A DNA stretch of 63,990 bases, filler included, from Octopus bimaculoides (Eukaryota): assembly GCF_001194135.2 (NCBI RefSeq). It is 5 parts of 5 records of this genome, joined end to end, with 100 filler letters (N's around TTAATTAATTAA, not from the genome) between each part and the next. Parts side by side here need not be neighbours in the genome. Positions count along the whole stretch, not along the records: positions 1 to 25,977 come from NC_068986.1; 4 more parts are not named here. One strand, 5' to 3'. The stretch's first letter is position 1; the number at the start of each line of letters is the position of its first letter. The translations under genes were made by a program, and so were the position numbers. The notes beneath the pieces were generated by a model. It saw only the letters and a program-made list of their open reading frames with translations. It was not told the origin of the DNA and did not search any database. This document shows positions 1 to 63,990 of the stretch, in pieces.

Positions 1-160
1 TATATATATTATATATACACACATACATACATACACTATTTATATAAATCATATCTCAATTAAGGCTAATTTGGGATTTAAGTTTCCTGCTAAAGTAAAT
101 ATTTCATCTGTAGAATGTTCTTTTAGCAAAAGTGAGGAAAAGTAGCAAACGTTATCTTAC

Positions 161-190
161 CATAATACATTTACACGCACATTTACTCAT
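161..190 (-). CDS. Possible first coding exon (MSKCACKCIM) of a gene running off the left edge
   Basis: ATG at 190-188 with an in-frame upstream TAG; 30 nt ending ATG|GTAAGA. No homology recognised. Confidence 0.25.
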
Positions 191-249
191 GTAACCATCA
201 ACAACAACAACAACAACAACAAAGCGGTATTGATTACTCACTTTCTACG

Positions 250-293
<44 letters not shown>

Positions 294-1130
294 CTGATAT
301 CGAATAGTGAAAACGAGTGCTGAGCAACGCATTAGTGGATAAATATTCTTTATTTAAAGGTTAATAAGGCTACCACTGGTTTCATGCAATAATTCTCAGC
401 AATTATCAAACCTGTCACATTGGTACGTTGGTACTCATCTCAATCTTGGATGAGAATACAAGGAATATATATAAATATATTACACTTATGACAAAGCTGT
501 ATCTGCATTCACATATATAAGTGTGTATATATGCTTATTATATCCTATAATGTATTAATATTGAAGGTAATGTGCAATCGCAATGTATAAACATATAATG
601 CAAATTAAGACGAGCAAACTTTAAAGAGAGAGGATGATGATGATGATGGATCGTAAATGAACACAAAACTTTATTTAGAAGTGTGTGATATTTTAACTGT
701 TTAGCCCAGGTCAACCCTGATCAACGTGACCATCCTGACATATTTTCACCTTAATGTACTCCAGACCAGTGCTTCTCATTCTAACACATATCTCCCTATT
801 CGCCAATTTTTTCCCTTATTAACAGTTTGTATTTCTATAAATATTCTTTTTCCTTCGCCATGGTGTTTGGGCAACTAAAAAAACCATCGACCTTTATTAA
901 ATATAGCAAGCAATTTGGCTGCTCCCTATTCAATATTCCGAGGCCACATCTTTATGAGAAACAATACTCCAAGCTACATTATTTAACGTTGAGAGTTTTT
1001 TCATTCAAGTCTATGTGTTGAGTTTTTACACTATTAAAGTGAATACAAGTGTATATCTGTGTACGTATAATTGTGAAAGTGCGCAGGTACGTTTATACAT
1101 TATACAAATATTCAAGTGTATTTCAGAGTG

Positions 1131-1175
<45 letters not shown>

Positions 1176-2439
1176 TCTTCAATACGTGTATGCATGAGTC
1201 CCTGGTGCGAGTGAGTATACATGGACGTATAACGTGTAGGTGAGTAAGAATACTTGAGCTCGTAAATGTGTATACACAAGACAGCGAGTGTGTGGGTGTA
1301 TGTATACATGATTTCGTGAGTGAGTGTATATATAAGAGTCTGTTACTGGACGTGTGTGTGTGTGGATTCATGAACCTGTGTGTGAGAGAGAGAGAGATGA
1401 GTCTAAATCTTTCCAAGCTTGCTTAAAAACCCAAGATGTAAATAGAGTTAAAAATAACAACAAACATTTATTCTCACACTATAAAGTCATACAATATAAA
1501 CAAGCACACACACACACACACACACACACACGCAACATTTAAAGAAAACACACGGATGCACACACTCCACCCACCAGTAAAATATAAAAATAAAAGAAAC
1601 ACCAATTACCAAAAAAAGCTCAGCTTATCAGAAATAACAGCTAAGTCTGTCTCAAACTCTACTCTACCGACCTGGATCTAAACAACAACTAAAACACAAC
1701 AAACCAACGAAAAAAACCTGTAAGAGGTGGTTTCTTTTACTAGAAATAGTAGCCAAATTTCTCGTAATTTCCACCGTGCAGTCTAGACAAAAAATGGAGA
1801 GGGGTGCTTGGACAATGCATTTAAGGGTTCACTGTATTTAGAGATGACCTAGGGCTAAACAACAACAACAAACGAAAAACACGTGGCAACGAGGGAGCTT
1901 TGAGGCAGTCGCTCGAATTACTAGAAATCGACATCAAATCTTCATCAAATCACATTCTATGATTATAATAGACGGAGTGTTGGTTAGATAACAACAGGAT
2001 AAGATGGATTATGTCTGCATAAAATCGATTGTATGGTCCATCTTTGATCACTGATGTGCTCGAAGGTTGCTTACCTAGGGCTGAATAAACACCCAACTCA
2101 AGACACACTCAATCATACACACACAAGAACGCACGCACACACACACACAGATAAATCGTTTGAAAATGAACCCAAACATTTAAAAATAAAATTACTGCTT
2201 TAATTAACATTGATAACAACTGTTAAAGAATTACGTATGTATTTTAGCAGAGAGATCAGCCATTGAGAGGAGAGACCATTGTGAATATTTTGTGTTGATG
2301 GAGAAGAAAGACAGAACGAGATATTATAGCATGGGATGAAGGAGGAATCTTCCAAAGAAATATGTTTACCATCCAACGATCCATTTGCTATTTGCATACA
2401 CCAATGTACAATATGTATATACATACATTATACATATAC

Positions 2440-2503
<64 letters not shown>

Positions 2504-3638
2504 TTGTATATATGCTGCAGTGAAAAGACAAGATGGCTTTTTCTGGACAAAACAGCGAGGCCACAGCAGAAACAGAATCATTTCCCCCACCTCCTCTCTT
2601 TCATTCTCCGTAACACACACACACACACACAAACAAACACGCGCGCACTTACACACACACACACACGTACTCACTCACTCACTCACGCGCGCGCATAGAG
2701 GGTTGTTGTTTATTATAAAGCAAGCTGTAAATAAACATTAGAGCTAGGAATGGTGACAGATTTATAAACAAACAATCAAATAACAACAATGGGCAGCAAA
2801 CAAGAGAGGAATGGTGTTTCTCTTACCTTTTTTGAAATCAGTAATTAACAAAGAAGTCTTCTCAACGATCCACAACAATCCTTTTCGTGTTTACGGTTAA
2901 CGGGATAAAGAAATTTTTCTGTATTTATTTTCCTGCAGTTATTGCTATTTGTTTAGGCGAAGTCAAACAGCTTGCCTATACTATATGTTATATATGAATC
3001 TATATGGATGTATAGCTACAACAATTTTGTTTTGTGTTTATATTATTTAAAAGCAACCGTCCTTTTCATTATCATTGTAATTCTTATTATTATTGGTATC
3101 AATGTTTACAAGACAATGTGTCTTCAACAATAAACACACATATATAAATAATATTATTATTACAATCAACAAACATTGGTCGGCAGAGTCTCCCAAGTTA
3201 AGCGTCTACAGCTAAAAAGGGACTTCAAACATTTGTTTCTCTGCAACTGTTACAGAAACAGCAGCACATGGGATCATTGACTATCAACGTAAACTGTAGT
3301 TGGTATTGTTGTTGTTGCTGCAGCAGTAGCAGTAGTAGTGGTCCTGGTGTTTTTCACAAAAAAAAAAATACACGTAAGCCCAAGTAGCTTCAGTGTGTTA
3401 GCTGTGACTGCTGAACCAAATACTTTTGCTTTCTAAAGCAAGAAAAAGGGGGTGTGTCTTCACATCACGAAGTGCGCGCACGCACACACACACACCACAC
3501 GCCACATATAGACTACGTGTACTTTGCTAAATGTTAAGTTGACATCGGATAACTAGGCACGTTTTTACGATCAGATTAATCATAAATAAACGTATTATGA
3601 AAAGATTATACCTTTTAATATATATATCAAAAGGTATA

Positions 3639-3676
<38 letters not shown>

Positions 3677-3756
3677 ATATATTAAAGATGGAGGTGGAAA
3701 TAGCACATACATAGTATTAAAAATAAAACACGTTGATATTCGGCATGATTTTATAT

Positions 3757-4936
3757 ATCATCATCATCATCATCATCAACGTCCATTGTCCACCCTGGCA
3801 TGGGTTGGGAGGTGTGACCAGAGCTGTCAGGCTGGGGAGCTGCAATAGACCCCCAATCTGATTTGGCACGATTTCTACGGTTGGATGCTCTTCCTAACGC
3901 CAACCACTTTACAGTGTGCTGGGTGTTCTTACGTGGCACCACGGGGGGGGGGGCTTTTACGTGGAACCAACATGAATGCTTTTCACCATCAGAGGGACCA
4001 GTCTTAATATTTCTGCTGTGAGGTATGGGTCTTCTTGAGCACAGCAAGGCACCAGGCATCTTGGCCCTTTGTCATCTCACCTGAAAGGTTCAGCATCCTG
4101 AAGACATTCTTTTGTACTTCATCCCATTTACTTCAAGAGATAGGCATTTCTTATTGAGATATCAGCATCCATCCACACCACATGACCAAACCAGCACAGT
4201 CTTCTCTCTGGCACACAGCAACCAATTCCTCTTATGCCTAACTTCTCTTTCAAAACACTAGCACTCTGTCAAACATGTACACTTACATTACACATCCAGC
4301 AGAGCATACTATCGTCATTCCTTTCTAACCTTTGCATGTCCTCTGCATTCAGGGCCCATGTCTCACCACCCTGTAGAATTTCTGTCTCTATTAATGCATC
4401 ATACAATCTTCCTTTCACTCGGAGAGAGAACCATTTCGTGGCCAACAGAGGTAACAGCTCTCTGAATTTCCTCCATCCTGTTCTTATTCTAGCTATCACA
4501 CTCTCTGCTCATCCTCCCCATCTACTAATTTGATCCCCTATATAGCAGAAGTTATCTACTACCTCTAATGTACCACCAGGGCATTTGAGAGAATCAATTT
4601 CCCTTGGCTCTACAGTTTTTATGGATCTTGTGCATCTTCCACATATGAAAATTATCTTCTCTGATAACTTTCCTATTAATCCACTGCACTTCTTGTGTGT
4701 CCATAGCTTACACTGGATACACCGCATGGAGTTCCTGCCTACACCTTTCCTACAAATCGAACAGGGCCACCTACCTGAGGGGGGGGGGTAGAGTCCCATC
4801 AGTTTTCTTGCTCACTAGGACCTTAGTCTTTGCTAAATTAACCTTAAAGCCCTTAGATACCAGGTTTTGCTTCCACCCTTGGAATTTCTCTTCTAGCTCT
4901 GATATGGAATCTGCTATGAGGGCAAGATCATCAGCA
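3757..4936 (-). mobile_element. RTE-clade LINE, 5'-truncated, frameshifted ORF2 with PHD finger, ATG-repeat tail
   Basis: Peptides ADDLALIAD...GFKVNLAKTK, CSIC..CIQC..HKKC..CGRC, LEVVDNFCYIGD, ARIRTGWRKFRELLPLL and ETWAL..RLERND; 3' tail CAT/ATG repeat. Confidence 0.85.
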
Positions 4937-4956
4937 CACACACACACACACACACA

Positions 4957-5308
4957 CATCATAAATGTCTGCTTTCCATGCTGGCATGGGTTGGATGGCT
5001 TCACTGAAAACCGGTAAGCTGGGGAGCTGCACCAGGTGCCAAAATGAGTTGGCATTTGCAAAAAAGTTCTTTGATGTGGTGCATATGTGTTATGTTTGGG
5101 ACGTTTTTAGTGTGCATGTGTGTGTGTGTGTGTGTGTGTATGTGCAAGTGCATCCCACTCTTATCATTTAACATCCATTGTCCATGCTAGCATAGGTTGG
5201 ACAGTTTGACCAGGGCTGACAAGCTGGGTGGGCTGCACTAGACACCAGTCTGATTTGGCATGATTTCTAGGGCTGGATACCCTTCCTAATGCCAACCACT
5301 CCGTGAGT
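4957..5308 (-). mobile_element. Two truncated RTE 3'-tail copies
   Basis: Shared tail core CCATGCTRGCATGGGTTGGA...GGATGCCCTTCCTAA..CCAACCACTC. Confidence 0.75.
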
Positions 5309-5311
5309 GTA

Positions 5312-5363
<52 letters not shown>

Positions 5364-5364
5364 C

Positions 5365-5440
5365 ATATGTTTTTGATCTAGTTTGGATTCTTTGCAATCA
5401 AATTTGATGGCAAAAAATCCAAATTAGATTGAAAACATAT
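5365..5440. repeat. 76-bp loopless imperfect palindrome inside a (TA)n tract
   Basis: 38-bp arms match at 33/38, centred on AAA|TTT at 5402/5403. Confidence 0.85.
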
Positions 5441-5446
5441 ATATAT

Positions 5447-6281
5447 ATAAAGTGTAGTATATTGCCACTTAAGTGTGGCTGACCCCTAGGGGTGGATGTT
5501 ACTGTTGCTTTTAGCCCCAGGAGGACATCTCCTCCAGCTGGCTTATCGACACACGACTGTGTCCTGTTTGCCAAGGGAGTTATCCCTCTCACCACGACCA
5601 GCAGCACGAACGTATCCGGATTTCAGGGTTATTTCCCTTCTTCGGCGTTCGACAGCTGATGACCTTGGTGAGAGAGAAAAACCTGGCAAAATCTTATATC
5701 TTCTTTTCCAGTGACATTCTTCACTGATATTGAAAAGGTGAAAACAAGCAATGTTAATTCTCTAAATGAAGTATTAACAGTAACTGCACGATAAAGTGTA
5801 GTATATTGCCACTTAAGTGTGNNNNNNNNNNNNNNNNNNNNNNNNNNNNNNNNNNNNNNNNNNNNNNNNNNNNNNNNNNNNNNNNNNNNNNNNNNNNNNN
5901 NNNNNNNNNNNNNNNNNNNNNNNNNNNNNNNNNNNNNNNNNNNNNNNNNNNNNNNNNNNNNNNNNNNNNNNNNNNNNNNNNNNNNNNNNNNNNNNNNNNN
6001 NNNNNNNNNNNNNNNNNNNNNNNNNNNNNNNNNNNNNNNNNNNNNNNNNNNNNNNNNNNNNNNNNCCTGAAATCCGGATACGTTCGTGCTGCTGGTCGTG
6101 GTGAGAGGGATAACTCCCTTGGCAAACAGGACACAGTCGTGTGTCGATAAGCCAGCTGGAGGAGATGTCCTCCTGGGGCTAAAAGCAACAGTAACATCCA
6201 CCCCTAGGGGTCAGCCACACTTAAGTGGCAATATACTACACTTTATCGTGCAGTTACTGTTAATACTTCATTTAGAGAATT

Positions 6282-6286
<5 letters not shown>
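5447..6286. repeat. Identical direct and inverted copies around an N gap
   Basis: 5447-5627 equals the reverse complement of 6066-6246; 5751-5821 equals the reverse complement of 6216-6286. The ORF track gives identical peptides on opposite strands. Confidence 0.85.
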
Positions 6287-6322
<36 letters not shown>

Positions 6323-6399
6323 CACATATGTATACACACACATAAACTTGTGGACTGCCTGTAGTTCACAGTCATCAATGGTAGTTGTAGGAGAGTGTT

Positions 6400-6760
6400 A
6401 ATGTCTTGGAAACAAAAATTTGTCTTCTTCAGGCAGATGGTTAAGATGAAAGCTAAAATCTTTACAGGCTCTTATGAGACTGCCCATGAGGCATTGAAGT
6501 TGCTCCTCTGAGTATCATGCCAGAGATGCATCATCTGCAAACTCTCTAATGAATCTTTTGCATACTTTGGTTTTCAGGCTCAGTCGTGATAGACTGAGCA
6601 ATTTCTCATCTGATTCTATGTGAAGGTAAACAGCATCATTTAATGTCCCAAAGGTATAATTCAGCATAACAGTAAAAAAACCACCAAACAAGGTGAAGGT
6701 GAGTACACAGCCCTGTTTAACTCCACTGCAAATGCTGAATGATCCTGAGGAAGAACCAAG
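6400..6760 (-). mobile_element. RTE (BovB-like) LINE reverse-transcriptase fragment
   Basis: Minus translation SGVKQGCVL..TLF...SDEKLLSLSRLSLKTKV..FIREFADDASLA..EEQLQCLM, with a stop and a frameshift. Confidence 0.8.
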
Positions 6761-6934
6761 AAACTAAATGACACTTTCATTTCTGGAGTAAAGATTGTTT
6801 GCCAACATAACATGGCAGTCCTGGTTTAGGACGAATGTTGCTGTAATTTAGCCCCAGGAGACATTGTCTCCAGCTGGCTATAAGACACGATTTGTGTCCT
6901 TATATTTTTGAAGCGCCATTTGAGCATGCTATTT

Positions 6935-7150
6935 GCCAGTACCGCCTGACTGGCCTTTGTACTGGTGGCATGTAAAAGCACCCACTACACTCTCTGAGTG
7001 GTTGGCGTTAGGAAGGGCATCCAGCTGTAGAAACTTTGCCAGATCAGATTGGAGCCTGGTGCAGCCTTCTGGCTTGCCAGCCCTCATTCAAACCGGCCAA
7101 TCTATGCTAGCATGGAAAGCAGATGTTAAATGATGACGACAACGATGATT
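6935..7150 (+). mobile_element. RTE 3'-tail copy
   Basis: GGCATGTAAAAGCACCCACTACACTCTCTGAGTGGTTGGCGTTAGGAAGGGCATCCAGC...TGATGACGAC. Confidence 0.8.
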
Positions 7151-7216
7151 TGTTGATATCAGCATCAAGCAGCATTTAGGTATAGTGAACTTGAGGTTAG
7201 TTAAAATGTTTGCGAT

Positions 7217-7480
7217 ATATTTCAACTTCTAAAGGCAAATTCACTGCAGTTACCATGGTGAAAATATTCTCTCTGTGGAAAAAGGTGTAAAAACACCATA
7301 TCCGTCCAGTGGTGCCTCCTTTTGGATTCCCAGACGCTGCATTTCTAGCTTTACGCAGTGTCTAGGAATCTGATAGGGAGCAGCACTGGACAGATGTTGT
7401 GTTTTTACACCTTTTTACTGTAAGAGAGAATTTTTTCTCCAGGGTAACTGCAGTGAATTTACTTTTAGAAGCTGAAATAT
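7217..7480. mobile_element. Fold-back (MITE-like) element with about 125-bp inverted arms and a 14-nt loop
   Basis: The outer 38 bp match 35/38 and similarity continues to the centre (GATTCCCAGACGCTGC vs GCAGTGTCTAGGAATC). Confidence 0.75.
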
Positions 7481-8298
7481 CTCACAGACATATTCTAACT
7501 AGCCTTAAGTTCACATATATATATATATATATATCCATATATATATCGATGGGTATAGACACATACACATCTATAGAGAAAGCAAGCTAATGATGGACCT
7601 GCTTAGCAGTCATTTGACTGATGAGAAATAGCAGCCAAACCTCCCTCAAATCCTACTCTGCTGACACATTCTATAATGAATTCCTAGATATCCTTTGTCT
7701 AACAAAAGAAGAGACCTTGATAAGAAACTCAATCTTAAACCACCATCAGCTTATCGATTACGCATTCTTCATAAATATCCAAATGTCTTCGATGAAGCCA
7801 CTGTGAAATCTGTAAATCTTGCATGCTGTGTTTGTCACAACCTTCCTGATTACTCATCATCTAATGTTTCATCATTCTTAATTAGGTTTTCCTGGTTGTG
7901 TGGTTCAGAAGTTTGTTTCATGACAACATGACTTGAGATTCATTTCTACTGTCTGGCACTGAAGGCAGGGGTTTCCTGGTAGTAATGCCTCATGCTGAAC
8001 CAATGGTAGATGGAAATTATTGGAAACCAGTAATATATATATAATAATAATAATTGTCATCATCATCACTGTAATGTACACTTTTCCAGATGCCTTTCCT
8101 GTTGCCAACCCTCATCTGTTTCTAAGCAAGGTATTTTTTCCCTATGGCAAAATATATTTCCACAGAGGATCGGAAATGAATGACACCACTTGTTTGCATG
8201 ATAACAACCCATTTATAACTAATGTGGGATGTCAAGACAAGGGTGGACATGCACACACCCACACACACATAATATACATGTATGTTCATGTGTAAGTG

Positions 8299-8344
<46 letters not shown>

Positions 8345-8345
<1 letters not shown>

Positions 8346-8810
8346 TCCACTTGTGAAGACCTGTGGAGGCAAGTGAAATCGAAATCGAACTAAATTCGAC
8401 GACTGGCACCCATGCCAACGTCGTCTCCTTCATTGGACACTAAACTTGGCTTGCGAAGACCTGTTGGGGAAAGCGAAAGCAAAATCATGATGGCACCTGT
8501 ACCTAGCATCACCTTCCTGGCACTTGTGCTGGTGGCACATGTAAAGACATTTGAGCGAAATCGTTGCCAGTGCCGCTGGACTGGCTCCTGTGCAGGTGGC
8601 ATGTAAAATACACCATTTTGAGCGTGGCCGTTGCCAGTACCGTAAAAGCACCCACTACACTCTCGGAGTGGTTGGCGTTAGGAAGGGCATCCAGCTGTAG
8701 AAACTGTCAGATCAGATTGGAGCCGAGTGCAGCCATCTGGTTCGCCAGTCCTCAGTCAAATCGTCCAACCCATGCTAGCATGGAAAGCGGACATTAAACG
8801 ATGATGATGA
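8345..8810 (+). mobile_element. Long RTE 3'-UTR copy with subrepeats
   Basis: Same tail family; contains CCATGCTAGCATGG at 8770-8783 and an ATG-repeat tail. Confidence 0.8.
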
Positions 8811-8831
8811 TATATATATATATATATATGT

Positions 8832-9081
8832 ATGAAAATTGTATTGTAAATACACAAATGACAAATAGAAAATGTATGACGTAAACTGAGTGCACAAATG
8901 GACAGGAGACAGATACAGAAGGTCCCTAATTCTTCATCTGTTAACAACCAGATGTTATTACTCATTAATGGTGCAAAACTGAGTCATACCATCTGTGTGC
9001 GTCTTCCGTCCATTTGTGCACTCAATTTATGCTATATGTTTTTTATTTGTCGTTTGTGTATTCAAAATACAATTTTCTCAT
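8832..9081. mobile_element. Fold-back (MITE-like) element of about 250 bp
   Basis: The left arm ATGAAAATTGTATTG...TGAGTGCACAAATGGAC matches the reverse complement of the right arm over about 90 bp. Confidence 0.75.
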
Positions 9082-9099
9082 TTATTAAGTAACAGAATG

Positions 9100-10305
9100 C
9101 AACACACCCTGACTTTCAGTTTTATCAACATTGCAAAAGTGGGCAGCTGAATTTAGGAGCAGGGAAATGACCCAACATTTGGATGTCCTACAACTGCCAC
9201 CTACAAGGACAACATTGATCATATTCACCATATTGTGATGGACGACAGGTGATTAGCTATAAATCAAATAGTCAATGCTATTAGCATATCCTGTGAGAGC
9301 GTTGAGGATATTCTGCACTATGAACTCAGCATGATGAAAGTTTCCGCTTGGCGGGTGCCACATCTTCTGACACCTGGTTAAAAGCGCACCAGGTTGATCA
9401 CATCATGGGAAAATCTGACATTGTTTGAGGCAGATCGAGCTGATGCTGGTTTCCTTGAAATGTTTTCTAAGCTAGGATGAGTGTTGGCTTCATCATCGTT
9501 TAACGTCCGCTTTCCATGCTAGCATGGGTTGGACGATTTGACTGAGGACTGGTGGACCAGGAGGCGACACCAGGCTCCAATCTGATTTGGCAGAGTTTCT
9601 ACAGCTGGATGCCCTTCCTAACACCAACCACTCCGAGAGTGTAGGGGGTGCTTTTACATGTCACCCGCACGAAAGGCCAGTCAGGCGGTACTGGCATCTA
9701 CCACACTCAAAATGGTGTATTTTATGTGCCACCTGCACAAGAGCCAGTCCAGGGGCACTGGCATTCATCATTTTGAGCCAGAGACAAAGAAACAATCCAT
9801 GCAGTGGAAACACCTTTCCTTATCTGCTCCAAAGAAGGGCAAGTTTATTTCATCTGCAGGGAAGGTGAAGGCCTCAGCTTTTTGGGATGCAAAAGGCATT
9901 GTGTTTATTGACTATCTCCAGAAGGGTCATACCATCAATGGAGAGTACTAGGCGAACATGCCGAGACAGTTACGAAAGACTATCAAGCTCAAATGCCTAG
10001 AAAAACTACTGAAAGGGGTCTTGTTTCATTTGGACAATGCTCCAGCATGGAAATCTTGCTTTCAATGGCTGCTGTGCATGACTGGCTTTGAACTGGTTGA
10101 TCACCCTCCTTATTCTCCTGATTTGGCCCCAGCTCACTATCATCTATTTCCCAACATGAAAAAAAAAAACCGCTTGGCTAGGAACCAATATTGCAGTGAT
10201 GATGACGTCATATCTGCTGTTGATGACTGTTTTTGACCAACGGGATGAAAGCTTCTTCACCAATGGGATCCAAGCACTGCAACACTGATGGAAGAAGTGT
10301 GTTGA
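9100..10305 (+). mobile_element. Mariner transposase pseudogene, interrupted by an RTE tail at 9497-9763
   Basis: MMKVSAWRVPHLLT (WVPHEL-like), HHFEPETKKQSMQWKH, FWDAKGIVFIDYLQKGHTINGEY, FHLDNAPA, HPPYSPDLAP; multiple stops. Confidence 0.9.
9497..9763 (-). mobile_element. RTE 3'-tail insertion with target-site duplication
   Basis: Flanked by TTCATCAT at 9489-9496 and 9764-9771. Confidence 0.85.
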
Positions 10306-10317
10306 CTGCTTTATGTG

Positions 10318-10658
10318 CATCATCATCGTTTAATGTCCGCTTTCCATGCTGGCTCAGATTGGATGGTTTGACTGAGGAATGGCAGGCCGGGAGGCTGCCC
10401 CAGGCTCCAAATTGTTCTGGCAAGGTTTCTACAGTTGGATGCCCTTCCTAACACCAACAACTCCAAGAGTGTAGTGGGTGCTTTTTATGTGCCATTGGCA
10501 CAGGGCCAGTCAGGCAGCACTGGAGCCAGTCAGGTGGCACTGGCAACGACTCACACTCAAATGGTGCTTTTTACATGCCACCAGCATGGGAGCCAGTCGG
10601 GCGGCACTGGCATCGGCCATGCTCAAATGGTACTTTGTACGTGCCACCAGCATGGGAT
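10318..10658 (-). mobile_element. RTE 3'-tail copy with 2+ subrepeat units
   Basis: Tail core plus repeated GCCAGTC..GCACTGGC...AATGGTGCTTTTTAC units. Confidence 0.8.
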
Positions 10659-10686
10659 GTGTGGTAAGAAGCTTGCTTCCCAACCA

Positions 10687-10960
10687 GCAGTGAAACATGT
10701 GCTGTGACTGCTGAGGACATGCGTAGGTTTGAAAGAAATGAAGCCAGTATGCTTCACTGGATGTGAATTGTCAGTGTGCATATACGACAGAGTGTAAGTG
10801 CCCTGAGAGAAAAGTTGGACATAAGAAGCATCAGGTGTCATTCAATTTGAATGTCCTGTGAAAAAAGTATGTCTGGCCATAGAAAACCTGCCTCAGTAAA
10901 TTCCCTCTGATCTATGAAGCATGGAAAAGTGAACATTACATGTTGACGATGATGATGATA
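10687..10960 (+). mobile_element. RTE ORF2 C-terminal fragment plus variant tail
   Basis: Peptide like AVTAEDMRRFERNEASMLHW...RQSVSALREKLDIRSIRC, followed by a GATGATGATGA tail. Confidence 0.7.
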
Positions 10961-11159
10961 TCCATAGCTACTGAGCTGTTAATGTTTACACTGAGATTTG
11001 CAGATTACATTGTTTTTCTGAAGTAGTGTCTTGTTTCATGTTGACTAGTTTTTTAAAAATTATTTTTATGAAACTGTTTACATCAGACACACAAGCACAA
11101 CACCCACATTGGTTGACCCCTGCATTTAGATCAATCTGGCATCACAACTCATCAAATAC

Positions 11160-11545
11160 CCACCATCATCATCATCGTTTAGCGTCCGTTTTCTATGCTG
11201 GCATGGGTTGGACGGTTTGACTGAGGATTAGCAAGCCAGTAGGCTGCACCAATCTGATCTGGCAGTGTTTCTACAGCTTGATGCCCTTCCTGACGCCAAC
11301 CACTCTGAGAGTGTAGTGGGTGCTTTTTATGTACCACTGGCACAGGAGCCAGTCAGGTGAGCCTGGCATTGATCACGTTCGGATGGTGCTTCTTACATGC
11401 CACGAGCATGGGAGCCAGTCAGCGGGTACTGGCATTGGCCACGTTTGAATGGTGCTTTTTACGTGCCACCAGCACAAGAGCCATTCAGGGGGTACTGGCA
11501 TCAGCCACATTTGGATGGTGCTTTTTATGTGCCACCAGCACAGGA
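11160..11545 (-). mobile_element. RTE 3'-tail copy with three 66-bp tandem units
   Basis: TGCTT(T/C)TTA recurs at 11321, 11387, 11453 and 11519 (period 66). Confidence 0.85.
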
Positions 11546-11589
11546 ATATATTACTTGACAATTTTATGTAGAACCCAATATCTTGTAAT

Positions 11590-11790
11590 GGGAAGGTGCA
11601 AGCTGGCAGAATTGTTAGCACACTTAGCAAAGTGTTTAGTGGCATTTCATCTGTCTTTATGTTCTGAGTTCAAATTCCGCTGAGGTTAACTTTGCCTTTC
11701 ATCCTTTTGAGGTTGATGGATACTGGGGATGATGCAATCAACTTATTCCCTTTCCTGAAATTGCTGGCCTTGTGCCAAAATTTGAAATTA
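11590..11790 (+). mobile_element. tRNA-derived SINE with a Deu/Nin-like central domain
   Basis: GCTGGCAGAATTGTTAGCAC...TTCTGAGTTCAAATTCCGCTGAGGTTAACTTTGCCTTTCATCCTTT; the family is present at more than 15 sites in the window. The superfamily name is from recall. Confidence 0.65.
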
Positions 11791-12259
11791 ATAATGTTTC
11801 CAACACAGACACAGTCTTTGAAATTTGAAAGGTAGGTTGTTGATTAAATTGACTCTAGCACTTGATTGATTCTTTATTTTATTGACTCCACAAAGGCTAT
11901 AAATGACTTTGGCAGGATTTAAACGAAAGATTGCAAAGGACCATTACTAAACTACACATCACATTTTGTCAGGTGCTCTAATGATTCTGACAATTAATGA
12001 TAATTGGTGGGTAAAAGAGAAGTCAATTAAATGGGCCCCATTTTTTGACTAGTATTATTTTATCAACCCTGGAAGGACAAAGGGCAAAGTTGGTTTTCCT
12101 AATGCTCTCAGGAGTTCAAAGTTGGTCTTGAACTCAGAATAGTTTTAGGAAAAGCATCCAACTGTAGACACCGAGCCAAAGCTAGAGTCTAATGCAGTCC
12201 CACGGCTCACTGGATTGTCAAAGCATCCAACTCATGCCAGCATGGAAAACAGATATTAA

Positions 12260-12481
12260 CCCTTTCTGTTACCATATTTATTTTGAGATGCTCTGTGTTT
12301 CTTTCAATTACTTTAAATATAAGAAAGAATTTAGTAAAATAACTTAGTTATCATTCAGCTAGTGTTAAGAACATAAATTGTGACTAAGGTTTGGTGGAAG
12401 ATTTTAATTCAAAACTTATGAAAACAAGATATTTGTACTACAGAGCCAGAAGCTGCTTCAGGTGGGTTGGTAACAAAAGGG
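12260..12481. mobile_element. piggyBac-type MITE
   Basis: TTAA|CCCTTTCTGTTACCA ... TGGTAACAAAAGGG|TTAA; TTAA at 12256-12259 and 12482-12485. Confidence 0.8.
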
Positions 12482-12619
12482 TTAAATGATGATGATGAAT
12501 GTAGAGGAAGAAATACCAGACAATCCAAGTGGAAGAGGACCAAAAAAACGATGACTGAAAAGCAAGTAGAAGTAAAGTGGTGATGGTCAATGCAATGCTA
12601 AAGAAGATTCCCATCCAAC

Positions 12620-12886
12620 CATGGCTGTGGAGTTGAAACAAAAAACTTTGACTCTGATTCCTCTACTATTTGCCCCTCTGACTCTGACTCCTCTTTATGT
12701 AATTAAATGATTGTAGTCTACATATCTCATAAAGCACGTGCATACGCTTGTACTTTGACTCGGCCTTTATGTTACAACTGGTTTATATTAAAGAATAAAG
12801 ACGTTGTGAGTCGGAATCAGAGTCAGTATAGTTTTACCGACTCTGACTCCAGCTATCCCTTAATTGTTTCTGACTACACAGCCCTG
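12620..12886. mobile_element. Non-autonomous hAT element
   Basis: TIRs CATGGCTGTGGAGT / ACTACACAGCCCTG (12/14); perfect 8-bp TSD CATCCAAC at 12612-12619 and 12887-12894; internal GACTCTGACTCC motifs. Confidence 0.85.
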
Positions 12887-13439
12887 CATCCAACATATGC
12901 AAAGATGGAAAACTAGATGTAAAACGTTGTGAATATTTTATGGTCACCTCATCTCCAGCCATCTGTTTACTCTCTTCTACTATGAACTTGATCACCCTCA
13001 CTCATCTTCTGTCTGTATTCTCTCTTATGCTCCCTTTCTTATACCTTGACATTACGCTCTGGCACCTTGTCACCACCATCATTATCTTCCCTATAACAAA
13101 ACACCTCTATCATACTTCAGACTGGGACCTTCAACTGCTGGCATAAAGCCACTGACCTCTCAGATACACATCCATTCAGCTGACGAGTCTTTTTCTTTTC
13201 TTGTCTTTTAAGTTAGTCAGTGCCAAGAAAAAAAGCACCCAATGCACTCTGTAAGGTGGTTGGCAGACAAAAGACATCCAACTGCAGAAAATATGCCAAA
13301 GCTGATGTTGCAGCTTGATTCCATAATGCAGCTTGTCAAATCCTGTCAAACCATCTTATTCATGTCAGCATGAAAACTGGTATTAAATGAAGATGATAAC
13401 AAGAGAACCTATGGTGGAGTCAGTGTAAAACTATCAGCA

Positions 13440-13610
13440 TAATCATCATCATCATCATCATCATTGTTTAACGTCTGCCTTCCATGCTAGCATGGGTTGG
13501 GCGATTTGACTGAGGACTGGTGAACCAAATGGCACAATCTGATTTGGCAGAGTTTCTACAGCTGGATGCTCTTCCTAACGCCAACCTCTCCGAGAGTGTA
13601 GTGGGTACAC
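13440..13610 (-). mobile_element. RTE 3'-tail copy
   Basis: CATCATC...GTTTAACGTCTGCCTTCCATGCTAGCATGGGTTGG. Confidence 0.75.
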
Positions 13611-13654
13611 AGCAGGTTCTTTCATTTGCACCAGTTTTCATTCTTCTTCCAACT

Positions 13655-14200
13655 CTGCCTTAATAATTGTATCAGCCAAGAGCAGTGGAAAATTGCCAGC
13701 CTCATTCCTCTTTTCAAAAAGAATGATTGCACATCACCTGTCAACTATTGTCCAGTCAGTCTTACAAGCTGCATCACCAAACTGATGGAGTTCAGCGTTA
13801 CCAAAACTGTCTGAAACTTCTGGAACTCTCACAGCCTTATTCAACCCTCACAATTTGGATTTACCCTTAACTCCAGCTGCTGTGTCCAACTCATTCAGTT
13901 TCTTGAAGACTACCCGAATCACTGATGGCAGATCATGGATAGATGTTATCCATCTTGACTTTGCTAAAGCCCTCAATTCTGTGCCACACAAATGATTTAT
14001 GGCAAAACTGTCTGCAATGGGTGTGAAAGATGATCTTTATAACTGGTTGAAGTCTGTCGTTTTGGGGCAAAAAGAGGTAATCACAGTTCTAGGATGACAT
14101 TCTTCACCCTATGAGTGGACGTCTGGTGTATCACAGGGATTCCATATCCATTCTTGGATCCCTGTTGTTTGTTGCAAATATTAATGACATCCTTCAAAAC
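13655..14200 (+). mobile_element. CR1/Jockey-group LINE RT fragment
   Basis: WKIASLIPLFKK...NYCPVSLTSCITKLME, QFGF, DVIHLDFAKALNSVPH, SGVSQG; degraded. Confidence 0.8.
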
Positions 14201-14339
14201 TTCCATACTTCCTAAAATTCGCCAACAATACACTTGATATCCCCCACCTTTCTTTTTTCAAACGACTCGTTCAGGGTTCACTTCCCATGCATTATTCCAT
14301 GCACAGTACATGCACTTTTGCTTACTTTTTCTTATTTAT

Positions 14340-14552
14340 TTATTGCCCACAAGGGGCTAAACATAGAGGACAGACAAAGGAATTAAGTCGATTATATCGA
14401 CCCCAGTGCGTAACTGGTACTTTAATTTATCGACCCCGAAAGGATGAAAGGCAAAGTCAACCTCGGCGGAATTTGAACTCAGAACGTAGCGGCAGACGAA
14501 ATATCGCTAAGCACTTCGCCTGGCGTGCTAACGTTTCTGCCAGCTCTCTGCC
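14340..14552 (-). mobile_element. Deu/Nin-like tRNA SINE
   Basis: GTACTTTAATTTATCGACCCCGAAAGGATGAAAGGCAAAGTCAACCTCGGCGGAATTTGAACTCAGAACG. Confidence 0.7.
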
Positions 14553-15599
14553 TTTTGCTTACTTTTTCTGATAAGTTGCAGTGCGTCTCAGCACTGTGTA
14601 CAACAAGTTTATTATTATTCAAATAATTCACAAAAAATTAATAAGCCTCTATACTGCATTCAATATTCTACAAATAGTTGCTAAATCTCCTTCAAATCAC
14701 ACCCTGCTATCTTTAAAAAATGTGAAGGGCACATTGGATCATGTACTCCCATATGTGCAAGGCATTGAAAGAAAAGTTGTTTGTTCTGCTGGAGCTTTTC
14801 ATCATAGATCTCCTCAACTAGGGCTCACCTGGGTTACACATCTTCATAATTCACTTGATCCATTTACTATTAAATATGTCGTCTCCCACCCAATTACCAA
14901 AGGGTGGAAGGCTTTTACAATTTAAAACAACTTCTGTTTATAATTTTATTTATTAATAATACAGTATTATATATATTTATTTTTGTTGATTATCCCCACC
15001 TGAACGGTAAAAGGTATTTCAAGAGTACTGAAACAAGGGAGCTTACTCAACATCAATCAAGATTTTGATGTCACTAGAAGAGGTTTAGGACAAAAAGAGG
15101 CAGGTTTTTATTCTTTTATTTGTTTCACCGCCTTGTTTGTTGACGATAGATAAATAAAGAATAATAATGAACTTGTTGTTTACCAGTGCTCAGGTGTGTG
15201 ACAGAATCACTTTGAAAGTAAAGGATGTTTACAAAAGAATATGGAATGATTCAAAGTCAAAGGGAATATGAAGGACGAGCTGGATTCTGACAGAGATAGC
15301 AATCAGAAATTTAATTATTCAGAATGTCAACAGAATGAGATTGGATATTTGGAAAATAGGGTCGCTGGGAACCCAGGATATAGCAGAAGAACTGGAAAAA
15401 GAGTAGCTTTGAATTAGAACCATCTTTGAAAATAATAAGCAAGTGACCCAACAATGTACCAAGGGTTTTTCTGTTTTTGTTGAGACCCAGGTCAGCCCTA
15501 TCAATGATAGTTTACCTTTAGGGGGAATCTTCTGTATATCAAGGACAAGAATATATTGGATATTCTTTATGTAAATTTATGTAAAATAGTAGTGAGTGG

Positions 15600-15977
15600 T
15601 TTGAAGGAAATTTGGTTACTAGAGTAATAGTGAGAGAAATGTGTGGAGTGAAGTTGTTTGATAAGAGGAGGACAGAGGACTTGATGGGGATGCTGGGGTT
15701 GGAGGAAACGGTGGAACGGCTGGCAAGGGTGAATGGAGTGTGGTGGTATGGGCATGTTCTGAGGAGGGTGCTTGAGTTTGAGGTAAATGGACCAAGAAAG
15801 CGAGGTAGACCGAAGAAAACGTGGAGAGGACAGGTGGAGGAGGAGATTGGGAGGGTTGGCTTGAGAAGGGAGGACGCCCAACACTGGGCAAGATGGCGAA
15901 ATGGTGTGAGGGCAGTTGCTATGGCATTGAGGTAGATCCGGCCACCCCTGTTAAAACACTGGATGACGATGATGATG
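15600..15977 (+). mobile_element. RTE-clade LINE 3' end (a different family)
   Basis: MCGVKLFDKRRTEDLMGMLGL...WYGHVLRR..GPRKRGRPKKTW...WRNGV, then a GATGA-repeat tail. Confidence 0.8.
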
Positions 15978-16303
15978 AGTTCTAGTGGGATGAATGCTCA
16001 CACGTAGGCTTGTGTGTCCAGATATACTAAATGATATGACATTTTGTACAGTTAGATGACTGAGGTTATCGACATATTTTAGTAAATGCTGCCAGCAGCA
16101 AATGAAGAGGATATAAAGGAATTCTGAAAACTTAGAAATTTAAGGAGATAATGATGGTAATTATTATCTGTTGACAAGTTGCATTTAAATACTGTGAATG
16201 AACAGGATGCCATTTTCTCAAATGGAGAGGCGCAGTTTTAGTAACCTACCAGTGACATTATGCTGGTCACTCAAGACATTAAAAAAATATATATTTCTAC
16301 TTC

Positions 16304-16345
16304 ACTTACCTGACAAGAGAGCAGTTAAGGGGGGTTAGAGAGAAC
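16304..16345 (-). other. Strong 3' splice site directly followed by GTAAGT (recursive site or start of a short exon)
   Basis: The minus strand reads CTCGTTCTCTCTAACCCCCCTTAACTGCTCTCTTGTCAG|GTAAGT, with a branch-like CTAAC and no other AG for about 100 nt upstream. Confidence 0.5.
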
Positions 16346-16551
16346 GAGGGGGAGAAGACAATCCAATGATATAATGATAGCAGGTAAGTTCAGTGGGATT
16401 TGATGGTCTAAAAAGATGCAATTGGATGTTTTTAAAAGAGAATGATAATAATCTTCATGTAATTATGATTAAATTGTTTTTGCAATTCATTAAATCACTC
16501 AAAACACTTTTCATACAGTTTCTAATAAGTTATAAAATCATGATAACTTAC

Positions 16552-18282
16552 CTCAAAGGTGTTGCCATCACAAGAAGCAAAAAAACCTTCCCACAAGCTA
16601 CAATGTTGTTTGTCCTTTGGTAACAGCACAACTAGATTGCTAGGTGACACGTCCGTCTCATTAGTAGGACATACTGAGCAGCCCTGGTGGAATTCAATAT
16701 AGAGACGATAATACAATGGAAAACAGCCAGAGCCTTGAGAAGAGAACATTATGTCATAGAGGTGAGGTTCTGGGTGTTTTTGGACAATACTATTTGAAAG
16801 GACATTAGCAACATCAATGACAAAGGTGACTGCTTCTTGATCTTGGAAATAGCGAAAATTAGGAAGCTGGCACAGTGGCAAGAAAAACAAAGAATTTGAG
16901 TTGTCCTCATCTATACCCGTTTCAGGAATCATAGCAACATCATTTGGCTGTACGTTGGCATCATCATTTTCTTGGACAGAAATCTCTGAATCACATTGTT
17001 CAGAACCTTCATCTACTGAGTTGCCTCGATCTACATCAGCTTCATTGTCACTTGAAGTTGCATAACTGGGAATTGAACTAAAAGGTAGATTCTCCGGCTG
17101 AGCAGCAATCACAGGAAGTATCACATTTAATACACTTTTACACTTATCAAATTTGGCAGTGCCATTAGCTTCGTCAACTGGATATGGTAACTTCAGATCC
17201 AGTTCATATGATGCTGGGGTTGTACACTTCAACATAATGTGATTATCAACAATATCTAAATCAATGGTATTTGCAGATCTCAATAGAGGCAAGTCAATAG
17301 ATACAACAAGTTCTTTGGGTCTGGTACTAGACTTTGCATCAGAGACGTTTGAAAAGTCTTGGATATCTAGTGCAGAACGATGTAAAATACAATACTTGGG
17401 AACGACAGGGGAACTTGGAAGGGTTGAGGATTCTGTGGAGACGGTTGTTCTTTCAGTCTGGTCCTCCTGTAATGTTTCTTTGGATTCAGTTTCTGATTTT
17501 GAGGATTTTGTCTCTGACGTATCTTTCTTCTTAGCTTCAGCTAGTCTCTTGGACGAGCGTGTTTTACCTTTTTTTTCCACCCATTCCTTAGTTAATTCTT
17601 TGGTTGTCTTATTAGGGTCATATGGATAAGGCATACTGTTCAAAATGCTGTCAGAGTCGTCTGCGGTTTTGGTCGATCCACTTTCTCGCCGGGTTCGAAT
17701 CACAGTAGGAGTTCTAACTCCTTTGAAATTGTTTTTCACTTTGGGTGTACTTATCTTTTTATCCAGTGTGACACTAAAATGTTCCTCAATTGCTTCTATC
17801 GCTGTATCGTGTACTAGCTTTTTAAATTTAGAGTTAGACTGTGCCATTCGGTAAGTGTCTGGGTGAAACACGACATCATACACAAAGCATTTTTCACCTT
17901 TGAGATCGAAGTCTTCGCGAGGTCTAGCTAAAGAATGGGGGATTGCCCAGTTGATTCCAAAACGGTCAGGGCCATTCTCTTTAGTAAATGTTGGCTTCCC
18001 AATGTTTTCATTTTTGCAGATATTTATAAAAGCCTTTTTCTTGTTATTAATAAGTGATTTTATAACATGGCCTGGTTCAGGAGTAATGAATTTTATATCC
18101 ATACCTCTTTCATTTTCTAGTTGTGTAATCTCCTCTTCATACTTTTTGCGGTTTTCGGGATTTGATATTTCTTCGGCATACTCTGCGAGTAATTTTCTGA
18201 ATTCTTCCTTTTTCATCGCCTCCCCAAACCGTTTCATCTCTTCTGGAGTCATATCGAGCTTCTTGCGATCTTCCCCAGACAT
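16552..18282 (-). CDS. DNAAF2: Protein kintoun / dynein axonemal assembly factor 2, first coding exon (577 codons, ends in phase 0)
   Basis: The 586-aa ORF starts MSGEDRKKLDMTPEEMKRFGEAMKKEEFRKLLAEYAEEISNPENRKKYEEEI, the typical kintoun N-terminus. It contains PIH1 motifs (EPGHVIK, FINIC, DVVFHPD) and CS-like domains (PKELVVSIDLPLL...YELDLKLPYPVDEANGTAKFDK). A perfect donor GAG|GTAAGT at 16552/16551 means the last 9 ORF residues are probably intronic. Confidence 0.93.
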
Positions 18283-18406
18283 TATTTAATGAATACTGTG
18301 AAAATAATAACGGGGCTACAACATAACAAGGCAATCTTCAACAAAAATAGTCTGTTGTCTTCCCCTCAACGTGTCAGATTTTGTTTGTCTTCTAAGGTAC
18401 CATCAA

Positions 18407-18427
18407 ATCTACATAGCAACGGAAGTG
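18407..18427 (-). promoter_or_regulatory. RFX X-box half-site plus ETS-like motif upstream of DNAAF2
   Basis: ATCTACATAGCAAC (reverse complement GTTGCTATGTAGAT) overlapping CGGAAGTG, about 125-145 bp upstream of the ATG. RFX control of ciliary genes is established. Confidence 0.55.
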
Positions 18428-19252
18428 CGGCTCTGCTATTGTAGAACGCACTCACAGCAAATAATTGATGTCCATTGGTTAATATTTACCTCACCTCTAC
18501 CCGGTTTCGTTTACATTCAAACGTCAAATCCATTTCAAAAAGTTCAATTTAACCCTGAAATTATAAAGAAATAAATCATTTGTATATCGCTTCCATCGTT
18601 AGGAGTTGTTTTATTTAAAGTGTATTCGGTATTTTCTTAACGAATTTAAATAAAATAGTGTAGCTTTATTATAAGTTTAAAATAAACAAATCAAATATCC
18701 TTAAAAGTAACTAAAAATGTCAAAAAGGTCTCCACTAAAAACTTTCAATGAAAAAAGATTTTAAAAATCCCTATTATGCAAATTACTCTCATCAAAGACG
18801 ATAATTTGGAAACCCCTTACCGTATTCATTTATCAGATTTAGGTTTCGGTAAACCCACATCTAGTTGCTGGTTAGTTTTAATTTAAAAACATGAATACGC
18901 TTCTCGTAGTCAACTGGCAGATTCAGGAATATGACATTATATATATATATATATATATAATGTGTGTATATATATATAATATAATATAATATAATATAAT
19001 GTTAGAATATATTATACAGTTGTAAAGAGACGGCCTGGGTGAACGACACTCAGAAGTCAGATTCTATAGTATTCCTGCTGCTTAGTATTATTTTCCTTCC
19101 TTTAGTACAGTCTTTAAAATGAAAATAAATGGCATTATATATTCTGTTTCCTGGTTTAAAAAAAACACAAAGGTTTCACGCTGAATTAAAACAATTCATT
19201 ATATTTTTTTGTTGTTATATGTACACGACTCGTATAACAAAAAAAGTCGATG

Positions 19253-19302
19253 ACTTCCGGTTGTGAGGAACGAGACCGGGTGATGTCGGTTGCTATGTTT
19301 TT
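19253..19302 (+). promoter_or_regulatory. Second ETS plus X-box half-site cluster, probable divergent promoter
   Basis: ACTTCCGG at 19253-19260 and GTTGCTATG at 19289-19297, in a CpG-containing, repeat-free patch. Confidence 0.45.
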
Positions 19303-20081
19303 GTTTTCCTCAGTAGCACTTGCTTAGAGATATCGGGTTTCAAAGGCATTTTGGCGTCCTGTCAAGTAAACACGCCTCGACAGAAAATAGATTAGTAAGA
19401 AAAGAACAAGGATACATCGGTGGAAAATATAGATAATACTGATTTTTGTAATACATAAATTGTGTGCGTCGTGCATTTTCGCATTTACGATATATATATA
19501 TATAATATAATATATATATATCGTTAAAGTATATAAGAAAATGCACCACAGGCACACTCACACACACACACAAGCATACACACATGTGTGTTGTGTGCGT
19601 GTATGTATACACACACATACAGACAGACAGGCATACGCACATACATAAATCAAAACCATACAAATCTGCATGTATACATACATACATACATACATACACA
19701 CCCTGTCGATGTTGAAATTTCTGTGAAGGACCCTCGGATCTAGGTTAGAAACCAGCTCTCTATTGATAAGAGATCTTGAAATAAAACTGAGTAATGACAT
19801 TCATGCATACACACACACACACACATATATATATAGATTGGTTATAGAATTCATTAGAATGTAAGCTTATCAACAGGTAGGCCACCAGAAATAGCTAAGT
19901 ACAGGTTCGCAGTAAAGTAAAACAATCACGTGTTGGTAGGATACTGTAGATATGTCAGCACTAAATCCTATTTAAACCTTAAATCAGGCGCAGGGTTGGT
20001 TCTATGTGCAGCATAGGTATGAAAAAACAACATGAATAGGTGTTAAACCCCTCTTGTATTCTTTTATATATTTTTAAGTAC

Positions 20082-20250
20082 AGGCGTGGCTGTGTGGTAA
20101 GAAGCTTGCTTCCCAACCACATGGTTCCCGGTTCAATTCCATGGCATGGCACCTTGGGCAAGTGTCTTCTACTATAGCCTCAGGCTGACCAAAGCCGCAT
20201 TAGTAGATTTTGTAGACAGAAACTGAAAGAAGCCCAAATGTATATATTCA
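20082..20250 (+). mobile_element. tRNA-derived SINE (second family)
   Basis: GGCGTGGCTGTGTGGTAAG (A box) and GGTTCAATTCC (B box). Antisense copies at about 44620-44740, 48010-48170, 58820-58925, 61330-61480 and 63222-63380. Confidence 0.75.
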
Positions 20251-20830
20251 TCATCATCATTATCATCATTTAATGTCCATTGTCCATGCTGGCATGGGTT
20301 GGACAGTTTGACTGATTTGGCATGGTTTTCTACAGCTGGATGCTCTTCCTAATGCCAACGACTCCGAGAGTGTAACGGATGCTTTTATGTGCCACCAGCA
20401 CAGGTGCCATTTGCGTGACACTAGGGTGCATTTACATGCCACCGGTACAGGTGCCAATTTGTGTGACACCAGTATCTGCCAGAACAGCGATTTTGTTTGG
20501 CTTGATGGGTTTTCTTCTCAACCACGACATAATGCCAAAGGTCATGGTCGTTGCCTCTGTGATATATCATCATCATCATCATCATCATCGTTTAACGTCC
20601 GTTTTCCACACTGGCATGGGTTGGACGGTTCGACTGGGATCTGGGAAGCCAGGAGACTGCACCAGGCTTCAATCTGATCTGGCAATGTTTCTACAGCTGG
20701 ATGTCCTTCCTAACGCCAACCACTCCGAGAGTGTAGTGGGTGCTTTTTACTTTTTACGTGCCACCTACACAGAAGCCAGTCAAGGTGGCGCTGGGATTAG
20801 CCATGTTCGGATGGTGCTTTTTACGTGCCA
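20251..20830 (-). mobile_element. Two stacked RTE 3'-tail copies
   Basis: CAT-repeat tails at about 20250 and 20565, each followed by the tail core. Confidence 0.75.
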
Positions 20831-21014
20831 CCAAGTATCTCACCTTGATTTTTTTTGCACAAAATAATAATACTTGAGCAGAATCTGCATGGGTATTCCT
20901 GAGCATGTGCAAAAATTTCCATGTCTGTATGTTGCACCATTTGCCCACAGTGATGCATTGAGTACAGATGTGAAGAATGTGCTGTCTGATTTTCCTTTTT
21001 GAGTCAAGGTGACC

Positions 21015-21362
21015 CAAGTGCATTGAGCAAAGATACTGTACCAAATTCTGCCAAGAACTTGGTGATACGCAAGCCCAGACTATTTAGAAGATTCAGGAGG
21101 CCTTTGGAGATGATGCTATGGGAAAAACACAAATAAAGAAGTGGTACAACCAGTTCAAAGATGGCCATACCTCAGTGGACAGTGAGCCACATTGTGGCCA
21201 GACAATTAACAAAGAATTCTACCTGGAGGTTCTTTGTTGCCTTCATGAAGCTGTGTGGTGCAAACGACCCAACATGTGGGTAGCAAAGAACTGGCAGCTC
21301 CACCATGACAATGCATCCGCTTATTCCACTCATGTCATCCAAGCATTCCTCGTCAAGCAAAA
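21015..21362 (+). mobile_element. Internally deleted mariner transposase remnant
   Basis: IEQRYCTKFCQELG...AFGDDAMGKTQIKKWYNQFKDGHTSVDSEP fused to TINKEFYLEVL...WQLHHDNASA. Confidence 0.85.
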
Positions 21363-21625
21363 CACCTGTGCAGGTGGCACGACAAAAACATCACCTGAGT
21401 GTGGCTGTTGCCAGTACCGCCTGACTGGCCCACTTGCCGGTGGCACGTAAAAGCACCCACTACACTCTCTGAGTGGTTGGCGTTAGGAAGGGCATCCAGC
21501 TGTGGAAACATTGCCAGCTCAGATTGGAGCCTGGTGTAGCCATCTGGTTCACCAGTCCTCAGTCAAATCGTCCAACCCATGCTAGCATGGAAAGCGGACG
21601 TTAAACGATGATGAAGATGATGATT
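21363..21625 (+). mobile_element. RTE 3'-tail copy
   Basis: Near-consensus tail with CCATGCTAGCATGG and an ATG repeat. Confidence 0.8.
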
Positions 21626-21879
21626 ATATATGCACACACACACAAATATACATACATACATATGTATATATATATATAAATACACACACACACATACATA
21701 TAAATATATAGTGTATCTCAGTGCTTATCAATGTGCACCAATATGTTAATTCTTGGAGTTCCCTACACTTTGGAAAATAGTTTGGGACATGTAGAATTTT
21801 ACAATTGGATTACCATCTTGGATTACATAAGATCTTTATCATTGATTGTTCATCACAATTTTCAGCAACACTTTGTCTT

Positions 21880-22300
21880 GGCATTAAGCTACAAGCATGG
21901 TTTCCATAAATTCCTTAGGGTTATGTTTCTTTCTGCCAAGCAGTTCTAGCATCTTGGTAGTATTCATACTTGGTCTGGGTCAGGATTTCTTGGTGACCTT
22001 CCAATTAATGTCACACACTGTACCATTTTCTTTTAACTGCCAGATGTAGTTTGTAAGCTTTGTTATTTTCCAATTTTTGAAGTTTCTGAAAGAATAAGTA
22101 TAGTTGTAGAATTCTTTTATCAGTCCAATATATTGATTTAGGCTGGTGTCCTGGTTTGCACTTATAGATTTGATCTCTGCCTCATAAAATATGGTCTCAC
22201 TGTTATAAAGTCCATTCAGCAGGTATGCCTTAATGCTTCTGCATGAAAATTCAACCTCCACAGTAAGGGTGGGTTTGTTGTGATAATTTGTATTATGTTC
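21880..22300 (-). mobile_element. Penelope-like element, GIY-YIG endonuclease fragment
   Basis: TIFYEAEIK...QYIGLIKEF...TKLTNYIWQLKENG..INWKV, followed in a shifted frame by RC*NCLAE (C-x-x-C-x-x-E motif). Confidence 0.7.
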
Positions 22301-22439
22301 TTGAGAGGGCCTGTCAAGCCAAGTGCACCCTTGCTGGTAGCATATAAAGAGCACCTTTTGTGTGTTGGACCTCACGGAGGCAAAGTGGCTGAGTTCCTTA
22401 TAAGTGTTGGGCCTCACAGAGGCAATGACTGTGACCTTT

Positions 22440-22742
22440 GGCATTATGTTGTGCTTGAGAAGAAAACCCATCAAGCTAAGCAAAATCACAATTGTGGTAG
22501 ATACCAGTGTCACACAAATTGGCACCTGTGCCGGCGGCATGTAAAAGCACCCTGGTGTCATGCAAATGGCACCTGTGATGGTGGAATCTGAAAGCACTCA
22601 TTACACTCTCAGAGTGGTTGGCATTAGGAAGGGCATCCAACCATAGAAAACCATTCCAAATCAGACTGGAGTCTGGTACAGCCTTCCAGTATGCCAGCCC
22701 ATGCCAGCATGGGTAACAGACGTTAAATGATGATGATGATGT
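22440..22742 (+). mobile_element. RTE 3'-tail copy
   Basis: Tail core and TGATGATGAT end. Confidence 0.7.
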
Positions 22743-23789
22743 TAGGATGCAGCTTTAGGTGATCTAAAATGGGATGAAGTGGTAAGGACTAATCTCAGGA
22801 GGTTGGACCTCATGGAGGAAATGACCATGGACTGGGATGTCTGGTGATATGAAGTTCTTGAGAAAACCCGCCCACATCAGCAAAACTGAGTTCTAGAAGT
22901 GCTGTGTAGAAAACCTCTCACACACTCTACCACAACAACCCAAACTACATCTCTACAGCCCTTCTCTTCCTCACAGTTCCGCTTCTTGTACTATGATTAC
23001 CTCCCACTCCTCAATCTTGTCCTCTTGGCCTGATGCCACTGTATCATTGCTCTCTGTTTGGCCCCAACCTGTGCATTCTACCCACATGCCTTGTCTCGCT
23101 CTATTATTGCCGTCTGCTAGCCCCCGGCCTGGGTGTTCCACCCACACATCACAAGAAAACTTTTCCCTCACCCTACCCCAACAAACCAATCTACATCTCT
23201 TTCTTGCATTTCCTCCCTCATTCACAAAGCCTAGCTCTCATCCCTTGCCTAGCCCTCACTCCCCAATCCTGTCCTCACACCCCTGTTCTTCTGCATCATT
23301 GCTACCCAGTAGCTCCTCCAACTCTATATATACCCAAGTCTCTCACCACTTACTTGCACTCTTTAATCGCACTCCCTTCGCAATATCCTGTCACTTATAT
23401 TATGGTATTTGAACCTCAAGGGTATGCCCTGGCTCTTGCCACTATCTATATCTCTCTCTTCCTTTACTCAACCATTTCATTTATATTCTGATCCCCATTC
23501 CTTGTGAGTATGCCTGGCATTTTGCCACCATCTCCATCCTGCGGTTCCCCCCCTCTCTCTCTCTCACCTTCTCCTGCACTTCCTTCAGGTTGGGCAACTG
23601 TGTATTTTCTTTGTGGTAGCACACCTGTCCCTGTCTTCATTCCTGATCTTTCTCTCTCCGGCCAGGTAACCTTGTACTTCCTCTACAGCAAGACACCTGT
23701 ATCTGTCTCACTATTGTCATTTCATCATCACCTCCTCCAATGCCTCCGCCACTCTTAAAAGTTTTGTCATGTAAGTACTTGGTGACCCT

Positions 23790-24062
23790 GTCAGTATAGG
23801 TCCCACTTGAAAGCACCCAGTCCACACTGTAAAGTGGTTGAAGTTTGGAAGGGCATCCAGCTGTAAAAACCTTGCCAAATCTGAACTCACCTGTGCTTGT
23901 GCCATGTAAAAAGCATGAGTGGTTGGTGTTAGGAAGGGCATCTAGCTGTAAAAATCCTCTCAAAACAGACACAGAATCTTGGTGCAGGCTTTGGCCTGCC
24001 CAGCTTTTGTGGTACTGTCCCACCCATGCTAGCATGGAGCATGGACGTTAAGTGATGATGAT
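23790..24062 (+). mobile_element. RTE 3'-tail copy, tail-to-tail with the next element
   Basis: Ends GGACGTTAAGTGATGATG about 15 bp before an oppositely oriented tail. Confidence 0.7.
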
Positions 24063-24074
24063 ATATATACACAC

Positions 24075-25257
24075 ACATCATCATCATCATCGTTTAACGT
24101 CCGCTTTCCATGCTAGCATGGGTTGGACGATTTGACTGAGGACTGGTGAAACCGGATGGCAACACCAGGCTCCAATCTAATTTGGCAGAGTTTCTACAGC
24201 TGGATGCCCTTCCTAATGCCAACCACTCAGAGAGTGTAGTGGGTGCTTTTACGTGTCACCCGCACGAAAACGGCCACGCTCGAAATGGTGTCTTTTATGT
24301 GCCACCCGCACAAGCCAGTCCAGGGGCACTGGCAACGATCTCACTCGAAAATCCTACGGGAGCCAGTCAGGCGGTACTGGCAACNNNNNNNNNNNNNNNN
24401 NNNNNNNNNNNNNNNNNNNNNNNNNNNNNNNNNNNNNNNNNNNNNNNNNNNNNNNNNNNNNNNNNNNNNNNNNNNNNNNNNNNNNNNNNNNNNNNNNNNN
24501 NNNNNNNNNNNNNNNNNNNNNNNNNNNNNNNNNNNNNNNNNNNNNNNNNNNNNNNNNNNNNNNNNNNNNNNNNNNNNNNNNNNNNNNNNNNNNNNNNNNN
24601 NNNNNNNNNNNNNNNNNNNNNNNNNNNNNNNNNNNNNNNNNNNNNNNNNNNNNNNNNNNNNNNNNNNNNNNNNNNNNNNNNNNNNNNNNNNNNNNNNNNN
24701 NNNNNNNNNNNNNNNNNNNNNNNNNNNNNNNNNNNNNNNNNNNNNNNNNNNNNNNNNNNNNNNNNNNNNNNNNNNNNNNNNNNNNNNNNNNNNNNNNNNN
24801 NNNNNNNNNNNNNNNNNNNNNNNNNNNNNNNNNNNNNNNNNNNNNNNNNNNNNNNNNNNNNNNNNNNNNNNNNNNNNNNNNNNNNNNNNNNNNNNNNNNN
24901 NNNNNNNNNNNNATGGCTGTTCGTACGCATGCGTCATACAGTCTGCCTTTTACTCTGAGTGAGAGTCCCTTTGTCGCCAGCAGGGGTAAGAGCTCTCTAA
25001 ACTTTGCCCAGGCTATTCTTATTCTAGCAGCTACACTTTCAGCGCACCCACCCCCACTACTAACTTGGTCGCCCAGATAGCGGAAGCTATCGACTACCTC
25101 TAGTTTTTCACCCTGGAATGAGATAGAAGTTGTTTCCTGTTTGTTTACAGTCTTTATTGCACCTGAACATCTGCCACAAACAAAAACTAACTTGCTAGTT
25201 AACCTGCCTTTGATGTTGCTGCACCTCTTATGTGTCCATAGCTTGCACCGGGCACAT
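24075..25257 (-). mobile_element. RTE LINE copy spanning an N gap; PHD and RT C-terminal part in frame
   Basis: CARCKLWTHKRCSNIKGRLTSKLVFVCGRC...EKLEVVDSFRYLGDQVSSGGGC...AWAKFRELLPLLATKGLSLRVKGRLYDACVRT, plus the tail at 24075-24384. Confidence 0.88.
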
Positions 25258-25541
25258 ATAGATAGATATGCATATATATGGATATAAGTGTATATGTATT
25301 TGTGTGTCCTTGTCTTGACATCTCAAGATAGTTGTAAATGAGTGTCACTGTTATACAAGCAGTGTCATTCATTTCCAATAGTCTTCTGTGAAAATCTGTC
25401 TGGCCTTGGGGAAAATATTATCTTGCCTGGAAACAAGTGAGGGCTGGTGACAGGAAAGGCATCTGGCCACAGAAAATCTACCACAATAAACTGTCTGAGC
25501 CATGTAAGCATGGAAAAGTGGACGTCAAAATGTTGATAGTG

Positions 25542-25572
<31 letters not shown>

Positions 25573-25664
25573 TGTACGTACAGGTATGTATGTATTCTTT
25601 GTGTGTGTGTGTATACACACACACACACACATATATACATGTATATATGCACATATATATATAT

Positions 25665-25858
25665 GGGAGAATATACAAATAATAACAACAGACGAGGACA
25701 GGTGGTGTAAATAACAAAAGTATATATTAGTATGACGCTCGGGAATACGGAAAGTCTTTGACGTTTTGAGCTACGCTCTTCAACAGAAAGAATACGGAGA
25801 CAAGGAGAAAAACATGGAGAAAAAAAATTGAATAGTGTTCAGTCAACGGTCAATCATA
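25665..25858 (+). repeat. Dispersed repeat starting right after (TA)n; further copies at 27760-27790 and 29367-29561
   Basis: GGGAGAAT.TAC.AA...AACAACAGACGAGGACAGGTGGTGTAAA...GAGCTACGCTCTTCAACAGAAAG, highly similar between copies. Confidence 0.8.
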
Positions 25859-25977
25859 ATAATGGCCGATCATAACAATGGCTGACCGGAAGTTAGAAAT
25901 TCTTATTTCAGGAGAGCTAAGAAAGGGGGAGATAACAAACGGTGATCGGGAATGAGGGGCTGTGTGTGGGAGGTAGA

Positions 25978-26077
25978 NNNNNNNNNNNNNNNNNNNNNNN
26001 NNNNNNNNNNNNNNNNNNNNNTTAATTAATTAANNNNNNNNNNNNNNNNNNNNNNNNNNNNNNNNNNNNNNNNNNNN
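25978..26077. other. Artificial scaffold spacer 44N-TTAATTAATTAA-44N; also at 33506-33605, 52544-52643 and 56555-56654
   Basis: Identical 100-bp geometry four times; the 12-mer is palindromic and has stop codons in all six frames. Confidence 0.92.
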
Positions 26078-26563
26078 TGTATGTGTGTGCGTGTGTGCGT
26101 TGTGCGCGTATGTGCGTGCGTGTGTGCATGTGTGTGTATGTGTATGTATACATGGTATAATATACGACATGTTACAGACACAGGCATAGTGCTATTGTTA
26201 CGAACGACACTTCGCAGCCAGTGCACGGGTTGGAGAGCGAGTGACTTTCGCTGCGGCCTCGGTTTGACCATTTATTGAGTGAGATTTATTATATACGGGA
26301 ACAACATGCGCGTGTGTGCGTGTACCTGTGTGTGTGTGCGTCTACCTGTGTGTGTGTGCGTGCGTGTGTGCGCGCGTGTTATTTGTCTGTATTTTTGTGT
26401 GTGCATGTGTGTATGTATGTGCGCACGTTTGTATATCTGTGCGCATATGTGTATTTATCTGTATGTGTGTCAGTCTGTATGTATGTATGTATTTATGTAT
26501 GTGTACCAACATTCATCATACATACTTTCATACAAACACATATAAAGAGAGAAAGTGAAAGTA

Positions 26564-26712
26564 TTGGGTTGTCCGGAAAGTTCGTGCCGATTTATAAAGG
26601 AAAGAAAAAAGTCAATAAATACTTGCCATTACATTTTTAATCAACCAAATATGAACCATTTTGTTGCACAATGCGTCTCCATCTTTCCTTTAACTTGAAA
26701 ATACCCTCTTCC
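26564..26712 (-). mobile_element. Mariner 3' end with TIR
   Basis: TA|TTGGGTTGTCCGGAAAGTTCGTGCCGATTT; the minus strand encodes EEGIFKLKERWRRIVQQNGSYLVD* (stop at 26639-26637). Confidence 0.85.
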
Positions 26713-26763
26713 CTTCTATCACTGTGATATATCTATCTACCAGACTATCTATCTATCTATCTA

Positions 26764-26812
<49 letters not shown>

Positions 26813-26894
26813 TTGTCTGTCTGTCAGAATGTACGTCTTTCTTTCTGTCAAATTGTCTATTTATGCATCTACCTGTCATTATCAATGTGATACA

Positions 26895-26927
<33 letters not shown>

Positions 26928-27693
26928 CCTTCCTGCCTGCCTACCTACCTACCTACCTATTTACCAATCAGTCTATGTCGTGTATCTCNNNNNNNNNNNN
27001 NNNNNNNNNNNNNNNNNNNNNNNNNNNNNNNNNNNNNNNNNNNNNNNNNNNNNNNNNNNNNNNNNNNNNNNNNNNNNNNNNNNNNNNNNNNNNNNNNNNN
27101 NNNNNNNNNNNNNNNNNNNNNNNNNNNNNNNNNNNNNNNNNNNNNNNNNNNNNNNNNNNNNNNNNNNNNNNNNNNNNNNNNNNNNNNNNNNNNNNNNNNN
27201 NNNNNNNNNNNNNNNNNNNNNNNNNNNNNNNNNNNNNNNNNNNNNNNNNNNNNNNNNNNNNNNNNNNNNNNNNNNNNNNNNNNNNNNNNNNNNNNNNNNN
27301 NNNNNNNNNNNNNNNNNNNNNNNNNNNNNNNNNNNNNNNNNNNNNNNNNNNNNNNNNNNNNNNNNNNNNNNNNNNNNNNNNNNNNNNNNNNNNNNNNNNN
27401 NNNNNNNNNNNNNNNNNNNNNNNNNNNNNNNNNNNNNNNNNNNNNNNNNNNNNNNNNNNNNNNNNNNNNNNNNNNNNNNNNNNNNNNNNNNNNNNNNNNN
27501 NNNNNNNNNNNNNNNNNNNNNNNNNNNNNNNNNNNNNNNNNNNNNNNNNNNNNNNNNNNNNNNNNNNNNNNNNNNNNNNNNNNNTATATATATATATATA
27601 TGTATGTATATATATATACATACATATATATACATATATGCATATATGTTTGCGTATATGACTTTGTGATTATAGATGTGTGTATGCATTTAT

Positions 27694-27724
<31 letters not shown>

Positions 27725-28419
27725 TTATATATTATATATATGTATACGTGTATATATATGGGAGAATATACAAAAAATAACAACAGACGAGCAATAAGAA
27801 AATGGAAGAGAATATGTGGTACTCATCAACTTGCAGACATTGTATTATGTCAATTTGCCTGTTTACAAGACAATAAAAACAATATACAAACACATATGAC
27901 ATATTATGTCATGTCAGTAATTATCCAGATATTATNNNNNNNNNNACAATAAAAACAATATACAAACACATATGACATATTATGTCATGTCAGTAATTAT
28001 CCAGATATTATCCCTTACTGGGTTGGATTCACAACCCTTAACTTTCTTGGATTATATATATATATATATACACACACATACCTTTATCTATCCGTTTATA
28101 TATACATACATGCATGCATACATACATACATACATACATACATACATACATACATACATACATGCTAAAACACACACACGGTCATATACACAGTTGGAGG
28201 TCATTCGCACAATTGCATAACCTTGTCTTTCAAAATATTTGCAATTAACCGAATTCGCATTCATTCATATGGCACCGATGAGTTTTCTCCATTTCTCACG
28301 ATCTTTGGCAAGGAATTGCAGTTGTCCTGAAGTGTAGCCGCCTGCAAATGCCTCAGTTTTTATGGAATTCGTACATGCTGTTTTCGGTTCGCCACGCTTT
28401 GGTCGGGCCACATGTTCAA

Positions 28420-28960
28420 CATCGGAAGCCAAAAATCAGAAGAGTGCATGCAGCTAACGATGTCAGTTTCACAATCAGAGAAGATAAAAGTGAAGATGCC
28501 AGTTCGTTTCACACACCGAGGAAGCGTCGTCCATATGGAGGGCTGCACATATCAGGACATAAAAAAAACAAAAACAAGTATTGAGAAAATCGTAGCTGTC
28601 TTTCAGGACACTCAAACTCGCCCGGAGATCACAGACCATGTCGGAAAATACAAAACTCAGTATCTTTAACACGAACGTGGAGACGGTTCTGCTGTACACC
28701 GGAAAAAAACAAGGTGAGTCAGTAATTTCCCCATCAATAAAACTACTAGCTTTTGTGCAAGTAGATGTTTCCAGAACATCCTTCGGGTGAGATGGCAAAA
28801 CAGACTCACAAACAACGCCTTGTGAAAACTGGTGAACCAGCAATCTAACCGATCGAAGCCAACCAACGTTAAGAGGAGGAGACGGCATTGGTTGGGACAC
28901 ACTCAACGGAAACTCGTTTCCAACATTACAACATGGACATCCAAAGCGAGTTGGAAGTGA
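28420..28960 (+). mobile_element. RTE-clade LINE ORF2 C-terminal fragment
   Basis: FTHRGSVV..GCTYQDIK, IFNTNVETVLLY, RCFQNILRVRW, RRRHWLGHTQRK; frameshifted. Confidence 0.75.
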
Positions 28961-28988
28961 ATTCTCATTGCTGGTGATAAATTACAAG

Positions 28989-29029
<41 letters not shown>

Positions 29030-29562
29030 NNNNNNNNNNNNNNNNNNNNNNNNNNNNNNNNNNNNNNNNNNNNNNNNNNNNNNNNNNNNNNNNNNNNNNN
29101 NNNNNNNNNNNNNNNNNNNNNNNNNNNNNNNNNNNNNNNNNNNNNNNNNNNNNNNNNNNNNNNNNNNNNNNNNNNNNNNNNNNNNNNNNNNNNNNNNNNN
29201 NNNNNNNNNNNNNNNNNNNNNNNNNNNNNNNNNNNNNNNNNNNNNNNNNNNNNNNNNNNNNNNNNNNNNNNNNNNNNNNNNNNNNNNNNNNNNNNNNNNN
29301 NNNNNNNNNNNNNNNNNNNNNNNNNNNNNNNNNNNNNNNNNNNNNNNNNNNNNNNTATATATATATGGGAGAATGTACGAAAAGACAACAACAGACGAGG
29401 ACAGGTGGTGTAAACAACAAAAGATGTATTAGTATGACGCTCGGGAATACGGAAAGTCTTTAACGTTTCGAGCTACGCTCTTCAACAGAAAGAATACGGA
29501 GACAAGGAGAGAAACACGGAGAAAAAAAAATTGAATAGTGTTCGGTCAACGGTCAATCATAG

Positions 29563-29602
<40 letters not shown>

Positions 29603-29760
29603 ATAGAGAGCAGTCGCCCTTCTTTATTCCATAACGGCTACCTCTGATGAACACTGGGTTACAAAATTTGTCTGTTATCTAACACTCCGACGAACCCCTA
29701 CTGCGAAACTGATTGGCAAGATCGGCCATAATGGATTCGATTGATACACACATTTATATT

Positions 29761-29989
29761 CAGGGTTGGCCAAAAGTCACCTGACAGTAAATCAAGACCA
29801 TTTAATTCCAAGATTTATTTATGTTAAACAACTGAATAAATTTAATAAAAGCGTCTAAATATGAAACATCATGAAAATTGTTCAAACTGAAGTCCTTGAG
29901 CGAAACATTTTTCATTTGAGTCAATACAGAATTACAGATGATATTTATGGAATTTCGATTTACTGTCGGGTGACTTTTGGCCAACTCCG
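29761..29989. mobile_element. Tc1/mariner-type MITE
   Basis: 33-bp TIRs CAGGGTTGGCCAAAAGTCACCTGACAGTAAATC (30/33 match); TA on the right flank. Confidence 0.82.
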
Positions 29990-30009
29990 TATATAACGAT
30001 TTAGGCTGT

Positions 30010-30222
30010 GTGCTGGCTGAGTTGTTAGTACGTCGGACAAAATACTTACCGCTATTTCGTCCGTCTTTATGTATTGAGTTCAAATTCTGTCGAGGTCGAC
30101 TTTGCTTTTCATCCTTTCGGATTCAATAAAATAAGTACCAGTCGAGCACTGGGGGTTGATGTAATCGACTTACCCCCGGCCCCGAAATTGCTGGCCTTGT
30201 GCCAAAGTTTGAAACCAATACA
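30010..30222 (+). mobile_element. Deu/Nin-like tRNA SINE
   Basis: Same core GAGGTCGACTTTGCTTTTCATCCTTTCGG...AAGTACCAG. Confidence 0.7.
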
Positions 30223-31214
30223 TAAGTAACGATTCTTCTAGCTCGCAGCCTTCACCGTCCTAAATGATATTTTCTAAACTAGAGGTTATGTCTCAAGCTA
30301 CTGCTATCTAGCACCTTCGGATGATCTCTACTCAACCGCTACACGGCAGCTACTCAACAGCTATTTAACTGTCAGTCCACTGGCAGTCCACTCCGACCAC
30401 GGTCAGACTACCTCTATTTATATGTCTTGGTCGAGCCTACTTCTTCGCTTGGGGGCGTCGACACAACACTAGCAACAATGCAATTTTGGCGGGAAGGAAA
30501 TTTCACTTATATATGGTATTTTATCTTATCAACCTCCGGAAAGAATGAAAGGCAAAACTTATCACAAAAAATTAGTTTTCAATTTGGAAAAATAAAACAC
30601 CGGAATAAATGCCAGCGATTTTACCAATCAACCAGACTGAAAACTGTCGCCAGTGACGAAAGTAACAAAATGGTGTCGATTCAACAATTGATTCAAGACT
30701 ATCTTTTTTTACTAGTTTTATTCACAATGGTGATTTATTTATTGAATAATGCTATTACACAATAAATATAAAATAAGATAAAATTACACTGGAATCTGAA
30801 CTGTGATAATCTTTAATTGGTTCACTTGGTAAGAGTAATTTGAAGACATCTGACACATTAGTCATTGGTTGTTTGTAAACATGAACTACAGACGGCTGTC
30901 GTTTTAGCTCATCGTTGAAAACGGAATCCTCCAGAATAGCTATTTTGATAGAAAATCAATCCAGATACTTGAAAACCTCATTGTAGGTGAAATACAAATG
31001 TAAATAGATTCTTTTTGTGCTACTAAAGTGCAGAAAATGATGGAAAGAGTTTCTTGACAGACTGCTTCACCTTTTGTTGTATGCTTCTCAGTGAAGACTT
31101 ACCAAGCTTCCTTCTAAAATCAAAAGTACAGATCTACTTCTAAATTAAAAAAGGCCATAAATTAAGCTAGATCCATGGTGGATAGCTTAATTTGCATACT
31201 TGTGCATTTGGTGG

Positions 31215-31592
31215 TTTGTCATTAATTGTTGGCACTCCGTCGCGGGTTCCAGTTGATCCGATGAACGGAACAGCCTGCTCGTGAAATTAACGTGCAAGTG
31301 GCTGAACACTCCACAGACACGTGTACCCTTAACGTAGTTCTCGGGGATATTTAGCGTGACACAGTGTGACAAGGCTGACCCTTTGAATTACAGGCACAAC
31401 AGAAACAGGAAGTAAGAGAAAGTTGTGGTGAAAGAGTACAGCAGGGTTCGCCACCATCCCCTGCCGGAGCCTCGTGGAACTTTTAGGTGTTTTCGCTCAA
31501 TAAACACTCAGAACGCCCGGTCTGGGAATCGAAACCGCGATCCTATGACCGCGAGTCCGCTGCCCTGACCACTGGGCCATTGCGCCTCCACT
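31215..31592 (-). mobile_element. tRNA-derived SINE (third family); related copies at about 53780-54010 and 55075-55400
   Basis: GGGTTCCAGTTGATCCGAT.AACGGAACAGCCTGCTCGTGAAATTAACGTGCAAGTGGCTG...; tRNA-like head GGGAATCGAAACC at the right end. Confidence 0.7.
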
Positions 31593-32841
31593 GTCATTAA
31601 TTAAGCAATATCTATAACACAGCATAAATCGTCGCGTGCCGGCGTCGTTGGCCGGCCGGTTTGGCGTCGGCATTTTGGGCGCGTTTGCAACAATGAAAAA
31701 ATCGCCACTTCCTTAGTTTTTGCACAGCGCCATGAATCGTCGGGCGAACGGACGAACGGTCAAACTGTCTCACAGCGTTCGAGTATTTGAATACTTGTGT
31801 GTGTATGTGGGGGGTTATGTTGATCAGCTATTGTCACATGTAGAAGGGATCCAGAGCTATGAGCCGCACTTTTCATGAAGATCACTGCACCATCTCCCTT
31901 TAACTGGGAATGGCAAGCAATTCTTCTTTTTTTTAGTGCTCTAGCGGTTTGCACTGATTTGATCTATGGTTGGTAATCTGGTGGACAAAAGCGAAATGAC
32001 CGAGGACCGACAATTTCCTCTTTGGTTAAGTACATACTCAAGTACTACTTAAAGAGATAGTAAGGGTGGGAAACAAGTACTAGAAATATGAGTAAATATG
32101 GAAATAATACTTAGATGTTCGATGGTCCCATGTCTCGACACTGAATATGAGAAGACCAGTTCTGAATTCCCTGATTGCCCGAAAACTTGTAGCAGAAATA
32201 TGACTCCAGATACAACAATAATAACAACGCCGCCCAGCTTGTCTGTATGTATGTATGTATGTATGTGTGTGTGTGTGTGTAAGTGTGTATGTATGGTTGT
32301 ATGTATGTATGTGCGTATGTCTATAAATGTATATATGTAAGAATATATGTATACATGTATGTATTATGTATGTATGTATGAATGCATGTATGTATGTGTG
32401 TGAATCTATGTATGTGTGCATGTGTGTATGTACATATGTGTGTATGTATGTATGTATGTATGTATGTGTGTGTGTAAGTGTGTATGTGTATGTATGGTTG
32501 TATGTATGTATGTGCGTATGTCTATAAATGTATATATGTAAGAATATATGTATATATGCATGTATGTATGTATGTATGTATGTGTATGCTTATGAGGGTG
32601 TGTATGTATGTGTGTGTATGCTTATGAGGGTGTGTATGTATGTATGTATGTATCTATGTATGTATCTATGTATGTGTGTTTGTGTTAAGCTTAATTGTGT
32701 TTATCTGCAGCACTACCTCAATATCAGCTGACCTTGAATTTTTTATTATAGCCACTGAGCAAGCGTCGGGCTTACAGTCGTAAGGTTGTGAGTTCAATTC
32801 CTGGACCGGGCTGTGTGTTGTGTTCTTGAGCAAGGAGGGGG

Positions 32842-33092
32842 ATCGACACTTTTGAGAGAGCACGTATCCAGCATGAAGAACTTAAGCGAGCTGCGCGAAA
32901 GCGCACGGCTCGTATAGTGAATGGGGAAAGCTTGGTCTGCAATGTTTGCAGTCCTGTGTGCTTGTCAAGAACAGGGCTCATTAGCCACCAACGGCGCCGC
33001 AAATGCAAAATATAAGTTAGTCCTAGAGCGCACAATGTTCCTGAAGGTCGGCAATGGTCTTTCTCGGTCACGAGTGGATGGCCATCATCATC
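32842..33092 (+). mobile_element. RTE LINE 3' end with an intact C-terminal zinc finger
   Basis: IDTFERARIQHEELKRAARK...CNVCSPVCLSRTGLISHQRRRKCKI* (stop at 33013-33015), then GGATGGCCATCATCATC. Confidence 0.82.
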
Positions 33093-33605
33093 ACGTATGT
33101 ATGTATGTATGTATGTATGTTTTTATGTATGTGTGTATGTATGTATGTATGTATGTATGTATGCATGTATGTATGTAAGCAGATTTGTATGCTTTGCTTT
33201 ATGTATGTATTCTCTTGCATATACTTGTATGACCAGACATGCTCATGTATACTTAAATGATACAATTCTGGAAAGTTTTACAGATTTTTACAGTTCCAGT
33301 GATGGCTTGGATCTGCAGTCTTCGAATTAGCATCTGGTTTTGAGAAGACTAATTTCTCAAGACTGGTATTTAGGCAATGTGTATGTATGTATGCATGTAT
33401 GTATGTATGTACATACGTACGTACGTATGTATGTATGTATGTATGTATGTATGCATGGATGTATTTATATGTATACCCACGACTAAACCTTTATAAATAT
33501 ATATANNNNNNNNNNNNNNNNNNNNNNNNNNNNNNNNNNNNNNNNNNNNTTAATTAATTAANNNNNNNNNNNNNNNNNNNNNNNNNNNNNNNNNNNNNNN
33601 NNNNN

Positions 33606-33646
<41 letters not shown>

Positions 33647-34084
33647 AATGAAAAGAAGAGGACAAAAAATTCTTTAACACATCTTTGATTATAAATTATA
33701 CATGTTTTCGTTCCATCTCCATTTGTAATGCCAGTTTATGCGAAAATTCTAAGAGAAAAATTACGTAATATACGCGGTTTTAGTACATACATGTGTATAT
33801 TTATATACACACACACACACACACACAAACACACGCACATATCAAAAGGATGTGTTATAATACTATTCCACAACCAATTACGACTACAGTTCTTCTGATA
33901 GGCTTCTGCACAGTTTTCACCCAGCCAGTTTCATTCATAAGATGGTCGACTCAAGTCTAATGTATACAAGACTCAGAATACTGAAGTACAATATTATTAT
34001 AATAATGCAGAACTTTTATCTCAGTGCTCTACTTATCCAACATTCGGTCGACATACAAGTCAATGCCTGATGATTAGTCATGCT

Positions 34085-34375
34085 TATATCGTATATAACC
34101 ACCAGGCGCATGGCCGAGTGGTTAGGGTGTTTCAACTCCTAGACCGGGTGGTGCGTTGTATTCTTCATCAAAACACTTCATATCACGTTACTCTGCGATC
34201 ACTTCGACACCTGACACGTGGTACACTGTGCACCTGTTCAGACAACTTTGATTTCATGGAGAGAGAGTGAGCTTATATGCGGCACGAATATTTGATCACA
34301 ATAAACAAATCATTTGCACAGGTCGTTCGGTAAAAGCTGAACACTCATACGTCATCTTGGACGAGAGAATTCAAT
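34085..34375 (+). mobile_element. tRNA-derived SINE (fourth type)
   Basis: GGCGCATGGCCGAGTGGTTAGGGTGTT...CAACTCCTAGACCGGG head followed by a unique body. Confidence 0.55.
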
Positions 34376-34954
34376 GCACGGATATATTTTTTCTCTTATT
34401 TACTTAGTGGGTCTAGAGGAAGGAACAGCACCCGTGTTCTTCGTAGACTCTCCTAGATCGGTGAGATCAATGTCTTTAATGTTTCTCTTGGACTTTTGTA
34501 GGCCAATATCTTTGAGTAAGACCTGAACAAGGAGCAGTCTTACTATCGATAGTAGTATTTGACTGATACGTTAGTTTATCGACCCCCACGGGATGAAAAG
34601 CGAAATTGGTTTCGGCGTGATTCGAACTCACAACCTTCAGAAGCAGAAAAAATACCGCAATTAGTTTGTCTGACGTTCTAACGATTGTGCAGATTCAATG
34701 TATGTCTTTTAAAGACGGTTATGTATGGTTTGATGAACTTTTAATTGCCCTTTTTGGCAGCTCGTCGATAAAGAAGCTTCATATAAGATTAAGTATGTTG
34801 GAGAGCTGTAAGTATAAAAGGTACACAATCTGTCAGCATAACCATTTAGAAACACGACATCTTTCACTTTCGAATTAAAACAACTTAAATTCAAGTTGAT
34901 ATAAGTGGATTTCAAATGAATACAATCACTCTCTAATTAAAACAACTGAACTAT

Positions 34955-35065
34955 AATTTAAATTTTATGAACTTTAATTTAAATTTTATGAACTTTAGTT
35001 TAGATTATATGACTTTCATTTAAAATTAATGAATATCAATTAAAAATTTATGGAAGTCAATTTAT
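34955..35065. repeat. 21-bp AT-rich minisatellite, about 5 copies
   Basis: AATTTAAATTTTATGAACTTT twice perfect, then decaying copies. Confidence 0.75.
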
Positions 35066-35945
35066 AATAGCAACTTTTTTACAACAGGCAAATGTTGAAA
35101 TATATGAGATTAAAAATTTATACAATGGTGCGAACTTAATTACCAAAATTACCTATTAGTTTGTCTAGTAATTTTAATAACATTTAAGTTGGTAGAGTAA
35201 AATTTAAAGATTTGGCTGCTATTTCTACCAGTTCAAACAACTTCATAGCTGTGCTCTCGTTGGTTATACTTACCAAAGACCCTTTCTCCATCCTTTTATT
35301 CGAATAGAAATTCTGTTGTTTAATTTGAGAGTGAAAGCGTGTACATACTGTCTCCCTTCACGGGAACGCATTTTATTGTAAGGGCATGTATAATTTTCAT
35401 ATAATATTGGTTTCAAATCTTGGCAGAAAGCCAGCAATTTCGGAGTAAGAGATGAGTTGATTATATTGACCCAGTGCTCAACTGGTACTTATTTTATTGA
35501 CCTCGAAAGAATGACAAGCAAAGTCGACTCCTGCGACATTTGAATTTAGAACTTTATGGCGGAAGAAATGCCGCTAAGCATTTTGGTTCGGCGCAGTAAC
35601 GATTCAGCCGGCTCATCACTTTTAATTTTCATACATCTCAGAATGGTGGTAGCGGAGCCTTCTCTTCTTTTCAAGCTACACTTACAGTAGGAATTCAACA
35701 CAGTACAACAACCTAACGGAACAGCTGTCAAATTTATTATTCTCCTCATGCTAACAGCAGCAACTCATTCTATTTTCGGCTGAGAATTGATTGGCTATTG
35801 ACAGAGTTACATGCCTTTGGTATGGACACGTCGAAGTACTGGATGGCTGCAAAATACACTTAACTATGATACTACCTAAGTGAAAATATGTGTAATATAT
35901 ACAAGAACTACTTTTTAAAGCTCCATATATTAATTATGTTAATAG

Positions 35946-36346
35946 TATATTCATAATAACCAAAAGCAAATATGCAGTGTTGAATACAAATTAGTCAATA
36001 TTCTGTTTGGTGAGACGGGAGACAATTCTGGACATGTTTCGTTTTATTCTAACTCCATCAGCGAAACATTGCCTTCACCGTATTTGCCGATAGTAATGAA
36101 TGATTCACTAAATGGTCGGCTTCAAAAATTAGAATTATTCTTAAATTCTACAATGTAACATTACATGTACTCACCAAAAGAGATACAAAGCAAAACCAAC
36201 TCTACACTATCTTTTCGCCAGTAATCTTATCACAAGATCACGAAAGTGATACTGGAAAGAACAAAGTAATACGTGCTCCACCAGTCACTCAATCTCACGA
36301 TGTTCTTTCCTCAGGTACAACTTTTTCGTCCAAAATTAACAGGTGA
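35946..36346 (+). pseudogene. Coding-like segment, two overlapping open frames of about 70 and 80 codons
   Basis: Frames ...LFGETGDNSGHVSFYSNSISETLPSPYLP... and ...SPVILSQDHESDTGKNKVIRAPPVTQSHDVLSSG...; no splice signals or family recognised. Confidence 0.3.
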
Positions 36347-37443
36347 ACGTCGGAGATTTAAACAGTGATTGATACTAAAACGAAAATGTCCGTTAGTGAC
36401 CCGTTCTTAGTCATTTTCCACTTCTTGACATAATGACTGACATCCTCCTAATATCTGGCGTTGCAGACAAGCTATTTACCTCTCTCGAAAGCGAAATAGG
36501 ATTAATCTCATTATTCCAAATGCCTACCATCGCTGCAAATGGGGCCAAGAAGTCCTTGTGATGGGAAAACTGGCTGCGCTGAGGATGCTTTTAGTAATGT
36601 CATTCGGTGCGACATGGCGCGAGTAACCTCCTGCATTTTGACAACAAGCAAGAGGGTTTAGACATCAATAACAGTCAGAAACGTCAAAATAATGTACAGA
36701 AAGACAGTTATGACTGAAATTCTAGAAATATTTTGTAAACAAGTTAGAAAGAACTATATCCACAAAATATGGATGAAACTCGAATTGTTTTAGTTCGTTT
36801 TACTAAAAGAACGAGATATTCATGTTCATATATAATTATGAGTCTTTTTTTCTCTATTTTCCAAATCTAATACTTTCATCAAATGCTCGCTGATGAAAGA
36901 TAAGTCCAGAAAGATATAAAAGATATATATATAAGTATAATGACATAATTTTATTTTTATTTTCATTGAGATATAAATGATATGTCTCAAACTTTATAAC
37001 AGGCGAAATAGTGAAAATATCGAATAGGAAAGAAAAAAAATCTAGAATGTTTTATGTATTACCATTATTAAATCTTTCAATCTCCTTCCTTTCATTTTTT
37101 TCTATCTATTTCATTCTTTGTTTAGCCTCCATTCTTTCTTTTCAATTCGTCAGTCTTTCCATTTTGTCTTTATTAAATTCATTTCATACTTTCTTTCTTT
37201 TCTCTGTCCACCTTCTATGACCTTTGGGCTTTTTCTCGTTATGCCTATTTTTTCTTGTTGTTTTTTAATAATTCATCTTTATTTATTGTCATTTCGTCTC
37301 ATTCACTTTCTTCTTTTTTCCACTTATCGATTTTTATCCACTTTCCAACTTTATATTTAACAATTTCTATCTATCATCTGTGTATCTCTCCTCCCCTTTC
37401 TCTATCTACCTGTCTATCTCCCCTTCCTCCCTTCCTCTCCTCA

Positions 37444-37444
<1 letters not shown>

Positions 37445-37510
<66 letters not shown>
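37445..37510. repeat. (TCTA)n microsatellite, representative of dozens of TA, TG, CA, CT, TACA, TAGA, TAC and CAG tracts
   Basis: Direct reading. Confidence 0.95.
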
Positions 37511-37511
<1 letters not shown>

Positions 37512-37672
37512 CATCAGTTTGTCTGTCTGTCTCAACTTTTCTTGCATTTATCTTTAACTCTCTACTTGTGCGTCACGTCTTCTCCCTCTCCCTTTTCCCC
37601 CCTCTCTCTCTAAATCTATTTGTCTATTTGTCTATCCATTTTTCTATTTATTTGTCTCTTGCTTGTCTAATC

Positions 37673-37858
37673 TACTGCTCCGCAGCCTTTTTACACTTGC
37701 ACTACACTTATATACTTTTCAAAACTCAGCGGCACACCCGAACTAAAAATATAACTAAAAGTATAGGGGATAAAATTATATTTCGGTTACATTGCAGCAC
37801 ACCTAGCATCGTCTCAAGGCACACAAGTGTACGGTGGCATACCGGTTGCGGTGCACTG
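37673..37858. mobile_element. hAT-Charlie-like MITE
   Basis: Termini TACTGCTCCGCAGCC / GGTTGCGGTGCACTG; near-perfect 8-bp TSD GTCTAATC / GTCTAAGC, resembling the NTCTAGAN target. Confidence 0.7.
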
Positions 37859-37920
37859 GTCTAAGCTCCCTATTTTTCTTGACTCTTTCGTTAACTCCCT
37901 ACCTAATTTGTTCTAACCCC

Positions 37921-37995
<75 letters not shown>

Positions 37996-38800
37996 TCTCT
38001 CTACTTTTAATATTTATTCATGTCCTTCTCTCCTTCTTTATTCTTTTCTCCTTTTCTCGCCTGTTTCCTTCTTTCCTTTAATTTTCTGTTACTTCGAACT
38101 CTTTTTCCTTCATCCATTGTTTCTCTCCTCCCTATTTTATCAATCATTTTTGTTTTACTTAAACTCTCCCCCTCACCTCTCCCTTTCTCTCCCTTTCTCG
38201 CTCTCATCTGTCCCTGTTCTTTATCTTTGTCAACTTTGCCTTACTTTTTTTGTTCTCATTTCTTCCGCTCATTCTCACCGACTTCCTTATTCGTTTTGTA
38301 TATCCTTCTATAATCCCCTCCTTCCTTCCTTTTGTAGTTTCCTACCTTTTTGCTCTCACCTATTTCGCCTACTGACTTTCTTACACTCTACTATTATCCA
38401 ACATGTCCCTTAGAACAAGGAACGTGTCGGATAATGCAACCCTGGGTTCCCTTCACAGAGGAAAACAACAGATGATTTGAGCCGCAGTTTTTTTCATCAT
38501 ACATTTGCTCCATTTCGTCATTTCCTTTAGTTTTCTTCTCTCGATCTTTCTTTTCCTCCCTATTTCTCGCTTTTTTTTCATTTTATCTTTCTATCTGTCT
38601 ATCTATCGATCAATCCGTCTGCCTGACAAGTAGATTGTCAGATAGATTTACATACATACATACATATTTGGTTAATAAAATCAAGATACGATAAAAATCT
38701 TTTACAAGAATTTTATCAGGAAGCTAGTGTGTAAAAAAAAATTCGTAAGGGAAATTTCTGTTCCCAAAATTCGTTTATATATATATATAAATATATATAT

Positions 38801-39190
38801 AAAGGGCATTACTACAGAATAATGCCACACACCAGACTTCCCAGATAAACACATTTTAGTACCGAATGCGAGGAAAAGCAACCTTCGAAAGAAACCAACA
38901 TTAAAAAAAAAAAACTCAACTATGTATCGACCGATTTTTCACGATTACCAGAATGAAATCTAGTTTCCGCTCGTCAGCATAGTATAGTATCAATATATAT
39001 AAAAATAAACAAAATCCTCACCTTACCAAAACGAACACCTTATGTATCCGACAAAGCAAAGGGAATGATGCTTATTTATATACATCTCTGCAAAAAAAAA
39101 GCGGGAATCTTGCTTTTCCTCGCATTCGATACTAAAATGTGTTTATTTGGGAAGTCTGGTGAGTGGCATTATTCTGTAGTAATGCCCTTT
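38801..39190. mobile_element. MITE with 81-bp TIRs, inserted in (TA)n
   Basis: 38801-38881 and the reverse complement of 39110-39190 differ at only 3 positions. Confidence 0.9.
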
Positions 39191-39216
39191 ATATACATAC
39201 ATACATACATGCATGC

Positions 39217-39247
<31 letters not shown>

Positions 39248-39401
39248 TAGATAGATAGATAGATAGATAGATGTTATTTTTCTCCAGGTCAGCTTTGAAG
39301 TTTGACTTGGAGTTGAAAAACAACAGTAACAATAATGATGACGACGACGATCAGTGCCATGGGTTAATGAAGGTTAATGAATGATACTTGTGGCTGCTTA
39401 T

Positions 39402-39995
39402 CCAGCTAGAACTAGTAGCCAAAACTCCCTCAGATGACATCCTTTAGTCTTCGAAAAGAACACATTCGTTAATATATCGCCGGGTTCACGACACAGGGGA
39501 AAAAGACAGGGTGGTCATGGCTGTCAAAGCTTTGATCATAGTTCTACTTGATCAGGGACGACCTAGGGTTAAACAACATCAGCAACATCTACGACTTCCT
39601 CGTGGTCAACCAACTTGCTAGAAACAGTAGGCAAATATTCCTCAAGGCACGTTGAATAATGTAACCAAAGATTCCTTACGGGAACAACAGACACGATGGT
39701 CATAGTTGGAATGCTTTTGATCATAGGTTCATTGAATAAAAGTTTGACTTGGAGTCAAGCTGCAACAATTATTACTGCAACGAGCCAAGGAGGGGAGCCT
39801 GCATGTGGTTAGTCTACCTATAAGAAATAGCAAGCAAATATCACTTAACTGTAGTATAACATTTTAGAAAAAGTCAAGTTGGATAACATGGTCTAGGGTT
39901 CCTTACGTATAGGAAAAAGCGAGATAGTCACGACTGGAAAGCCAATAGTCATAGTTCTACTGAAACAGATAAGCTGGGACTAAACAACAACCCTG
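39402..39995 (+). repeat. Three tandem diverged copies of a roughly 200-bp dispersed repeat
   Basis: Each has an AGAAATAGCAGCCAAAT-like start and a GGTCATGGCTG...TTTGATCATAG...TAAACAACA-like end. Confidence 0.6.
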
Positions 39996-40186
39996 ACAAC
40001 AGTATACATCTCCCGCATCTCTCTCTCTCTCTCTGTCTGTCTCTCACTTTCTCCCTCAATTCTCCCTCTCTTTCTCTCTCACACATTACACCACCCTCTA
40101 ATAAAGGCTCTACATCAGCATTCTCTTTCACGATTAGAATTGCTAAGCACGTAATTCCGACACCAACCATGTGACAGGTAGCTCAG

Positions 40187-40298
40187 GTATTCCACAAAAG
40201 AATCTGAAGTGGCCCAGAAGAAATCTTATGCAGTTAGCTCCATTGATATGCAAGCACATACATTGTTTCGTGTGTCTAATGCCGAAAATGAACTCCAG
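40187..40298 (+). CDS. Possible exon ending at a strong donor
   Basis: Donor CTCCAG|GTAAGT at 40298/40299. An open frame reads YSTKESEVAQKKSYAVSSIDMQAHTLFRVSNAENELQ. The acceptor context is poor. Confidence 0.25.
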
Positions 40299-40449
40299 GT
40301 AAGTCACATTGAAAGCAAGCATTAAGGGTATTTCATGATATATATATATNNNNNNNNNNNNNNNNNNNNNNNNNNNNNNNNNNNNNNNNNNNNNNNNNNN
40401 NNNNNNNNNNNNNNNNNNNNNNNNNNNNNNNNNNNNNNNNNNNNNNNNN

Positions 40450-40492
<43 letters not shown>

Positions 40493-40709
40493 GTTGAAAT
40501 AACCACTGTTGTTGCTACTCAATTCTGAGTTGTTTGACTGTCTCTGATGCAGCTGCTGCTGAGGTGTCTTTCACTGTTGGCTCTGCAGCTGCATTTGTCA
40601 CGGTTGCTGCAAACGTTGCTGTTACTGCAGCTGCATGCAGATGCTGCTGTTGCTACTTCTCCGCCACCACAACCGCTACCTCCTCCTCCTCCTCCTCCTA
40701 CTACTACTA

Positions 40710-40753
<44 letters not shown>

Positions 40754-40835
40754 GCTACTCATGCTACTGTTATTGCTGCTACTACTCATGCTGTTGCTAA
40801 TACTGCTGCTGCAGCTGTTGCTGCTGCTGCTGCTG

Positions 40836-40875
<40 letters not shown>

Positions 40876-40915
40876 CTGGATCACAATGTTGTTGTTACTG
40901 TTGTTAATAGCTTGA
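40450..40915. repeat. Compound trinucleotide tract (TAC/TGC/CTC)
   Basis: Direct reading; homopolymeric ORFs in all frames. Confidence 0.9.
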
Positions 40916-41574
40916 AGGGCATGGAAAAAAGGAACAAGACAAAAAGACATTGACTGCGGCACGAAAGAGAGAAAAAGTAACAGAAAAAAAGGGAGAAAGC
41001 GAGGAAGAATGGAAGAGAGAAAGAGAAAAAAATGGAGAGCGTGTTTGGGATTTGATTGGCCCCCGGGATAAATAATTAGTAGACATTTTGTTTTTAACAT
41101 AATGCCATGTAAATGTAGTGCATACAGCATTGGGTTAGCAGAATGGATTATATAACATCGATAAAAATACATATTGATATTTAGTTACATACACTGTACA
41201 TTCTGAGTTCAAATCCTGTCTAGATCAACTTTCCCTTTGTTTTTCCCTTCCGGGATCTATAAAGTAATGTACCAGTCAAGTATGATTATATTCACCCTAC
41301 TACATCATTTGAGATCTTGTTTCAGTGTTAAAAATCAATAGTGATTTTTAGTAGGTCCCTGAAGTATATAAGAGTGCATTGTAGGTCACGTTTGATTCCA
41401 TCTCTATCGAGTTATTTCACTTCACTGATTTAAAATACCAGTCGTGTTGCCAAGTCCAAGATCAGTCTTAATCAAACAGACCTCAGTATGATAAAAAGCA
41501 TTCCAGCCGTGACCATCTGTATTAATTCCTATATGCAGTTAATCCAATAACACATATCTAACATGTTCCTTTTC

Positions 41575-42525
41575 AGTATGGAAGGCTGAGATTTTCTGGA
41601 GATTCTGCTGCTACTTTTAGTATGAATACAAGATTCCTTAGAAATGACAGCAATATGCCATTTAGCCAGGGATCCAAGACCTCATTCAGGTGATTGCAGT
41701 AGACAGCTGTGGTCACTTTAGCCCCTTCAAGTACCTTGACTGGGTCAACAAATCTGTCCCCAATGATACCAACCCACAACACGACTCCTCCACCCTTTTG
41801 TTGACGTTGTAAATGTTCCCGACGCTCATCTCCAAAACAGACTCAATCATTTGCCCAACCGTCAGGTTCGCCGAGGGTCGCCCTCGTTTCGTCAGTGAAG
41901 AGAACACAACTCATGTCAAACGTCATGTACTTTTGGGCCCATTGAAGTCTTAAACTCCTGTTAAAGGAGGCAGTTTCAGGGGTCCTCGTACGGAAGCCAT
42001 GGTCCCGAGGATGCAATTTGTGGTGGTTTTCTGTACATGAGGAAGTCCAGAAGCGGTGGAAATGGCTTTGCTTGCTTGTCCAGGTTTCCACGTAACTTGT
42101 GGCCAATATTCCTTAAATCGCTAGCTGTCACAGTTTTGGAGGTCCCACAATTGGATCGTTTCTTCCTTGGCGAAGGGCTCTTCAGAAATCGTCTAACCGT
42201 GTCCACATGACGACCTAACTTCTCCGCAATGACATGAAGAGGGGTGCCTTTAGCACTTTCCTTGATGATGACTGACTTTTCTTCATCGTTAAAGCCTTTT
42301 TCTTATCCCATTGTTCTTAAAGGGGAGAGACGCTATTAGCGTGCTTCACCCCAAAACTGAATAATTTGAAATAAAAAAGAAGGGCGTTTACACAGAATAA
42401 TGAAAACATAACAATGGTGTTACCACAGTGTGCAAACCAGCTGGAAAAAATTTTATCAAAATCGATTCCAACAAAACCGAGAAATCCTAATTTTCACTCC
42501 TAAGCTATTAGCGTGGTTCTGAGTG
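41575..42525 (-). mobile_element. Tc1-family transposon, 5' part with TIR
   Basis: RLQWAQKYM..VLFTDETRATL.EPDGW and MLWVGIIGD..V.PVKV; terminus TA|CACTCAGAACCACGCTAATAGC on the minus strand (TA at 42526-42527). Confidence 0.85.
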
Positions 42526-43189
42526 TATATCAATAAAATTTGTTTGATAAGACTGACATGTTCGTCTGCTATAGTCACTACACTCTCCTCCTTCCTCAAC
42601 TAGCCCTACAAAGATCTTAGCGTTCAATAAGTGATAAATAAATGAAAAATATGACGCTGATTGTCTGTTGGTATCTGTGTGTGTGTATGTGTGTGTGTGT
42701 TTTAAGTATTGAGTTGCAGCAGTAAATTCCTAGTGTACAAAGTCGGGGGTCTTGATTCAATTCTCGGATAAAGAGTCTTCACTTATATTACTAATGTGAA
42801 ATAAAAGCGTGAATTTCACATCTCAGTTATCATCTTCTATAAAACGAATACGTTATTATTTCATTTGGCTATTGTTGATTTGATCTAAAGCCTGGGGGTG
42901 TTACTATAGCATTTGCGGGCCCTTTAAGCCCGGTGAGACCGGTATGGTTGATGTTTCTCTTGCAGTTTCAAATTGATGGTAGCATTAAAACATTAGGTTA
43001 GATACGGTTCCGGAGGGTTGATGTTCTAGGGAAGAAAGACTGGGGGAAATCTTAGCGTAAGTGTGGGAGCTTAAGGAATGGATACATTGTAGGCTAACTT
43101 GCCCCTAATCATACAGAAACCAATGTTGCCACGGTACCAGTGGGTTCAGGTAAGATCTGAAAAGTTCGATATTGCAAGATATCCATATC

Positions 43190-43720
43190 AACTGTTTACC
43201 AGCTGTTTAGCCCCAAGATGTTTAGCAGCATTTCGTCCGCCTTTACTTTCGGTGTTCAATTTCCGCCGGGGTCGACTTTGCCTTTCGTCCCTTTCGGAGC
43301 AAGTACTGGGGTCGTCGTAATCAATTTCCCTCTTTCCTCAAATTGCTGGACTTGTGCCAAAGTTTGAAATCAGTATCATGTTGCGGGTTTAGGCAGTAGC
43401 TGGAGAATCGTTAACACGCCGGGTAAAATACTTAACGACATTTTTTCCGGCCTTACGTGCTGAGTTCAATTTCTGCCGTAGTCGACTTTGCCTTTTATCC
43501 TTTTGAGGTCTATGAAATAAGTACTAGTTAAGTACCGGGATCGATGTAATCGACTAGCCTCCTTCCTACAAGATTTCAGCCATTGTGCCTAAAGTGGAAA
43601 GAATTATTATTTCGTGAGCTGGCCAAAAGGCGGGGAGCTGGTAGACTCATTAGAGGAGTATTGACTCTGACTTCTCGTTCTGAGTTCAAACTTTGCCAGA
43701 ACCAAATTTACCTCGAGGGT
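43190..43720 (+). mobile_element. Head-to-tail cluster of three Deu/Nin-like SINEs
   Basis: The core GTCGACTTTGCCTTT occurs near 43272 and 43480, with a truncated copy near 43670. Confidence 0.65.
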
Positions 43721-44543
43721 CGACACAGTATAAGTTATCGACTAATACCATGCTCTCAAAATTGTTTGCCATGCGCTTAAATCATAAGCAATTATTTTTA
43801 TTTAGCCCTAGGTCAACCCTGATTGAGCAGAAATACAGTCAAATCTATTCCAGCTATGACCATTCTAACTTTTTAATTACTTTTTGATCTACATTGTCCA
43901 ATATGTCTTTTTTTATATTTAAAGCAATACACCGTAGTTTGAAGGAGATTTGGCTGCTATGTCTAGAGGTTTGAGAGGTCATGTGGAAATTCGCTCTTTC
44001 GGTGGACTGTGATATTGTTATTGTTGTTTAACCCCACATTAGCCTTCCTTTTAGCAGACCCATGATCAAAGGCATTATAAACATGACCATCCCGTCATAT
44101 GTGGAATGCCTTTGATTATAGGCCTATTATTCTTGTTGGTATTGTTGATGTTTTAGGTTTAAGTCAGCCATGTCTGAGCAATTATATCGTCAAAAATTGA
44201 CAACCAAATATGTGTGTGCATGTATATGCATGTGTGTGTATATGTGCATTTATATGCATGTGGGTGTATGTGTATGTATATACATGAGTTTGTGAGTATG
44301 TGAATGTATATTCATGTGTGTGTGTGTGTGTGTATTTGTGTGTTATACTTTTTACTTGTTTCAATCATTGGATGGCGACCATGCTGGAGCAACACATCCA
44401 AGGGTTTTAGTCGAACGAAACAAGCACAGTACCTTTTTCTTTTTTAAGTGTAGTACTTATTCTATCAGTCTCTTTTGCCAAATTATAGCTAACGGCGACA
44501 TAAACAAACCAACACCAGTTGGCAAGTGATGTGAAGGAACAAG

Positions 44544-44577
<34 letters not shown>

Positions 44578-44765
44578 CACACACACGTGTGTGTGCGCAT
44601 GCACGCGCACACATATATATGACGAGCTTTTACCCAGTTTCCAATTACAAAATTCACTTACAAGGAATTGGTCGGCACGGTGCTGTAGTAGAAGACACTT
44701 GCCCAAGGTTTCCGCTTAATGGGACTGAAGCCGAAACCACACTTGTGCATGCATGTATGCATGTA

Positions 44766-44809
<44 letters not shown>

Positions 44810-45937
44810 ATGGATGGATGGATAAGACTTCGTGATCAAATGCTATTCGTTTTCTTTTAATGACAGTAATGCATAAGTTGAAGAGAATTTCGGGACTACT
44901 TCTAGAGGGTCGAGAGGTCATTAGGTCAAAGATGTTTGGTTCTTCTGCATGAGGTGGCATGGGGGGTAGCATTAATTATGATTGCTACAACAACTGCAAC
45001 TAAGTNNNNNNNNNNNNNNNNNNNNNNNNNNNNNNNNNNNNNNNNNNNNNNNNNNNNNNNNNNNNNNNNNNNNNNNNNNNNNNNNNNNNNNNNNNNNNNN
45101 NNNNNNNNNNNNNNNNNNNNNNNNNNNNNNNNNNNNNNNNNNNNNNNNNNNNNNNNNNNNNNNNNNNNNNNNNNNNNNNNNNNNNNNNNNNNNNNNNNNN
45201 NNNNNNNNNNNNNNNNNNNNNNNNNNNNNNNNNNNNNNNNNNNNNNNNNNNNNNNNNNNNNNNNNNNNNNNNNNNNNNNNNNNNNNNNNNNNNNNNNNNN
45301 NNNNNNNNNNNNNNNNNNNNNNNNNNNNNNNNNNNNNNNNNNNNNNNNNNNNNNNNNNNNNNNNNNNNNNNNNNNNNNNNNNNNNNNNNNNNNNNNNNNN
45401 NNNNNNNNNNNNNNNNNNNNNNNNNNNNNNNNNNNNNNNNNNNNNNNNNNNNNNNNNNNNNNNNNAAGAGGAGGAGGAGGAGGAGGAAGAGGAGGAGGAG
45501 GAGGAAAACGACAACATGAGCGACGAAGGCGACGATGACAATGATGATGGCGTTGATGTAATTGCTGCTGCTGATAATGATGATGATTGTGACACGATAA
45601 AGATAAAATATTCTTCATTACTTCCAGTTGCACCCCTTAAATATCTTCCTCTGACATTTTTCTTATTCTCTCTTTAACATTTGTCCTCCCACTTACCATC
45701 CTGTCGTCAATATATTTATCTTGTGTGTATGTTTGCGTATGCATATGTATGTGTGTGTGAGGGTGTGTGTGCATGTGTGTGTATGTAAAGGTGTTTGTAT
45801 ATATATATATAATATATATGTATGTCTATGCATGTATATATATGTGTGTGTGTGTGTGTACCTACACACACACACACACACACACTCTCTCTCTCACACA
45901 CACACACACACANNNNNNNNNNATATATATACATACA

Positions 45938-46135
45938 CAGTAATCCCTCGCTTTATCGCGATTCACCTATCGAGCACTCTGTACATCGCAGATTTTTCTG
46001 GCTAATATATGGTAATTTATATCGCGGACTCCTCACTGTATCGCGGGTTTCTGCGGTCGATAGGTATTTATATATTTTTAGATTTTAATTATTTCTGTGA
46101 GCGGTTTTGGAACGTAACACCCACAATAGTCAAGG
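45938..46135 (+). mobile_element. Tigger/pogo-like terminus
   Basis: CAGTAATCCCTCGCTTTATCGCG followed by repeated TATCGCG motifs; the second TIR was not found. Confidence 0.55.
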
Positions 46136-46431
46136 GATTTCTGCATATATATATATATATATCATACACGTTCACGCACATTCAGACGTATAGAATTAAA
46201 TATATTGTTAGTTATGCGCGTGCGCGCGTGTCTGCGTATATGAGTGAGCACGTGAATTATGTTTTATTACTACATGGAATGTTAGAATATCTTTTCATTG
46301 GTTAAAATTCTTTGAGATGTGGAATGACACCTTCATATCGGAAATCATAATTGAGGCTTTGTAACTGCAACAGTAGCAGCAACAACAACAAACACAGGAG
46401 CAGCAGCAGCAGCACCACCACCACCACCACC

Positions 46432-46480
<49 letters not shown>

Positions 46481-47229
46481 TATGTTAAGAGTGACGACAC
46501 TAACACTTACTGAAAACAGACATAGCAACGGCTGGCTGCGACAGCAGTAACAACTGCAACGGCAGTGTCAACTGTAACTCAACTGTCGTGCAGCTGTAAT
46601 GGCAGTAGCAACTGTAATAGCAGTAGCAACTGCAAATGAAAGAGCAGTAGCAACTGCAAATGAAAAAGCAGTAGCAAGAGCAGCAGAAATGCCGCCGTAG
46701 ATTCAAAGACAAATACTATGAATAGCAGCGTCGTTAGCTGTTGTCATTGTTGTTTAGCTCTAAGTCCGCCCTGATCCCGGAGACTTATCATCAAATGAAT
46801 TCCGACTGTGTCCATTCTGTCGTTATTTTTCAAGACATAATTTTATCATGGACTACGTAATCTAATTTGTCTTTTATATTTAAAGAGGGTTAATAGGGTG
46901 TGACGGGAATGAGATTTACCTGCCATTTCTTTCAGGTTAAGTGTCTACGTAATGGTTCCAACATTCACTCAGTGGTGATGTTTTCGATGTTAGTGTTGTT
47001 ATCACTGATGTTCTCATTTAACTCCAGGTCAATACGAGGAGAGCTATTGTGTAAGGCGTTTCTTCTGGAGCCAACATCTTTATTACGGGGTCTGGAGGAC
47101 TTCATTATCTAATGTGGCTTTTGATGTGATTTCTGGGAAATTCGATTGCTAGTTTTTGCAGGTCGAGTAACCATGGTATAACGCACGCACTCACACACAC
47201 ACACACTCCCCCCTCTCTCTCTCAGAGCA

Positions 47230-47660
47230 GTGACTTGTATTCTCCCTTCTGTCTCATAGCTACAATTCTGATGTGTGATCTCTTTTCTCTTAACAACAGT
47301 TGCAATCTGTACACATCTTTCTATAACTGGGATTTGTACACCTCTTATTATCTAATTACATTTGCTATCTGTGTTCCCCATTACATTACCTCACTATATT
47401 TGTCATCTGAAATCTCTCTATTACCTCAAAACCATTGTGGGGATCTACACTCCTTCTGCTCCCTAACTACAGTGATGTCTTATACTCAGCCTTCTGCCTA
47501 ACAACATTTGTGATCTGTACTCTTATTACCTAACGTCTATTGCAATTATCTGCACTCTTATAACCTCACTACCATAGTGGTGATCTAGTAATCTATATTT
47601 ATCCTATTACCTCTACAGCAGTGACTTATATTCTCCTTCTACCTAAATAACATACCAAAT
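47230..47660. repeat. Degenerate minisatellite with a 35-45 bp unit
   Basis: Recurrent ATCTGTAC(A)CTCTTATTACCT(A/C)A motif. Confidence 0.5.
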
Positions 47661-47951
47661 GCGTATCAGCTGGAGGTTCATCAGCTACAGTACACCAAAC
47701 CTCTTCGAAGTTCAGCTGTTTAAATAACGTATATCACCACCAGTACTTCCTCAGAATGCTCTGCTCACCTCCTCCGGTGCTGCTTGTCAACTTCTGTGTT
47801 ATCCAACGTGTAATACTGCACAAAACCGCCTCACCTACCCCTTCACATTATGTTCAACAACATTCAAAGCCTGAATCCTTCTCCTGACAGCGTGACTCGC
47901 AAACCCATACATCGAACCTCCACCGTTCATTGTTATTCCCCTAAGAATATG

Positions 47952-48017
<66 letters not shown>

Positions 48018-49955
48018 TAAGCTTCCATGCAGTTTCCGTCCTTACCAAATTCACTCATATGAGCATTGGTAGGCCCGAAACTTGCCAAAGACACCGAGCA
48101 GTGGGACTGAACCCCAAACCACGTCGTTGCAAAGCGAGTGTTTTAACCACATAGCCATACCGGCACCCAGAAAGCTAACAATCAAAACATACTAAATGGC
48201 ATTACTCACCAATATTACTGACAATACTAGAACCATAATACTAAGTACGATGATTGCTCATAATGGAAAAACGTAATAATAAAAAGGGGAGGGGAACACA
48301 ATAACTCTCTTACATATTACTCGAAGGAGAAAGGAAAGGAAAACTTGTGCTTTTAATTTAAAACATTGTGGTCAAACAGGTTGGAAAATTATCCTAATAG
48401 AATTATCATGGAATACAAATGATACACGAGATATGGTGGTTCAATGCTTTAGCAACAACGAATATCAAATATAGTAAAACGACTTATACCTTTAATGGGG
48501 TTGATCTACCGGCTAGAAATAGCAGCAAAATTTCACTCAGACTACATTCAACCGTCTTATAAAAGGATTTGGATGCCTTTTGTGGAGTCCACTCTGTTGC
48601 AAGCAGTTTCAGGATAACTTTCTTTCTCCTCCCACCCCGTCTCACAAATCTCGGAATCGCTGTAAAGGGTTATTGGCACCGTCTTTTATCCTGTGCTAAC
48701 ATTGAGCAATATTCACTCATATTCACAATATTCCTGACAAATAAAAAAATAAAAAGAATGTTTATTGCTTGAATGCTTATAGCTTGAATACTTTTGAATA
48801 CACTATAATAATTGATGTACTTGGTAGGACAACAATGAAAAGGGACACGAACCTAAGTACTCTGTCCGAATTCGCAGCTTTACACAAACCTATAAATAGC
48901 CTCCATGAGCACACAATAGTTTCTATTCTATTCACACATTCAACTTGAATGATTTTTCACATTCTTTCATATATTTTCATATAATTTTACAAACAATAAT
49001 CGCAGATTCCCAAACATTTCGTTTTTAAAAATTGATTTGAAGAACAATTGGCAAGAAAAGAAAAAAAATACCGATAAAGCCTTCATAGCACATGTGCAAC
49101 AGCTGGTCTTCTTAATGCGGCAAATAACACACGCAGCATTTTTATTTATTCAGCGCAATTATCTCTCAATGCAAAAACAATATAAAATAGAACTGTAGCT
49201 AACAAAATGTCCAACGCAGGAAATAAGCATATTTATTGAAAAGAATCATTCAGGTCAATTGCTCAGAGACACCATCCGTATATAAAAACGTTAGTTAAGC
49301 TAGTATAATAGGGTGTGACTGGAATTATATAATGTATAATATAATGAACATCAGCAAGTCAATTCAACATAATAGATCCAGCGAGGAAAAGGTAACATGA
49401 ACTCGCAAAGCATTGGTCAACCCTCGACTACTGTAGTAAACACTTACTCAAAGTGTTGCGCTCTGGGATTGAACTTGAAACCAAGATTGTTAAGTAAATC
49501 TCGTCAATAATGTACTCGAATATACATAGAAATAATGTTCACAAAATTAAATTGGTTAACAATGAATTAGCTGTAATCCATGTACCACTACATCCTCCAA
49601 AGCAATAAGACAATATGACACTCACCAGACTAACACTGAGGTGTAACTAATTGCTTAAGTAAAAACCTTGCCTGGAAGTATTAAAAATGACGGCAGTAAT
49701 GGCAATGGAGGGTAGTTAAGGCGAAATAAGCGGTGTTCCTCTCGCTAGTGAAGATCCTCCTGTATTAAACGGACTGTTCTACTACCCGTGTGCTCACATT
49801 CTTATATACTATGTGCACTTTTTAATTTCATTCCTACCTCCTTTCCCTTTCTTCCTCTTCACTTTTTAATATGAAACCCCAAACAAATTGTAAACTGTTT
49901 TTTGTAATGTCCTTATTCGATGCTTTGTGACAAATTTAAAGAAATTATTATTCTT

Positions 49956-50461
49956 GGCGCGCTGGTAGTATCGTTAGGGAGGCGGACAAAATAATTTCGG
50001 TTCTTTACCGCCGAGGTTGCCTTTACCTTTCGGCCTTACGGGACCGATAAAATAAGTACTAATCAAGTATGGGGCCGATGTAGTCGAGTTTCCTCTCCTC
50101 TCAAAAACTGATGGCCTGGTGCTAAACTTTTAACCTATTATTTATTATTAGCGAGTTGGTAATGTCGTTAGCGACAAGGAGAAAATGTTTAGCAGCATTT
50201 CGTCCGTCGCTTTACGCTTTGGGTTAAAATCATGCCGAAGTTGACTTTGTATTTCATCCTTCCGGAGTCGATAAAATATGTACCAGTTGAGTACTGAGGT
50301 CGACGTAATGGACTTTTCCTCTCCCCTGAACTTCCTGGCTTTGTCCCAAATTTTCAGACCATTATTATTTAGGCAGCAAGTTGGCAGAATCGTTACCTTT
50401 CGTCTGACTTCACGTTCTGAGTTGAAATTCCGCCGAGGTCGACTTTGTCTTTCATCCTTTC
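49956..50461 (+). mobile_element. Head-to-tail cluster of three Deu/Nin-like SINEs, the last one truncated
   Basis: Three successive heads and cores separated by ATT-rich linkers. Confidence 0.7.
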
Positions 50462-50469
50462 AGGCCAGC

Positions 50470-52205
50470 ATGGCGGTTCTTAAAGTAGGTTGCATAAATG
50501 TTCGTGGCCTGGGGTCGTCGTGGAAGAAAGGACGCTTGCGCAATGACCTCAGATGGCTAAGTCTGGATGTAATAGCCGTCAGTGAGACCAGGATCGCGGA
50601 CACACGGGCCTTGCCCCCCATTTCCAATGACTATGAGATTTTCGCATCTCTTAGTCGACCAGGGTGGCAGTGTTGTTCAGAAAAGGCTTGGATCTCGAGA
50701 TACGGCCGGTCTTCCTGGACCTGGAAGGTAAGTCGATGGCCCTGGACATGTACGATAACGAAGGCAGTATTTTTAGACTGGTCGCAGTGTACACACCGAC
50801 TGGAGCGGGGCAACCGGAGTTCTTCAGACGTCTAAGGACGTCTCGCTCTTTAGTGTTTAGTGGGCGATTGGAACGCTATTTTGGATGCACGTGTGGATTG
50901 GGTGGGGCTAGCGAATAGGAAAGGAGGGTTCGCAAGCCTCGCTAATCTTGTCAGTCGTTTCCAGCTGGTGGACTGGTTCAGACTGGATTTCCCAAACAAT
51001 CCAGTGTGGACATGAGCAAAATGTGTTGGGTCATCCAGATCTTATCTAGATAGGGTATTTTGTAGGCTAGCAGAGAGGAATAGCATAAGGAGTTCACAAT
51101 TTGAATTCATCAACTACACAGACCACAAATTTGTGATCTGTACGGTTGAGCCAGATAGACTCCATAGGTAGGGACCCGGATACTGGAAGCTGAACGCATC
51201 CTTCCCGGCGCGTCAAGCTTTCAGAGATCGGCTTAGCAAGTTAGTCCATCGATAGTTGACGGGTGCAGTCATCAACAACCGATGGTGGGGGGCAATTAGA
51301 GTAGAAGATATAGAATTTAGCAGAAAACTAGCGAAAGAGAAGATTAGAATAGGGGAGATCTAGTTAGGAAATTAGAAGAGGTACTGAGTAGAGGCATAAC
51401 GACCGACGTGGTGGCAGCGTGACTGGTTCTGAAATAATTCTTCAGAGCTGGGGTGTGTGCTCTAAAGCAGGAGGGAACGAAAGCCGTTTGATGGGCCCGA
51501 GTGGCCGAGGTGCAACGTGGTAATAAAGCTACAATTCGATCTTTGAGGAGTCAGGATGGGCGCATGCTACACGAATTCAAGCAGATCTGTGCAGAATTTC
51601 AGGGGCACTTTACTGAACTGTACGGGGTACGCGGTGGCCCGGAGGCAGAGGTGAACTTCACTTCCTAACTTGATGGAATGCCACGGTTTTCGGCCAGAAG
51701 TGTGGAGTTCTTCGAAAAGCTGATAACAGCTGAAGATATACGTGACGCGTTGGCTAGTTGCACGAGGGAGCAGTCCCCAGGATTGGATGGTCTGCCCTTC
51801 GAGTTTTATATACATATGCCAGACTTAGTTGGTGAGCTTTTGGGAGACGTCAACCACAAGTGGCAGCAGAATGGGAGAATACCCAGATCTGTGACCAAGG
51901 TGTGGTGATGCTGCTGAGAATGGATCCGAACAAGGGGAACATTGTTGATAACTTTAGGCCAGTAACTCTGCTAAATACAAATTCTGGTGGCTATGGCAAA
52001 AGGATTGTGTGGTGGAAGCAATTGAAATGGTTGGAGGTAGGTACCTTCCTCTTTGGCCAAGGCCTCATTGACTATGTCAAGTTCCATCTGAAAAGGAAAG
52101 TGAGGCTGGAGAGGGAGGTACTGTTACCTAATAAGTTCGTTGAAAGGTGAGTGAATGTGGTAAGACTGGCGCATGTGAATGGGCCTACTCTAAGTGTGCG
52201 CCTGT
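50470..52205 (+). mobile_element. L1/Tx1-clade LINE ORF2, frameshifted and internally deleted
   Basis: APE endonuclease MAVLKVGCINVRGL...DVIAVSET, FRLVAVYTP, GDWNAILD, SYLDRVF, DHKFV, PGYWKLN; RT start QSPGLDGLPFEFY and NFRPVTLLNT, then an abrupt jump to a C-terminal-like segment. Confidence 0.88.
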
Positions 52206-52239
52206 ACGCCGGATGGAAAGGAGCCGTTGATGTTAAGGG

Positions 52240-52540
52240 GTCAAGGGCCCGGGAACAGGGGGTGCAGCGGGTGCACCTGCACCCCCTAGAATTTTCAGGG
52301 GGTGCAAGATCAAACTTTGCACCCCCTACATAATCTTACCAGTTGCAGAAAAAAAGTGTCTAAAATCTATCGGTATAAAATGGTTAAGTTCGATCTCGTT
52401 TCAAAACAAAGAAAAAAATAAATATATAAATAAATAAAAGTGATGAAGCTAGCATAAAATTCCCTAGGGAGTTTAGGACCACTAACTTCTGAAGGCAAGT
52501 AGCGTCAAAATACAAAAAAGTAAGTGACAATAACAACAGT
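52240..52540. mobile_element. Probable DNA-transposon terminus
   Basis: GC-rich AGGGCCCGGGAACAGGGGGTGCAGCGGGTGCACCTGCACCCCC with an internal palindrome; cut by a gap. Confidence 0.35.
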
Positions 52541-52704
52541 AGCNNNNNNNNNNNNNNNNNNNNNNNNNNNNNNNNNNNNNNNNNNNNTTAATTAATTAAN
52601 NNNNNNNNNNNNNNNNNNNNNNNNNNNNNNNNNNNNNNNNNNNATATGTATGTATATATATATATATATATATATTTATGTATGTATATATACATATATA
52701 TATG

Positions 52705-52740
<36 letters not shown>

Positions 52741-52789
52741 TACATGTATTAATATATATATATATGTAGATATGGTTACATAAGTGTCT

Positions 52790-53010
52790 AACTGTAGGTG
52801 GTTGCACCTTTGTTGGTGCAGCTACACCAGGCAGGGTGGTTCTGTTCTTGCATTTCCTCAGATTTCGGGGTTGATCTGAAAGCATTTCAGCAAGGCTTTG
52901 AGATATCTCAAAGTGTGTAAATGTTAGACAGAGCAGCTTGTGAAGAGGACTTCCGTACCTGGGACCTTTGTCTTGCCAGGTGATTTTCAACATCTTTCTC
53001 AAATATAAAA
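52790..53010 (-). mobile_element. RTE (BovB-like) fragment
   Basis: Minus strand YLRKMLKITWQDK then TEVL in a shifted frame. Confidence 0.55.
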
Positions 53011-54029
53011 AGTCAGAAGAAATGCCACCAGGGATTTTGTTTGTCACGCTAACAATTCTGCCAGCTCACCAATGGTGAGTATATAATCAATTGAAGTAAC
53101 CCCTAGGGCAATGCTTGACTTGCAAGATATAGCAGCCAAATCTTTCTCAAACCAGACACTACCACCTTAAATAAAAAGGAATATATCTCAACTCTGTGCT
53201 TCATTTGATACAAAAAGACAGGACTGATCTCATCAATCAGAGTTCACCTATTATAAACAACAACAAAAAACTAATGTCCATTTTATTGTTTCCCCACCGT
53301 CCCTCACAAATTATTTATTAAGTACCATTCCTTACCTCCCAAACACCTCTACAAGTCAGTTTATATTCTCCAACGACACGACATGCTAGGAGTTATGTCC
53401 AAACATGTTTAATATATTTGCATTTGGAAATATATCATTGTTGAGTTTATATTGGCTAAATATTTACTTTATTATGTCGAAATGAAGATTTATGACACCA
53501 ACTGTTAATAACTCACCTTTTTTTATAACCTTGTCACTCTAACACCACAATTGTTCCATGATATCCCTTCCTTTATTTTATAGCCCCTTACACTTTGTCA
53601 AGTGTCACCAACTAGTTTTATGATGTCTACAAAGATTAGGAAGACTTCCCACCAAATAAACAAGTTTTGTGATTATTACTCAATCCTAAACAGCGTTTGA
53701 GATCACTTCCAAGCGAAATACACTAAGGAATCCCTGTGACCTTGTGTCAAAACTTCTGCAATGCAGTTCCAACTTTGCCACAACTTTAACTCCTTGGAGG
53801 TCATTGGAGTGCTGCAGCCATGCAGCGTGCCTAGGGCAAGAAAGCCTGGCAGAACCCGTCCCTCTCCAGGCTGAACTCATTTCTGCTGCTGAGTGGACTG
53901 AAGCAACATGAAATGAACTGCTTTGCTCAAGAACACAACGGATTGCCTGGTCCAGAGATTGAAACCGCAATCTTATGATTGTGAGTTCAACACTCTAACC
54001 ACTAAGCCAGCAAGTCGGTGCAGAAGGGT

Positions 54030-54455
54030 AATTCAGTTACATCAGCCCCAGTATTTGACTGGTACTTATTTCATCAACCCCTGAAAAGATGAAAAGCAAA
54101 GTCAACCTTGGTGGAATTTGAACTCAAATCATAAAGACAGGTGAAATACTGCTAAGCAGTTTGCCCGGCATGTTTATGATCCAGCCAGCTCACCACCTTA
54201 ACACTCCAACTAAATATTATAATATTCTTTTCTACTCTAGGCACAAGGCCCAAAATTTTTGAGGACAGGGGCCGGCAGTCAATTAGATCAACTTCAGTAC
54301 ATATTCAGTATACAGCTGGTACTTAATTTATCGACCCTGAAAGGATGAAAGGCAAAGTCGACCTCGGCAGAATTTGAACTCAGAACGCAAAGACAGATGA
54401 AATACCGATAAACATTTTACTCAACTTGCAAACATTTCTGCCAGCTCGCCCCCTT
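54030..54455 (-). mobile_element. Tandem pair of Deu/Nin-like SINEs; further copies at 55620-56010, 56770-56985 and 57795-58020
   Basis: TATCGACCCTGAAAGGATGAAAGGCAAAGTCGACCTCGGCAGAATTTGAACTCAG core. Confidence 0.7.
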
Positions 54456-56504
54456 CAAATATTATAATATTAGAAGAGCATTGGAGTTTGACTGAAGCAT
54501 TGTAGTACAGAAGTTGAATAATGAATAAATGAGAAATAAGTTTCTAACAATGCAGAAAGTTTAAAAACACCTTAAAATTCCTGCATCGTTTGAGCTTTCC
54601 TTATTTTTCATTTCATTCATTATTCTAATTATGATATTGTTCCAAATTTTATGATACCCTCCACCCACTAATTCAATGGTTCTCAGCTATGGCTCATATG
54701 ATGCTTGGGATCCCCAAAAGGTTTAGTTGTTAAAAATCATGCACAATAAATATTCTACAATACAGAATAAATTCTTCTACAATACTGAAAACATTTTAAC
54801 AATTTTTGGTTATACAATTCCTAATATTTAATTATAAAACTATAATGGTATTATATATTTTAAAACACTTGAGCAATAACAATTAATGGGAATATTTAGA
54901 ATTTACAGTTCTGTGCAACCCACACTCAGGTGGGAAACATTATATAAAACTGTTGACTACTTCTTTGTGAATATTACTTACTAATATACAAAAGGTTTGT
55001 AAATCCCCCAATCATCATCGGCACCACTATTATTTTCGTCATCACTACTACCACTGTCATCACCACCATCTTTGTTAATGGCATTTCATTGGTTACAATG
55101 AGGGTTCCAGTTGATCCAATCAACGGAGCAGCCTGCTCATGAAATTAACTTGCAAGTGGCTGAGTACTCCACAGACACATGTACCCTTAATGCAGTTCTG
55201 AGGCGAGATTCAGCATGAGACAGAATGTGACAAGGCTGACCATTTGAATTACTGGTGCAACTCACTTTTGCCAGCTAAGTGGACTGGAGCAGCATGAAAT
55301 AAAGTGTCTTGCTCGAGAACACAAAGTGCCACCAGGAATTGAACTCACTACCTTGCGATTATGAGCTAAATACCCTTACAACTAAGCCATGCACCTTCAC
55401 ACTCATCATCAATGTCAGCATCATCATCACCACCATCGTCATCATCACCATGACCACTAATCAGCCAGAAATTTCCATCAAATTAAAATGTACCAACTTA
55501 AAAAAAGGAAGGCTACATTACATGTACTATATGGTCATGTTTGGAGAGTTTTTGAGTGTAAGCTTGTTCAATTAAGTCTGACTCAGGGCTAAACAACAAC
55601 TGAGCTTCATTATATTATATATTGGTTTCAAATTTTGGCTCAAGGCAGCAATTTTGGTGGAGGGAGTAAGTGGATTACATCACCCCCAGTATTCAACTGG
55701 TACTTATTTCATTGACCATGGAAAGATAAAAGGTAAAGTCTAGCTCAGAATATGAAGCCAGACGAAATGCCACTAAGTATATTGCCCAGTGTGCTAATGA
55801 TTCTTTTCTAATCTAGGCACAAGGCCCGAAATTTTGGGGGAGGGGGCTAGTCGATTAGATCAACCCCAGTATGCAACTGGTACTTAATTTATCAACCCCA
55901 AAAGGATGAAAGGCAAAGTCGACCTTGGCAGAATTTGAACTCAAGACGTAACAGCAGACGAAATACTGCTAAGCATTTCGCCTGGCCTGCTAACGTTTCT
56001 GCCAGTTCGCCTTTCAGTATATTATATATTACACAGTATTTTGTTATACATTCCTGATACACATATACACTTATACATACGAACACACACACACACAGAT
56101 ATACATACCACCTAAATATACACTATATGTGAAGACAGTCACACCTCAATGTTGCATCAACTCTCTCTCTCCCAGTATTACTGTTTACAACAACAGTAAC
56201 AACAACAACAAGGAAGCCAAGACAGTGACAACATCAGAGGATATGACAATCCCAGTGTTAAAGATGGTTTTCATATTTCTGCATCTTAAAGATTAAGGCT
56301 AATTTTTTCTTTTTCTCTTCCGTTTTCTATACCATCATCAGCAGTATCACCATCATCATGATCATGGTTCACGTTGTTATTGTTGATCTTTGCTAAAGGC
56401 ATGTTAAATCTGATGTCGTTGCTATGTTAGTTCAAAGGAGCTACTAATAGTTTCATGCTTTATGATACTTTAAATTGGCAGATATACCTACATACATACA
56501 TACA

Positions 56505-56554
<50 letters not shown>

Positions 56555-56654
56555 NNNNNNNNNNNNNNNNNNNNNNNNNNNNNNNNNNNNNNNNNNNNTT
56601 AATTAATTAANNNNNNNNNNNNNNNNNNNNNNNNNNNNNNNNNNNNNNNNNNNN

Positions 56655-56698
<44 letters not shown>

Positions 56699-56711
56699 TA
56701 TGTATATAAGC

Positions 56712-56745
<34 letters not shown>

Positions 56746-58974
56746 TTGTTTTTATTCTGAGTGATAATCCTTTCTACAATAGGTGCAGAGCCAAATCTTT
56801 TGGGAGAGGGCGCCAGTCAATGGCATTGATCCCAATGTTCAACTGTTATTTTTGTTATTAACCCTGAAAGGATGATGACAGTTAAAGTGGACCTTAGCAG
56901 AATTTGAACTTAAAACATAAAGATGAACAGAATGCTGCTAAGCAGTTTGTTTGGTGAGTTAATGATTCTACCAGCTTACTGCCTTATACTGAGTTATAAT
57001 GAAAACAATTTAACATTAATCTGTGGACTACAAATTTATTATACATTCTGAGGAAGGCAAGCAAACCAAAACTTCAAAGTCACTGTCGCCACTACTCTTG
57101 TAAATGTACAGCTTTGATAAGGATAGGATGGTGTTAAATTTCTCAATCTCTGTAGTATCTCATTTGAATAAATGTGGGATTGATTATTATGCATGATTAC
57201 TACACTGCAAAATTATGTAATTTACCCATCTATCTGAAATGTTTGAATAATTCTCCATTCTTCTATGTTTATTTATGCACATATATATATCTGTATTTAT
57301 GCACATATATATATATATCTATATATATTATTTATTCACATATATATATATATATCTATATGTGAATGTGTATCTTCATTAATCACTTTCCATGCTAAGA
57401 GGTCATTACTGGTTTACTAGACAAATCAGAGGACAACATCCCCTTCCTAACACCAAATATCTCACAAATTGTACTGGGTATATTTCTTTCAAGCCACCAA
57501 CACTAAAGAGGTTGTCACATCTATGATAAAATGAAAGGGCCCTTTTGATCTCAGATTTAACATTGTGTACTGGATGTTATTTTTTTTTTATCTCACCATT
57601 AGAGAGGTAGTCATGTCCTTGACATAACTAAAGGAACTTCACAAACACACACCTCTTCTCACTTGCTAACTTCTTTACAAAATAAGAAGCAGGAGTGATA
57701 GAAGCATGAAAGAGAGAAACATGAATGGTTACTATTAGAGGGGTGTGTAGTAATAGGGGACAGGTAAATGGGTTCTCAATATTCTGAGATAGAGACAGCA
57801 AGCTGGCAGAGACATTAGCATCTGGGCGAAATGCTTTGCGGTATTTCGTCTGTTTTTACATTCTGTGTTCAAATTCCACTGAGGTTGATTTTGCTTTTCA
57901 TGCTTTTGAGGTCAGTAAATTAAATACCAGTTGTGTACTGGGGTCGATCTAATCGATTGCCCCCCCCCCCCCCCCNNNNNNNNNNCCAAAAATTTCAGGC
58001 CTTGTGCCTAGAGTAGAAAAGAATACTCAGATAGAATCATTTATTCAAAGCATTGTAACCAAGATGACAGGGTGAAGACTCAGAGCATAGAGCAATCACA
58101 GGTCTCCAGCCTATGCAAGAGGATAAAAAGCTGAGAGTATGATGGCAGTGGGACCTAGGGTGATGACAAACTGTACAGGAGGTGAATGTGAAAGTACTTT
58201 GTACTGGAATAAGTGGTCCAGTGTAGCTTCTCATATTTAATGTTCAGAAAGATCGAGTGAAAAGAGTGAGGATAGGACGTATGGAAAGTTGGTGGGTCGT
58301 ATACCATTGACCAGCACAAATATATGTTGGTAAGAGGGTCAGATGAATGTAGTATAGTAGTTTTATAGTTACTCTAGAAGCAATAATTGGTGAATATTAG
58401 GGATCCAGTGCTATACTTGGTTGCACTGACAGCATAGTGCAGTGTGATTGAGAAGAAGAGAAAGTGAGTGAAAGATGTGCAATTCGAGGCATGGACCTAA
58501 GAGGCAGGAGAAATAAAGGCATGGGCAAAAGGGACATGAGACAAAAGACATTGACATACGAGACTTACATAATGTGTGTGTGTGTGTGTGTGTGTTTGTA
58601 TGCCTTTTGTTACTTGTTCTGGTTAGCAGATTGTGACCATGCTGGGGCACAATCTTGGAGGATTTTAGTTGAATGAATTGACCCCAGAACTTAACTTTTA
58701 AGCCTGGTACTTATTCTATTGGTCCCTTTTGCTGAACTACTAAGTTACTGAAGATAAACACACCAACACCAGCTGTCAATGGTGGTGGGGGACAAACACA
58801 GACACAAAGACACACACACACACAACAGGCTTCTTTCAGAAAACACTTGCCCAAGGTGCCACACAGTGGGACTGAACCCAGAACCATGAGGTTGGGAAGC
58901 AAACTTCTTACCACACAGCCTCATGTATATGTATGTTCCTATGTGTTTTATCTTTTACTTAATCATTGGGCAAT

Positions 58975-59362
58975 AAACTGTGCTTGTGAAGATCTGTTGA
59001 GGCAAGTGAAGTCGTTGTCACGGCTGATGACAGCAACTGTGCCAGTGGCATGTAAAAAGCACCATTCGAGTGTGGTCGATGCCAGTGCCGCCTAACTGGC
59101 TTCCATGCCGGTGGCATGTAAAAAGCACCATTTAAGCATGGCCAATGCCAGTACTGTCTGACTGGCCCTCGTGCCGGTGGCATGTAAAAATCACCCACTA
59201 CACTCTTGGAGTGGTTGGCATTAGGAAGGGCATCCAGCTGTAGAAACATTCCCAGATTGGATTGGAGTCTGGTGCAGCCTTCTGGCTTGCCAGCCCTCAG
59301 TCAAACCATCCAACCCATGCCAGCATGGAAAGTGGATGATAAACGATGATGATGATGATGAT
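58975..59362 (+). mobile_element. RTE 3'-tail copy with three subrepeat units
   Basis: GGTGGCATGTAAAAA occurs three times before the tail core and ATG repeat. Confidence 0.8.
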
Positions 59363-60099
59363 GATTCATTAGACTGTAGCCATCTGGAGCAAGGAAATTA
59401 TGCTACAATAAAGATAATGATCTCAACTGGAAAATCATTCAGAACCAGTGATTTAAAGATAATATATCAGAGCATTAACCATAAACTGTGGGCTTGGTTT
59501 CCCAACAATAGTCACTCTATTTTCTTTCTCTTCATTTTTATATTTGTCTGCACATGTTTACATTTAATATATACAAATGTATTCTTTAAAAATCATCTTA
59601 GTTATATTGATTTCTAATTTATGTACCAAACCCACCTGAGTGAGAGGCTTTAATGCCTGACCATTAATTACAATGATACACTCCATTATCAGTTGCAAAA
59701 TGTAGAAACCATTTATTTAAAAGGGTTACATTATGTCTTCATTTCTTTCAATTGTATCATCTATGTACAATAAACACAATGTTTAAATTATGTTGACCTT
59801 ACTTCACTAATATTTGTTTTAAGAACTTTTAATGTTTTTCTTAGAATAAAGTTAATTATATTGTAATTTTCCCTGTGTGCTTTACAGAAGTGTAAACTGA
59901 ATTTAGAACCACACTTGCTATCAATGTATATACTAAATAGTTCCAAATACCATTCCAGTGAATGATTTCTTTTTAATGCTCCTTTTGAAATGTATTCTTT
60001 CATTTCTGCACTGTATTTTCTTCAACAAATATTTAGCTATTTTATTGCAAGTATACCACACTATTCCCTCTTTGCAATGTGCAAAATTCTGAGTTTACC

Positions 60100-60710
60100 A
60101 CCATAACTGTTGGGGTGATAAAAGGTAGAGTTGAAGAGATTGTAGAGATGCTAGAACAAAGGCAAGTAGATGTGTGTTGTGTACAAGATATAAGATGGTG
60201 GTGAGCCTCATTCAGACTCCTCCTAGACAAGGAACGCAACTACACATTATCTGAGGGTAGGTAATAGTACTGGTATTAGTAGAGTAGGAATATTGTTTGG
60301 AGAGAAATGAGTAGATAAAGTGAGACAGTCAGGTGGAATGCATGACAAAATAATTATGCTTAAACTAGTCATAGGCAATATAATAGCAATGCTAAAATGT
60401 AGTGCTTATATATATATAACTATAACAGCAATATGAAATCAAATGGAAATTGTAGTTGTGATCCCCGTGACGGTAGCACGTAAAAAGCACCATCTGAATG
60501 TGGCCAATACCAGTTCCACTTTGACTGGCTTCCATGCTGGTGGTATGTAAAAAGCATCCACTACACTCTCAGAGTGGTTGGCGTTAGGAAGGGCATCCAG
60601 CTGAAGAAACACTGCCAGATCAGATTGGGGCCTGGTGCAGCCTCCTGGTTTCCCAGACCCCAGTCGAACTGTCCAACCCATGCCAGCATAGAAAACGGAC
60701 GTTGATGATG
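60100..60710 (+). mobile_element. RTE endonuclease fragment (60100-60395) joined to a 3' tail (60435-60710)
   Basis: TVGVIKGRVEEIVEMLEQRQVDVCCVQDIRW ... GILFGEK ... IIMLKLVIG, followed by the tail core. Confidence 0.72.
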
Positions 60711-61590
60711 CCTACAGTAAATGACTAACGGATGAACAAAAGGGCCATTTTCTTACACCAGTCCAAAAATACTGAAAACGACTCATAAGTGCTGAGCTTT
60801 ATAAAAAAACGAACTCAATTTTAAGCTTATTCATTCTATTAACATCTGTAATACACTGGTTTAGCTCCACGTCAACCCTAATCATGATGACAGACATTAG
60901 GATTGGAGGTATTCTCATGATGAGTGATATTTTTGTTTTCATTGGTAGTATATTTTGGACCGCATTTTCCAATGTATCCTTTCTTTTTACAATAACAGAA
61001 TAACACTAAACAGAGTTTTGGTGTTATTTTTATCGTGTCAAATGATATCACAGAGAAACTCTCTCTGTTTTGTCTGTAATATATCATCACCATCGTTTTA
61101 AACATCCATCTGTCAATACTTGGAATTTGCTGAAGCAGTTTTCTACAGTTGGATGCTCTTCTTGTTGCCAGCCCTCACCTGTTTCCAAGCAAGATAATAT
61201 TTCCTCTTGGCCAGACATATTTGTCACAAAACACAGGAAATGAACAAATTCATTTGTTTGACAGTAATACTTACAGGCAACCATCACATGCTTTCAACAC
61301 AACACAACACACTCAAATATATATACATATATAACGGGCTTCTTTCAGTCTCTCTTGACCAAATCACTCACATGGCTTTGGTCAGCTTAGGGTTATATTA
61401 AAAGATAGGTTCTGTGCAGTGGAACTGAACCTGAAACCACATGATGGAAGGCAAGCTTCTTAACCACACACCACACCTGTGTGGTGTATTTAATATTAAT
61501 GATAGTATTGGTGTATTTAGTATTTCAAAATATTTGTTTGCTAACCTCAAACTTTGTACTAATGAACATTTTCTCAATTCTATTTTTCAG

Positions 61591-61765
61591 GTACTGGATC
61601 TTTAACAGTTCTTCGCCAAAACAATTCACGTAAGCTTGTCAGCTCTAGCAGTCGTACATCAAGTACAGTGAGTATAGATAGCGATTCCTATGCAAGCGGG
61701 GAATTAGGTTTTGAAAAAATGCCTGCAGCGGATGCACCTGAGGCTTCACATTATTGCTCTATGCG
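61591..61765 (+). CDS. Internal coding exon of an unidentified gene (phase 1 in, phase 2 out)
   Basis: Acceptor TTCTCAATTCTATTTTTCAG|G and donor ATGCG|GTAAGC. The 175 nt are open in one frame: TGSLTVLRQNNSRKLVSSSSRTSSTVSIDSDSYASGELGFEKMPAADAPEASHYCSM. Non-repetitive sequence; the antisense frames are closed. Confidence 0.72.
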
Positions 61766-62297
61766 GTAAGCTATTTTTTTCAACAACACATCTTCAGTAA
61801 TTTTCCTGAATATTTTTACATGAAATTTAATGCTGGATGAATTGAAAAAGCATTTGTGTCAATGTCTATCAATAATGCTTCATAACTTGCTGTCCTTCCC
61901 AAGATATGGATGATCCTGCTGTATGATAGTAAATTGTTTTGGGTAAGGTAAACTATGGATTTAACAGACACTTTGGTCATTTAACTGGTTCTTTGTTGAT
62001 CAGACTACATTCTTTGGTCCTGCAATTTATATACTCATTTATTTTAAACACTTCAATGTTTTCATTTGGTGCTTTTTGGAAAACTTAATAATTTATTTTC
62101 GTCATCTTATTATTTTCATACATTTCAAAGCAGCTCATTAAAGTTTGTTCAAATGGTTCCACATCCTCACTCGCTGTTTCCCATAAATTATTAGAGAACT
62201 CTATTTTGGGTGGTAGACTTAATCCATTGCCTAATTTAATGCCATTACCTGACTGACTGGTACCTTTGATAGAGTCCACTTTGTTGCAAGCTTTCAG

Positions 62298-62397
62298 GTC
62301 AGACTACTCCAACACCTCTATTCATAGCAGCTCCACAAAATGCATGAGTGGTACCCTTCCATTCTCACTAAGTCATATGATAAAAAAAATAAAATAA
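62298..62397 (+). CDS. Possible next (terminal) exon of the + strand gene
   Basis: Acceptor GCAAGCTTTCAG|G is phase-compatible with the previous exon (CG|G = Arg). It reads SDYSNTSIHSSSTKCMSGTLPFSLSHMIKKIK then TAA, with overlapping AATAAA. Weak: it ends in an A-rich tract and the acceptor resembles 48585-48613. Confidence 0.28.
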
Positions 62398-62583
62398 AAA
62401 AAACTTGCATAAAACTTGCCCCTTCTTTGTGATTGTTGATTGTTGATTGTTGATTGTTTGAAAGCCTAAATTTTAATTGGGATTTCTCATTCTACCTCCA
62501 CCAATATTGAGAGTATATTTCCATTTACTATGAACCATTAAGCTATGAGAGAATGAAAAAGATTCAAATCATTCAGTCTGTAT

Positions 62584-62840
62584 CAGTGGTTTTCAACAAG
62601 GATCCGTATGGCCCTTGGGGGTCTGTATTAGATTTTGTTGCTAAACTTTATCTGCAATAAATTGGTTATACTTCTACAATACACAAAATATTAAAAAAAT
62701 TTTTCTGTATAATTCCTGATAATAATTAACTATGAAAAATATAGTAGGATGTTTTAAATCATTGAATAGCTATGAGGGTCCATCTGAGTAGATTAGGAAT
62801 CATAGAGGCTCTATAGGCAACAAATTGTGAAGAATCACTG
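62584..62840. mobile_element. hAT-Charlie-like MITE
   Basis: TIRs CAGTGGTTTTCAAC / GTGAAGAATCACTG; TSD eroded. A degraded relative lies near 54670-54920. Confidence 0.6.
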
Positions 62841-62984
62841 GTTTATTACATCTTAGGATAAGGGATGAATGGTCATGTGTCCTCGTTTTATACCTAAATT
62901 TCATGACACCTTTAACCGCATGTGAGTAGTGAAGCTACCTACTCAAACTGGAACTACAGCCAAGGAGATTTTTTGCTTAGACAT

Positions 62985-63190
62985 ATACTCTTTTACTTGT
63001 TTCAGTCATTTGACTGCGGCCATGCTGGAGCACCGCCTTTAGTCGAGCAAATCGACCCCAGGACTTATTCTTTATAAGCCTAGTACTTATTCTATCGGTC
63101 TCTTTTGCCGAACCGCTAAGTTACAGTGACCTAAACACACCTGCATCAGTTGTCAAGCAATGTTGGGGGGACAAACACAAATACACACAC
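62985..63190 (-). mobile_element. SINE 3' part; related copies at about 44345-44530 and 58590-58810
   Basis: TACTCTTTTACTTGTTTCAGTCATTTGACTGCGGCCATGCTGGAGCACCGCC...GTACTTATTCTATCGGTCTCTTTTGCCGAACCGCTAAG. Confidence 0.65.
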
Positions 63191-63990
63191 ACATATATAT
63201 ATATACATATACATATATATACGACGGGCTCCTTTCAGTTTCCGTCTACCAAATCCACTCACAAGGCTTTGGTCGGCCCGAGGCTATAGTAGAAGACACT
63301 TGCCCAAGGTGCCACGCAGTGGGACTGAACCCAGAACTATGTGGTTGGTAAGCAAGCTACTTACCACACAGCCACTCCTTCATCTACATATATATGTATA
63401 TATATCCATCTCTGCACACACATTTAAGAGAGAGGCGAGGTGGAGAGAGTTACGTTGCAAAGGGAGTAGGCTTTGTATTCTATCATCATTATAACAGTTG
63501 TTAAAGACCTTTGTTCTGTGCAAGTAATTCATTGTAATACTTCATCTTCACAAGATTAGAACTTATCACTTCTTCTCTTGGCTTCAATGGCCCTCCTCTG
63601 CAATTACCACATTCCACTACTATCAATATATGGTGCCTCTTTTTGTTTAGCACACATTCTTACTTTCATATCACACATTTGACTTTGTTACTTCTTGAGC
63701 GTTAAACTAATACATTTGTTTGTTGTTTATACACCCGTCTTCGTCTTGTTTTTTGGTAAATTCTCACTATATATACATATCTATCTATATATATTATATA
63801 TATGTACATATACATATACCTACATACATATATATATATATACATATACATACATATATATATATACATATACATATACATACATACATATACATATACA
63901 TACATACATATATATATATACATATACATACATACATATATATATATACATATACATACATACTTATATCTATATATATATATATATATA

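What the first reader, a model, noticed from the sequence alone, without database searches (positions are those of the whole stretch)
16304..16389. Candidate recursive splice site in DNAAF2 intron 1, with a cis U1-mimic that can pair with it
Seen: 242 nt after the exon 1 donor, the minus strand reads CTAAC (branch-like A about 26 nt upstream), a pyrimidine tract, then CAG|GTAAGT, with no other AG for about 100 nt. This is the juxtaposed 3'ss/5'ss architecture of recursive (ratchet) sites. Also seen: 68 nt upstream in the same pre-mRNA is ACUUACCUG (16389-16381). That is the exact complement of CAGGUAAGU and equals nt 3-11 of U1 snRNA. Inference: a 9-bp stem could hide the regenerated donor and switch between recursive splicing and use as a short terminal exon (VSEVEIYIFLMS*), which would truncate kintoun. 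The + strand reading of the same 9-mer is also a donor (16383/16384), so an antisense exon is an alternative.
Basis: partly seen in the sequence, partly recalled or inferred. Interest (0 to 1): 0.72.

Follow-up and report, generated by a model that had tools for sequence, protein, structure and literature searches.

The report
Recursive-type splice motif in kintoun intron
A perfect back-to-back acceptor/donor splice motif, with a nearby sequence complementary to it, sits 242 bases into the long first intron of a mollusc cilia-assembly gene (kintoun/DNAAF2), but nothing available shows it is used or conserved, and part of the proposed mechanism cannot work as stated.

Summary
On the minus strand, kintoun/DNAAF2 exon 1 ends GAG|GTAAGT at 16552/16551. 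An 83%-pyrimidine tract with CTAAC and TTAAC follows, then CAG|GTAAGT at 16310/16309, with no other AG for 98 nt. ACTTACCTG lies 68 nt upstream of that 9-mer. The motif is rare: about 0.002 are expected per window, and the exact complement adds roughly 1e-3.

- The complement lies inside the first 242-nt segment. It leaves with the first lariat, so it cannot hide the regenerated donor. It could only mask the acceptor AG and the donor before step 1.
- It is really a 10-mer, AACUUACCUG, which also pairs 9 bp with the authentic exon-1 donor. Predicted pairing flips between the two donors depending on the length of RNA folded.
- There is no AATAAA or ATTAAA for about 1 kb, so the terminal-exon idea is weak.
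- A better anatomical fit is a ratchet point plus a 60-nt cryptic exon (16309-16250, in-frame TGA) ending at a weaker donor, CTG|GTAGGT.

Nine orthologous introns show no such site and no such complement. No close relatives and no RNA data were reachable. Verdict: a real and unusual motif, a plausible candidate, function unproven.

The parts
16552..18282 (-). Kintoun/DNAAF2 exon 1, coding part (ATG at 18282, last codon GAG at 16554-16552, phase 0)
   Evidence: Pfam PIH1 and PIH1_CS. 681 homologues, and those with names are called kintoun / dynein assembly factor 2. Nine orthologous loci have the exon end at the same position.
16546..16554 (-). Authentic exon-1 donor D1, GAG|GTAAGT (junction 16552/16551)
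   Evidence: Orthologues have L[EQ]|GT at the same codon.
16526..16550 (-). Small local hairpin over D1: UAAGUUAU (16550-16543) paired with AUAACUUA (16533-16526)
   Evidence: Centroid fold. Hairpin energy -6.4 kcal/mol. Pairing probability 0.05-0.79 depending on context.
16381..16390 (-). Element M, AACUUACCUG. Nt 16389-16381 are complementary to the candidate donor D2 (9 bp). Nt 16390-16382 are complementary to D1, AGGUAAGUU (9 bp). On the + strand the same bases read CAG|GTAAGTT.
   Evidence: Duplex energy -11.6 kcal/mol.
16313..16360 (-). Polypyrimidine tract (83% C/T) holding the branch-like CTAAC (A at 16335) and TTAAC (A at 16325)
   Evidence: AG-free zone of 98 nt.
16304..16312 (-). 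Juxtaposed acceptor/donor D2, CAG|GTAAGT (junction 16310/16309): the candidate ratchet point
   Evidence: Expected by chance 0.0005-0.016 per window.
16250..16309 (-). Candidate cryptic RS-exon, 60 nt, with an in-frame TGA at 16273-16271 (VSEVEIYIFLMS*VTSIMSL)
   Evidence: The architecture matches the 'ratchet point + ~50-nt cryptic RS-exon' model in PMC8605326. Inferred only, with no RNA evidence.
16244..16252 (-). Weaker downstream donor CTG|GTAGGT (junction 16250/16249), which would close the cryptic RS-exon
   Evidence: It matches the consensus at 7 of 9 positions, against 9 of 9 for D2.

Best explanation
The site is a lineage-specific cryptic ratchet-type splice site at the very start of a long (16.5 kb or more) first intron of kintoun.

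Proposed course, all inferred:
1. The strong acceptor at 16310 lies at a distance (242 nt) that favours pairing of splice sites across a short intron. It is transcribed minutes before the real exon-2 acceptor, so some transcripts splice exon 1 to it.
2. That step recreates GAG|GUAAGU, the same 9-mer context as the original donor.
3. The recreated donor outcompetes the weaker GUAGGU donor 60 nt downstream. The rest of the intron is then removed and the mRNA is unchanged.
4. If the weaker donor wins, a 60-nt exon carrying a stop codon is included, which would truncate the protein or trigger nonsense-mediated decay.

The 242-nt segment does not usefully subdivide the intron. So this is more likely a tolerated, self-correcting cryptic site than a needed ratchet.

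The complement AACUUACCUG, if it acts at all, acts before step 1. By pairing with CAG|GUAAGU it would hide both the acceptor AG and the donor, lowering use of the site. It can pair equally well with the authentic exon-1 donor. It cannot regulate the regenerated donor, because it leaves with the first lariat.

Shown here: the sequence anatomy, its rarity, and the predicted pairings. Inferred: every splicing step.
For: - Perfect donor, 83% pyrimidine tract, consensus branch motif and a 98-nt AG-free zone.
- It is the best AG|GTRAG site of 15 in the window.
- Expected by chance 0.0005-0.016 per window.
- The host intron is 16.5 kb or longer. An HMM that finds exon 2 in four other molluscs finds none here.
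- A 60-nt cryptic exon with a weaker downstream donor and a stop codon fits the published model. In that model the ratchet-point donor is stronger than the RS-exon donor, and the cryptic exon is about 50 nt with poor coding content (PMC8605326).
- Recursive splicing has been reported over a range of intron sizes, and as a stochastic minor pathway (PMC10156609).
- The 9-bp stem appears in the MFE and centroid folds of local contexts.
Against: - No RNA evidence of any kind could be obtained.
- No close relatives were found in the protein database (best hit 59% identity) or in the metagenome contigs, so conservation could not be tested at a useful distance.
- Nine orthologous introns lack any such site near the intron start.
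- The 242-nt first segment is far below the 2,596-bp minimum in flies, and position -5 is G rather than the near-invariant TT at -5/-6 (10.1101/006163).
- Five other strong acceptor-like sites lie on the same strand in this intron, so acceptor-like motifs alone are common decoys.
- The local fold is not unusually stable: z = -0.8 for 111 nt and +1.0 for 361 nt.
- The stem's predicted occupancy falls to 0.02 in 900-nt contexts.
Confidence: 0.38

Rival explanations
1. Chance motif, never or negligibly used. The acceptor/donor juxtaposition and its complement are coincidences in an AT-rich, unconstrained intron flank, selected after the fact by a scan of many windows.
For: - The motif was defined after it was seen.
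- A 2-3 Gb genome should hold hundreds of sites of this quality by chance (0.002 per 26 kb) and about one with an exact complement nearby.
- 9-bp inverted repeats are common: about 20 in the window.
- Nine orthologous introns show neither feature.
- Another CAG|GTAGGT with a C-rich tract lies in the same intron inside a LINE fragment at 4775/4774. This shows that such motifs arise without function.
- Folding energy is not exceptional.
- The position, 242 nt from the donor, does nothing to subdivide the intron.
Against: - The joint probability per window is about 1e-5 to 1e-6.
- A strong acceptor 242 nt from a strong donor, followed by two usable donors, meets the usual sequence requirements for recognition. 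Complete silence would need active repression.
Confidence: 0.38
2. Regulated poison or alternative exon. The acceptor at 16310 opens a real exon. That exon is either the 60-nt cassette 16309-16250 or a longer terminal exon. Its inclusion ends the reading frame after VSEVEIYIFLMS and gives a truncated kintoun or a transcript degraded by nonsense-mediated decay.
For: - In-frame TGA at 16273-16271, and a downstream donor CTG|GTAGGT.
- Cryptic RS-exons are known to be included when the ratchet-point donor loses the competition (PMC8605326).
Against: - There is no AATAAA or ATTAAA until 15315, about 1 kb downstream and beyond a transposon fragment.
- The perfect donor at the exon's first base should normally win over GUAGGU.
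- There is no transcript evidence.
Confidence: 0.08
3. Antisense-strand donor. CAG|GTAAGTT at 16381-16390 on the + strand is the real 5' splice site of a non-coding antisense exon. That exon would be the purine-rich stretch 16313-16383. The complementarity seen in the kintoun pre-mRNA would then be a by-product of two donors facing each other.
For: - A perfect donor on the + strand.
- It is preceded by about 70 nt of GA-rich, enhancer-like sequence, the complement of the pyrimidine tract.
Against: - The + strand site has only 40% pyrimidines upstream and an AG 3 nt away, so no acceptor-like context accompanies it.
- All three + strand frames are closed across 16304-16383 (read from the sequence).
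- There is no evidence for a + strand transcript. The only + strand ORF nearby (15612-15935) looks like a repeat-derived fragment but has no Pfam match, so its nature was not established.
Confidence: 0.05
4. Competing-structure switch. The single element AACUUACCUG pairs either with the authentic donor D1 or with the downstream twin D2, and so decides which GUAAGU is offered to U1. This would gate productive splicing against unproductive splicing (use of D2 after retention of the 242 nt, or use of the ratchet site).
For: - Nine base pairs are possible with each donor.
- The predicted ensembles partition between the two pairings and flip with context.
Against: - The ninth pair with D1 costs only a 1-in-4 coincidence once the pairing with D2 exists.
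- No orthologue has any complement to its donor.
- There is no covariation data.
- U1 snRNP binding (-14.4 kcal/mol for the RNA duplex alone) probably outcompetes a stem closed by a 68-155-nt loop.
Confidence: 0.05

Closest known systems
Drosophila intronic ratchet points / zero-nucleotide-exon recursive splicing (Hatton 1998; Burnette 2005; Duff 2015; Pai 2018; Joseph 2018, 2021)
   Same: - Juxtaposed strong 3'ss and 5'ss around AG|GT, with a prominent pyrimidine tract.
- A long host intron.
- A short cryptic RS-exon (60 nt here, about 50 nt in flies) with a weaker downstream donor and non-coding content.
   Different: - The first segment is 242 nt. In flies the range is 2,596-63,580 bp, and sites tend to sit near intron midpoints.
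- Positions -6/-5 read TG rather than the TT found in 99.5% of fly sites.
- Conservation and RNA intermediates are defining evidence in flies and are unavailable here.
- No recursive splicing has been described in cephalopods or other molluscs. The single paper found in the library search was unrelated.
Vertebrate RS-exons (Sibley 2015; Blazquez 2018)
   Same: The RS site is recognised through exon definition with a downstream 5'ss. Competition between the reconstituted donor and the RS-exon donor decides between skipping and inclusion of a stop-containing exon.
   Different: The vertebrate high-confidence sites lie deep in introns longer than 150 kb. The annotated RS-exons are normal included exons protected by the exon junction complex. 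Neither matches a site 242 nt from the donor.
Splice-site-masking stems (MAPT exon 10 5'ss stem-loop; SMN2 exon 7 TSL2, PMC1802598)
   Same: An intramolecular helix covers the GU and its flanking positions, and so competes with U1 snRNA for the donor.
   Different: - The known stems are short-range hairpins of a few nucleotides' loop. They are conserved and validated by mutation.
- Here the loop is 68 nt, or about 155 nt for the pairing with the exon-1 donor.
- The helix also buries the acceptor AG.
- One arm is removed by the first splicing step.
- There is no conservation evidence.
Competing long-range RNA pairings in splice choice (Dscam docking/selector sites, 14-3-3zeta; established knowledge)
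   Same: One element has two mutually exclusive complementary partners.
   Different: The known cases select among acceptor-side exon variants and show strong conservation and covariation. Here the two partners are alike simply because both are consensus donors.

Membership tests
Recursive splice site / ratchet point | Juxtaposed functional 3'ss and 5'ss motifs around a central AG|GT | tested here: met
   YAG|GTAAGT with 80-83% pyrimidines upstream, CTAAC 25 nt upstream and a 98-nt AG-free zone. This establishes the motif only, not its use.
Recursive splice site / ratchet point | Lies in a long intron (flies: 11.3 kb or more) | tested here: met
   No exon 2 was found in the 16.5 kb downstream, using tblastn and an HMM that detects exon 2 in four other molluscs. 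The intron's full length is unknown because the window ends.
Recursive splice site / ratchet point | Divides the intron into sizeable segments (flies: 2.6-64 kb, near midpoints) | tested here: not met
   The first segment is 242 nt, against a minimum of 2,596 bp (10.1101/006163) and a tendency toward midpoints (PMC6110457).
Recursive splice site / ratchet point | TT at positions -5/-6 (a fly-specific signature, 99.5% of sites) | tested here: not met
   Positions -8 to -1 read CTTGTCAG, so -6 is T and -5 is G. This may not apply outside insects.
Recursive splice site / ratchet point | Cryptic RS-exon with a weaker downstream donor | tested here: met
   16309-16250 (60 nt, with an in-frame TGA), closed by CTG|GTAGGT. 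This is sequence evidence only.
Recursive splice site / ratchet point | Splicing intermediates: exon-to-ratchet-point junction reads, recursive lariats, sawtooth coverage | not testable with these tools
   No RNA-seq access. The protein collection holds no sequence closer than 59% identity, so no transcript contigs of this lineage exist in it.
Recursive splice site / ratchet point | Evolutionary conservation of the AG|GT motif | tested here: inconclusive
   The site is absent from nine orthologous introns. The nearest of these is 59% identical at the protein level and its introns cannot be aligned. No congeneric sequence was found.
Splice-site-masking RNA stem | A thermodynamically favoured helix covering the splice site | tested here: inconclusive
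   The stem is present in the MFE and centroid folds. Its probability is 0.85-0.99 in contexts of 361 nt or less, but 0.02 at 901 nt, and it competes with the pairing to the exon-1 donor. The z-scores are unremarkable.
Splice-site-masking RNA stem | Conservation or covariation of both arms | not testable with these tools
   No alignable relatives. Distant orthologues have no complement of 7 nt or more to their donor within 400 nt.
Alternative terminal exon | A polyadenylation signal shortly downstream of the stop codon | tested here: not met
   No AATAAA or ATTAAA on the minus strand between 16309 and 15316. The first is ATTAAA at 15315.

The most novel reading that the evidence does not exclude
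A single cis element, AACUUACCUG, acts as an intramolecular stand-in for the 5' end of U1. It toggles between two identical donors 242 nt apart: the authentic exon-1 donor and a proximal ratchet-point donor. This would gate entry into a recursive or poison-exon pathway and so tune kintoun output. It would be the first recursive splice site described in a mollusc, and the first reported with a built-in structural switch.
Probability: 0.04. Interest if true: 0.65.

Novelty: new member of a known kind. Interest (0 to 1): 0.3.

Why it matters
If the site is used, it would extend recursive splicing to lophotrochozoans. It would also be an extreme case, a ratchet point only 242 nt from the donor. 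That position bears on whether such sites exist to subdivide long introns or are simply self-correcting cryptic exons that selection tolerates.

The complementary 10-mer would offer a compact natural test of how RNA structure competes with U1 and U2AF at a combined acceptor/donor.

If the site is not used, it is a useful caution. Perfect-looking splice motifs and 9-bp complements do arise by chance in AT-rich introns of large genomes.

Tried and rejected
- **U1 snRNA pseudogene or other known RNA at 15800-16900.** An Rfam scan at E up to 10 gave only sub-threshold noise.
- **Transposon or MITE with 9-bp terminal inverted repeats.** Region 15950-16551 has no other copy in the window or in L001. 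The helix does not extend beyond 9 bp. Only a 2-bp 'GA' flank matches. Rejected.
- **Local duplication of the exon-1 donor.** There is no similarity beyond the 8-9-nt consensus. Rejected.
- **Real exon 2 starting at 16309.** The frame closes after 12 codons, and the sequence does not match the conserved E[RK]LF[LV]T..NLQ start of exon 2 in other molluscs.
- **Exon 2 elsewhere in the window.** tblastn with six full-length mollusc kintouns, tblastx against L001 and an HMM of the C-terminal region found nothing.
- **Search for close relatives.** The protein search gave a best hit of 59% identity. A protein-guided scan of the metagenome contigs found nothing. A degenerate DNA pattern of the exon-1 end plus donor also found nothing. 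Conservation within the genus therefore could not be tested.
- **Conservation of the architecture in nine orthologous loci.** Negative.
- **Literature on recursive splicing in cephalopods.** The search returned one unrelated paper.

Full report
**1. What is there**

Read on the minus strand, the window carries a 1.73-kb open reading frame, 18282-16522. It has a PIH1 N-terminal domain (E 3.6e-56) and a PIH1 CS-like domain (E 1.4e-27). It has 681 homologues, and those with names are called kintoun or dynein assembly factor 2.

The best homologue is only 59% identical (P0001, an unnamed ENA contig). All the others are 36-50% identical molluscs, brachiopods, annelids and nemerteans. The gene assignment is therefore secure.

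The frame leaves coding sequence at GAG|GTAAGT (16552/16551, phase 0). Nine orthologous loci fetched for comparison (L001-L009) all have a GT immediately after the homologous L-E/Q codon. So this is a conserved intron position and a genuine donor.

**2. The observation**

- The first 242 nt of the intron (16551-16310) end in a 48-nt tract that is 83% pyrimidine (16360-16313).
- The tract holds CTAAC (A at 16335, 25 nt before the AG) and TTAAC (A at 16325).
- CAG|GTAAGT follows at 16312-16304.
- The previous AG is 98 nt upstream.
- ACTTACCTG lies at 16389-16381, leaving a 68-nt loop.
- Read in phase 0, the sequence after the junction gives VSEVEIYIFLMS*.

**3. Is it more than chance?**

- CAGGTAAGT occurs exactly twice in the window on both strands together, and these are the two arms. 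Shuffles give a mean of 0.28.
- Of 15 AG|GTRAG sites in the window, this one stands alone for pyrimidine content and AG-free zone.
- First-order Markov simulations give 0.0005 sites of this quality per window, 0.0155 under a looser definition and 0.13 under a very loose one.
- An estimate that respects the real patchiness of the sequence agrees. The window has 10 strong acceptor-like YAGs, and multiplying by the observed GTAAGT frequency gives 0.002.
- Nine-base inverted repeats with loops up to 100 nt are ordinary, with about 20 non-simple ones in the window. One that covers precisely this 9-mer has a probability of about 1e-3.
- About 50 GTRAGT sites were examined in the window and L001. Apart from the two copies of this inverted repeat and the exon-1 donor, whose 9-nt complement is the same element, no other site outside GT microsatellites has a complement of 9 nt.

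The joint event is thus about 1e-5 to 1e-6 per window. That is impressive for one window. However, the pattern was defined after it was seen, and a genome of 2-3 Gb would hold about one such combination, and hundreds of bare motifs, by chance.

The same intron holds another CAG|GTAGGT behind a C-rich tract at 4775/4774, inside a LINE fragment. It also holds five more strong acceptor-like sites on the same strand. Splice-like decoys are clearly present.

**4.

*(a) Topology.* The complementary arm lies upstream of the acceptor, inside the first 242-nt segment. Once exon 1 is joined to 16309, that arm is in the excised lariat. It cannot 'hide the regenerated donor' in cis. It can act only before the first step, and there the helix would bury the acceptor AG (CAG pairs with CUG) as well as the GU. 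That is, it would silence the site rather than switch its outcome.

*(b) The element is a 10-mer.* AACUUACCUG (16390-16381) also pairs 9 bp with the authentic exon-1 donor AGGUAAGUU (16553-16545). Ensemble folding shows the two pairings competing and flipping with the length of RNA folded:
- the pairing with the candidate donor D2 ranges from 0.02 to 0.66;
- the pairing with the exon-1 donor D1 ranges from 0.09 to 0.91;
- D1 also has a small hairpin of its own, UAAGUUAU/AUAACUUA.

Local folds containing the stem are not unusually stable: z = -0.8 for 111 nt and +1.0 for 361 nt.

*(c) The terminal-exon idea.* No AATAAA or ATTAAA occurs on the minus strand until 15315, about 1 kb away and beyond a repeat-like stretch of unestablished nature.

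*(d) A closer anatomical fit.* The published 'ratchet point plus cryptic RS-exon' model fits better. 16309-16250 is a 60-nt exon with an in-frame TGA (16273-16271), closed by a weaker donor CTG|GTAGGT. Joseph et al. describe cryptic RS-exons of about 50 nt with poor coding content, whose inclusion is prevented because the ratchet-point donor is stronger than the RS-exon donor (PMC8605326).

*(e) 'Equals U1 nt 3-11'* is true of any perfect complement of the consensus donor. Rfam finds no U1-like gene here.

**5. The host intron**

No exon 2 could be found in the 16.5 kb downstream, using tblastn with six full-length mollusc kintouns, tblastx against L001 or an HMM of the C-terminal region. The same HMM finds exon 2 at 2.6-5.5 kb in four other molluscs, with E from 1e-6 to 1e-15.

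The intron is therefore at least 16.5 kb and runs off the window. It is full of transposon debris: a mariner-type transposase fragment at 9658-9951, and a reverse transcriptase plus PHD-like finger at 4509-5061. The 570 nt next to exon 1, including the site, are unique in the window.

**6. Comparative test**

None of the nine orthologous introns has an acceptor/donor juxtaposition near its start. None has a complement of 7 nt or more to its exon-1 donor within 400 nt. The nearest of them (59% protein identity) shares no alignable intron sequence with the window.

The architecture is therefore not an ancient feature of the gene. Whether it is conserved among close relatives could not be tested, because two metagenome scans found nothing.

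**7. Comparison with known systems**

Against the Drosophila ratchet-point definition, three features are met: the motif, the long host intron and the cryptic RS-exon.

Two features are not met.
- Segment size is 242 nt, against a reported range of 2,596-63,580 bp with a tendency toward intron midpoints (10.1101/006163; PMC6110457).
- The TT at -5/-6, present in 99.5% of fly sites, is TG here.

Splicing intermediates and conservation, the evidence that actually defines the class, are untestable here. Human lariat data suggest that recursive splicing also occurs over a range of intron sizes, sometimes as a stochastic minor route (PMC10156609). A proximal site is therefore not excluded.

The stem resembles donor-masking hairpins such as MAPT exon 10 or SMN2 TSL2 (PMC1802598, listed). 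It has a much larger loop, no conservation evidence, and an arm that is spliced away.

**8. Verdict**

The motif is real, precisely described and statistically unusual. I rate two readings about equally.
- A tolerated, self-correcting cryptic ratchet site, used in some transcripts: 0.38.
- An inert coincidence: 0.38.

Smaller shares go to a poison or terminal exon (0.08), an antisense-strand donor (0.05) and a two-donor structural switch (0.05).

Because the 242-nt segment does nothing to shorten the intron, even genuine use would more likely be neutral than necessary. Interest is modest (0.3) until RNA evidence or close-species conservation is obtained.

Noticed in passing
window 16526-16550 (-): The authentic exon-1 donor sits in its own small hairpin, UAAGUUAU/AUAACUUA with a 9-nt loop (-6.4 kcal/mol). 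Its predicted probability is 0.05-0.79 depending on context.
   Followed up: partly
window 4766-4805 (-), junction 4775/4774: A second recursive-type motif lies in the same intron: CCCCCCCCCCTCAG|GTAGGT. It sits inside a LINE-derived ORF (PHD-like finger / reverse transcriptase fragments at 4509-5061), which shows that transposons can seed such motifs.
   Followed up: partly
window 15619, 14357, 12555, 10803, 7273 (-): Five further strong acceptor-like sites lie on the sense strand of the intron (YAG, at least 80% pyrimidines, AG-free zone of 40 nt or more). None is followed by a donor. They are decoy acceptors.
   Followed up: no
window 9658-10236 (+) and 4509-5061 (-); also 15612-15935 (+): Transposon debris fills the intron: a mariner-type transposase fragment (Pfam Transposase_1, E 7e-14), and a non-LTR reverse transcriptase plus PHD-like finger. 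The repeated peptide motif LQLDALPNTNHSESVVGAF recurs in several places (about 9590, 10435, 20700, 24150).
   Followed up: partly
window 5822-6065 and 24385-24912: Two runs of N (244 and 528 nt), which are assembly gaps. The sequence is a scaffold, so distances across the gaps are estimates.
   Followed up: no
L002-L004, L006 compared with window and L001: Intron 1 of kintoun is 2.6-5.5 kb in four non-cephalopod-like molluscs. It is at least 16.5 kb in the window and at least 10 kb in its closest relative (L001), so the intron has expanded greatly in this lineage.
   Followed up: partly
window 16095-16110 (-): In folds of 900 nt or more, the candidate donor region CAGGUAAGUGAAG pairs instead with CUUCAUUUGCUG about 200 nt downstream (probability 0.8-0.97). 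This is a third competing partner.
   Followed up: no
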